Below are positions 1 through 64,000 of a stretch of 64,000 nucleotides of DNA, in pieces. The stretch covers positions 33,356,001-33,420,000 of the forward strand of contig NC_043003.1 in NCBI RefSeq assembly GCF_006345805.1. The letters run 5' to 3'. How positions within the stretch are numbered: the first letter of the stretch is position 1; every line of letters starts with the position of its first letter. The notes under the pieces were generated by a model. It was not told the DNA's origin and ran no database searches. It was given only the letters and a program-made list of their open reading frames with translations. Both the position numbers and the translations under genes were made by a program. The DNA comes from Octopus sinensis. Lineage: Eukaryota.

Positions 1-391
1 CCAGTTTGATCACACTGTTGGCACCCTAGGAAAACTTTCTCAAAAGAGCATCGCGATTGGAGTCTAGTAGACAGAGACTGTGTGGGAGACGATCGTTCAA
101 ATCTCTCCGAAGTTAACTTAGGATACCGGATTTTTTATATTCCGAGGGCCAAACAAGTGCGGGGGCAAAAAGAGAGAGCGGGAGAGAGAGAGAGGGAGAG
201 AGAGAGAAAGAGAGAGATATTTTTTATTCTTCAAAATTTCTATAACAAGTATACGATACATAAAAGAATCCACCAAATCGTCGAACAAACGCCCCACAAG
301 AAAAGGGAGTAATAAAAATTTGTTCAACAAAAATACTAGGCTCAGGAGTGGCTGTGCGGTAAGTAGCTTCATTACCAATCACGTGGTTCCA

Positions 392-496
392 GGTTTAGTC
401 CCACTGTGTGGTACCTTGAGCAAGTCTCTTCTAGCCCTGGGCCGACCAAAGCCTTGTGAGTGGATTTGGTAGACGGAAACTTAAAGATTCCTGTCG

Positions 497-531
<35 letters not shown>

Positions 532-755
532 TATATATAGGTATGTATGTATAAAAATATATATAAAAATGCAAAATGGGACAAGAACGCAAAACATTCA
601 AATAGACGACGCAAAAGACGGACGGGTCATTCGAAGCCTCTAATCTTCAGTCAAGAACCGGATCATCCTCGCAATTACGGCTGATTAATCTTGCGATCGC
701 TCCGATCCGGCCGGCCCCAAGGAAAAACTAAGCTACGAGCATTAGATTTCTTTGA

Positions 756-802
<47 letters not shown>

Positions 803-974
803 TGTGTGTCTGTGCTTGTCCCCCCACCATCGCTTGACATCCAATGTTGGTGTGTTCACGTCCCCGGTTTAGTCCCACTGTGTGGTACCTTGAGCAAGTC
901 TCTTCTATTATAGCCCTGGCCGACCAAAGCCTTGTGAGTGGATTTGGTAGACGGAAACTTAAAGATTCCTGTCG

Positions 975-1011
<37 letters not shown>

Positions 1012-1226
1012 TAGGTATGTATAAAAAATATATATAAAAATGCAAAATGGGACAAGAACGCAAAACATTCAAATAGACGACGCAAAAAACGGACGGGTCA
1101 TTCGAAGCCTCTAATCTTCAGTCAAGAACCGGATCATCCTCGCAATTACGGCTGATTAATCTTGCGATCTCTCCGATCCGGCCGGCCCCAAGGAAAAACT
1201 AAGCTACGAGCATTAGATTTCTTGGA

Positions 1227-1261
<35 letters not shown>

Positions 1262-1324
1262 TGTGTGTCTGTGCTTGTCCCCCCACCATCGCTTGACATC
1301 CAATGTTGGTGTGTTCACGTCCCC
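392..1324 (+). repeat. Direct tandem duplication, ~474 bp + ~459 bp
   Basis: GGTTTAGTCCCACTG starts at both 392 and 866; the units match except for microsatellite lengths and small indels. Confidence 0.95.
565..756. repeat. Interspersed repeat fragment inserted in the SINE (AT)n tract (second copy ~1035-1228); possibly a Penelope-like terminal fragment
   Basis: Unique ~190-bp segment between (AT)n and (GT)n that is absent from other SINE copies in the window; family assignment is from recall only. Confidence 0.45.
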
Positions 1325-1759
1325 GTAACTTAGCGGTTCGGCTTAAGAGACCGATAAGATAAGTACTAAACTTACATAGAATAAGTCCTGGGGTCGATTT
1401 GTTCGACTAAAGGCGGTGCTCCACCATGGCTCCAGACAAATGACTGAAACAAATAAACAAAAGAACAAAATAACGCAAAAATACACACATAGTGACATAC
1501 CTTTTCTAGTGACACTACCGACATTGAACTATCACTTACACTGTTGTATATGATAAACAAAATTAAGGTTAAATTTCTGCGAATTTACTTCTCTCCTAAA
1601 ATGATGAGCAGTAAGAGAGTTCTTGGATTTGCATACCTTATGCAGTTAGATTGGATAAACTAATTACTGGACGCGAATATGATATAATGAACAGCAAAAG
1701 TGCTTGTATTAATTAGTAGTTATTTTTACAGTGACGTGAGTGAAAATGGTTCACTGCCT

Positions 1760-2380
1760 AACATTAATCAGATTCTGGAAACTCAAAGAGAAGACAACTC
1801 GGATACTTCAACTAAAGCAAGGTTTCTTAACAAAATATGGAACTTAAAACAAAGTAATAGTCACGGAAGGCAAGAAAAGAACAAAATTGCTTGGAAGCCC
1901 ATGCGAAGGTATTTTGGACACTGGTATTTAGTAGAAAACGAACCGTATATTTCCTCCGTTCGCGGAGCACAAATTCTTAGCTAGTTGATCCAATATAGTA
2001 CCAATCCCACAGGAAGTCGATTCCACTTGTTTCACAAACACAACGCCTGTTTCTAAATTTAAATCTATACTACACGAAGCAATTAAATACGCCTAAAACA
2101 ATACCTATATGAAAAACTCAGATAGTACTGTAACATAACAGTGTTAGTTGATAATGAAGAAGAATGATGAGCCATTCGACGTAAGTATGTAGTCTAACGA
2201 TTCCGCATAAACCACTGTTTTTATCTCCCAACACTACCTTCATGACAATCTCCCGGAAATGGCATATGCTGTATTAAAAAATGTTGGGCTTTTTCCTTTG
2301 GTTCGGAAGGCTAACTTTCAGCTTCGAATTTTTAAAAATGAAGGGTTTTCAATCAATATAGACACTACAAGCCTTCCTAC
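1760..2380 (+). pseudogene. Degenerate Penelope-like reverse transcriptase fragment
   Basis: Stop/frameshift-ridden translation gives MKKNDEPFDVSM*SNDSA (cf. PLE WxKK..FDVTMGSYDGA) and AVLKNVG...RIFKNEGFSINIDT (cf. DDGLAVLRN..G...IFKExGLxITI). Confidence 0.65.
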
Positions 2381-2520
2381 CTCGCAGTTGTGAACAGCTC
2401 AGTGTCGAGTGAGCTGATTAGCTTCTATGTTATAAGCATATGTAAGCACTCTAACCAGCATATCGAGTTCCATGTCAAATCATTTTTAAACAACTTAAAG
2501 CATATTGTATATATACACAA

Positions 2521-2733
2521 ACAACACACAATCACATACATACGCCCAGAAACACACACACACACACACTCACACACAAAATAGGAAATTGGAAATTTCT
2601 TGGGATTGTTCCTTCACCACTACACGTGTTTCATTTACTTGTAAGAACTCAGACCACATATTGGATTGTAATGATGGAATAAGCAGATGCGCTTCAAGAG
2701 GAAACAGCTGGGATTTACCTGAGATACCTACAC

Positions 2734-2795
<62 letters not shown>

Positions 2796-2836
2796 AGTGT
2801 GTGCGTGTGCATGTGTGTGTGTGTGTGTGTGTGTAT
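2521..2836. repeat. (AC)n and (GT)n microsatellites
   Basis: Direct inspection. Confidence 0.95.
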
Positions 2837-3611
2837 TGCAATTCTTATACTAATACGACGGGCATCTTCGCAGATTCTATCTAAGAATGTTCGCTACCGC
2901 AAACAATGGTCAGTAAGCTCGAGGTCACAGTAGAGACTACTTGCCAATATGCCAACTTGTCAATTTCCCAACTTGCTACACTGTGAACTGCCTCTATTTG
3001 ATCATAATAATCTCGTTAAAATTTTCTGACACAAATAGGACACACATTAAAGCGAATCGTAAGCGAATATAAAATGGATATTAATCTTTGACCGACTATT
3101 TGGCTAATAAAATGGCAATTATTATCAATTTAATTTATTCAAATAAATGAAGTAATAATATTGCCTTTTAATCCTATAGCCTAGGTTCAGTTAGAAAACA
3201 TTTTTTTTAGCATTAAATTTATATTAAATTTGAAAAATTAATCTGGTCTCCCACAATATCTATTTCAGATATAATAATTCTGTGGTTGTACATTTAACGA
3301 CTGCGCAGAATTTTGCTAACTAAAAGGAAAACTGCTAAAAGGATTTATTCTTTTCTTTAATTAATGCTTTATGTGCGTACGCTTATGTGTGTTTGTACAT
3401 TAGAGTGTGTGTGTGTATGTGTGTTGGATTCTCGTATTGTATATGGTTGTATGTGACTTGGAGATATCTCCTAGTAAAATCTTAGGTTCTGACGTAGAGA
3501 AACTTTGGAAATGCGTGTAACTGAATCAACTCACGAAACAACTGAGCGTCGTAGTGAATTTATTTCTCGCAAGCGGCAAGTCCATAGTAAAGCTCATGTT
3601 GCAATTTTAGT

Positions 3612-3702
3612 ACACACACACACACTCAAAAGCATATACACAAACGTATATATAAAGCCAAATACATGAATATGTGTATATGTGCATGTATACCTAAAAG
3701 TT

Positions 3703-3742
<40 letters not shown>

Positions 3743-3900
3743 ATATAATATTATAATATATATTATGTATACACACACACACGCACCACACACACACTCA
3801 AAAGCATATACACAAACGTATATTGTTTATGAAGTCAAATACATGAATACGTGTATATGTGGCATGTATACCAAAATGTTTATCTCTCTCTCTATATATA
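3612..3900 (+). repeat. Diverged ~175-bp tandem duplication in microsatellite context
   Basis: CACTCAAAAGCATATACACAAACGTATA...AAATACATGAATA...GCATGTATACC occurs starting near 3612 and again near 3788. Confidence 0.85.
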
Positions 3901-3969
3901 TATATATGTATATATATTATGTATATATATTATATATATGATATATATATATAGTATATTATATACAAC

Positions 3970-4022
<53 letters not shown>

Positions 4023-5071
4023 AGTAACCAACCAAGGAAAAGAACTCCTTCAAGAGGTGTGTAAAGCATCCAATTCACTGGTGAGTCGGTTGAATACTAC
4101 ATAAATATGGGTGTAATGTGAATTACAAACAATAAATTAAATAGAGAGATACACCTGACAATCCAATAATATACTATGAATATAATATAATATGATATAG
4201 CATAAACAATTAATTAAACGACCTAAAAACCAACATTTTCTTACGACTTATATAGATTTTTTCATATATAAACAATTCATGTCCCTAATATATAAGTCAC
4301 ATCAGGGCGGGGTGTGTAGATAAACGAAATTCCTTGTGAAATAATTGCCTATGTATTATGAGCGTGGGCATTAGTCATTCAACTACATATCAATTACATT
4401 AAAAATTTAAAAGACAACAAAATTATAACGGACAAAATAATTAAGTAAGTAGAATCTTCAACTATCGAAATATATATCTATATATCTCAAATAGTATCAG
4501 TCCAAACACGTTTATGTCTAAGACAATCTTTCGCTATTGTAATAACATACAACGATAATATATATGTATATAATTAAGTATCAGGGTCTTACTTAACCTA
4601 TAAACTGTAATAAAACATGCAAAAAGATATAATGATAATTATATTTTTAATATATAATGACACTTCTATTCATTTAAATTATTGATATAGAAATGTTGTT
4701 TAAAATAACTAATAAAAGTGTTCTGTATTCATTGTTTATCGAAGGGAGAATTCCGTAATAAATATGAAGAGAAATTTAGAGCTACAAACACTATTACAAA
4801 AATACCCCATACTTCTAAAAAACTACTAATATTGTGGCTTCGAATTCCACGCGTACGGGAAAGGCTACTTTTTTTTCTCTCGAGGGCTTATATGCCCCAT
4901 TATTAGACTATTTTCATCAGTCATTTCCACGGTGATCGCTCTAAGCTTTAAGCTTATATAAACATACCATTATTATTTTTTACAGAATTGTAAAACTCGA
5001 TACTGCTTAACAAAACCATTCACACCGAAATATATATATATATACATATATACACATATAGATATACATAT

Positions 5072-6425
5072 ATAAACAAACATATATACGAAGGCAGTAT
5101 TTTATATACAGGTCGTAATCAGTGTTTTAAATTCCCATCTAGACATGATGACAATAGTAAATATAATTGCCATTTAACATGCGCGTGCGTGGTTGTATCT
5201 GAATGCGCCTGAAAGTGGGCGAGTCAACACAAATATATCCCGAATACAAATGCACACACACACACAAATTCGCTCAATAGGACATTGGCAGATTTTGTAT
5301 GGCGACTGAAGGAGGATAAAACGAAATACAGCATTAATTGGCCATAGTAAGGTATGCGAAACCATACAATATAATTTCCAGGAGATGCCGTCTCTGTTCA
5401 GAAGAATCCCTGTCTATTCTGTGGACTAACGAGAAGATAATTAATAGAATTTATGAACGACTATCTACACGCATATAAATATACTTTCGCACAATGCAGT
5501 GAGAATGAATTTTGAGTAACCGTTAACTTAACTTAATTTACTTTAAGGTATGGATGACTTAAGTTTACTTTTAACCTCTCCATTCTTATAAACACCGAGT
5601 TGATAAATAACTTGCTTCGTGATCATGAGTGCACCAAACCTCACGTGTGCGGATGCTCACATTTTTGCGGATGCTTGAACGAGCGAGTGTACTCGCGCCA
5701 AGCAGCCTGCTCGAGAGCGTTTACACATCCATACCTGTTAACGGTTATTTCTAATACTCTTTTCGCTGGATTGCGTGTTCGTTTCTCCTTTTGTCGTCTG
5801 TTATTATTATTTTTCATCTTCTATATAAATGAAGATATTTCACCCGTCTGGCCGCTTTTCTCTCTACAAAACAGATGATTACATTGCGGAACAGTCATTT
5901 TAACGAGTTGTATTTATTTATCACCCGAAGAGGTATATCTGCACTACTGGATGCTCCTGAACCAGTTGTTGAGTGTCTCACCCAAAAGGAATCGATGCTA
6001 GATGTGTCGAAACAACTGTCGTGATTAATAATAAATTCTCGTATATTCCATCTTCTGTCTTACGACGTGTTTCTTTCAGTTTCAGTCTAACAAATTCACT
6101 CACAAGGCTTTGGTCGACCCGAGGCTATAGTAGAAGACATTTGCGCAAGGTGCCACGCAGTGGGACTGAACCCGAAACCATGTGGTTGGAAACTATATAT
6201 TTGTGTGTGTGTATGTGTGTGTGTGTGTGTGTACGTGCGCGCATTTGTATTCGGGATATATTCGTATGTTGATGCACCTACTTTCCGATGCACTCAGATA
6301 CACCCACGCATGCGCATATTAAATGGTAAATGTATTTACTATTGTCATCATGTCTAGATGGGAATTCAAAACACTACTTACGGCCTATATATAAGATATT
6401 GCCTTCGTATACGTGTTTGTTTTAT
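5072..6425. mobile_element. Long inverted-repeat (foldback/MITE-like) structure with ~200-bp arms
   Basis: 5072-5270 is the reverse complement of 6199-6425, including a perfect 34-bp stretch AATTCCCATCTAGACATGATGACAATAGTAAATA (5130-5163). Confidence 0.75.
6065..6192 (-). mobile_element. SINE 5' head fragment
   Basis: Reverse complement of CCACATGGTTTCGGGTTCAGTCCCACTGCGTGGCACCTTGCGCAAATGTCTTCTACTATAGCCTCGGG, matching the 339 element. Confidence 0.85.
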
Positions 6426-7139
6426 GATAGTAAAAATATATTAGATATACAGAGATTATTAGACATACAGAGTTTATTGTATGTTGTCATACATAAGTGA
6501 AAATAAATATAGGCGATTAGTCCAATCTAATAATACATGTAACATTATGAATATATGGATATGATCACGTATAGGAATGCGTGGGTGCCTATATGTGAGT
6601 GTGTGTGCGTATGTGCGTGTGCGCGTGTTTGTGTGGGTGTGTATGTATATTCATGTATGTATGTATGTATGTATGTATATATGTATGTATGTTTGTATGC
6701 ATGTATGTAAGCATGTATGCATGTATGTTTGTTTGTTTGCTTTTTTGTATGTATGTATGTATTGGTTTGTTTCTACATATGTATGAATCCATGCATATGC
6801 ATATCGAGTTTCGGGAATTCTACACTCTTTACTGTAGGAAAGTACTCAGATGCAGAAGTAAAGTGCAAAATGAGAATATCAAACTGTAAATTCCATTCCT
6901 GTATATACAATTCCGTGAGACAAGTAGAAGTATCCATCAGCTATATGTGTGAAACAGCGACTGCTATTTTGACATAGTCAACATTTTTTCTTGCATTTTC
7001 TGCTTTCTAAGACTTCAGTTTTAATTTTGACTTCAGTTCCTTAGCCTCTGTCTTCTACAAAATATTGGCATCCTTTCTGTCTCGGGAGACAATGGAGTTG
7101 CACATGTTTACTTTTTTTTTTTTTTTTTTGTAGTCTAGT

Positions 7140-7239
7140 NNNNNNNNNNNNNNNNNNNNNNNNNNNNNNNNNNNNNNNNNNNNNNNNNNNNNNNNNNNNN
7201 NNNNNNNNNNNNNNNNNNNNNNNNNNNNNNNNNNNNNNN
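7140..7239. other. Assembly gap (100 N)
   Basis: Run of exactly 100 N, i.e. a placeholder gap of unknown true size. Confidence 1.
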
Positions 7240-7366
7240 AGTAATACACGTGCATTTACATGCACACAGAGATACACACACACACGCACATTATTTTGTG
7301 TATGAGTCTGGTTGGGAAGCACAGATATTACTTAGAAGTCACACCTGCACCCATACCTACACACGG

Positions 7367-7716
7367 GTGTTATCGTGATCGTGTTTATTCCACCCAAGCC
7401 CAACCAATGACAAACAGTGTTCTTTTGTTTGCTTCCCCGTAATTTAACAGTTCTGCAAAAAAGAGAATAAAATACTTTTTCATTATTAGTTTCACCTCTA
7501 GAGCTGCGGCCATGCTGGGGGCGCAGTTGTTATTTTAAAATTTGCTACAATTCAACAGCAGTGCCCCAGCTTGGTTGCAGCTCTAGAGGTGAAACTAGTA
7601 AAGAAAAAAGTATTCTCTTCTCATTTGCAGACCTGCTAAATTACAGATATGCAAACAGAAGGACACTATTTGTCATTCGTTGGGCGTAGGTAGGGTAAAC
7701 ACAATCACGATAACAC
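7367..7716. repeat. ~350-bp imperfect palindrome (arms ~155 bp, short loop) built from SINE-like segments
   Basis: 7367-7524 is the reverse complement of 7561-7716 (e.g. TAGTTTCACCTCTAGAGCTGC / GCAGCTCTAGAGGTGAAACTA). Confidence 0.9.
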
Positions 7717-7730
7717 ACATGTATACATAT

Positions 7731-7865
7731 ATATTTCTTTACTATCCACAAGGGGCTTAACATAGAGGGAACAAACGAGGACAGATAAAGGGATTAAGTT
7801 GATTACATCGACCCCAGTGCGAAACTTGTACTTTATTTATCGACCCCGAAAGGATGAAAGGCAAA
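7731..7865 (-). mobile_element. SINE (second family) 3' part
   Basis: Matches the 36400-36632 copy (TATTTCTTT...ACATAGAGGG...GATTACATCGACCCCAGTGCG...CGAAAGGATGAAAGG). Confidence 0.85.
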
Positions 7866-8057
7866 TATTGGCGCAAATGTGCTTTCGGAGCCAGATCTTT
7901 GCTTCGAAGCCACACGTTTCCGGGTTCAGTTCTCCTATGTCACACATTGAAAAAGTGCCACCCATCTACTGGAGTCGTTCAAAGAACTGTGAGTGGATTT
8001 GATAGGTGGAAACTGCATGAAGCCCGTTGAATATATATATATATATATATGTATATG

Positions 8058-8095
<38 letters not shown>

Positions 8096-8110
8096 TGTGG
8101 CTGTTTCTGT
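7866..8110 (+). mobile_element. Diverged SINE copy (first family)
   Basis: CCACACGTTTCCGGGTTCAGTTC...GTGAGTGGATTTGATAGGTGGAAACTG followed by (AT)n(GT)n. Confidence 0.7.
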
Positions 8111-8328
8111 ATATTTCTGTAAGTGGGTGTTTTGGGGTCGATAAAATATATACTAGTTGAACACTAGGGTCAATGAGCCCGACTTACTCATCCCCTAAAA
8201 TTGCTGGACCTGTGCCAAAATTTGAAACCAATACTAATAACTCATATTAGTTAAATAGAGTATAATTATTGATAGAAAAATACAACTATTACATTATACT
8301 GTTTAGATCATTATATCTACACACCAAT

Positions 8329-8545
8329 GTGGCGAATTGACAGAATCGTTAGTACGCAGGTTAAAATGCTTAGCGCATTTTCGTCCAACTCTTTACGTTC
8401 TGAGTTTAAAATCTACCGAGATCGACCTTTGACTTTCATCCTTGCGGTGTCGATAAAATATATACTATTAGAATATTAAGGTTACTGATAATGACTAACC
8501 CCTTTCCCAGCCAAAAAATTCAGGCTTTGTGCTTATAGTAGAAAA
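8329..8545 (+). mobile_element. Diverged SINE (second family)
   Basis: GGCGAATTGACAGAATCGTTAG...TACGTTCTGAGTTTAAAATCTACCGAGATCGACC, reverse-complement match to 36400-36632. Confidence 0.75.
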
Positions 8546-9146
8546 ATTATATCTACACCCTAAATTCAAATTTCATGTTACTGACTTTAATTTTTCATAG
8601 GTTTAGATGGGCGATGCACAACTTATTTTCTACTCTAAAATCTATGAACGTCTTCAATATTTCTGCCTAAATTAATATCTGCTTTATGTGTTAAAAATTG
8701 CAGTATCGGGAGAACAATACTTTTGTTCTTTCGTGTATATAAAGCGCACAAACATGAGATCATTCCATATTATTTCATACCTGTCTTGTAACCAAATAAC
8801 TAGAATCACTATTAATATTACATTTTATTGGCGACAAGTATAGCCAAAAATCTAGAATTTACATTATTCTATTTATGATAAGTCGATAATAGGTAGTTTC
8901 TCATAGACATAGTATGACTATATGCAGATAAGTATCTGTTGTAAAAACTATGTAGAAAGAGAAAAGCTTTCCAGTTGAACTGCTTAAAACAGAGAGAAAG
9001 CACCCAAAGGTTATTTGATATATCAGGTTTTGTATTTGGCTTAACACATATTCAGGAGATATATAGAGAAATATTGGAAAGAAATACTTTCACTGGGCTG
9101 TAACATAACAATATATACTGATATACGAACACTCTACGCACACAAC

Positions 9147-9210
9147 ACCCATACATATGCATCCATATATATATATATATATATATATATATGGATGCAT
9201 ATGTATGGGT
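9147..9210. repeat. Perfect 64-bp palindrome centred on (AT)n at the array boundary
   Basis: ACCCATACATATGCATCC-(AT)n-GGATGCATATGTATGGGT. Confidence 0.97.
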
Positions 9211-9346
9211 TCCGTAATGGAATCGGCGGCTTATATTTATTTGCTGCCGATAAATTTGGCGCGAGTGCGATGATTTGAAAATTTTAGGTCAGATTGCCGA
9301 GGCAGGGACAGACGTGCCTCGTGAAAATATCTGTTCCGATCTGGCT

Positions 9347-9451
9347 ATTTCTACTGACGATCTAAGGGCCTATGGAAGATTGGCTTGATTTAATTTAATC
9401 AGGTTAGTTTACCATTAAACAGTAGATGAAACGGTGCATCGTATAAGAAAT
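9347..9451 (+). ncRNA. Type I hammerhead ribozyme, copy 1 (two single-base deletions)
   Basis: ATTTCTA-CTGACGA-TCTA...TAGAT-GAAA-CGGTGCATCG-TA-TAAGAAAT; lacks one T of stem I and the first A of stem II relative to copies 2 and 3. Confidence 0.65.
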
Positions 9452-9828
9452 TACAGGGTAAATGTTTTTTTAATTTTCTCCTGGTTTGCGGAATTAATGT
9501 TATTTTGCGGTTGAAGCTTGGCTGTTATTTCTAGTGGGTGAATGGCCTATTATGGCCGTTCCTTGACTGTGATGTTGAACTTATAAATGGTCTATGACTA
9601 TTTAATTTTTTCCCACTAGGCCGCTGGTGACAAAAAATTCTACAAAATTTTTTGCCACCCTATATTGATTAATTATGAATTTTCTGGTTGATTCCGTAAT
9701 GGAATCGGCGGCTTATTTTATTTGCTGCGATAAATTTGGCGCGAGTGCGATGATTTGAAAATTTTAGGTCAGATATTGCCGAGGCAGGGACAGACGTGCC
9801 TCGTGAAAATATCTGTTCCGATCTGGCT

Positions 9829-9934
9829 ATTTCTTACTGACGAATCTAAGGGCCTATGGAAGATTGGCTGATTTAATTTAATCAGGTTAGTTTACCATTA
9901 AACAGTAGATGAAACGGTGCATCGTATAAGAAAT
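9829..9934 (+). ncRNA. Type I hammerhead ribozyme, copy 2
   Basis: Stem I ATTTCTTA (9829-36)/TAAGAAAT (9927-34); core CTGACGA (9837-43); stem II ATCTA (9844-48)/TAGAT (9906-10); GAAA (9911-14); stem III CGGTGCATCG; GUA triplet with predicted cleavage after 9926. Confidence 0.88.
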
Positions 9935-10314
9935 TACAGGGTAAACGGTTTTTAATTTTCTCCTGGTTTGCGGAATTAATGTTATTTTGCGGTTGAAGCT
10001 TTGGCTGTTATTTCTAGTGGGTGAATGGCCTATTATGGCCGTTCCTTGATTGTGATGTTGAACTTATAAATGGTCTATGACTATTTAATTTTTTCCCACT
10101 AGGCCGCTGGTGACAAAAAAATTCTACAAAATTTTTTGCCACCCTATATTGATTAATTATGAATTTTCTGGTTGATTCCGTAATGGAATCGGCGGCTTAT
10201 ATTTATTTGCTGCCGATAAATTTGGCGCGAGTGCGATGATTTGAAAATTTTAGGTCAGATATTGCCGAGGCAGGGACAGACGTGCCTCGTGAAAATATCT
10301 GTTCCGATCTGGCT

Positions 10315-10421
10315 ATTTCTTACTGACGAATCTAAGGGCCTATGGAAGATTGGCTTGATTTAATTTAATCAGGTTAGTTTACCATTAAACAGTAGATGAA
10401 ACGGTGCATCGTATAAGAAAT
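10315..10421 (+). ncRNA. Type I hammerhead ribozyme, copy 3
   Basis: Same architecture: stem I 10315-22/10414-21, CTGACGA 10323-29, stem II 10330-34/10393-97, GAAA 10398-401, predicted cleavage after 10413. Confidence 0.88.
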
Positions 10422-10542
10422 TACAGGGTAAACGTTTTTTTAATTTTCTCCTGGTTTGCGGAATTAATGTTATTTTGCGGTTGAAGCTTTGGCTGTTATT
10501 TCTAGTGGGTGAATGGCCTATTATGGCCGTTCCTTGATTGTG

Positions 10543-10575
<33 letters not shown>

Positions 10576-11746
10576 CATACATACACACACACATATATAT
10601 ATACATACATATACATACATATGTTTGTGTGTGTGTTTATGTGTATCTATGTGCGCGCGTACATAAATACGTATTGATTGAATCCAATATGTCTATTCAT
10701 TATATTTGGACAAAAGTGGATTCACTAAGCCAAAGTATGTATAATGTCATGTAAACAGTGTGTAGACTTTTAACGGTCACTTCATTCTAACTAACACAGA
10801 AGCGCCGTGATACTCACGGGAATAATGGAAGGAAGCATTGTCAGTATGGGCTTTTAGTCTCCAGGCAACAGAATTATTCTAACTTTCGCATGAGAATCCC
10901 TTTAAAAGAATCAAACAATGAATGCTGCGAGACAGAAGTCAGAAGTTATTGTCACCGACCAACCGCGTTAGCTTCGACTTCCGCACGTTTTTAACTCACT
11001 CTCAGCTATCCAACCTAACCAATATCCTGTTGGCCTTTCTCTAAAATCCGATACTATTTTCTGCCAACCAATCGCACTTAATAGCCATCCTGGCTTACAG
11101 AAGCACCAAACCAGCTACGATGCCGACAGAAGCTTACATTCAATGAACTGAAAGTCGTGTTGTCTTTGTAATTTTTGTTGTTGCTATTTCTTTTTCTATC
11201 TGTTCTTAATTCACATTGCCAATAAGCAGAAGGATAGTTAGACGCCATTGTTCTCAAATTCTATCCTCTTTCGTTCAGCTGGCGTCACTGAAGACATATC
11301 TGGAAGATGAGTTTCAAAGGCCTATCGTCTCAGTTTCCATTAGTAACGTTAATTTTCTTCCGTGTTCCTTCTAGAAGAAAGACGAAAATGACTTTTATGA
11401 CTAGTCTTTCAATATCTTCCTCACTGGTTCAGTCTGCAGGACATGCAGCCAATATTTTTTTTAAATTTTGTTTTTAATCTAATGTCTGAAAAATGTTAAC
11501 CGCATTTTTAATTTCTGCAATATCTTTAAAAAATAAATTTGTATCTCTTATTGAATAAAAGAAGTTGCAGCAAGAAAACACATTGGTAATGTCTGTAAAA
11601 CTCTGCAATGATTACATAACAATTTTGATAAGTAACGAATTAATGATATGGTCTATTTACGTGTTACTAATTACCATATCACTTGTTACAAATATAAGAA
11701 TAGCCTCTCTCATTTTACAGTATTAAAAGAAAGTAAAATTACATTG

Positions 11747-12160
11747 GGATCTTTTCGGTTTGAACGGCAGTTTTTAACATAATTTCTATGTAACTAAAAA
11801 AATTTAAACTTCGTATACTGGTAGAATGTGTTTATAAAACATCTTTTTCTCTTGTCTTTATTGAGAAAATTCTATAGTTTGTAAGATATTTGTTGTTCTT
11901 TTTCTGCAATTTCAACCAATCAAATACGTCTATTAAGGTGAAAACATTCTGTGCCATATGAATATGTCCCTCGTTTAAGAAACAGATTGGGTTTATTTAC
12001 ATTTGTGAAGAAAAGAAGATACCCTTCCCTCCACCCCTAACCCTAACCCTAGCCTTAAAACAGATTGAAATGCAATAGATCAATACTAGGGTCATAATTA
12101 TGAGTGACAATTTCATATGACACCGCTAGAAAAAAACTGCCGTTCAATCCGAAAAGATCC
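11747..12160 (+). mobile_element. MITE, copy 1 (414 bp, ~29-bp TIRs; opposite orientation to copies 2 and 3)
   Basis: TIR GGATCTTTTCGGTTTGAACGGCAGTTTTT at both ends; internal sequence matches 17532 and 26044. Confidence 0.92.
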
Positions 12161-13039
12161 AGACAATGTGCTGCACGTTTCCATTTTCTTTGTGATTGCT
12201 GGCCTCGCAAATACCCCATTTCGGTTTCAGGCCCAGTGCGCAGTATTTCAGGTATCTTCTACTGTTGTATGGGATCGGTTAATGTCTTCTGAATATGTAT
12301 GTATGTGTGAGTGTGTGTATGTGTGTGTGCGCATGCATTTATTTATTTATATATTATAAATATGTGTGGCGTGGGGAGGTGATTTATATATGCATTTAGT
12401 GCGTACAATATAAAACGGGCGTTTTTTTGCGTCTCTGTAACTTAAAGGTTCGTCGTAAAGAGATCAATAGAAGAAGGATAAAATTCACAATACTTACTAG
12501 GGTCAATTTGTCTGACAAATCATTCCAAGGCAGTGTCCCAGTATGTCTATAGTCCAATGACTGAAAGGAGTAAAAGAATAAGTGAAAAGAATACTTACAC
12601 TCGGCTCCCTCTGGTTAAATTAATGCTAAAATGTATATGGACGGACCCGCCAGGAAACGGGGACTCTTCTTGAAAAAAAAATGTTTCTAATTCATACATT
12701 TGTACTAGTAGAGAGAGAAAGGATGATTTTGAAAAGAAATCAAACGAGGGAGAGAGAGAGACAGAGCCAGGGAGAGAAAAGGAGATGCATAGAAACATAT
12801 AAATGAAATATATTGTTAGACGGAGGGTTTAAAAAAAGAATGACATGAATTAAGAAAAAGAATTATTGTGAGATACACATGCCCTGTTAAACTGTAAAGA
12901 ACTGTACGGAGGAGAGAATATGATGAAAGGAGTGACAGGGAAAGTGGGGGAAGAAATATAACTATGAAATAATATGATGAAAAAGAGATAAGGTTAGATA
13001 CAAAAACTGATAGATACATGGTCGATAGCTAAGTAGATA

Positions 13040-14350
<1,311 letters not shown>

Positions 14351-15077
14351 ATCTATGTTTGTACATGCTCGTCCATGTGGGTGTGTGGGTGCGGGATTAG
14401 TCGGTGGGTGTGTACATACACATACAGTTTAATACATCTTGGTATATACTGCAAAATAGCCTTGCTTCTTTTTATGTTTGTGTCCATTGTTGTATTGAAA
14501 GATTCTCTATCTTAAAAATAAAATAAATTCAGAAACGAGGTCTCTGTATATGCCTATATATGTATATATGTGTTAATGTACATGTGTGTGTGTGTGTTTG
14601 TGTGTGTCTATGTGCGTGTGCGTGCATGTGTAAGTGCTTGTATTTGTGCATGTAATAACAGAATAATTAATTTTAATACAAATTATATATATGTATTCAT
14701 ATACGTAGTTATCAAATAATTTACATTTGATTCATCTTTTGTCTATTCCAGTTACGCATTGTTACGCGGTCGCATATACTGACCAATCTAATTAAGAAAA
14801 TGGCTTGCAATTCGGCCGACACAGACTTGTGATGTGCCTTCCAGAATCGTAGCTCATTTTCCCCTCAAACAGATACAGTATACGTATATTTCTTTCTTAC
14901 TGTATATTTTGGGGTCTTTTTAGCAGCTTTTCCCGTTTATCGTATGGGCTATGGTGAGGGTTTTACGCTTTTCTTAAATTTATTGAGTAGTTTTATGGAA
15001 ATCCTAATTGGCCAACTTAGAATATACTGTAACGAAAAATTTACATGTGTGTGTTGTGTGTGTGTGTATACATACAT

Positions 15078-15180
<103 letters not shown>

Positions 15181-15418
15181 CTTATAAACAAGGGCAAAAG
15201 AAAAATTAGTTCCATGCCAGCATGCTGATAAAGACTTTAAATCGTCAATTTCCAATTTGTGTTATGTGCCTCCACCTACATAAACATGATCACAATAAAA
15301 AAACAAATATGGGACTACTGGTGTGGAAGCCTAACCGTTAAAGAATCTTTGCTGGTGAAGATTATATAAAATCTACCATTATACATACATAAATACATAC
15401 ATACATATATGAGATATA

Positions 15419-15451
<33 letters not shown>

Positions 15452-15452
<1 letters not shown>

Positions 15453-15830
15453 TAATAATAATAATAATAGGGAATAAATCCAAACTTACAGGGAAAAATT
15501 AGATTTAGGATTAAATCCAATTTTATAGTATAAATATATTATAGTATATTATATTAAATTAGAGATAAAACCACTATTAGGCAAATCAAACAGTGAAAAA
15601 CATAAGCCAATACATAAAATTAATTTAAAAATATAAATCAGCAATACCGAGGCCAAATATATTCTATATTGTAAAGACGATACAACGAAGAGCTAGAAAG
15701 GTTGGATAAGGATAAAAGTAATTTTACTGTCCCAATCTTCACAAAACGTATAGGGGAATATGAAAAATCTGCACCAAATAAATGATAAAACGACAACATA
15801 GTTATAGATTCAATCGCACGTGCCCCCCCC
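15452..15830 (-). repeat. Interspersed repeat end adjoining (AT)n/(AAT)n (possible retroelement 3' end)
   Basis: Unique sequence beginning abruptly after the (AAT)n tract; family not identified. Confidence 0.35.
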
Positions 15831-16124
15831 CCACGCACGCATATATATGTAGGTGTGTAGAGATAGACATATATGTACACTAGCACACATGCACACCCAC
15901 ACGCGCATATATATATACACAAAATTTGCCTATAATGGCAAATTTGTTGTTGAAAATTGCCTACATTTTTTCCTGCGTGGAAATACACCCCACTTTTGTT
16001 TTATATGTATATATATATCTCCTTCGCTCTTTCTCTTTCCCCCTTTCTCTCTCTCCCCTCTCTCTCTCTATATATATATATATATATGTATGTATATTGA
16101 TAGAAATAATATATAATTATATGC

Positions 16125-16201
<77 letters not shown>

Positions 16202-16261
16202 ATATATATATATATATACGTATGTACATACCTACATATATATGTATATATACGTGCACAT

Positions 16262-16720
16262 ATGGGTACAGGACATCAAAAAAACGTGAACAAAAAGAGA
16301 AACGAGACAGACAGCATAAAGAACATTTCCTTCATCAGTTGTCCCCTGTTTTATCTACTATGCTCTTTGAAAACAGCGAGGCTGAACAGAAAGGACACGA
16401 AGCAGGAGCGAAAAGCTGCATCAAATGTTGTATTTTCAAACTTAAAAGAATGGAGAAGGGATTTAACGTTTCATTTGCTAGTCATCCTTTATCAGAAGAA
16501 AATTATAGAAGAAAAATAAAGAAGTGTGTGACAAAAAATAGCCGGAAGAAACGAACGGGCGAAGATGTTTGGAGTGAGATGGGAATACAAATGTATAGGG
16601 TGGAAAGGAAGGACGAGTGGTGTTTGTCCGCGCCTATAGGACTGTATCTGTAGAGACAAAAATTACACGGCGTGGGGGTTCTATATGTAGAGGTGGGAAA
16701 ATATGTGCGTAGTGTAGGTG
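16262..16720 (-). repeat. Penelope-like terminal-type fragment next to (AT)n; related fragment at 56692-57000
   Basis: Both start (C)ATGGGTACAG after (AT)n and share CTTCATC(A/G)GTTGTC...TATCTACT; a degenerate hammerhead-like motif lies at 16461-16500. Confidence 0.45.
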
Positions 16721-17260
16721 GTCACTGATTCGCTTTGTGCTTTGTATACCTGGTTCCGAAACGTGTGTGCATCACTGACACCTTTTTGCTGCCCTCTTGT
16801 CTATCCACGTGCTCTGTAAAATTTCGTTTCGTTTCTCCTTGCAACACTAAATTAGTTTTCTTTTCGCACTACTGTTATTCTTTTTTTTCTTGCTTCGCCT
16901 CTCTCTTCTCAAAAGCATCTCAAAAATATACCGTTTTCCTCACCCTACACATTTTACTTGCTTTATATCTAACCGCACACTTGCATCACTAAGAGCCTCA
17001 TCATTTTTTACTCTTTCCTCAAACACAATGCGATTACACATGTAAGTCAAGTACCCACACACCCATGCTACTATACTCTTAAACTTGCTTACCTCTACAC
17101 ACTTATGCCTCCCCTCCCCCCCCCCAATCTCACATATGCTCATCTCTCATTAAACTCCTCTCCGTACTCAGATGAGCTCCTGTACGCACATCTCTAACTT
17201 CCCTCTATTAATTTTCCCTCCGTCGCAAGTTTACACGATTGGAATAGAACAGATTAGTAG

Positions 17261-18226
17261 AAATGTGTGCTTCAGAACACAGCACACCGCCAAACTGGGA
17301 ATCGAAATTATAGTCTTTTGATCGGGAAGTCATTATCCTTAACCACAAGACCAGGTGCCTTCACATACATGTACATATATATTGTTACCTATGAACTTCA
17401 AGACATACCATCACGACAATTCTGTTTCTCCCCACGCCTTAACTTTCCCTCCGTCGAATGTTTACACATTTACAGCTGAGTGAAATAGAAATGTTTGGTC
17501 AATTACACTATGCTCCGTCGGTACGAGAATCGGATCTTTTCGATTTGAACGGCAGTTTTTTCTAGCGGTGTCATATGAAATTGTCACCCATAATTATGAC
17601 CCTAGTATCCATCTATTGCCTTTCAATCTGTTTTAGGGTTAGGGTTAGGGGTGGGGGAAGGGTATCTTTTTTTCTTCACAAATGTAAATAAACCCAATCT
17701 TTTTCTTAAACGAGCGACGTATTCATAGGGCACAGAATGTTTTTTTAACTCAATGGACGTCAATTATTGGTTGAAATTGCAGAAATTGAAGAAAAAAAAC
17801 AAATATCTTACAAACTATAGAATTTTCTCAATAAAGCCAAGAGAAAAAGATGTTTTATAAACACATTCTACTAGTATACGAAGTTTAAATTTTTAGTTAC
17901 TTAGAAATTATGTTAAAAACTGCCGTTCAAACCGAAAAGATCCCAACATGAAATGAAATGTGTGCTTCAGAACACAACACTCCGCCAGTCTGGGAATCGA
18001 AATCATAGTCTTTCGATCGGAAAGTCATTATCCTTAACCACAAGACCAGGTGCCTTCACATACATGCAAATATATATTGTTACCTATGAACTTCAAGACA
18101 TACCGTCACGACAATTCTGTTTCTCCCCACGCCTTAACTTTCCCTCCGTCGAATGTTTACACATTTACAGCTGAGAGAAATCGAAATGTTTGGTCAATTA
18201 CACTATACTCCGTCGGTCCGAGTATC
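17261..18226 (+). repeat. 271-bp direct duplication (17261-17531 / 17956-18226) flanking MITE copy 2
   Basis: AAATGTGTGCTTCAGAACAC...CTCCGTCGGT(A/C)CGAG(A/T)ATC is present on both sides; includes minus-strand SINE-head sequence. Confidence 0.92.
17532..17943 (-). mobile_element. MITE, copy 2 (412 bp)
   Basis: Same TIRs and interior as 11747 and 26044; contains TTAGGGTTAGGGTTAGGG. Confidence 0.92.
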
Positions 18227-18904
18227 GAAACCACTATCTTTCGATCGTGAGTTCAGCACACTTGACCATTAAACCACGTATCTTCAAACGCATACACATA
18301 TGTAGTTGTGCATGTAGACGTCAACGCGTATCACCACAACAATTCTGTCTCTTTTTTATGTGATCCGATTTTTGTATATTGTCCATTATGACCTTCCTAT
18401 GTTTAATACCGCAGTTTTTATGTGGTAGATATTAGTTACCATAGTTAATGAGTCGAGTTTCTCTGTAAGAGACTGTGTAAGTAAAATATGTAGATTTTTC
18501 ACACACACACACAAACACACACAATCTTAGCATTCGCCAGCAAATATAAATATCAACGCGCATATATTTTCCCCCACCTTCTACTTTCCGTTTTCCATGT
18601 TGATATGTTTGTGCAGGTGTCTCTGATGCCTGTCTATGTGCATGTGTGTATGTGTATGTGTGTGTGTGTATGTGTGAGTGTGTGTGATAATGAAACTACC
18701 CACCTACCATTGTGTATGCTCATATAAACATTCGCTGACACGAATACAATGTCAAGCGTATGTAATTAACAAAAAGTAGTCGTAAATTACAGTGTTCCTA
18801 CTATTATTAATTTGAATGAAAGAACATTTCATACTCACACACACATATGCCCATTCGTGTGAGGGCGTGTATATACGTGTGTACATGAAGTAAATATGTA
18901 TGTG

Positions 18905-18967
<63 letters not shown>

Positions 18968-19019
18968 TATATTAATATATATATATAATTTACAAGATAA
19001 GGGCAGAAGAAAAATTCTA

Positions 19020-19057
<38 letters not shown>

Positions 19058-19094
19058 AATACATACATATATATATATATAATATATATATATA

Positions 19095-19137
<43 letters not shown>

Positions 19138-19304
19138 TATATACATGTATTATACATGTATATGCATTCATACATAAATATCTATATCTATCAATCTATC
19201 TAGAAATAGATAGATTGATTGAGAAATAGATGCGTGTATATGCATATACATTGACAAATACACATTCGCCCATATAGCTACATTTATCTACCTCTCTACC
19301 CCAC

Positions 19305-19650
<346 letters not shown>

Positions 19651-21388
19651 CTATATATGTGCATTTATGTGTACATGAATAATTACAATAATAATTATCT
19701 TTCTCAATTAATTTATGACTTTATTTCATATTTGTTTTTCAATTTTCTGAATCTTAAAAATTTTTTCTTCCCTGATCTAATTTATCTTCTATAAAATTAC
19801 ATTACTGTTCCATTTTGGTTACAACTATTGAGCATGGGAAATATGTCAAAATACTCACATGATTGCTTATTTATATTTGTCAAGCTACGTCATTAGAATT
19901 CATTGTTCTGCATGCTCCCCCTCCCCACTCAGTCAAGTTTTTGTTTTTTTACTACACCGGCCACTCTTCTTTCAATTAAATTCTACAGATGTTTTTAGTA
20001 ATTGTAATATCTGGTCTTAACAGCAAATTTATGAGCGCTGATGAAGTCTACTAACGGCAATGGATGTAAAGAGTGGTCATAGTATTACCAAATATCAAAA
20101 TGGCTTACCACTGTGTTGTGATGAGTGTCACGACGCCCCCTTGTGAGAAATAGACTGGACCGAGCGATTGTAAATAGTAGCGGTCGGAGTGAAGTTTGTG
20201 TGTAAGTTTTCTGTCTTTGGAACGGGTGCCATTATTCTTGAAGAAAATTTTCAGCATTCTGTATTTTATACAGAACCTGTGTGCCTATAGAAAACAAAGT
20301 TTATTTTATCATATTTGTCGAATATCTTAGCTTTGAGCCGTTAATAATTTCCCATCATTGAACAAATGCATTATTTTAATCACTGGATCACTGGATTTCA
20401 ATAGCTTGATTAAAGAAGGAAGAGGTGAACGCTGCATTTTTCAACCCCTGCAATATCGAAGGGAATTAGACTCATTTCGGAGTCCTAGTTCTAGTGTTCG
20501 AAAGAAAACGGACTCTAATATAGATGCTGTTGATAAATCGGATGACGGATTATGTCTAATATCCACAAACGGAAACGTGTTATCCGTCCAAATTTTACCC
20601 CTTAAAGCTTTGGTTAAATGCAGTCTACGTTAGGAGATATTTGTCCCCTATACTACATAATTGCATTGTATCTCAAACTGAACTTTTGAGCGGTTACATT
20701 AACCAAAAGAAAGTGTTCCAGTATTTGCTTCCATACGCTTACAACAACCAGTCTCATGAAGCAACTGTGTTATAAATATTCCGCACCGCTAATGCTGTCA
20801 CAGTTTACCAAATAAGTAAAAAAAAATTATACATTGCGTCATCATTCCAAGGCTGCAAGTTCATACTTATAAAGAATGAGAACATGATTTTATGATGTTC
20901 ATACACTTTTTAATTATATAAACAATATAAGAAGAGTACATATATTTCAATAATTATACATCCAGATGAATATATCATCGTTATTCATTTCTTTGCATGT
21001 ACAACTACCGATTCACATTTACGTACATGAATTCATATATTTATACATCACCACTCACTCCACTATACTTTTATCAATCCCCAGCCTGCATGCACATAAG
21101 TTCCACCTATCCTTCTTTATCCTCCTTTCCTACACAGCCACTTAACTTGTCCGCATATAACACATCTAATTCATATAATCACAACCCCACCGACCAAAGA
21201 ACGTCTTTTCAAAAAGTATATAAGACTAAAAAGAACCAAAGTAAAGCACAGTGTTATGACGGCGAGGAAGCTGAAACATCCAAACCAAACCACTATTAAA
21301 CAATTTCTTTAAAAAAAATTAATAGATATCTGTTAAACATTTTTAGCAATATTGCAGCGAGTATATATAGATATATACATATATAATA

Positions 21389-21455
<67 letters not shown>

Positions 21456-21491
21456 TATATATATATATATTATATATATGATATATATATA

Positions 21492-21551
<60 letters not shown>

Positions 21552-21830
21552 ATATTATATATATATATATATACTAAGTAATTAAGGTTTACACACGATT
21601 TGGCCTCACCACACACCGAATTTAGAAATAGCAGTCAAAGAGTTATGGCTATTCTTTCTACTTAAAAAGGAGATCCCAGTAAAACCACAGCACTTAAAAG
21701 GCAAATATATATATATATATATATATCATCATCATCATCATCATCAGATCGATATAACAATAACAATAACAGAGCAACAAGAGGACGTACGCAAGGAATG
21801 TATTAGTGTGACGCTCCGTAAAAAGGGAAA

Positions 21831-21866
21831 CTTTTGACGTTTCGAACATAATTTTCGTCAGAAAAG
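21831..21866 (-). ncRNA. Minimal Penelope-type type I hammerhead motif
   Basis: Minus strand CTTTT-CTGACGA-AAATTATGTTC-GAA-ACGT-C-AAAAG: 5-bp stem I, intact core, loopless palindromic stem III, GUC triplet; stem II is weak. Confidence 0.6.
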
Positions 21867-22496
21867 AAAACAGAAAAGTGCAGAGAAGGAAAAATATCAT
21901 GTGTGGCATGGATCTGAAATATTTGATTACGGAGTTGTCAGAAAATTTGCCTTACACAAAAAAACACTTTGTAATACTGAAGGAGTGAATATACTTAAAA
22001 ATATTCACACGCCTACGTATATTTGTATAAATCCCCTCCGCAAATGCACATACTTTCTTCCTATCTTTCACTTTATCCCTTTCCTACATAAACATTTCTT
22101 TTGTCTGCCTATGCCTCATCTAATTCTCATCCACAATATTCCACCAACTAAAGGATAACTTGCCAAAAACTACATATAGCCGTGTTTAAGTAAGCATCCT
22201 TAGGACAACGTTGAGCTGATTCGGAGAGAAAAGGGGAAGCTAAACACGCGTTCACACATGATCTAATCACAATCCTCCAAAACAAGTACAGAAAATGTGA
22301 TGTATACAGGAATAGGTTAGTACGCATGTGAATATGGGTAATTAGTAGTATTACAAAGAAAAACAAATTGCACCTTTTTCGTAAGCATCGTAATTAATGT
22401 GAAACTCTTAACTTCATTAAATTATCTCCCCTTCATATCTGAAAGAATCTTATATGAAATTAAAGGACACACACACACATACACACACACACACAC

Positions 22497-22529
<33 letters not shown>

Positions 22530-22913
22530 TGTATGTATGTATGTATGTATATATATATATGTATGTATATGCAGGGGTATGTGACTGCGCGTGTATTCTG
22601 TACAGTTAATTTCATTCATGATCAAGTAGGTCTGCATTCAAATGATAGGCGACGCGTAGCGTCTCATATAATGAATCGCTTGCTTTTTCGGCAGCAGTGA
22701 GCGCGCACGCGTCTATATATATATATATATATATATATGAAAGTATCTATGTGCCTGTGTGTGTGTATGTGTGTGTATGTATGTGCATGTATTCAAAAGT
22801 ACATTTGTATATAAAAATATATATATATATACATATACGTGCATACATACATCCATACATGCATTCATATACACATATATGTACATATATGTATATATAT
22901 ATATATATATTTC

Positions 22914-23033
<120 letters not shown>

Positions 23034-23612
23034 GATTATATGTATGTATGTATGTATGTATGAAAGAGACAGCTAATGAATGAGGTGCTACAAATATCAT
23101 TTGTATTAGATATACAAACACGTACACAAGAACCCATGTATATCGTTTTCTCATTTGTTATATCATTTGTAAAGCCATTTTTTCATTGACATTACACAAT
23201 CATTCTAATTAATTTTAGAACACTAAGAATTCTTAATTAACGATAGCAATCTTGATTTTGTCTTTTTCAAGGAACATCACAACAGTTGGAGTTTCTTTCT
23301 TGAGAACGTGAGTGAATTCTTTGAAGCTTATTCAGCATTTTGCATTGTCTTCGATAGTGTTCTCTGTGTGTGTGCATGTGTGCATGCATGCATGCATGCG
23401 TATGTGCATGTGCATAGATGGGTCGGGGTACTATTTGTAGACCCGCTGCAGTCTCTTTTCCACCCACATAACTCCCATGTATTCAATCAATATTTGTTTA
23501 TTATGGCAATATTTATAGTTACTATGATTCATAAAATTGTTTTATTTCCTGACTTTGGTAGTTGTTTCGTTATTGTTGCTGATGTTGTCATTGATGTTAT
23601 TATTGCTGTTGC

Positions 23613-23632
23613 TACTACTACTACTACTACTA

Positions 23633-23670
<38 letters not shown>

Positions 23671-23730
23671 TTGCTATTATAAATATCATCGTCATCATCT
23701 TCGGCATCATCATTATTATTATTATTATTA
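23613..23730. repeat. (CTA)n/(CAT)n/(ATT)n triplet repeats
   Basis: Direct inspection; other triplet tracts at ~30070-30250, 41280-42060, 42650-42800, 48350-48450 and 50760-50910. Confidence 0.95.
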
Positions 23731-23989
23731 TTGAGCATGGGTTCTTTCAGCTTTTCTTTCTGTCAAATGAAGCTATTTCATGGTTTACAAATACTCCTGA
23801 ATATAACTTTAGCTATTTTTTTTTCTACGTTTTATCTTCAAATTTTTAATAAACATGCCATTTGATTACATTGCGTCTTTCTCATGCAGCAGTTTACACA
23901 GACGTACAACAACAAACACATAGACATATACATGAACATATGTACGCATATATGTATAGTTCAATATATAAATACATACAAACATATGC

Positions 23990-24031
<42 letters not shown>

Positions 24032-24762
24032 ATATATATATACATGCATATATGTATATATGCGTGTCTATGTATACACACGTAAAATGTATTTGTAAGT
24101 GTAGAAGTGTTATATATATATATATCTATATATATATATATATATGTACACACACATATATTTATGTATACGTGTATGTATGTATATACATATATTCTGT
24201 GTGAGTATATATATATATACGTATATATATGTGTGTGTGTGTATGTGAACACATGCGCGTATCACTATATTTGTCTGTATATGTACACATGTTAATATTT
24301 ATTCCCTGCGCATGTATATGCGCATATATATGCATGATATTTTTGACATAACAGTAAATATTATATGATAGCATTAAAGAATATTTCCTGCTTTTATGTA
24401 TATATTTCTTGCCTCGTTCTGGATATTCTTTAGCGGGCAGCATCAATTTTTCTTAGCAACTGAAGATACCATCCGTATGCCATTTATTTTTATTCTTTCA
24501 TCTAAATTTTAACAGCTATGTTTTTCTCTGTCTCAATTTTTTTTTCCTTTGGTAAGAAGAAAAAAAATCGAAACATCTTTAATATTTATTCCAAACGGAA
24601 CCCTTTACATAAGTAAGATTTCTTCTATGATTTATTGTTTTGTTGTCTTAAGAATCAAAGCAAAATCTATGCGAAATCATAAAAGAAAGAATAGGGGCCA
24701 CTACCAAGTATATATGTGTGTGTATCACTATCTCTCTCTCTCTCTCTCTCACTGTATGTATA

Positions 24763-24801
<39 letters not shown>

Positions 24802-24905
24802 TCGTATATGTATATATATATATACATATACACACACATGCATAAATATATATTATATATATATATATATACATATATATATAGATAGATAGATATATGT
24901 ATATA

Positions 24906-24948
<43 letters not shown>

Positions 24949-25222
24949 GTATACACACACATATATATGTTTGTATATATGTATGCATGTATGCATGTAT
25001 GCATGTATGCATGTATGTATGTATGTATGTATATATGCATGCATGTATGTATGTATGCATGTATGTGTAGGAGCCTTGTGTAATCGGATCAGTATGATAC
25101 ATCTTTTGAAATAAATATAGTTTTTTTCTATTATTCACGTGACATGTCATTTTCCTTTTCGTACAGATTTCCATCATGTACAATACTTTAATATTCTTTT
25201 CCCTATTTGGGGTAGCTCTCAC

Positions 25223-25278
<56 letters not shown>

Positions 25279-25301
25279 ATATATGTATATATATAATATA
25301 T

Positions 25302-25354
<53 letters not shown>

Positions 25355-25355
25355 G

Positions 25356-25391
<36 letters not shown>

Positions 25392-25395
25392 TTAT

Positions 25396-25441
<46 letters not shown>

Positions 25442-25463
25442 ATATATAAACATGTATACATAT

Positions 25464-25549
<86 letters not shown>

Positions 25550-26043
25550 TATATATAGTCATTTCCTAGATACAGTTACTGGAAGATCTTAAAAATAGCA
25601 TGGCTTCGTTGTCGGGGTAAGTATTTTTCTGATGGATGACACAAAACTTTTTGACTCGATTCCACGAAGTGCATACATAATTGAAAGTAATATTATGCTA
25701 TAGATATGTTACTTCTTAAAGATTTGCATTTACTAGTGATTGCTTCAAGCGTGACGAATGCTCGTCAATTATGTAATGTTTGTTCTATATACAATCACAA
25801 TATATACGTCATTTCGGTACCTAGTTTCACTTGTGCGTGCTGAATGTACCTTCGTGAGTGGAGTGAAGTATCCTTCACAGTGCGATATTTTATTGAGAAA
25901 GATTGAAAGAAATAGAGATAGAGAGGGAGATAAAGAGAGGGCGACGAAGATGAAAGAAAGCATAACAAGCTGAGTAGGTAATTTCCACAGAAGTTACGAT
26001 ACACTATTTCATGTTTTGTTCTTTAAACAGAATAAATGAATTT

Positions 26044-26455
26044 GGATCTTTTCGGTTTGAACGGCAGTTTTTTCTAGCGGTGTCATATAAAATTGTCACC
26101 CATAATTATGACCCTAGTATCGATCTATTGCCTTTCAATCTGTTTTAGGGTTAGTGGCGCGGGGAAGGGTATTTTTTTGTCTTCATAAATGTAAATAATC
26201 CCAATCATTTCTTAAGCGAGGGACATATTCATACGGCACAGAATGTTTTTTTTACCTCAATATACGTCATAGATTGGTTGAAATTGCAGAAATTGAAGAA
26301 AAAAAACAACGAATATCTTACAAACTATAGAATTTTTTCAATAAAGCCAAGAGAAAAAGATGTTTTATAAACACATTCTACCAGTATACGAAGTTTAAAA
26401 TTTTTTAGTTACCTAGAAATTATGTTAAAAACTGCCGTTCAAACCGAAAAGATCC
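26044..26455 (-). mobile_element. MITE, copy 3 (412 bp) with 9-bp TSD, Mutator-like
   Basis: AATGAATTT directly before (26035-26043) and after (26456-26464) the element; 9-bp TSDs are typical of MULE/Mutator elements. Confidence 0.92.
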
Positions 26456-27657
26456 AATGAATTTTAATCCCAGAAATTTTAGAGCTCACATAATAAATAT
26501 GATTCGTAAATGTCTATCAGATATATGTCATACACATAGCTCATCTGACATGTCGGAGAAGAATTACACACAGCTTTGGTGGATATTCATACAAGTTGAT
26601 ACTAGGAAAGCCGATCAAAAATCATTGTTAATTTTAGGGACATGAAATTCCCATATGTGATTCTAAACGCTGTAGAACTGAGCTTCTAGTGCGCAGCCTC
26701 TCTGTTTTTAGTTTTTATTAATTTTATTAACAATTTTACCTCATTATTCATACGAAAATAAGCATTTTGGAACATCTTAATCCGCAATACCAGGATATTT
26801 TTCTTTTGTTGTTTAGAATCTTCATGCTTAATATTTTATAATGAGTCAGACCATTCCAAATATATTTGTGACAAATGAACTGGCTTCCTCTTCCTCCTAA
26901 CATAAACACTGACTCTTAGTAATCTAACACATCAATACGACGCTAGTTGTTATTATATTGGTATTTCTTTTTCTCAAACACTTCGCAGTCTCTTTTCGTT
27001 TTATTCGACTGTGGATTTGAAAGCACCTGCACGCTTTATCAAAGTTTTCTGAATTACCGTTTAGCTGGTAGTGTATTATAAGTAGAATACGGGTCAGATA
27101 TCAACATCTGAGTAGCCTACAGGTATATATGATCCGAGATTAGTAGTTAATTGATAACTAATATGCTTGGCCTGAAGGCTACAAAATGTATATGAATGCT
27201 TTCACGAACAAGTCTTCACGGTATTTGGCAAGCGTCTTTGCATGTGTGAATAGGCGATGTAGTTTCAAATATTTTGCGTCAGTTACTGTGCATATACGGC
27301 CTCATGATTTGTCTGCATCTACGTAGCAATGCATGTGAATTGTCCCTGAATACCCGCATATAAGCTGTTGTTTCTCTGTGCGTGTAACTATATTAGTAAA
27401 TCGGAAGGATTACACGTATAATTATTAGCATCACATTTGAATATTCTGTTCAGAGAATATTAATATTGGCATCCTCAGCAGAAATTGGAAAGATTGTCTT
27501 GTTATGTATATGAGTGTACGCACGCATCCTCACACACACGCACGTATATATATATATTAATGCATGCATGTATATATGTATACATGTATATATGTATGTA
27601 TGATGAATGTATGTATGTATATATATATATGCATATATATATATGTTTGTATATATA

Positions 27658-27697
<40 letters not shown>

Positions 27698-28109
27698 GAC
27701 ATGTGCCATAGTTAGGAATTTAGCCTTAGGGTGGAACGTGTATAAGTACCGCCAAGAGTTGTGAGTTTACATCTCATTCACTATGCTAAAATAAAAACTG
27801 CGTCTAGGGTGATACAATAGTATCATTGTCCACAATATTTTCCTGAATATTGCTAGAGAATGGTTTTTATAAAGACTGTCAGAAAGTTTAACAATAATAT
27901 AATAAAGAAAAGGTTGTTTCATTTATCTGCGAAACAATTTATAGTCACGATTGCTAATTTAGAAGAATGTGCTTAGATAAGAAATTCTCCAAATTTCGTT
28001 TCATAGGTTGCTGAAGGAAAACAAAAAAAAAAACAAAAGTGTAAAGAAAGTCCATGGGATTTCATCTAGAAAGTTCCCCTCCGAGGTACCAGTTTGGGCA
28101 AGGTTGTTT

Positions 28110-28375
28110 ATCGAAGACCAACTGTCGCCCATGCATAGCAGATTCCCCTCTCCACTCCACCGATATTACCAAAGAAAAGGTAAACGGTGATACAGCTTGG
28201 CACCAGTGACATTGCAAGTTATTTCTACAACTGAATGAACTGTGGCAGTGTGAAATAAAATGCGTTACTCAAGAATACAGCTTGATTCGGTAACATACAG
28301 CTTCGTCCGGTAATCGAACTCACTACCTCATGATTGTGAGCTCGACGCTCTAACCATTAAGCCATGCACTTTCAC
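28110..28375 (-). mobile_element. tRNA-derived SINE, diverged
   Basis: Reverse complement head GCATGGCTTAATGGTTAGAGCGTCGAGCTCACAATCATGAGGTAGTGAGTTCGATTACC (A and B boxes). Confidence 0.8.
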
Positions 28376-29086
28376 TCGAAGGAAAATATTTCCCTGTAAA
28401 CTTGTTGGATCTTATGAAAAAATATAAAATTTTGGGAAATTGTGGCAGTTCGCAGTGCGAAGCATGAGTTCCTTGCAACTATAATCCTTTCTATTATAGG
28501 TAGAAGGCTCATAATTTGTGGGAGAGGGCTAGCCGATCATATCGAGCCTAGAACTTGACGAGTACTCTTTTAATCGACCAAAAGGAATCAGAAGCATAGT
28601 TGGCCTCGGCACAGTTTGAACCTATAATCCTGTTTATAGTTGTAGCAGTTATGTAGATTAGCAGTAGTACCAGCACGAAGATTCATAGCTATAATAGCCA
28701 CAGCGGTGTCCGTTTAAAAAGGAAATAGTCTGGTCAACTGAAACAGCAGGAGTTTAGCAGCTCGTCCTGCAATGCTTAGAGTACTGCACTTGTAGGACGT
28801 AATAAACTGACTATCTTCCGGATGTTGTCTGAAAGTATATTAGTTTGACTACTTGCAGCTGTAGAGACATCTAATGTTTGATTAATACAAAGTAGAACTA
28901 CGACAATGCTACGATATTTGTAGAGGAGGGTACAGGCATACCTCAGCTTACGTTGTCTGCAGTTAATTTTTTTTTTTTGCAATCTTAAGACGTTAACGTA
29001 AATCTCAACTTTAGATGACTTATTCGAATTTACCTAAAACAAATACTGAAGTGTAAATTCAAGTAAAATACATGAAAATATACACT

Positions 29087-29215
29087 CGTGGCTAAGTGCA
29101 ATCTTGAGTGTAAGATTGCGGTTTCGATTCCTGGACCAGGTGATATGTTATCTTCTTGTGCAAAACACTTCATTTCACATTGCTCCAGTCCATTCAGCTG
29201 GAAAAATGAGTTATC
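29087..29215 (+). mobile_element. SINE head fragment
   Basis: CGTGGCT...GGTTTCGATTCCTGGACC...CATTTCACATTGCTCCAGTCCATTCAGCTGG matches the 35277 family in reverse. Confidence 0.7.
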
Positions 29216-30609
29216 CAACAACAGACCGGCATCCCCTCCAGAGAAGAATATATATTTGCCGCAGAATCCGGGAAAACGACCTTATTATACAATGGCACGG
29301 GAAATACATTTGATCTTATTCCAAAAAAATTATTAGACAGATATAAACTAATAAAATGTTTAAAATGATTTTCACTTACGTCGTTTTCCGAGTTATGTTC
29401 TATATCTTTCAGCCAAATATCAACGCATAATGAGATATACATGTGTATGTCTACTCACTGGTAGTTGATATATTTCTTTATTGATCCGGTTTAGATGAAC
29501 AGTGACGGTTATTGTGGTAGTATTTTTTCTGAATTTACGAGACAAAAATACATTTCATAAGATTTTTAGATTATTGCATTAGTCTTCTATGGAGTGAATA
29601 CTATTTTAGATATCATTATCAAGTGAATAATATTTTAAATGTCATTATAAAAAAAAAGTGCTGTATCAGCATAATGTTTGAGAGTTGAACAAAAATACAT
29701 TAGGGTTTTGACGTTCTGAATTGTAATCCTATGAGGTTGATTAGCTTTTCAAAATTTCGATGACAAGTAAACAACGTAGCAGCTCAATACTAACAAGTCG
29801 TTAACTGAGACACTTGTGTCTCGTAGACGGCTTCAAGAAGGAGTGGAAAAATCTAATCGTTGAGGATTTAATAGTGGATAAACGTTACGACGCAACATCC
29901 ATAGTATTGCTGTGAGAAACAGTAACCTTAAGTATTTGTTAGGAAAATCACAACGAAAGAACAGAACAACATGCATTTTGTAATTATAAAAAAAAATGTG
30001 TCTCTTCCATATCGACGTACCCAATGCAAGCACATTTTGTAGGCTATAGATAATGGTGAACAGGAGGTGGAAGAAGAAGAGAAGGTGGAGGAGGCGAGGT
30101 GGAGAATTATGATGATGATGGTGATGATGATGATGAGGAGGAGGAGGTGGGGGAGGAGGAGGAAAAAGGAGGAAGAGGAAGAGAGGAGGAACAGGTGAGG
30201 TGGAGAATTTACGATGATAATGATAATGATGATGATGATGAGGAGGAGGAAGAAATAGAGGAGACAATGTAGAGATTTATTAAGACAATGATGATGACGA
30301 TGTCGAATTTGCTTTTTAATACACCGAAATCGATAAAGGACTGGTTTACAACCTTGCTCCTTTTAGTTAGGTGTTTTTGTCCCTATTGTTTCTATGGCTC
30401 CTACTTCAGTATTACGTAAAGCAGTGTACCAAATGCCAGATTCAAACTGCTCAATTCTCTCTGTTAAATGTATTAGAGTAAAACATCGGTCCCAGTGAAC
30501 GTATTGAAATGCATGAAAATTATAAAAAAAACACACCTAAAACCAATTCAGAACTAGAAAGTAAAATAAAAGACATGTGAAAATATGTACAAACCACTTA
30601 ATGAAATAT

Positions 30610-31123
30610 GGGGGCGCGTGGCTTAATGGTTAGGGTTGCACTTCTGCTCGTAAGAGTGCAGTTTTGACTCAGGGACCGAGTGAATGCCTTCTATTTTGAG
30701 CCCACTCATTTGCAAGAATGAGTAATGCTTCGGCAGAGAGCCGTATCGTCCAAGGGAGAATACATACACGCCAGAGACTCCAGGAAACCGGTCTTATTGA
30801 CACCAAAGCTCGAGAAGTACCTTTTCTGATACTGGCACAAGAACTCAAATTTAGAGATGAGTATTGCCAATTAAATCTATTCCAGTAATTAATTATCTTT
30901 TACTTCCTATAGTCCATTAGAGTGCACCCATGTTGGGGCACCGCCTTGAAATTTTAGTCGAATGAACCAACCCCAAGACTTATATTTCTTAGATATGGTA
31001 CTTATTCTATCGGCCTCTTTCTGCCGAGCTACTGAGTTACAGGGACATAAACACACCAGCACCGGTTGCCAAGTGGTGGTAGCGGGGGACAAACACAGAC
31101 ATAAACACACACACAGACGCATG

Positions 31124-31125
<2 letters not shown>
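30610..31125. mobile_element. Cluster of SINE fragments (plus-strand head from ~30610; minus-strand 3' half ~30870-31125)
   Basis: GGGGGCGCGTGGCTTAATGGTTAGGG head; GGGGCACCGCCTTG...GGGACATAAACACACCAGCACCGGTTGCCAAG...GACAAACACAGAC minus-strand body. Confidence 0.75.
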
Positions 31126-31186
<61 letters not shown>

Positions 31187-32169
31187 ACATATATAGTCTC
31201 TGGATGGTGGCTTTGCTGGGTGGGAGATGCTTATCTCCCATGTTTGAAAACTTAAGGACACAGAACGCTTGTATCACATAGCCAACTAGAAACGATGTTT
31301 CCAGGGTCTAAATAGCAGTAGCATTCTTTCCGCTCCTGGGACTGCCACATTAAGTCGGTATCAAACCATCTCTCTCTATATATATACCTATAACACTCAC
31401 CGGTAAAATTTCCCCGCATTTACTAATTTATTTTTCTAAAATTTTCGTTGCATCTTTCAACCTTCTCAATAGTTGTTGATTCTGTCCGTTATTCGAGCAG
31501 CGTCGTTTTTGTTTGTTTGTGCACATGTATGTGGGTCAGTGTGTGTGTGCATACACATGTACGTATGTATGCATGTATGTAAGTGTGTGAATGCAAGTAT
31601 GTATGTGTGTGCATGTGTATATATGTATGTCAATGTGTACCTTTGTATGTATGTATTCTGCATATTCATGTGTTTGTGTGCTTGTGTGTTCGTGTTTGAA
31701 TGTTTTATGTATGTGTGTGTGTTTGCATACGTCTGTGTGTGTGTGTCTGTGTGTGTGTACCTCTGTCTCCTTATGTCTGCATGTCTGAGTGTGTCTCTCT
31801 GTGTATGTATGGGTTTTTTTGACTAGGTACTTTGTCTCTATGTATGGATGTGTATCATCATATGTGTGGTCGTGTGCCTCCATTTGTGTTCTTGTGTGAC
31901 GCGAAATGTGTGTGTATATGGTCATATGTTTCAGTCTTAATTTGCGTTTGTGTGTATGTGTGCTTGTCTGTTCATATTACCTATGTACCTATCTGTCAGT
32001 ATATCTATCTGCTTACTTTCATATCCATTTGTCTACATACATATGCATATACATACACACATCTACACAACAGCCCACTAACTATTCTACATGTATATGA
32101 ATATAAACTGTTGGGATAGGGGTATGATTATCTACTACGTGATTTTCCTATTTAGTACTGGGGATATTT

Positions 32170-32575
32170 CATTTTTTGTCTAAATGTTGGTCCTTCGGGT
32201 GATTGGATAAAATGCGGATGTCAAGTTGACTCAGGTTGCCTTCATGTAGGTCCTAGAGTATGGAGGACTGTTTTTTTTTTGTCATCATATTGTCTCAAAT
32301 GTTCGCTTAATCTTCCGCAATGCTCCTAGATGGCCCCCTATGTATGTCATGCGCATGTCTTTACAAGCAGCTTCTATGCATCTTATGCTGTAGACTACAT
32401 TTCTAGTTCTACAGTTTATGTCACGGCTAATCCCACATACCATGCAGTTATCATTGGTATATATGGTATTCTCAAAGAGGTACATCTTACATAGTTGTAA
32501 TCTAATGGAGTTCCCTGGCTTTTCCATGACGGGCTTCTTACTGTTTTCATCTGCCAGATCCACTCGCAAGGTTTT
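32170..32575 (-). pseudogene. Penelope-like GIY-YIG endonuclease fragment
   Basis: ORF 32285-32581 contains RLQLCKMYL...DINCRTRNVVYSIRC...TYIG, matching the PLE C..NVVY.I.C....YIG motif with an upstream Cys motif. Confidence 0.75.
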
Positions 32576-32685
32576 GGTCAACCCAAGGCTATAGGAGGAG
32601 ACACTTGCTTAAGGTGCCACTGCGTGGGACTGAATCCGGAACCATGTGATTGTGAAGCAAGCTTCTTACCACACATCCACGCCTA
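32570..32685 (-). mobile_element. SINE head fragment (first family); another lies at 34390-34530
   Basis: GGCTATAGGAGGAGACACTTGCTTAAGGTGCCACTGCGTGGGACTGAATCCGGAACCATGTG. Confidence 0.85.
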
Positions 32686-33460
32686 GTGATTCCGGAAGGG
32701 TAAAAGGCAGAGTTGACATCAGCGTCATTTGAACTTAGAGTGTAATGAACCGAAAGTAAATGCTATTAGGTGTTTTGCGTAGTTACTTTTGAACTTCTGG
32801 TAATTCACTGCCGTTACTGACATATCATTTCAAATTTGAAACATGCTGCCAAAGTAGGGAATCATATTATCCAAGTTAAAAGTATTTATATACCGCTGGC
32901 TTCCAATTCTAGTAATTATTCTTACTTTCATTTATCCAAGACGTATCAATGCATAAATAAAGAATGCTAAGAGTACTATGAAATGCAAAATTCCTATTAA
33001 GAATTGGAAATATGACCTCTTAGAAGTTAAAGAACAAAATAGTAATTAGAGAATTGAGTGAATCATTGCCACATGAAAACTACATGCAAGCAATAAAACA
33101 ATTAATTAAACATTAATTCGTATAACAAAGAATAGTTGCAAGAAAATATAGCAAACACACACACGCGCACACAACAGACATACACAGCCACCTTTCCACA
33201 CGTACGTGTTTATATATTAGTGTCCATAAAGACAACTAGACAATTGTGGCTGCGCCTGTGTTACATCACACACATACACTCACATGCATGCATACATACA
33301 TTCATATATTGAAGCACACAAACACACACACACATATGTATATAAGTATGCATGCACATGTGTATGTATGTATATGTGTGCATGAATATATGTATAGATA
33401 CATACATACACACATATATACATTTATATATATATACATACATACACACACAAACGCACT

Positions 33461-33504
<44 letters not shown>

Positions 33505-33681
33505 TTTCTGTGTGTGCATGCATTTAATGACTCAATATAGAAAATTAGTTGTAAATATGAATTCGATTAAAACTTATAAAAGCATTCATTTAATTTGTAC
33601 ATATTAACATTTTCTTTTAGGTTTAAACAATTTCTTTAGCTTCGTGAATATATATATATATATATAGATATATATATATAT

Positions 33682-33737
<56 letters not shown>

Positions 33738-33832
33738 GATTGTGTTTGTTTGTTTCTGTGTGTGTATAAACACTTATATATGCCTATGATTTGCGTTTTC
33801 AATTCCTTCTACTTTTATACACATATACATAC

Positions 33833-33872
<40 letters not shown>

Positions 33873-34579
33873 GTGTGTATATATATATATATATATAATA
33901 TATATAGAGAGAGAGAGAGGCGGGATAGAGAGATAGATATATTTGTAGATATATATATGTTCTGTTTTTTTTTTTGCTTGTGTGTGTATATGTGTGTGTG
34001 TGTTTGTGTGCGCATGTGTGCCACTGATTATATTGTTACTTATTTTTTGAAATGACAACACATAAATATCAACAAATTATTCTTATTTAATTTGATCATT
34101 TTTGTTTACTTTGAAAAGTTTAGTCAAATATCAAATACCATAATTCATTGCTAAAATAGAAACTCAGAATTGACCTTTTTAAACTGCATATCTATAAACT
34201 CTTGAAAACTAAACTTTAGAAAAGTACGTTTTCTCGTTTCCTAATATTTGAGTGCTTGAATCACTGACTAGACATTTAACGGTAAAATAATTCGCGATTC
34301 TTTTGGAACTAGTGGGTTGAGTTGAGAAGGAGAAGAACGAAAAGTGCGTGTCGAGTTCCATATACAAAATATTTATGTATCGTTAACAAAACATAGGCTT
34401 GGCTGTATGGTAAGAATACGTTTTCCAACTGCATGGTTCAGCATTTAACCCCACTGCGTCGTAGAGTGGGCTACTGTCTCCTACTATAGCTACGGGCCGA
34501 CTAAAGCCTTCTGAAAGAAACCTGTCGCATGTATGTATGTATGTATTTGATATTTTTGAACTAATGGTTATATGTTGAT

Positions 34580-35100
34580 TAGTATGTTGAAATGTTGAGT
34601 AGAGAGACATTTTGGGCTGGGAATCTTTGGTAATTGTGTGTTCTGTTGGGTGTTGTTTTTTTATGTTTTGTTGTAGTGCTAGTGGGGTGGAGAGGGTTGT
34701 TTCCTTCCTCATCTGGAGTATATCTCCCCCCATTCGCTTTTGGCTCCTTCCATTTCCTCTTCCTCTGTAACATTTTCACGTTGCCTCGATTGGTTTTTCA
34801 TGTTTTCTTTTCCTTTCGTTTTTCAATTATTTGGCACTCGGACCTAATGTAGCCTTTTTGTCCACATTCGTAGCATGTTTCAGCCGCAGTGAGCTTCCAG
34901 GATTTGCGCACTGTAGGAGAAATCTTGCCATCATTCAAAGTAGCATGCCTGAGATATGGCATTCTCTCAAACGACGACACACTGAAGCATTCTTTACGAA
35001 AAGTTGCTTCATGTAGGACGCCCTTACAGTTGCATGTTATGTTAGCTGCCATTTGAACGTATATGAAGCCTGCAAATGCTTTTCACGTGCGGACCACTCA
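34580..35100 (-). pseudogene. Retroelement ORF1/gag-like remnant with degenerate CCHC zinc knuckle
   Basis: CYECGQKGYIRSEC (CX2CX4[H>Y]X4C) followed by a charged low-complexity tail (RKEKKT...RKRKWKEP). Confidence 0.65.
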
Positions 35101-35149
35101 CACATAATCCATGATTTATGATTTCTTGCACCAAGGTTTTAATATAGAA

Positions 35150-36395
35150 CGCCAGAAAACATGGCACTGCACTCAATTGATGCAATTCTGATAGAGAATG
35201 GCATTAATTGTTTAGCAATTGGGTTGCCTGAACCTATTGGAGTACAGCAGCTTGAGTATCATGAAGGCCTCGAATAAAAAAAAAAAAGACTCCGCCGGTT
35301 ACGACGACGAGGGTCCCAGCTGATACGATCAACGGAACAGCTTGCTCGTGAAATTAACGTGCAAATGGCTGAGCATTCCACAGACACGTGTACCCTTAAC
35401 GTAGTTCTCGGGGATAATCAGCGTGACACAGAGAGTGACAAGGCTGACCCTTTGAAATACAAGTACAACTCATTTTTGCCAGCTGAGTGGACTGGAGCAA
35501 CGTGAAATAAAGTGTCTTGCTCAAGGACACAACGCGTCGCCGGGAATCGAACTCACAACCTTACGATCATGAGCCGAATGCCCTAACCACTAAGCCACGC
35601 GCCCTCACAAGAAGGCCTCGAATACCTAGGCATTGATACACTTACTGATAAACAGAGACTGACTGATAATGCTGTGCTTGAATCTGTAGATAAGAAGAGG
35701 AGAGGTGATATACCCAACCACTCCTGTTTCTATGTAGATGCACCAGGAGGTTGTGGTAAAACTTAGATGTTTAATATCGTAATTTCTTATCTGCAGTGGT
35801 GCTTGGACAGGCATTGGCTCTGCACTACTGTCAGGTGGAAACACTATCCATAGTTTGTTCAAGCTGCCTGTCCCACTCACGGATGCCAGTGTTTGTAATG
35901 TACCAGCCACTTCAGACCATGCAAATCATTTACGAAACCTGGATCTGATCATCTTGGATGATCCTTCTATGATCCCTTCATTTGCTGTTCATGTGAAATA
36001 TCACTGGCATTGCTGCTGTTTTTTGTGGTAAAGTGGTTCTCTTGTGGAGAGACTTTAGGAAAGTCTTACCCATATTGCTAAGAGGAATAAGTGAGGCAGT
36101 TATTGAAATCTGTATTAAAAATTCGCCTCTATAGTTGAATTTCATCCAATAGATTAAGCTAAATCATCAGGACGACAGCAGACCAAAAGGAATTTGCAGC
36201 ATGGTTCTTGCAACTTGGTAATGGAACACATGCAGCCCCACAAGATCCTAATCTTGCTGTTGATGTCATAGAACTGCCTCAAATTTCATAAGTTAACGGC
36301 TCGCTAGTGGATCATATCTCCAACAATACATTTGAGGAAGAAAGAAGCAGAGTAATTCTTTTGCCAAAGAACTCAGAGTGCCTCCTGCTCAATAT
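35150..36395 (+). pseudogene. Helitron Rep/Hel PIF1-family helicase remnant interrupted by a SINE
   Basis: FYVDAPGGCGKT* (Walker A), AWTGIGSALLSGGNTIHSLFKLPVPL, LIILDDPSMIP, GKVVLLWRDFRKVLP, KEFAAWFLQLGNG, VILLPKN; contains stops and frameshifts. Confidence 0.92.
35277..35610 (-). mobile_element. Full-length tRNA-derived SINE with 14-bp TSD
   Basis: TSD GAAGGCCTCGAATA at 35263-35276 and 35611-35624; minus-strand A box TGGCTTAGTGG, B box GAGTTCGATTCCC, poly-T end. Confidence 0.95.
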
Positions 36396-36399
36396 ATAC

Positions 36400-36632
36400 T
36401 TATTTCTTTATTGGCCAAAGGGCTCTAAACATAGGGGGGACAAACAAAGACAGACAAAGGGATTGAATCGATTACATCGACTCCAGTGCGTAACTGGTAC
36501 TTATTTAATCGATCCCGATAGGTTGAAAGGTAAAGTCGACCTCGGAAGAATTTGAACTCGGAACGTAACGGCAGACGAAATACTGCTAAGCATTTCGCCC
36601 GGCGTGCTAACGATTCTGCCAGCTCACCGCCC
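36400..36632 (-). mobile_element. Full-length SINE (second family)
   Basis: Minus-strand head GGCGGTGAGCTGGCAGAATCGTTAGCACG...GTTCCGAGTTCAAATTC; truncates the Helitron remnant. Confidence 0.88.
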
Positions 36633-36839
36633 TAGAAGAAATATATATTGGCGTAACCATGGTGTACTGGTGATTTGAAAGGCTAGCGGTCTATATCTGC
36701 TTTGATTTGTGATTATATAATTGTACTGTGTATGCCTATTGGAGCAGAAATGTAAAATAGTTTATTATACTGTGTAATTATTATTATATGAAGGCTGCGA
36801 AACCGCAGTAATCCTACTGATATAAAGTGGTTAGATAAA

Positions 36840-37835
36840 TATCAGGCTGAGTAAAAAGTAAGCAACGTTTGAAACAATGAAATTCATCACAATATATTCC
36901 AAGAATGCGGAAATATCATTCGTCAAATTAAGTACCATTACAATCAACATATTTTCCCAACGTGTTACAAGTTTGTTTATTCGGGTAACACAAAAATCTG
37001 GAGTTCTGGAGCTTATAGACTCTTTGAACACACTTTCACCATCTCCTTCTCTTGCAGGAAACCATCAAAGTGCTTGAAAAAGTGGTAGTTTGAAGAAAGG
37101 TCTGGGGAATAAGCTGGGTGGGGAAGAACTTCGTAGCCAAGTTTCCTCAACTTTTGGAGAGTCATTAATGAAACGTGTGGTCAAGCATTGTCATGAAGGT
37201 TGATTGGCCCTTTTCTGTTGACCAGTCTGGGACGGATGAGTAGCAGTTTTTCATTCATTTGTGGAATTTCATGGCAATATGTTTCTTCAGTAATTGTTTT
37301 TCCGTGTTTTGAAGAGCTCGGGTTTAGGAAAAGTTTTCGGTGCTTCATTTTGGCTCAACAACTGCAAAGAACAATTTTTATTATTGTACAGAATCCACTT
37401 TTCATCACAAGTTAAACTACGGTCGAGAAATGGATCAGTAGGATTACGGAGAAGAAGCGACGGGAAAATTTCATATCTCAGCATTTTCTGATTTTCATTC
37501 AAATCGTGTGGTACACACCTGTCGAACATTTTTGATTTTCCGATCGCATGCGAATGGTTTCGGCAGTTTTCAGGCTAACTTGAATTTCTTAAGTCAGTTC
37601 TCGGGTGGTTTTACGTGGATCTTTCTCAATGATAGTCTTTAATTGACCGTCATCGATGACAGATTGGCGTCCACTACGCTCACGATCTTCAAAGCTCAGG
37701 TCTCCACTGCGAAATCGTTTAAACCAGTTTTGAGCTGACCACTTACATGTCATTTCCTCACCAGGCGTTTCGTTGAAATTTTCCCGCACGCATGTACACA
37801 CACGAAAATATGGAGGCACAGTAAAATGAGACATA
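36840..37835 (-). mobile_element. 5'-truncated, dead mariner (Tc1/mariner) element
   Basis: WFKRFRSGD..EDRERSGR (HTH), CVPHDLNENQK (WVPHEL), TCDEKW, HDNA*PH, YSPDLS; the third catalytic Asp is lost; putative TIR TA-TCAGGCTGAGTAAAAAGTAAGCAACG at ~36840. Confidence 0.93.
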
Positions 37836-38569
37836 CAACTCTAAATCGGGCTGAGAAACGGATTCCACAATGCAGACCGTTATCCAGTATAGTAGGACGC
37901 GGGGCACAAAACTTAGGATAAGCTAGAATGTATTTCTACGAGCCAAATAATATAACAATATAAGCAGAAAAAGGTGTGGTATGCAAAGATTTAAAGGACG
38001 GGGACACGTCTCAAGACTAGATCGAAATAGGAAACACACATGTACTGATATGTAAATACATGTTCCAAATACAGATAACCTTATTTCGTTCGTTCGTTCG
38101 CTCTTTCCTTCTTTCTTTTCTTCCTTTCTTCCGTCCTTCCTTCCCTCCCTTCTACTTTCCTTTCTTCCTTCCGGATTTCTCGAACCAGAACTGGGACGAG
38201 TCTTGTCCACATCCGAACACAGTTACTGCTTTGTTTTAAAGAGATATGAGACAGAATGAGGAAGAAGAGGATAGCAGAAGGAGGAAGGAGAGAAGAAGAA
38301 GAGGAAGAAGGGGGAGGAGGTGGTGCTTGTTAGAAGAGGAAGAGGAGAAGAAGAAGAAGAAGAAGAAGAATTGAACCACGCATAGCCATGCAAAAATATG
38401 AACACCCGATCACACTAAAGCACACATATCCAGATGTATGAACACATGTTCACTCACTACTGAATGCTCATACACAAATATGCACTAAACACACACAGAT
38501 TTATTAATATTTATTAATACATGTTCACAGACTAAGCACACAATTATACAGATGTTCATACACTAAAAT

Positions 38570-38963
38570 GGATGGATGGATGGAAGCACTCCGTCGGTTA
38601 CGACGATGAGGGTTCCGGTTGATCCGAATCAACGGAACAACCTGCTCGTGAAATTAACGTGTAAGTGGCTGAGCACTCCACAGACACGTGCACCCTTAAC
38701 GTAGTTCTCGGGGATATTCAGCGTGACACAGAGTGACAAGGCCGGCCCTTTGAAATACAGGTACAACAGAAACAGGAAGTAAGAGTGAGAGAAAGTTGTG
38801 GTGAAAGAGTACAGCAGGGATCACCACCATCCCCTGCCGGAGCCTCGTGGAGCTTTTTAGGTGTTTTCGCTCAATAAACACTCACAACGCCCGGTCTGGG
38901 AATCGAAACCACGATCCTATGACCGCGAGTCCGCTGCCCTAACCACTGGGCCATTGCGCCTCC
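38570..38963 (-). mobile_element. Full-length SINE with 10-bp TSD and (ATCC)n tail
   Basis: TSD ACACTAAAAT at 38560-38569 and 38964-38973; head GTGGAGGCGCAATGGCCCAGTGGTTAGGG...GGTTTCGATTCCC. Confidence 0.95.
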
Positions 38964-39760
38964 ACACTAAAATACATATGCACACATACGTAAACACTTT
39001 CATACGCATAACACATATAATTAGTGAAATAAATGTAACACATCAAACACCTGTATAGGCATGGAGACACGTTTACTCATTATGCACTCGTAAACATATA
39101 CGTGAGCGCACATCAGGTAAACACATTAACACACTACAAGCGAGCCGATACAGTTACGCAAACATGTTCACGTATTAAACACACATATGCATATATAAAG
39201 CTGGGCGATTTAAATGCAGATATCAATGATGGAAGCTACACATTTTAATATCCTATATGCGTTTGTCATCCTTATAGATTGAATATGCACACACATGCAT
39301 ACATACACTCAAACACATCCATGTACACAAACGAACGCACACAAAGACCGATACACCCCACACGAACACACATTGACAAGCAAGTACAGATGAGCATACG
39401 TAAATAGTTACATACACAGAATAGAGGTACAAACGAACACGCCAATACATAATGGCAGAAGAATATTCGATGCATATATTCGATTTTATACGTACATATG
39501 CATGTATGTACGAGTGTATGTATGTATACATGTATGTACGTATGTATGCAATTACGTATGCATGTATATGTGTGTGTGTGAATATACGTAATTATGTATG
39601 CATTCATGTATATGTAGGCATATATGTATGTATATATGCATATATATATATACACACACAAACATGCATATACAGGCATGCATATACAATATATGTATAT
39701 ATATATACATTCGAACAGATGCGTACAGCTCCACCATGTCTTCCTTTATGCATCTGTCTG

Positions 39761-39833
<73 letters not shown>

Positions 39834-39838
39834 TTATC

Positions 39839-39927
<89 letters not shown>

Positions 39928-39934
39928 GTCTGTC

Positions 39935-40019
<85 letters not shown>

Positions 40020-42364
40020 GTCTGTCTATCTATCTATTTATCTATCTATCTTTACACACGCGTGTCGTTTATTTAAGTCCTTGATGCTTCCACACATATA
40101 AAAGCTACATCGACAGACCGACAGGCATAGCAACGCTCTCACTTCGATAATAAAATGTATGTATGCAACCTGTTGTAAGTATTGACCAATCGCTATTTGA
40201 ACCATTTTAGGCTTCAACCACACTTCATCCCCTACTGATTCCAACATACTGCTCCTGAATATATTCATCTAACACCAACAACACTCGCGCGCGCTCGTCT
40301 CTCTGCATGCTTACTATCGCCACAGCCATCGCTTCATCACCCTTATATCATTACTAGTTCCGCCAGCACACCGACAAACTTAAATAGATCATCCCCATCG
40401 TCAACCTCATCTCTTTATCGCGACTACATCGCTCCTAGATCAACGACATCCACTTGATCAACCTTATTGTGAACCCCCTTCTTTTGCTAACACCGCTTAC
40501 ATCGACCCCGCCATGGATACTGCACCAACACCACCACCACCACCATCACAGAATGTATTACTCTTTCGACACTCCCATCTGCTGATCATCAGTATATCAA
40601 TCCATTACCACTCCTATAACCACCACTACTAACAACAATATCAAGAACAACAACACCAACCATGCGACCACTGCTACCGCTATCCGAGCAGCATCTTCAA
40701 TCCCATACACACTCATTACCCCTACATCACTCCGTCACTCCATCTCTCCATCTCTCCATCACACCACCGGTCCGTCACTTCAGTATTCAAGCACTCCGGC
40801 ACCTTTTTCCTCCCCACTCGCGCCCATCTCCTTCATCATATCCCCTCCTTTACATCGCTGCCATCACGCCATCTGTCCCGACACACACACACACACACAC
40901 ACACACTACACTAAACTCCTCACCTTCTCCACTACACCGCCTTCCCATCTTTCAACATCTCTCGCTGCCTCCAACATCACCGAAATCGATGACTTGCCTG
41001 CTCCGTTGACAACAGCGCATTCGTCTATGCAAGCAAGGTCTAACCGCTTAATGGTGTGGTCTTGTCACATGAGAAGATTTGCCGCCTGCCAACAGAATTA
41101 ATCATACGTGATAGACTAGAGGAAGCTGATATAATGCAAGCGGTGCTGAAACGGTGGCGAATGGATTTTGTGACAAGCGAGATTTTCGCTAACTGGATAT
41201 TTAGTACTATTGACGCTAGAGGGCGCTCTGAGGCAGCAGGATGCTTGAAAGGACGTGTTTAGCTTTTGGCGCTGCAACTAGCTTGTGGTGGTGATGGTGG
41301 TGATGGTGGTGCTGGTAGCGAAATGTAGTGATGTATAGCTGTGATGTGGAGAGGAAATTTTGAAGATATGATTGATATTTATTATGGTGGTAGTGGAGCC
41401 GTGATTGTTGTTGGTGGTGATGGTTGACTGTAATGGTAGTACTCTTTGTGATAATGGTGTGTTCAGAGATGATAATGATGATAACTTTGGTATGGAGGTC
41501 CAATTGTATTAGTAGTAATAATAATAGACATGGCTTCTTCTGTAAAAGTGTTTGAAGGTTGTAATCGCTGTTTTTCAACGCTGGTCATCTATGACGAAAT
41601 AGACCTACTATCAAAGGCGTTCCATTCATGACCATCCAATATATTTCCTTGGCTGGTATATCTGGAAGTATAATGAATGGTTTCTCGAATAGTGTAGGGT
41701 AAATTGGCTGCCATTTCTAGCTAGTTGAGTGACAAGGAGACGCTCTCTAAGTTGACTTGTTGATAAGGGTGTGTATTGGCGGTGCGAGGATTTGTTGTTG
41801 CTGTTGTTCTTGTCGGTGGTGGTATTGGTGGTGGTGGTGGTGGTGGTGGTATTGATTCTGGTGTTGGAAATGATAGTACTTCTGGTGCTGCTGATGTTAG
41901 GGTCTAAGCAATGATAGCACTATTGGTAGTATTAGTTGCATTGCTGTTGTTGTTGTTGGTGGTGGTGGTGTTGGTGTTAGTAGAGCCAGGATTGGCAGCG
42001 GTGTTACAGTTGGAAGCGATAGTAACAGTGGTGGTGGCGGTGGCAATAGTGGAGGTGTGCTGTGATGTTAATGCAACTTTCGTGTATGGCGAAGGCGGCG
42101 TTTGAGTAGTGGCGATGGGAAATATAAGGGGCTGGCTTAAAGCCGTCTGTTGTTGACTCATAGTGGGAACGAAAGCTCTGTACTGATTATGAAAGTAAAT
42201 ATCAGTAAGTTCAAATTGCACTAAGTGATGTATTGATTTTTCTCCCTTCCTCCCCATTTCTCCCTCTTTCCTTCTCTCCCTCTTATTCTCTCTGTCCCTC
42301 TCCTTTATATACACACGTATACACACATGCAGACACATATACATCTATATCCATTACCTCTCTG

Positions 42365-42403
<39 letters not shown>

Positions 42404-43227
42404 CTGATACTGTATTGCACTGTCCGTCTATCACGTTCTTTCATTCTCTCGCATAGTCACCCTCTCTCTCTCTCTCTCTCTCGAATACTTTCCCTTTTTC
42501 ACTCATATTTGCTTGGTTTGTTCATCCTTTATGTCATTTAAAACCCCACCTTCTTGTTCCTGTTTGTTATTTTTAAGCTTTTCTCGCTATTGTTGCTTGT
42601 AACCTTTTCACACCAACCTATTCCCGAAGCAAATATAAATCAACACTACTCTCCCTACAACCACCACCACCACCACCATCAATGCCATCACAGTCACCAT
42701 TCCAATCATAACCACCACCACCACCACCACCACCATCATCATTGCCATTGTCGTCGTCGTCCTCATCTCCATCATCATCGACATCACCATCATCATAGTA
42801 TCAACAAATATCTCTATGAACAGCATGTGGCCGTGTTAAGCACTTACTCTATAACTTATCATACTCAACAAAAATCAAAGGTCTCTCACTTCTAATACGA
42901 TCATTGCCAGAATCACCGTATACAAGAATAACAACGAAGGAGTCTTTACTATTCTCAAAATGTCTGCTACACTAGAGCACAAAAACTCCGGTAAACTACA
43001 CTGTTTCTAAAACCAAAATAAGGATAGCCATTATTGGAACGCTTTAAACAGATGCCTGGTAAACCAAAGCTGACTCTGGGCTAAACAATAGCAATAGCCG
43101 TAATGATAATACCAATAAAAGAATGACACAATCTATCTATCTATCGATCTATCTATCTATTTGGTTTTTTTTCTGTTTGTCTGTTCCTATTCCTCTTTCT
43201 CTTTCTCTCTCTTCCTCGCTCTCTCTA

Positions 43228-43276
<49 letters not shown>

Positions 43277-46200
43277 TCACACTCGACCCAATGACAAAAT
43301 TCAATAGGGACCCTCTACGTAGTCATTCGACCTGCTAAGAATAATTACCAAATTCCCCTCAATCTTAAAACGAAAATAAGGAAGATGGTTTGTACAGCTG
43401 TTTCTTGGCTACAGCGTTTCCGAGTTCAAGCCGCAGTGGTCACGAGTGTAATGTTTTATATCCTTAGTTAGCTAGATATGAGAAGAACTTCGGCAATGCA
43501 AAAACAGCAACAGCGTTAACAACATGAACAGCAACAACATAACTCTTCAAGACTCATCGCAATCTAGTGATAACAGACTTAACATTATTTGAACCCATCA
43601 AATCGTGACATTCTGAAATAATGCTAGAAATAGCAACCAAAGTCTGCCGCAATAAACATAATTATTTCTGTCATCCGTATTGATATATCGGGTAATTCTG
43701 TCTTAAATACACTAGTAGTGTATCTAGGCGTAATGTTACACTACGCTTTGGAGTCTAAAATTAAGAAAAAACTCATAAACATATATCTGTGATCACAGAT
43801 CTGCTCGATTATGATTGAGCTGGCATTAAAAGAAAAACATACACAGGGCTCGACTTATATGAAGTCACTCACATGCTAACATTTGAAAATTGCCTCATAT
43901 ATATCAATGCTTTAGCCTTTTTAGATGATGCCACCCCGCTGGCTAAGCGGGCAGGTCATATACATATCAATGTATAAAGTGATAAGCGGGAAGGCCATAT
44001 ATATATATCAATGTATAAAGTGATAAAGAGATTCCTGCTTGCCGTCGGTACACTAATCGCGAGCGCATAGAATTCTGAGAGTGCCGGTAGAACTATCTAC
44101 GATATCATACAACCCGCATCTCATGTAATGCATCTTAGAGAGGGTGAGTAATAACTGAGGTTTAGAGGCTTATGCCGGGTTCTGATCCACAACTTAACTT
44201 GGAGCTCAACTTGGAAAACTTTCTTTGGGGCCATCTAAGAGTATTTGGAAACTGATGGAGAGGGGAGGGTTGCTTTTAGTGAGTTTACTGAACTGTAGGT
44301 GAGACATGAGAAGCTACCTTGCGTGAACGGTCGTTATCCCAGTGAGCGTTTGTAAGCCAGAGTTCAACACTGGAAGTCAGGTAGTACTTAGTAGTAGTTG
44401 CCAAAGCAATGATCTTGGAGAAGTGAGATTTCTATACTGGTCATAGTTGTTTATCCTGCTAGAAACTATTATTTCCTAGATTTTGTTTCCCTCGCCTGCA
44501 TTTTCATATGTGTTTCTTAATAACCACCACCAACAATGCTATATATTTTGTCGTAAAGTCTCCGCAATCTGCTCTTTTGTAAAGGAATAAAACAATTTAT
44601 TGTTGTAGTTCCTCCTTCTCCGCAAAACTCTTTTTCATTTCAGAAGGTTGTGAAACTTCTTTGAAGGCCGAAAACAATGTTCTTGCTTTATTTTTCATAT
44701 TTAGTAGCTATAAGTGTTTGTCTTTCGTTATCCATAGTATATTTTTTTTAAAATTCCAGAGTGGATATCATACAGTTTTATAGATGCTATATTAATGGTA
44801 AAAATAATTTACTATGTCAGATTTCGAGTGTTGTATTTTAAATTTTGTCATTATTGTTCTTTTTATCCGTGTTGCTATTTATCATTTATAATCTTCTATT
44901 CCGACAGCTAATAATACTAGAGTAATAACACTACATACATTTAGCAGTTTTTGTATTAATACAAAGCATCTATTTTATCCGTTTCTAACCTTTCCTTTTA
45001 TTTACGAAGGTTGTATTCTGTACAATTCAACTATTCCACATTATTCTTACGCCTGGGTTTATATTTTAACATCGCTGTTCCCTTACGTACTCCAATATAA
45101 AATCTCTTAATTTTGTTCACTTCCTTTAATTCATTTTTTGTTTAATCCGACAGATTTCCTTATCGATTCTTGCATTCCTGTAAGCATCTGTATTGTCCGC
45201 AGCAGATTCCTGTAAATTTTAAATTGTTTCGCAGCGTAAGACTTCTGGTGATCCGTATGCAAAAGATGGTCGATTGCCTTAGAGCAAATTCGTCTATGTT
45301 CAGTTTGACTGAATATGTTGCTTTAATTTGCTATTGTCCAACAGAAAAAAGTATAAAGACGAATACATGTAAGTATACTCTCTTCTTCTCAATATTGGGT
45401 TAGTTTATATAATTAAAAACTCGACTCATGTTGAGTTTAATACACAGTTTCATTTAGGTAAGGAGGTATGTACTGTCAGTAAAAGATTGTACCGTTGATA
45501 GGATTCATATCAAAACTTTTTCAAGTCTAATGGTCACCTATTGGTTCCTACCTGGTGTCCAGCTCTAACGGATCCACGCACTGTCTGTATATGATAGAAC
45601 GCTATTGCTTGTATTAGTATGTCACTTAATCTGGTTTGACAGTAGCTCACAAGTTTTAAACTCTGAGTGAAACTCTTTAAAATACTCTCACCCTACGCAC
45701 GCGAAGATCGAATTTTTTGGCGTGCTGTAATGGAGGAAAACAACCATCAGATGTCAAGGTTCTAGCGACAGTAAATTGACTTCTAAAACATTTTTCTGAG
45801 ATACGTACCATGTAACACAGGAAGGTATATAGAAGACGTTACTCATCCTACTGCATCCTAGTATATTTCATGTCGTCCTTGCTGCACCACCAGTCCGGTT
45901 CGCCTACGCGACTGTATCCATGTCTTTTGATATTTTTTTATAAAGCGCTATCCGTGTGTTAGAGGTGGAGTGTATTCATTTTCGGAAGTGAAAGATGAAT
46001 GAGATTACTAATTTAGTCATGATTAATTATTCTAGAGTCTAACACTGGATTACATTCTGAAAAACTGTCTGGTAGTTTATGTATACTATGCTGAAACACT
46101 TGTTTCTCCTTCGGTTCTCATCGATGCTGAATTTGTTGTTCAGTAATTGATATATGCAGCCACATCAGCCCTTGCAGTGTCATTTCTGGTGATTGGCAAA

Positions 46201-46438
46201 CAAGTTGTTTTTCTTACAATTCCTTGTTTAATCGCTGCGATAACATTTCAATTAAGGCTCTGTAAACCGTAAGACATTTTGTTATGATAATGTAGTTTTC
46301 ACGGTATGGTGCTTGTTTAGTCTAGGACAGAATTTTCCAAACGTTTTGGTGACACAGATGTCAACAAAATAATTGCTTTCCATTATTTATCAAAAAAATA
46401 TAATAATCTCATGTAAGTCTTAATTTTTGTATGGTACA

Positions 46439-46563
46439 GGGACGCTAGTTATAAATAATTGACAATGCATAATTATGTAACATATGTTTGAATTAACCCA
46501 ACAAAATCAATAAACTAAATGTACTTACCATTGTATTGTCAATTATCTATAATTAGCGTTCCC
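46439..46563. repeat. ~32-bp imperfect inverted repeat with ~60-bp spacer
   Basis: GGGACGCTAGTTATAAATAATTGACAATGCA versus the reverse complement of TGTATTGTCAATTATCTATAATTAGCGTTCCC. Confidence 0.8.
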
Positions 46564-48098
46564 GGACAATCGAGAATGTTTGGAAACTTCCAACTGAGAT
46601 CAAACAAACAGCGAACCAGTCTTCTTGCAATTTACAGCACCTTGACTGAAATAATATCGGAGAGATTATGCAAATTATTGTAAGAAAAACAGGTTGTTAG
46701 CAAATGACCAGAAATGATGATGCAATACATTTGTCTAATGTCCAGAACACACTTCTTAAATATTTGGTGGAATGTTTGAAAGAGACGCCTATATTTCGAA
46801 ATCTAAACATCGTTACATTTTTGCATTTCGGTGTTTTTAAACTTTTCATTGTTGAAAATTGCATTTGCTTTTAGTTCTGTTTGGGTATATTTCTGAACCT
46901 TAAATCCAGAAACTAACCTACGCACTTTATAAATTGTTAACAAACTCCAATTATTTTTATATCAGAAAATTCTTCAATCCTTGAAAAGTTGTTTTATTTG
47001 CAACTCGATTTTTGTTTATTATTATTATTGTGTTATTAGAAAGTAATTATGAACTCTTCCTTCAGGCAATGTTAAATGATCAAAGATTAAAGGAGTAGCA
47101 TCACATTTTAAATTCCATCCATCGATTGTGGAAAATAGTTAAACGTTTTTCTTTCTGTTTTCTTTATCCAGGTAACTATTTTGTCTCACATTGCACACAT
47201 TTTAACGGACACTGTTTAGATAGTATCTCACATCTCTTGCGTATTTGTGTATATTTTATTTGAATGTTCATATATATCTGAAAGATAGGCCAATTTTGTT
47301 CATATATTTCTGTTCTGCTTACTGATTCTCTTGAAAATATTTAAACACCATTTCTTTCAGTTCAAATACAGAACAAAGAACTCAATTTGAGGGTCGGAAT
47401 TTGAAACTTCTAATCTTTTCACAAATGTAAGAAAATAATCTTGATTTATGATGTCTTCCTTTAATATAATGTATCCATATCAACGATGCCTTCCCTAAGT
47501 AATTTTCATTCGTATGAAAATATTTGGTGTTTGATATTCAAGTGGATAGTGCTTCGTGAGGTAAAATTTAACGAATGTTTTAAATATATTGAATTTTCTT
47601 TTGACCAGGGCTCTAAAATGCTTTGATAAACTAGAACATAACCTTTCTGTAATAGTCCGTAGTAATTCATCCATCTGAGAATGTTTCCATTAAGAAATTT
47701 ATCTAAAATCTCAATGTTTTTACGGGAACATTGTGAAAGCGCAAGAGTATCTCTCTCGGTTACACTGAATGAAACATATAAAACCCAATTGTACTGCTGT
47801 ATTTATTAATGTCTATGTTTAGAAGGTTCGGTGGAACGTATTGACTCATGTATTTCCAATGTAAACACTTGTTACTGTTTCCAAGATGTATCTTTCATTT
47901 CCGATTTAGAATCATCAAACATATATTGAAGTTGACCTGCAGTGTTTTCCTACTGTAAGTTTTGCTTTGCCTTGGACTCAAATCTAGACACAAGCAGTTT
48001 TCGACAAGAAAGTTCTTTAATATTCCCGTGGTGATTTGACTGGAAACTGCTGCCGCTACTTATAGTTGCTTATAGGTAAGAGAGAGCGAGTAAGATAT

Positions 48099-48169
<71 letters not shown>

Positions 48170-48395
48170 CAGAGATTAATACAAGATATGTGAGTGCGTA
48201 AATGTTGTTTTTAATGGGAGAGAAACGCTTCTAGGCTCATACATTTTTTCTTTATATTAGATCTTTTTGTTTTCTAAGTGAAAAGCAGCATTTCGCTCTT
48301 GCTATGGACTCTTCAGCTCAGAATAACTCGCAGTCTTCACCACCATCACCAAAACCACCACCACCACCACCACCACCACCACCACCACCACCACC

Positions 48396-48436
<41 letters not shown>

Positions 48437-48556
48437 CACTGTCGCCGCCACCACTCCCACCACTACACCGTGTTCTTTCGCCTATTGGAGTCTACCTATA
48501 AAGACGTTTCTATGGTAATAAAATTGCAGTATAGTATAATTTAATTTGGGTTAGAA

Positions 48557-49636
48557 ACCCTGTGACTTTCCTTTATAGTCATAATATGAATAACAATACC
48601 TTTTCCTATAAAATGCAACAAAATTAGGATCTAGTCTTTCTCATTCACAAAATCAGCCCCCATAATTTTGCTGAGATTGCTATCAGTTTTGGTATATCGA
48701 TACAACCCTGAATTTTGATTACGATCAACCAATTACTTTATCTCGTAAATTAAAGAATCTGATGTCATTTGGAATTAAATTTGGGAAAGTTGGGTATCAA
48801 CAGACAGCGTGGCATTAGCAGCTTGTTGCTATGACAACAGGACGCTGCGTTGTGGTTCACTTCACTGTTGTCTCACCGTTGTCTGCGACTTCGTGGTTCA
48901 CTTCACCGTTGTCTGTGACGCACGTTGTTCGATGTTGATTTTTTTTACAATTGATTCTTCACACTACGAGATTTTTTAATGTTTTTGTGTTAGTAGATTA
49001 CTTATTTTTCTGTGCTTTTTCTGCATTTATTCTTATTGTCGTTTACAAATCCAAACATGAAAACGTTACTCAACTTTGGAGACACACACACACACACACA
49101 CTTATATATTAATGATGTACATAAATACATGGCATGTATACATATTACTGAAATACGCATAAAGTAAACACATGCAGACAAATATGATAATATCACGTGA
49201 CCACGTGACCGACCAGACCATCAGATGTTGCTACACATCGCTGGTCACAATGCGTTCGCATTGTTTTAGCCTTCGAATGACGCCACCCCGCTGGCTAAGC
49301 GAGCAGGCCAACAGAAGAAAGAGTGGTGAAAGAGTACAGCAGGGATCACCACCCCCTGCCGGAGCTTCGTGGAGCTTTTAGGTGTTTTCGCTCAATAAAC
49401 ACTCTCAACACCCGGTCTGGGAATCGAAACCGCGATCCTACGACCGCGAGTCCGCTGCCCTAACCACTAGGCCATTGCGCCTCCACTATGATAATATAAC
49501 AAATTTTAAAAAAATATAGAAAATACAATCAATGAATGAGAAAGACTAGATCCTGATGATACATGTTGATTTTTTAGGTATTTCTGTTTATTTACAAACC
49601 GACAATGAACAGGTCCGACGCTACATTTCACAGGGT
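48557..49636. mobile_element. Old MITE-like element with diverged long TIRs and a nested SINE
   Basis: Exact 22-bp inverted match 48626-48647 / 49533-49554, plus ACCCTGTGA (48557) / TCACAGGGT (49628). Confidence 0.5.
49194..49486 (-). mobile_element. Full-length SINE with 11-bp TSD
   Basis: TSD TATGATAATAT at 49183-49193 and 49487-49497; head nearly identical to the 38570 element but a different tail. Confidence 0.95.
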
Positions 49637-52369
49637 ACAACCTTAAAGTTGACACCGCTCCGCTAAACGCAGAAAATTTCTGTCTCGCTATTGGCAAAAA
49701 ATACTCAGTTATTTCGAGTTTTAAACCTCTGTAACTTTTTTCTCAGATATTTTTCTCCCCAACATTATACCTTCAAAGCAATGAGACTGGAATGTTACAT
49801 TATTATAGCCAATTTTCAGATTTTTACTGTTTTCTACAAAAAGCATATTTTGCGAATGAAAAAAAACCCAACTAAATCCCAGAATTAATATGATTATCGA
49901 AAATTAATCTGATTTTACCCAATATTGAGTTAAAATTAAAGATTATTACCAACACACTGAGTGTTGCGACATACAATAGAGAATACACTGCCCTACACGA
50001 TCTCTATTGCTAACCAGACAAGAACTCTGTCTTCGTGTTATCTGCTCGATACATAGTGGTTGATCCATTTCACCTCTGGAATAACTGGTAATTGTGTGCA
50101 CTCCGGAAATTGCTGTCTAGCTGATGGCTATTAGATCTACGTATAGTGATATGAAGTTGTTGAACAAGAAACTTTCACAATTATCAGGTCAGGTGATATG
50201 ATCTAGTGATATTTGTTAGGTATTTGGGGATAGTGTATTCACTTTGAGCAACAGCTGTAATTGGCTTGTACTTTATTTTTATTGACCTCGGAAGAACAAA
50301 AAGCAAATTTAACTCCGATGGAATAACGTTGCCTTTAGAACGTAAAGCGTCAGATTAATGGTACTTTTGTGGATCTGCCAATCCACTGCTCTTTCATGAT
50401 AATATTTCTAGTATGGGAACAAGGCCATAAGTTTGGGGAGAAGGATTAGTAATTTAAATACCGGTATTAGATTGGTAATTTATTTCATCGATTCCAGAAC
50501 CATAAAAATCTAAATGGACATCGGTGGAATTTGAACCCAGAGTGTGGAGAAGCAGATCAAATACCGCAAAGCATTTTGTCCGAAGCTCTATTGATAATAA
50601 AGATGATAAGGAAGCAGAATATAATGGTGATAAAAATGATGATGGTGATGATGATGGTGATGATAGAGGGAATGATAATTATGATGATTATGATTATAGC
50701 GTTTTCTTCATTCGCCACAAGAGCAACATATGTGGAGCAAAGAAAATGTAGAAGAAAAAGAAAAGGGAGTAGGAAGAAGAAGAAGAAGATTAAGAAGAAG
50801 AAGAAGAACAAGAAGAACAAGAAGAACAAGAAGAACAAGAAGAACAAGAAGAGAGGAAGGGAGTTGAGAAGGCGGGAGAGAAGACAATGAAGAAGAAGAA
50901 AAGAAGGAAGAAGATAAAAAAGAATAATTCAGTACAATTGTTATAGTACAGAGGAGTGGGATTGAGTTTGTGTAGCCATAGCTAGTTTATCTTCTATCTG
51001 ATGATATACTGGCGGATATGAAATATATCATTATCGATAAGTAGACAGAACATCATAGCTAGACTACTCCAACCACCAGCTATCTCCAAAACTATGGTAC
51101 ACGGCGGCAATGAAAGCAGTTCTTTCCCCAGATCGACTAATTAGATTTAAGCTAACAATCGCTTCTATCCGTTTTCGTATAGAAGACTCTGACACTTGCC
51201 AACAAATGCTTCTGCTTTAATGACCGTACTGATGATGGAGTGAGACGATTGGAGGTTTTCCGATAATTACCTTCTGTATTCTGGTCGTAGCGAGGGATCT
51301 GAAATGTGTTAGTGAATTATTGGTTGAGATCGGGGTCGACATTTCTATTCTTTGTTCTTATTGTGAATGATTTTCTTTCCCAAAAGCTGTCTAAGATAAA
51401 ATCAAAGTTTGGCTTTCATACAGCCATTCTGTTGATTCAGGATAGAGCTTGGCTATGTTTGAACAGAAAATATTGGTACCCACTTTGAACAAGTAATGTT
51501 TAAAGAACACTCGCTCAACTCGTTTAAACCAGCGTAAAATGAATAGAATGTAGAATTAAAAGAGAGTGAACCGCATGGTTGCACTAAATACATTGCACAT
51601 ACCTAAATAAAAACAACGCAATCAATAAATTTAACACACATACACGTAACTGCATTCTACAAGTCAAATGCAACCTTTAATCTGGTCATTCAGCTTGTTA
51701 GAAATAGCAGCCAGATTTGCTCAAATGTATACTACAGTCTTTAAAACGATTGGAAAGTTTATAGTGTAGTTGTTGTAACGCCTTGTTGTTGCTGATCATA
51801 GGTCTATTCAGCTACATACTGCAATTAAGAATCAAGTAAAGGCAAATTGTAGGAATTAATCGGGAAAATTTAAACCGGCAGAAACGCAGTTACAGTGGGC
51901 CATTAAACACTTATAAGCAACACATAGGAAAGAATAAGTGGAGTTTCGATTGCTTTTACACTCTGATGTGCACAGTTAATATGAGTATATCTTACTGTAA
52001 CATTATACAGTTGATGAAATACTGATAACCTGCTCTTATTTCACTGAAAGGGCATAGATAAACGATGACCGGGCGTAATTAGAGTTGTTCCTAACGCTAT
52101 TTGGTTGTCTAGGAGAAACTATATGTTATAAAGGATCTAATTAATATAGTAAGTGCAACACTTATGAGATGGCAATATGCATTAATTATTCAGAAAAATG
52201 AAATAGTTTCCAGATCGACACAACTCAAAAAATATTGATATTTAATTCTAAATTTCATGTGTTGTTTATAATTTCAGATGTCAGCCGATATGCAATATAC
52301 AAGAAAAGGAATCGCTAAGGAGTTGAAAGAATATAGCACTTTGTACTGTGTAAAAAAAAAATGCACACG

Positions 52370-52745
52370 GGCGCAAGTTTGCTTCCCAAGCACATGGCTC
52401 TGAGTTCAGTTACACTGCGTGGCCCTTGGGCCAAAACCTTGTGAACGAATTCGGTAGACGGAAACTGAAAGAATCACGTTGCATATATATATATTTCTAT
52501 GTACTTAAATCCTTGTGTCTGTGTTTATCCTCCACCAGCGCTTGACAACCGGTGTTGGTTGGGTTATCGCTTCGGCTAAGACAGCAATGCAATAGAACAG
52601 AATTTATCACGTCGGCTAAGACAGCGGTAGGATAAATACCAGGCCTACAAAAGTCGATTCATTCGATTAATCTTCTTTCAAGGCGGTACACAAGCATGAC
52701 CACAGTCTAATGACTGAAGCATGTGAAAGATAGAAGATATATTCA
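52370..52745 (+). mobile_element. Diverged SINE (first family)
   Basis: CACATGGCTCTGAGTTCAGTTACACTGCGTGGC...GGTAGACGGAAACTGAAAGAA...AGGCGGTAC...TGACTGAA. Confidence 0.8.
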
Positions 52746-54800
52746 AACATATTTATTAGTACTAGACTGTGAATATAGTAGTTTTCCTTTGTCCTTAGAA
52801 GATTAGTGACAGGTGTTTGTTTCCAGCTTTTATTCCTTAATCCAACCTGAAAACGAACGCCGCAGAAGACCACAAAGGCTACAAATTAACTCAAAAGGAT
52901 TGTTTAGGTACACATAACTTCGATTTGTATTATATTGTGACTAGTTACATGTGGATGTCATATTTCATACCCAGAATCAAGAACTTCTACTTACACACAG
53001 ACGACAAACTTCATGTTTGATATCAATTCATTCCATTTGAAAATATAGTTCTGAAAATCTTTTTCAGGAGAACTAGATTGAGGGCTTAAAATGATGTATT
53101 GTTACAAGATATCTATTGTATTGGTAGATTTCCTCTCATTTATTTCAATTTTTGTAATTTGTAATTTCTTATAGAGTCATATATATTTCTTATTCGCTTT
53201 GTTATTTGCCTGCACGCATTTATGTAAATACTGAAAGAGTTATGGCCGTCTTAAACGTTAAGATTGTGTGTCTGTGGATCTATAAGAAATGGATTCATTT
53301 CTGATCCATCATATTGTCATCGATTTATATAGTAGTTAATTGTATGTTTGTAATGAGTTTCTATTCATTTTAGTTTCATCGGAATCCTGGTAAAGTTTAA
53401 TGGAAAGGTATAGTTCACTCCAGCAATTCTATTGTTAGGCATTTTCAATTGATCTTATCTGTATAGATGTCTAGCCAATGTAGCAATTACAGTGCAATTG
53501 GAAATTTTCTAATTGCACTCGCCAAACCATAAACTACAATGATCTCACCTGGAAGCCAAAAGTCCGAAGAGTAGGAGACATGTGTATTAATGTTTTACGC
53601 ACGCACATAAATTCTCTTTCTCAGTAACACAGTGGGAAATGTATCGATATCTATATTTGTTTGTTGTTACTGTTGCCTGCACGATAGAAAACGAAGTGAA
53701 TTATTATCTAAATTTAACTTATATGTCTGACATATATGCTCTTAGTTGCTGGACAGTAAATGTATCTTAATAAATATTATGTTTACTGTCTTCGTTTCAC
53801 AGTTACATTTCTAAAGCTGCTGTACATAAGTCGCTGATATTAATATGTATTTATTGTTTTCTCTTTGTCGGATTGTTGTTTCATGACACACAATAATTCT
53901 AGTTGCGCAATGATCGTAGCATCGAGATAATTAGTTAAATTCATATAATTTCGTCCTAATCTATACACCATGAGAAAATGTTTTTATATTCAAAATGTAT
54001 CGCTATACCTTGCAGTTGGAGACAACTAACTTGCTGTATATATCATGAAATTATTAAAGAATGAAGATTAATTCAAGTAAAATAACCGCTTATCACATTT
54101 TATCACTAAAAGAGTCTCGAGTCTTACTTTTACTTAATCGTAACGTTAACTTTGAAGTTCTAGCGAAGGGACACTATCTATATAACTACTGGTAATGTAA
54201 TTGATGTTTTGAAACGTAATTCTCATCTACGGATTCAAGTCAAAAAACGTAATTGGTGTTGGTATTTGAAAATATTTAGTATGAAATAGATTGTGACAAT
54301 ATGGTCGTTTTAAGAACCTGCAGTACTATGTTACTTCCTCTGCTCTGTTCGCCGAATTAGAAATATAGAATTCGATGTTTAAGAGTTTTTAGAACACTTT
54401 CATGATGGACTCATACTGTTTAACAAAGATATTCTAAACTTAAAGATTACGGAACATAAAACATCTGCAAAAGAAGCGGTTTAGTTCAGGCATGATGGAA
54501 AGAAGTATTTGAGCAAATGTTGTTCCATGTTCCTGCTTTTTCAGTTATGTAAAATACATATGTATAAATTATTAATATAATGGTTAAAATATTGCATGAA
54601 CAAAATAAGTTTCGAAACTGAAACTAAAATACATACATTTATGCATATGGAAGCGAACATCGGTGTGTATTGAGGAACTTCATTTCAAACCATATTCTCA
54701 CTGTTGGATCATGATGCGCATCATCATAAATAGGGCTTGGGCTAAGTGCTACATGTGTCAAAAAGTCGTAAGAAACAAGCAACGTCTGATTTGACTATCA

Positions 54801-54852
<52 letters not shown>

Positions 54853-54858
<6 letters not shown>

Positions 54859-55052
54859 ATCCAAACAAGAAAACACAGAAAAAAAAACACAGCAACGCGA
54901 GGACGTGGAACAAATAAAGTATTATTGGATGCTCAAGAAAGAAGGGAAGAAGGAGGGTTTAACGTTTCGAGCGGAGCTCTTCGTCGGAAACAAAGGAGAA
55001 GGAAAGATACCGAGAAGGAAAGACAGAGGGAAAAAAATTGCTGGCGGTGCTC
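54853..55052 (-). repeat. Penelope-like terminal fragment between (AT)n tracts containing a minimal hammerhead variant (54957-54991)
   Basis: Minus strand GTTT-CCGACGA-A-GAGC-TCC-GCTC-GAA-ACGT-T-AAAC. Confidence 0.55.
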
Positions 55053-55071
55053 ACGAGGTCACATATATATA

Positions 55072-55117
<46 letters not shown>

Positions 55118-56070
55118 TGTGTGTATATGTGAGTGTGTGTGTGTATGTATTCATATATACGTACTACATATCACCGTATGATTCGGCATATAGAAGAAAA
55201 AATAACTTTAATTCTGTTTCGAACAGTTACGTTCCTCTACCCACTGAGTAACTTGTCATTCCCCAGATAAAGTTTTATAAAATAAATAAGTAATTAGCAG
55301 GCAAATTCATGGAGTCCATGAAATCAACTAAAATCGTGCAAGATAGCAACACTGATGATCATATATAGGTGCGGACTGAAGTACACGATAAATGAAAGCA
55401 ATATTATTTTAAGAGTATTGGAAACACTTTCATAACAGTTGAAATATCCACATGAACAGGGCAGAAAAAGAAAATTGTCCATAATGCCTTCTAACATAAA
55501 CATTAGGATATACATGTTGGTTGAGGTAAAGGAAATTGATAAACATCTACTCTAATACACTATTCATTCTATATTTTATCGATCTTCGGAAAGATGAATT
55601 GTAATAGTAAGGGAAATCAGAAAGGGAAAGATAGAAAGTAAACGCATGTATTTAGTTTCTGCTACTAACATTTATAATGATGCTAAAATAATACATTGTT
55701 GCATGAGCACAGTCCCACGATTTCAAGAGGAAGTTGTAGAGGAATTAATCGCTTCATATATATATATAGCTTCAGCTACTTGCCTATGTACGTGATATGA
55801 AATGTCTTCTTGCTGCCAATAACGGGACTAATTGCAAGTTATCAGCTGTTAATACTCCCCATAATCCTTTACTGATACCTCCTGAAGCATTTTCCATAAT
55901 CCTCTTTAACTAATAATTCTGGAATCTCTAACTAGAAAGAGAAAAAAACCCAGAAAAAAATAGATTCCTTCAATGCACCGTGCGTAGTTTGCCTTAAACA
56001 TAGCATCGATATAGCTAAGTGCCCAATAATCCTTACAGTGCCCCTTAGCATTATAAATGCATATATATAT

Positions 56071-56112
<42 letters not shown>

Positions 56113-56156
56113 TGTATATGTGTGTGTATGTATATACATATGTATATGTATATATA

Positions 56157-56218
<62 letters not shown>

Positions 56219-56282
56219 AAAGTAAGAGGAGGGATATAATATCCAGGCAGATACCGAATATTTATATATATATATTTATATA

Positions 56283-56475
56283 TACGAAGAGTTCTGACAA
56301 GTTCCTGGCTTTAAGGGTATCGTAAAAGACCTGGTTGGAGGCCTAAACGTCCGTGTTCTTTGACAGGGCTTAGAAAACCTGAAAGATCGCTGCGCTAGGT
56401 GTGTGAGGGAAGTATATGTTGAATAAAACATTGAATAACTGATCATTCTGTTTTTTTTTTACCCAGAGACTTTTA
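56283..56475. mobile_element. Mariner-derived MITE-like fragment
   Basis: Starts TACGAAGAGTTCTGACAAGTTCC (mariner-type TIR); the interior resembles a mariner C-terminus (AAAGATCGCTGCGCTAGGTGTGTG...TATGTTGAATAA). Confidence 0.5.
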
Positions 56476-56601
56476 TATATCTTTATCCAAATATAGATGC
56501 ATAAATATATACAAAGTGTGTCACTCTCTCACACATATACAAACACATACACACGCACACATACATATGTGTATATATATATATAATAATAATATAATAA
56601 T

Positions 56602-56657
<56 letters not shown>

Positions 56658-58304
56658 ATATATATATATATATACATATATATATGCATACATGGGTACA
56701 GGGTGCCACCAAGTGTGTGTAAACAACATGAAATACATAAACAAACGAGTTAAATACGTAAACAGAGAAAAAATGCAAAACAGTTGAGGTAAACACAGAG
56801 AAACGACACTTCATCGGTTGTCGGCTGTCTATCTACTCCTCATTTCGATCATTCAACGACAATATGAGTCTTCAAAGACAGTTTGAATTAAAATTTAGGA
56901 TTTATAGAAGGTCAAAGTTGAGAACAAAAACAGGATAGTGGGGACACACAAGGAAACCGAGCGAAAACAAACATGGAGGGTCGTCAGGCCAGAACGAGAG
57001 GAAAATAGTGAACGCTGGAAAAAATATTTTCTTTGAAAAGAGAAAAGATAGAAGAGAGAGAGAGAGCGAAAAAAAAAACACTGTCCTTTGAATGTCCGTG
57101 CAGGAAAAGAAAGATGGTCTTGTGAAGAAAGGAAAGATGGACTATGGTCCCGTGTGAGCTAGATGAGAGAGAAAAAGAGAAATAGGGGAGAAAGAAACAT
57201 AGAAAACTGCGAAAGAGGGAGGGGAGAACAAGGAATTAGAGAAGGATGGAGGAAGAACGCAGTATAGAGTTATATATAAACTCATGTTGGGAAACAAACA
57301 CACACACACACACACATGCACACTTATATATATATTCATACGTTATTCGATGTATAATATGAATAGCTGATTCCAAAAGTTATATCACAATCTACCCGAC
57401 GAGGAGAAAATAATTTGATAAAAGATATTCCATGAACGCTTTACTGCAGATATAGGATAGAATGTATGAGTGAACTATTGAATAGTTTTGCATGGATAAA
57501 GACCCAAATATAATCACTCACCTTGCTGTCTTAATATAAATTCTGATTGCCTTAAACCCTTTTGAGAATATTTCATTTGGAAAAGGTGAGGAATTCCGTT
57601 AGGATTAAAGATGCTATGTTTAGCTCATAACGCCATTTTGCTTTCACGTAAAGGTAATAGTGATGGCTTAATCTACATTGTAGGTATATGTTTCATTACA
57701 GCCATTTATTAGTTTACAAGTACAACAAATATTTAAACAGCTATAATACACATTTCTTTAAATTACACCTTTAGAAAGAAAAAAAAAGATTTACTTGAAC
57801 AAAATGCACAATATATGCAATTATAGCGTTATAACAATATAGCGGAATCCGATATATATAGAACAATAGTCAATTAGATATGATAAAAATAATAGCGATA
57901 AATATATATGGTTAGAAATTAGCAAGAAAAATATTTCAGAATTACCTGATTAACTGGCAGAAGTGTAATGTATATAAGGTAAAAAAGAAAAAGAAAAAGA
58001 AAAAGAAAAAGAAAAAAAAGGGGGGCGGGATGCTTAAGATTCGAATATATAGATATCATAATCTCAGAACATTTTAGAAAAGCAACATATCATCAAATTC
58101 TTCATGAAAGTCTGACACGTTGCGAAAGACAATTAACTTTTAACTTTTAGAAACCATGGTTCCTTCCTAATATTACTAACAACCCCTTAAAAGTTTTGTC
58201 TTATCAGTTATATATATATATATATATATACATATGTCCTGTGTGTATCAAAACACTCAAAATGGTTGTGGTTTCCAACAATTAGACATGTATGAATGTA
58301 TATA

Positions 58305-58590
58305 TGTATTCTTATATTGTTTACTTGTTTTACTTGTTTTAGTCATTTGATTGCAGACATGCTGGAGCATCGCCTTTAGTTGAAGAAATCGACCCCAGGA
58401 CTTATTTTTTGCAAACCTAGTACTCATTCTATCGGTCTCTTTTAGCCGAACCGCTAAGTTATGGGACGTAAACACACGAACATCGGTGGTCAAATGAAGG
58501 TGCGGGGACAAACACAGACACACAAACATCTACATACATACATACATACAGTGGGACTGAACCCGGAACTATGTGGTTGGGTAGCAAGTG
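58305..58590 (-). mobile_element. SINE (first family) 3' half plus short head remnant
   Basis: TTACTTGTTTTAGTCATTTGATTGCAGACATGCTGGAGCATCGCCTTTAG...GCCGAACCGCTAAGTTATGGGACGTAAACAC. Confidence 0.88.
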
Positions 58591-58640
58591 ATGTATATCT
58601 CGGAGAAACGTCTCACAGAGTAGTTAGTATATTTGTGTTT

Positions 58641-58672
<32 letters not shown>

Positions 58673-59097
58673 GCATGTGCTTGTGTGTGTATGTGTATAA
58701 GTTTGTATGTGTGTGTATAAGTTTGTATGTGTGTGTGTGCGCGTGTGCTTACGTACTTATGTGTGTCCGTATCTTTGTGTTGTGCTTATCATCCCTACCG
58801 GTGAACAACCGGTGTTGGTTTTTCACGAGCCCGTAAATTAACAGCCCAGCAAAAGTGGCCCAGTGAATAAAATATCATCTGAAAATGAAAATAAGATAAA
58901 ACGTACTCTGGTATATTTGTTAGACAAAGCTCACCAATGACCAAAGCAAGCAGAAGAGAAGGGATATGATATATACTCAACTATATACGTATAGAGAGAA
59001 ATAGATATATTTTTCGTGCCTCTAGGTGTGTGTCTCTGTGCAAGAATACTCCAATGCGTGATAATATATATATATATATATATATAATATATATATA

Positions 59098-59140
<43 letters not shown>

Positions 59141-59149
59141 TATATATAT

Positions 59150-59180
<31 letters not shown>

Positions 59181-59181
<1 letters not shown>

Positions 59182-59860
59182 CTTACTTTGATACTTTGAT
59201 AGGTTCGGCCATTATTGGCCCAGGCCATGTCTAACTTAATAGCACCACCTGGTGAAGTCTTTCAAGTCAGAATTTGGGCACTATGGCCCACTCAAGTAGA
59301 GAGTTATTGTTTACAGAGACATATCCGGGTGTAGGAGGTTTATCCAGGATTTCTTGAAGGAATCTGTCCAAAGACTTCTTGAACCCTATAGGGTCAGTTT
59401 CTGTTTTAATGTATTTTGGTGTAATGTTAAAGAGAGCGGGGCCAATTGAGGTGAAATAATTGTGCCGTATTGTTGTTATGAGATGAGAGTGCGATTTTTG
59501 TTTTGGGCGGATGGCACGGGGCCAAGCCTTGGATGTACCTTGAAGGTGATGCCAACATCATTTGGGCAATGCTGATGGAATATTTTCCACATCATGCAGA
59601 TGATGTAGCGCTCACGACGACGTTGGAGAGAATAGAGTTTTAGCTTTTCTAGTCGACCCCAATAGTCGAGGCCTGTCATGCCATCTATCTTTTTTGTGAT
59701 TGCCCTTTGAGGTGCTTCAACTTTTATGATACCGTGTATTGTGTGGGGAGACCACAGTGGACAACAGTATTCAAGGTGGGGTCGGGCAAAAGTGGAGAAG
59801 AGAAGGATAATGGTGTGGATATCTCTCGACTGGAAAGTTCTGAGAATCCAGGAACACACA
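59181..59860 (-). mobile_element. 5'-truncated CR1-like LINE 3' end embedded in (AT)n
   Basis: ORF 59476-59859: WILRTF...RPHLEYCCPLWSPH...QRAITKKI...RLEKLKLYSLQRRRER; 3' UTR shared with 63010; tail of short repeats. Confidence 0.92.
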
Positions 59861-59861
59861 C

Positions 59862-59895
<34 letters not shown>

Positions 59896-60235
59896 CTAAT
59901 GTGCGTCTGTGCATGTGTATGTATACTTTACATATATATTTATGTGTGTATAATGTATGTATGTATGTATTTGTGTATGCATATATGTATGTAAGTATGC
60001 TCACCTAAATATACTATCGAAACAGAAACGTCTTTCCCTCAAAAGATTTTGTCTATAGCCAAAGACATTAATTCGTTTAGTGTCAGTAGCCAAAGAAAGT
60101 AAAGCACTTATATGTTTTTGCTATTCCCTAAACTCCCAATGGCAAACTAACACTTGCGACGACGGTAATTGAATATTTATCATTAAATTAGGTTAAAAGT
60201 GCAGCAAATATCAAAGTGATAAAGATGTCATCCGT

Positions 60236-60285
<50 letters not shown>

Positions 60286-60417
60286 TCAATAATGGTGGGG
60301 TTGTGTATATATATATACACATATATATATATATACACATATATATATATAAATGGTGGGGTTGTGTATATATATACATATATATACATATTTATATATA
60401 TATGTATGTATATAAAT

Positions 60418-60450
<33 letters not shown>

Positions 60451-60728
60451 GTATGTATTATATATATATATATGTATGTATTATATATATATATATACAT
60501 ATGCACACTCACATACTCACACAATTATTTATGTATATATATATAATTGTGTGTACATATATCTGTTTTTCTTTGTGTTGTTTTTCTGTATCTATGTGTG
60601 TATTTCCGTGTTGATATTCTTGATGCGATTGTTTTATATACTGGTGTAAATATGCGTTTCTTTCGTTCGTACCGATGCGAATGTATCAAGGAGGCTATGC
60701 AAAGGATTGCAAACACATACACACAGAG

Positions 60729-60787
<59 letters not shown>

Positions 60788-61915
60788 CACATATATATAT
60801 ATATAGGTCAGTCAAAGAACTGGATAGTACCGTGGTAAAGAAACACTTGAAAAATGCGGCCTTGAGAAAAAAAAGATCAAATGAGGAATGCAGAACAAAT
60901 TAAAATTGCCGTTGCTGAAAGCATATTAAACTGATCTCATACATAAAATGAAGTTCTGAATAATTTTCTTACTTTCCTCTTACATTGCCGAAAGTGTATA
61001 GAGAAACAAACTTTATATATATTCTAAACCCATTGTACTTTATATATACTCTAAACCCAACGAGATTTGTTATTGTGATCATTATTTCAACCATGTTCCC
61101 CCATATCAGCTGAGGAGGATGTTCGATATGGGATCCTGCCTTTATAAATATTATGTCTAAACATACTATCCTATGTAGCGAACATTGAATTTAACCTGCT
61201 GTTCATAATGGTCCAGGCTTATAATATTGGAGCCAAATTACCTTATATGTACACTAGCAAAAATTATGGCGGTTTAATGAGCCCAGTCAATTTTTGAAGG
61301 CTTATGCGAAGTATTTTTGTTATACATCCAATATTGATTAATGGTTCGTAAAATATCATTCTGTAAGCAATGAAATATGTAATTATATCCTTAGCAAAAT
61401 TTAGGTATAGATGATATATGAAGATTTACATCTAATTTTTCAGGGGAAAACACACACACACATACACAAACTCAGATACGCATACTCTACACACGTGCTC
61501 ACACACACACACAAGCGCATACGTACACGCATGCACGTTAAAAAGCCTAGTTGTTGGAGAAAAGTATACAACGTAATCTCTGTTTTTCTGCATTTGATGT
61601 GCAAAAAAACAAGAGTTTCCTGAAGGGCCGTTTCAGAACTTGTTGGTTGCATCACAGAGAAGGAATATTCTGATTTCTTCTTCACTCAATAGTCAATATA
61701 TAGTAGAATATAGACTGCAGTCATGAATTAGGATATCGTTGTTATGGCTAGCTTAATATTCTAAAATAAAAGCTGATACATTAATCCCACCAGTTTCGGA
61801 GCATCTCCGAAGGACCTACTGGTAAACTCCTTCTATATAATATATCAATATATATATATACATATATATATGCATGTGTGCCTGTATGTATGTGTATATA
61901 CATATATAAATATAC

Positions 61916-61946
<31 letters not shown>

Positions 61947-61961
61947 TATATATATGTGTGT

Positions 61962-62003
<42 letters not shown>

Positions 62004-62704
62004 ATATATATAGAGAGAGACAGACAAATATATGGACACACATATCTACCGAGAAAGTGGGACGGACAGAAAGACTGAGAAGAATGTAGGGAGTGAAGGT
62101 GGGAAGGAAAAGAGAAACTGTCACTTAACAGTTCTTGATACAGAACGTGGTATCGAAATAACACGTTTCAATTACGTCAATGCAAATACGTCTGTATGTA
62201 CCCCCGCCACAAAGGCTCACCCATGCTTACACACACTTTCATCTATCTAATTATGTATGCACGCAAGCACAAATTTATGTGTATGTATGTGTGTGCTCGT
62301 GTGTAATAATATTAATGTATCGTTGAATAAGAAAATATAAGCAGCTTATTTAAATTCATATATAGTGTGTGCATAATTTGGTTAATATTCTGTTGTAATA
62401 CATTATATATTGTAATAATATTCAGTCTCTTTTTCGTATTTTTGTACCAAATGAGTCATTTTGTACACATGGGAATATTTACATATGCACACTATTGACC
62501 TATACATGCAAATATCTGTTGTTCATTATCATTGTATGTGGCACGCTTAACATCATATTCTTCCTAAAACAGTTATTCGTAGGGATTACTGCGTCTTCAT
62601 GCATCATGTATCGGAATGTGGAAACTTAAAAAAGGCAAAAATAATCCGAAGACTGCGAGGAAGCTTATAACGTTCATAGCTAACATATCTATATATGTAT
62701 ATAT

Positions 62705-62778
<74 letters not shown>

Positions 62779-62801
62779 GTGCGTGTGTGTGTGTATGTAT
62801 G

Positions 62802-62839
<38 letters not shown>

Positions 62840-62945
62840 CATATATGTAAGATTGTATGTATATATGTATATATATATATATATATATACATACATATAT
62901 GTAAGATTGTATGTATATATGTATATATATACACATGTATATATA

Positions 62946-63009
<64 letters not shown>

Positions 63010-63013
<4 letters not shown>

Positions 63014-64000
63014 TAGATAAACTTAGATATGTTTCGACCAAAGATTGGTCCAGGCCATGTCTAACTTAATAGCACCACCTGATAGGATTATTCGAATCCT
63101 GTTTAAGTCAAGTTTTGTTCAAGTAGTGAGTTCTTGTTGGGTGAGTTGTATCCAGTTTTGTTCAAGTAGTGAGTTGTTGGGTGAGTTGTATCCAATTATG
63201 GGTGGCTTATCTGGTATTCTTTGAAGGAATCTATCCAGACTCTGTTTAAAGTTGATGGGATCCTTTTCCTCTTTGATCTCCCTCGGGACAATGTTAAATA
63301 GGGCAGGGTCTGTTGAGGAAAAGAAATTATGTTGCAGTGTACATGTATGTTGTGATCTTGAATTGGGCAGGGGACGTATAGCCCGTGGTCCAAGTCTTGG
63401 ATGAACCTTGAAGCTAATGTTTAGGTCGTTTGGGCAAAGTTGGCGGTATATTTTCCACATCGTACAAATGATGTACCGCTCACGGCGACGCTGGTGGGAG
63501 TAAAGTTTCAAGGCTTTAAGGCGATCCCAATAATCGAGAGCAGCCATGCCTTCAATTTGTTTGTCGTCAACAATTACATCCAGGTCTCTGATATTGTTAG
63601 AGGCTGTGAGCGGTTCCCCTGAAGGAAGAGAGTATGGTTGTTTTAGTGAGGAATTTCTTCCAAAATGCATCAGCTCAAATTTTCCCTCATTCAATTGCAT
63701 TTTGTTTCTGTCTGCCCATTGACTCACAGCATATAGATCAGACTGGAGTTGAGTTCGGTCTGCTTCTTCATTGACGATTTGCTGGAGCTTAGTGTCATCA
63801 GCGAATATTTTCACTTTGCAGTAATGTACGACACTGGAAAGGTCGTTTACGTAAATTATGAAGAGTAGCGGACCCAAAACAGTTCCCTGGGGAACACCGC
63901 TGGTGTCTTTTGTTGGGTTTGAGTGGACTCCATCAACTACAACATGTGTTCTATTCGCCAGGAAATACTTAATCCAGTGTAGAACTTTTCCACGGATTCC
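63010..64000 (-). mobile_element. CR1-like LINE RT C-terminal part and 3' end (runs off the window)
   Basis: GVPQGTVLGPLLFIIYVNDL...KIFADDTKL...WADRNKMQLNEGK (RT domains 4-6); in-frame internal deletion near 63560; 3' end abuts (AT)n. Confidence 0.95.

What the first reader, a model, noticed from the sequence alone, without database searches (positions are those of the whole stretch)
9210..10544. Candidate retrozyme-like system: ~485-bp tandem array with one hammerhead ribozyme per monomer
Seen: 2.8 near-identical non-coding units (482, 484 and a truncated 369 bp). Each has CTGACGA...GAAA...GTA arranged as a type I hammerhead on the + strand; copies 2 and 3 are canonical and copy 1 has two single-base deletions. 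Predicted cleavage sites at 9443, 9926 and 10413 would release 483- and 487-nt monomers. Established: tandem hammerhead repeats that self-cleave into monomers and circularise are known in animals (newt satellite 2, Schistosoma SM-alpha, non-LTR retrozymes of axolotl, coral and mussel) and are thought to be moved in trans by Penelope-like RTs. Inference: this is a young cephalopod retrozyme-like family with a monomer at the long end of those I recall. I do not recall one described from octopus, but I cannot search to confirm novelty.
Basis: partly seen in the sequence, partly recalled or inferred. Interest (0 to 1): 0.93.

Follow-up and report, generated by a model that had tools for sequence, protein, structure and literature searches.

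The report
Octopus hammerhead retrozyme tandem insertion
This 1.3-kb block is one young insertion of a small non-coding jumping element whose ~485-base units each carry a self-cutting "hammerhead" RNA motif; it is a new cephalopod example of a known class (animal retrozymes), and cutting and RNA circles remain untested.

Summary
Window 9210-10544 is a 2.8-copy tandem array (period 483, 97% matches). Copies 2 and 3 carry a complete type I hammerhead on the + strand; copy 1 is damaged by two 1-nt deletions.

The motif is not chance. A strict descriptor hits only these two copies in 64 kb and none of 200 simulated windows. Sister families about 80% identical keep all three helices through compensatory changes. 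Rfam misses it because helix II carries a ~57-nt extension.

The unit is a dispersed young family: about 2,700 monomers, about 1% from their consensus. Nearly every insertion examined lies in a (TA)n microsatellite, with 3' junctions at two or three fixed monomer positions and variable 5' ends. In 16 of 22 insertions a second, inverted arm joins head to head by microhomology. That is the Penelope-like-element (PLE) insertion pattern. The genome holds intact RT+GIY-YIG PLEs that also end in (TA)n, but their tails show no homology to this repeat.

Self-cleavage, circles and transcription could not be tested, because only contigs of uncertain RNA status were available.

Verdict: a new member of a known kind (non-LTR retrozyme), of moderate interest. 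This scan had already noted sister arrays elsewhere in this genome.

The parts
9147..9209 (.). 5' flank: (AT)14 microsatellite bracketed by a perfect 19-bp inverted duplication of the flank (CCCATACATATGCATCCAT / ATGGATGCATATGTATGGG). The array starts directly after it.
   Evidence: Sequence. The spurious miRNA alignments show the perfect 64-nt hairpin at 9147-9210.
9210..9691 (+). Monomer 1 (482 bp). Its hammerhead is damaged by two 1-nt deletions (helix I strand, and the A after CTGACG). Core box at 9354-9360; nominal cleavage site after A9443.
   Evidence: fails the descriptor.
9692..10175 (+). Monomer 2 (484 bp), with an intact hammerhead.
9829..9934 (+). Hammerhead of monomer 2. Helix I 9829-9836 pairs with 9927-9934 (8 bp). 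CUGACGA is 9837-9843. Helix II is 9844-9848 with 9906-9910, plus a long imperfect, G.U-rich hairpin extension at 9849-9905. GAAA is 9911-9914. Helix III is 9914-9917 with 9922-9925, loop UGCA. Predicted cleavage is after A9926.
   Evidence: covariation.
10176..10544 (+). Monomer 3, ending at monomer position ~365 (..GATTGTGAT|ATAT), one of the family's fixed 3' junctions.
10315..10421 (+). Hammerhead of monomer 3. Core box at 10323-10329, G12 at 10398, predicted cleavage after A10413, helix I 3' strand 10414-10421.
10545..10622 (.). 3' flank: (AT)n/(TA)n microsatellite, the target site.

Best explanation
The array is one young insertion of a non-autonomous, non-coding retroelement of the non-LTR retrozyme kind.

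Shown:
- Each ~485-nt unit encodes, on the + strand, a type I hammerhead with a canonical catalytic core, an 8-bp helix I, and a helix II whose base is A10.1-U11.1 and which carries a long hairpin extension.
- Helix III is short (3-4 bp) and capped by the palindromic loop UGCA.
- The family has about 2,700 monomers at many loci and inserts into (TA)n.
- Its 3' junctions fall at two or three fixed internal monomer positions, about 130 and 233-238 nt downstream of the cleavage site. Its 5' ends are arbitrary.
- Arrays run through the cleavage site up to more than 5 times, and there is usually a second inverted arm.
- The arms of an insertion share diagnostic variants and are joined by 0-9 nt of microhomology.

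Inferred:
- Transcripts of an array self-cleave after GUA, probably best as a double hammerhead formed through the palindromic helix III of two units.
- Monomers are ligated into ~485-nt circles.
- A Penelope-like RT/GIY-YIG enzyme nicks (TA)n. Both 3' ends prime reverse transcription at fixed internal sites of one circular (or uncleaved multimeric) RNA.
- Rolling-circle copying gives the tandem units, and the two cDNAs are end-joined.

The window's copy is a single arm.
For: Motif and chance.

Structure conserved across families:
- 91.3% of cells are paired, against 29-48% when partners are slid.
- Six pairs change on both sides: helix I three, helix II two, helix III one.
- In addition, 10.1-11.1 switches A-U to G-C between sister families (L052; L061-63).

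Folding: the + strand monomer folds at -145.7 kcal/mol (z -5.2), against -107.9 for the - strand.

Family size and youth:
- 2,674 hits of a family-specific 31-mer, 0 in the control.
- About 1% divergence from the consensus.
- 76 of 79 monomers have an intact core.

Insertion anatomy:
- (TA)n follows nearly all 3' ends, at fixed positions. The sister family uses the same two positions.
- 16 of 22 insertions are head to head, with microhomology joints.
- There are 45 array-fixed variant sites against 3.8 under permutation, and 28 of them are shared by both arms.

Candidate mobiliser:
- Autonomous PLEs are present: 5,029 GIY-YIG candidates and a 765-aa ORF with RVT_1 plus GIY-YIG.
- Five PLE copies end ..ACAAAT|(AT)n.

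Helix III loop: the double variant UGCA to UAUA, still palindromic, is propagated in at least 4 loci, while the single variants are only private.

Literature: the retrozyme model and PLE traits are in PMC7229834, PMC8557442, PMC4209133 and the preprint 10.64898/2026.07.22.740005.
Against: - Rfam gives no hammerhead hit even at E<=10. This is explicable by the 57-nt helix II extension set against a 45-position model, but no curated model endorses the motif.
- 10.1-11.1 is A-U and not the usual G-C, and some propagated arrays have U.U there. Activity could therefore be low.
- No tertiary loop contacts were identified.
- There is no proof of transcription, cleavage or circles. Only Logan contigs were available and their RNA status is a guess.
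- No sequence homology was found between the repeat and the tails of the six PLE copies examined.
- The covariation is mostly one split between two families, so it represents few independent events.
- Within the family there is no detectable excess conservation of the ribozyme; the family is too young for that test.
Confidence: 0.72

Rival explanations
1. It is the same retroelement, but the hammerhead is a weak or inactive relic. Arrays would be copied from uncleaved linear multimeric transcripts of parent arrays, and no circular RNA would be involved.
For: The A-U or U.U pair at 10.1-11.1. No Rfam hit. No RNA-level data. Arrays run through the cleavage site, so the template was uncleaved or religated at those junctions. 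Metazoan PLE hammerheads show low activity in vitro (PMC4209133).
Against: Core nucleotides are intact in 76 of 79 monomers. All three helices are kept by compensatory changes between families about 20% diverged. The palindromic loop 3 is preserved through a double change in propagated lineages. Linear multimer templates subject to 5' truncation would shorten arrays at each generation, yet arms of more than 5 units occur.
Confidence: 0.14
2. The element is mobilised by a LINE and not by a PLE. Twin priming at (TA)n tails would explain the inverted arms.
For: In three loci a LINE RT ORF ends just upstream of the (TA)n that holds the insertion (L016, L033, L062). Twin priming is known for L1 (my own knowledge).
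Against: The three LINEs belong to different families, their orientation relative to the repeat differs, and they share no tail sequence with it. The combination of tandem and inverted copies with (TA)n targeting is the described PLE signature (PMC8557442). PLE copies of this genome end in (TA)n with the same kind of junction.
Confidence: 0.08
3. It is ordinary satellite DNA amplified at the DNA level (unequal crossing-over or reintegrated circular DNA), and the hammerhead-like motif is incidental.
For: Tandem organisation. Hammerhead satellites were historically described as satellite DNA (newt, cave cricket; PMC2837043).
Against: Thousands of copies lie at many chromosomal loci as short arrays, each inside (TA)n, with fixed 3' ends and truncated 5' ends. 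The helices covary. The + strand has G.U-rich pairing that the - strand lacks.
Confidence: 0.04
4. It is an assembly artefact: a collapsed or duplicated repeat.
For: PLE-type tandem/inverted structures are known to trouble assemblies (PMC8557442).
Against: Unit-to-unit joints ('goes back 482') appear in contigs of four independent runs from two organism labels. The same architecture recurs at 22 sampled loci. The three units differ by private changes.
Confidence: 0.02

Closest known systems
Metazoan non-LTR retrozymes (mussel, coral, axolotl; Cervera & de la Pena 2020, PMC7229834)
   Same: Non-coding, AT-rich short tandem repeats with one type I hammerhead per unit. Short helix III with a palindromic loop. 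Highly self-paired monomer. Dispersed genomic copies. Co-occurrence with PLEs.
   Different: The monomer is ~485 nt, against ~170-400 nt. Helix II carries a ~57-nt extension and an A-U (not G-C) closing pair, so Rfam misses it. Circles and cleavage are not shown here. The host group is new (cephalopod).
Penelope-like elements and their pLTR hammerheads (PMC4209133, PMC8557442)
   Same: Insertion into (TA)n, partial tandems, an inverted 5'-truncated arm, a hammerhead with palindromic helix III. This genome's intact PLEs end in (TA)n.
   Different: There is no RT/GIY-YIG ORF in or next to the arrays. There is no detectable sequence homology to the PLE tails examined. The PLE tail motif here is a minimal variant with U3/A8, whereas this repeat has a canonical C3/G8 core.
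Hammerhead satellites: newt satellite 2, Schistosoma SM-alpha, Dolichopoda pDo500 (~500 bp; PMC2837043)
   Same: One hammerhead per tandem unit and a proposed double-hammerhead mode. pDo500 has a similar unit length and compensatory changes at 10.1-11.1.
   Different: Here the arrays are short (0.2 to about 6 units per arm) and scattered in (TA)n with clear retrotransposition scars. They are not long satellite blocks.

Membership tests
Hammerhead ribozyme, type I | Catalytic core C3-U4-G5-A6-N7-G8-A9, G12-A13-A14, A15.1-U16.1, H17 | tested here: met
   Copies 2 and 3 have CUGACGA, GAAA and A15.1..U16.1-A17. 76 of 79 family monomers keep the core.
Hammerhead ribozyme, type I | Three helices around the core, helix I open, supported by covariation | tested here: met
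   Helices of 8, 5 (plus extension) and 3-4 bp. 91.3% of cells paired, against 29-48% when slid. Six pairs with changes on both sides, plus the 10.1-11.1 switch A-U/G-C between sister families. Most changes lie on one family split.
Hammerhead ribozyme, type I | Match to Rfam Hammerhead_1 (RF00163) at the gathering score | tested here: not met
   No hit at gathering or at E<=10. The model has 45 positions, whereas this helix II holds about 67 nt.
Hammerhead ribozyme, type I | G10.1-C11.1 closing pair of helix II | tested here: not met
   A-U in this family and U.U in two propagated arrays. G-C in the sister family.
Hammerhead ribozyme, type I | Mg2+-dependent self-cleavage 3' of H17 | not testable with these tools
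   Needs in vitro transcription.
Non-LTR retrozyme | Non-coding short tandem repeats, low G+C, one type I hammerhead per unit | tested here: met
   (38% G+C; no stop-free stretch over 60 codons).
Non-LTR retrozyme | Dispersed multi-locus family with signs of retrotransposition | tested here: met
Non-LTR retrozyme | Expressed as linear and circular monomer RNA | not testable with these tools
   Only Logan contigs were available, with RNA status guessed. No raw reads, no read ends.
Non-LTR retrozyme | Co-occurrence with autonomous PLEs in the genome | tested here: met
Non-LTR retrozyme | Sequence relatedness to a PLE pLTR (as in Xenopus, preprint 10.64898/2026.07.22.740005) | tested here: inconclusive
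   BLAST gave no hits against six PLE tails or six GIY-YIG loci. Thousands of PLE copies were not examined.
Penelope-like element (autonomous copy or pLTR) | RT plus GIY-YIG ORF contiguous with the repeat | tested here: not met
   No such ORF in the array, in its flanks, or in 60 related loci.

The most novel reading that the evidence does not exclude
The junction anatomy may be the genomic footprint of twin, target-primed, rolling-circle reverse transcription of a single circular RNA at a (TA)n break. The features are two fixed internal start sites that are not the ribozyme cleavage site, arms that pass through the cleavage site up to more than 5 times, both arms sharing the same diagnostic variants, and head-to-head joints made by microhomology. 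That would be direct evidence for how animal retrozymes integrate. It would also imply that the mobilising RT recognises internal RNA sites and not a 3' end.
Probability: 0.35. Interest if true: 0.6.

Novelty: new member of a known kind. Interest (0 to 1): 0.4.

Why it matters
It extends ribozyme-bearing circular-RNA retroelements to cephalopods. It also shows that a hammerhead with a long helix II arm escapes the curated model, so such elements are under-counted. The clean, young insertions give an unusually readable record of how these elements integrate: fixed internal start sites, twin arms, microhomology joints and a (TA)n target shared with intact PLEs. That record could guide an experimental test of PLE-mediated mobilisation of circular RNA. 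The class itself and the proposed mechanism are already in the literature.

Tried and rejected
- Rfam at gathering and at E<=10 gave no hammerhead. The only hits were spurious miRNA matches on the (TA)n hairpins.
- ARAGORN found no tRNA-like unit in the array. I saw only a weak A-box-like match on the - strand by eye and dropped it.
- Sequencing runs: none was listed as RNA on record and none with the word RNA-Seq. All were contigs, so no read ends, strand or circles could be read. High word depth in the 'RNA?' runs is suggestive only.
- I tested for excess conservation of the ribozyme within the family and found no signal (rates about 1% everywhere). The family is too young for this test.
Smaller requests passed.
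- The canonical G-C sister-family loci (L061-63) turned out to be non-autonomous fragments too.
- The top six GIY-YIG loci were short ORFs without related tails.
- The hammerhead-like piece in L069 was not convincing.
- LINE adjacency was examined and judged to reflect (TA)n tails serving as targets, not partnership.

Full report
**Observation.**
- Tandem Repeats Finder reports one array at 9210-10544 with period 483, 2.8 copies and 97% matches.
- The three units (482, 484 and 369 bp) differ only by a few single-base changes and indels.
- CTGACGA occurs in the 64-kb window only at 9354, 9837 and 10323.
- In units 2 and 3 the + strand reads, in order: ATTTCTTA; CTGACGA; ATCTA; about 57 nt; TAGAT; GAAA; ACGG-TGCA-TCGT; A; TAAGAAAT.
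- This is a type I hammerhead with an 8-bp open helix I, a closed helix II, a 3-4 bp helix III and a GUA cleavage triplet.
- Cleavage would fall after 9926 and 10413, and after 9443 in unit 1.
- Unit 1 has lost one T of the helix I strand and the A that follows CTGACG.

**Is the motif chance?**
- A strict descriptor required CUGANGA, at least 4 bp at the base of helix II, GAAA, a helix III of at least 3 bp with A15.1-U16.1, H17, and a helix I of at least 5 bp.
- It finds only units 2 and 3 on either strand of the window, and nothing in 200 simulated windows.
- Rfam gives no hammerhead hit at the gathering score or at E<=10.
- The Rfam Hammerhead_1 model has only 45 positions. It does detect other, compact hammerheads in this genome, so the miss is best explained by the long helix II arm.

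**Relatives in the same genome.**
- The unit is a dispersed family. The first look gave 1,203 candidates, and 189 matches at 92-100% identity came from the 40 candidates scored.
- A family-specific 31-mer across the core box and helix II has 2,674 hits with up to 2 mismatches, against 0 in the control.
- 107 non-redundant monomers from 22 insertions differ from their consensus by about 1%.
- Of the 79 monomers that cover the ribozyme, 76 keep all core nucleotides and 64 are identical to the consensus over core and helices.
- The family is too young for a conservation test within it.

**Covariation.**
- A divergent variant seen as a loose end in one run led to sister families in the genome: 264 hits against 2 in the control.
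- Their 479-bp monomer is about 80% identical to this one over its whole length.
- I aligned twenty hammerhead segments of the families (A2) and counted pairs on the hammerhead structure. 91.3% of cells pair, against 29-48% when the partners are slid.
- Six pairs change on both sides: helix I three, helix II two, helix III one (G-C to A-U). The G.U pair of helix III becomes A-U.
- Between two further sister families, the base pair next to the core switches from A10.1-U11.1 (L052) to the canonical G10.1-C11.1, with the rest of the helix unchanged.
- Most of these changes lie on one split between families, so they are few independent events. They are nevertheless many coordinated substitutions.
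- The helix II extension is a long imperfect hairpin rich in G.U pairs.
- The + strand monomer folds at -145.7 kcal/mol (z -5.2). The - strand folds at -107.9 kcal/mol.

**Helix III.**
- Stem plus loop form a 12-nt palindrome, perfect in the sister families and with two G.U pairs here. This is the layout that lets two units form a double hammerhead (Forster 1988, as cited in PMC4209133).
- In the genome the loop variant UAUA, a double change that is still palindromic, occupies whole arrays in at least 4 loci (7 monomers).
- The single changes UGUA (5 monomers) and UACA (3 monomers) occur only as isolated monomers.
- The numbers are small, but this is what selection for a palindromic loop in propagating lineages would give.

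**Insertion anatomy.**
- In 22 insertions, nearly all 3' ends are followed directly by (AT)n.
- These ends lie at monomer position 365/366 (..GATTGTGAT(G)|ATAT, as in the window), at 469 (..GATTAATTAT|ATAT) or at 473.
- The sister family uses the same two positions. These sites are about 130 and 233-238 nt downstream of the cleavage site, not at it.
- The 5' ends are arbitrary.
- Sixteen of 22 insertions have a second, inverted arm, with both 3' ends pointing outward into (TA)n.
- The arms meet at arbitrary positions with 0-9 nt of overlap or a few filler bases.
- Arms hold from a fraction of a unit to more than 5 units.
- Variants fixed in all units of an insertion number 45, against 3.8 (maximum 10) when monomers are permuted among insertions. 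Twenty-eight of them are shared by both arms. Each insertion therefore derives from one template lineage.
- The window's copy is a single arm. Its 5' end abuts a perfect inverted duplication of 19 bp of flank across (AT)14.

**Who moves it?**
- The combination of partial tandems, an inverted 5'-truncated copy and (TA)n targeting is the published signature of Penelope-like elements (PMC8557442). Retrozymes have been proposed to be their non-autonomous passengers (PMC7229834; preprint 10.64898/2026.07.22.740005).
- I checked that such elements exist in this genome. A GIY-YIG search gives 5,029 candidates, with many open frames of about 780 aa.
- One copy has an intact 765-aa ORF with RVT_1 (29.2 bits, just under the cut-off) followed by GIY-YIG.
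- Five copies end ..TTTTTTACAAAT|(AT)n. This is the same target and the same kind of junction as the repeat.
- Their tails show no BLAST similarity to the repeat. The link therefore rests on target and architecture, not on homology.
- LINE ORFs lie next to three insertions. They belong to different families, lie in different orientations and share no tail with the repeat. Their (TA)n tails are simply targets.

**RNA level.**
- Twenty-four runs were listed, and 20 of them, under four organism labels, hold the unit. All are Logan contigs, and their RNA status is a guess.
- Laid on one monomer, contigs of all four chosen runs cover it and show the unit-to-unit joint. This argues against an assembly artefact.
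- Contigs cannot show transcription, strand, ends or circles. Self-cleavage and circularisation therefore remain inferences from the class.

**Comparison and verdict.**
- The element works like, and by its DNA features belongs to, the metazoan non-LTR retrozymes.
- It differs in unit length (~485 nt, close to the ~500-bp cricket pDo500 satellite, PMC2837043), in the long helix II arm that hides it from Rfam, and in the A-U pair at 10.1-11.1.
- Library searches found no cephalopod retrozyme report.
- Earlier notes of this scan describe sister arrays of 350-600 bp elsewhere in this same genome, with the same reading. Those are unchecked AI notes and not independent evidence, but they mean this is not the first sighting.
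- I rate it a new member of a known kind, of moderate interest. Its main added value is the junction anatomy, which fits twin target-primed rolling-circle copying of one RNA.

Noticed in passing
window 9147-9209: A perfect 19-bp inverted duplication of the upstream flank across (AT)14, directly abutting the 5' end of the array. It may be a fold-back (self-primed) product of the (TA)n target made during integration, or it may be a pre-existing palindrome.
   Followed up: partly
L070-L075 (e.g. L073:859-1040): Intact PLE copies carry, about 110 nt before their (TA)n junction, a minimal hammerhead-like motif. Its core box reads UUGAUAA, i.e. U3 and A8 where C3 and G8 normally pair, followed by GGUUC..GAACC, GAAAC and the palindrome AUGU. 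This is a possible natural U3-A8 covariant of the core pair.
   Followed up: partly
window 63122-64000 (- strand); L016:1-1040: A LINE reverse-transcriptase fragment at the window's end is 94-98% identical to the LINE that lies next to another insertion of this repeat. LINE tails of three different families end in short repeats followed by (TA)n that host retrozyme insertions.
   Followed up: partly
L016:~990-1000; L033:~1750-1760: GTCGAAAC boxes sit in or near LINE 3' tails. Other notes of this scan report rearranged hammerheads in LINE tails of this genome. I did not examine these.
   Followed up: no
G000:C9:97597-98599, C9:647369-647887, C10256:213-239, C11:11240357: A sub-lineage of this family has loop 3 changed from UGCA to UAUA (both palindromic) and has been propagated to several loci. 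The single-change intermediates occur only as private mutations.
   Followed up: partly
L037, L052, L056, L061-L063: Sister families carry a 10-nt insertion at the tip of the helix II hairpin and a one- or two-base bulge next to the 10.1-11.1 pair. This is reminiscent of the bulged base described for PLE hammerheads.
   Followed up: no
window 9136-9221 and 10533-10700: Rfam miRNA models (mir-3149, mir-1277, mir-297 and others) match the (TA)n/(CA)n hairpins at E down to 1e-9 but far below their gathering scores. These are low-complexity false positives.
   Followed up: yes
G000:C16:25146363-25146839: Two Rfam-positive compact type I hammerheads lie 431 bp apart on the same strand. This is probably another retrozyme family of this genome.
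   Followed up: no
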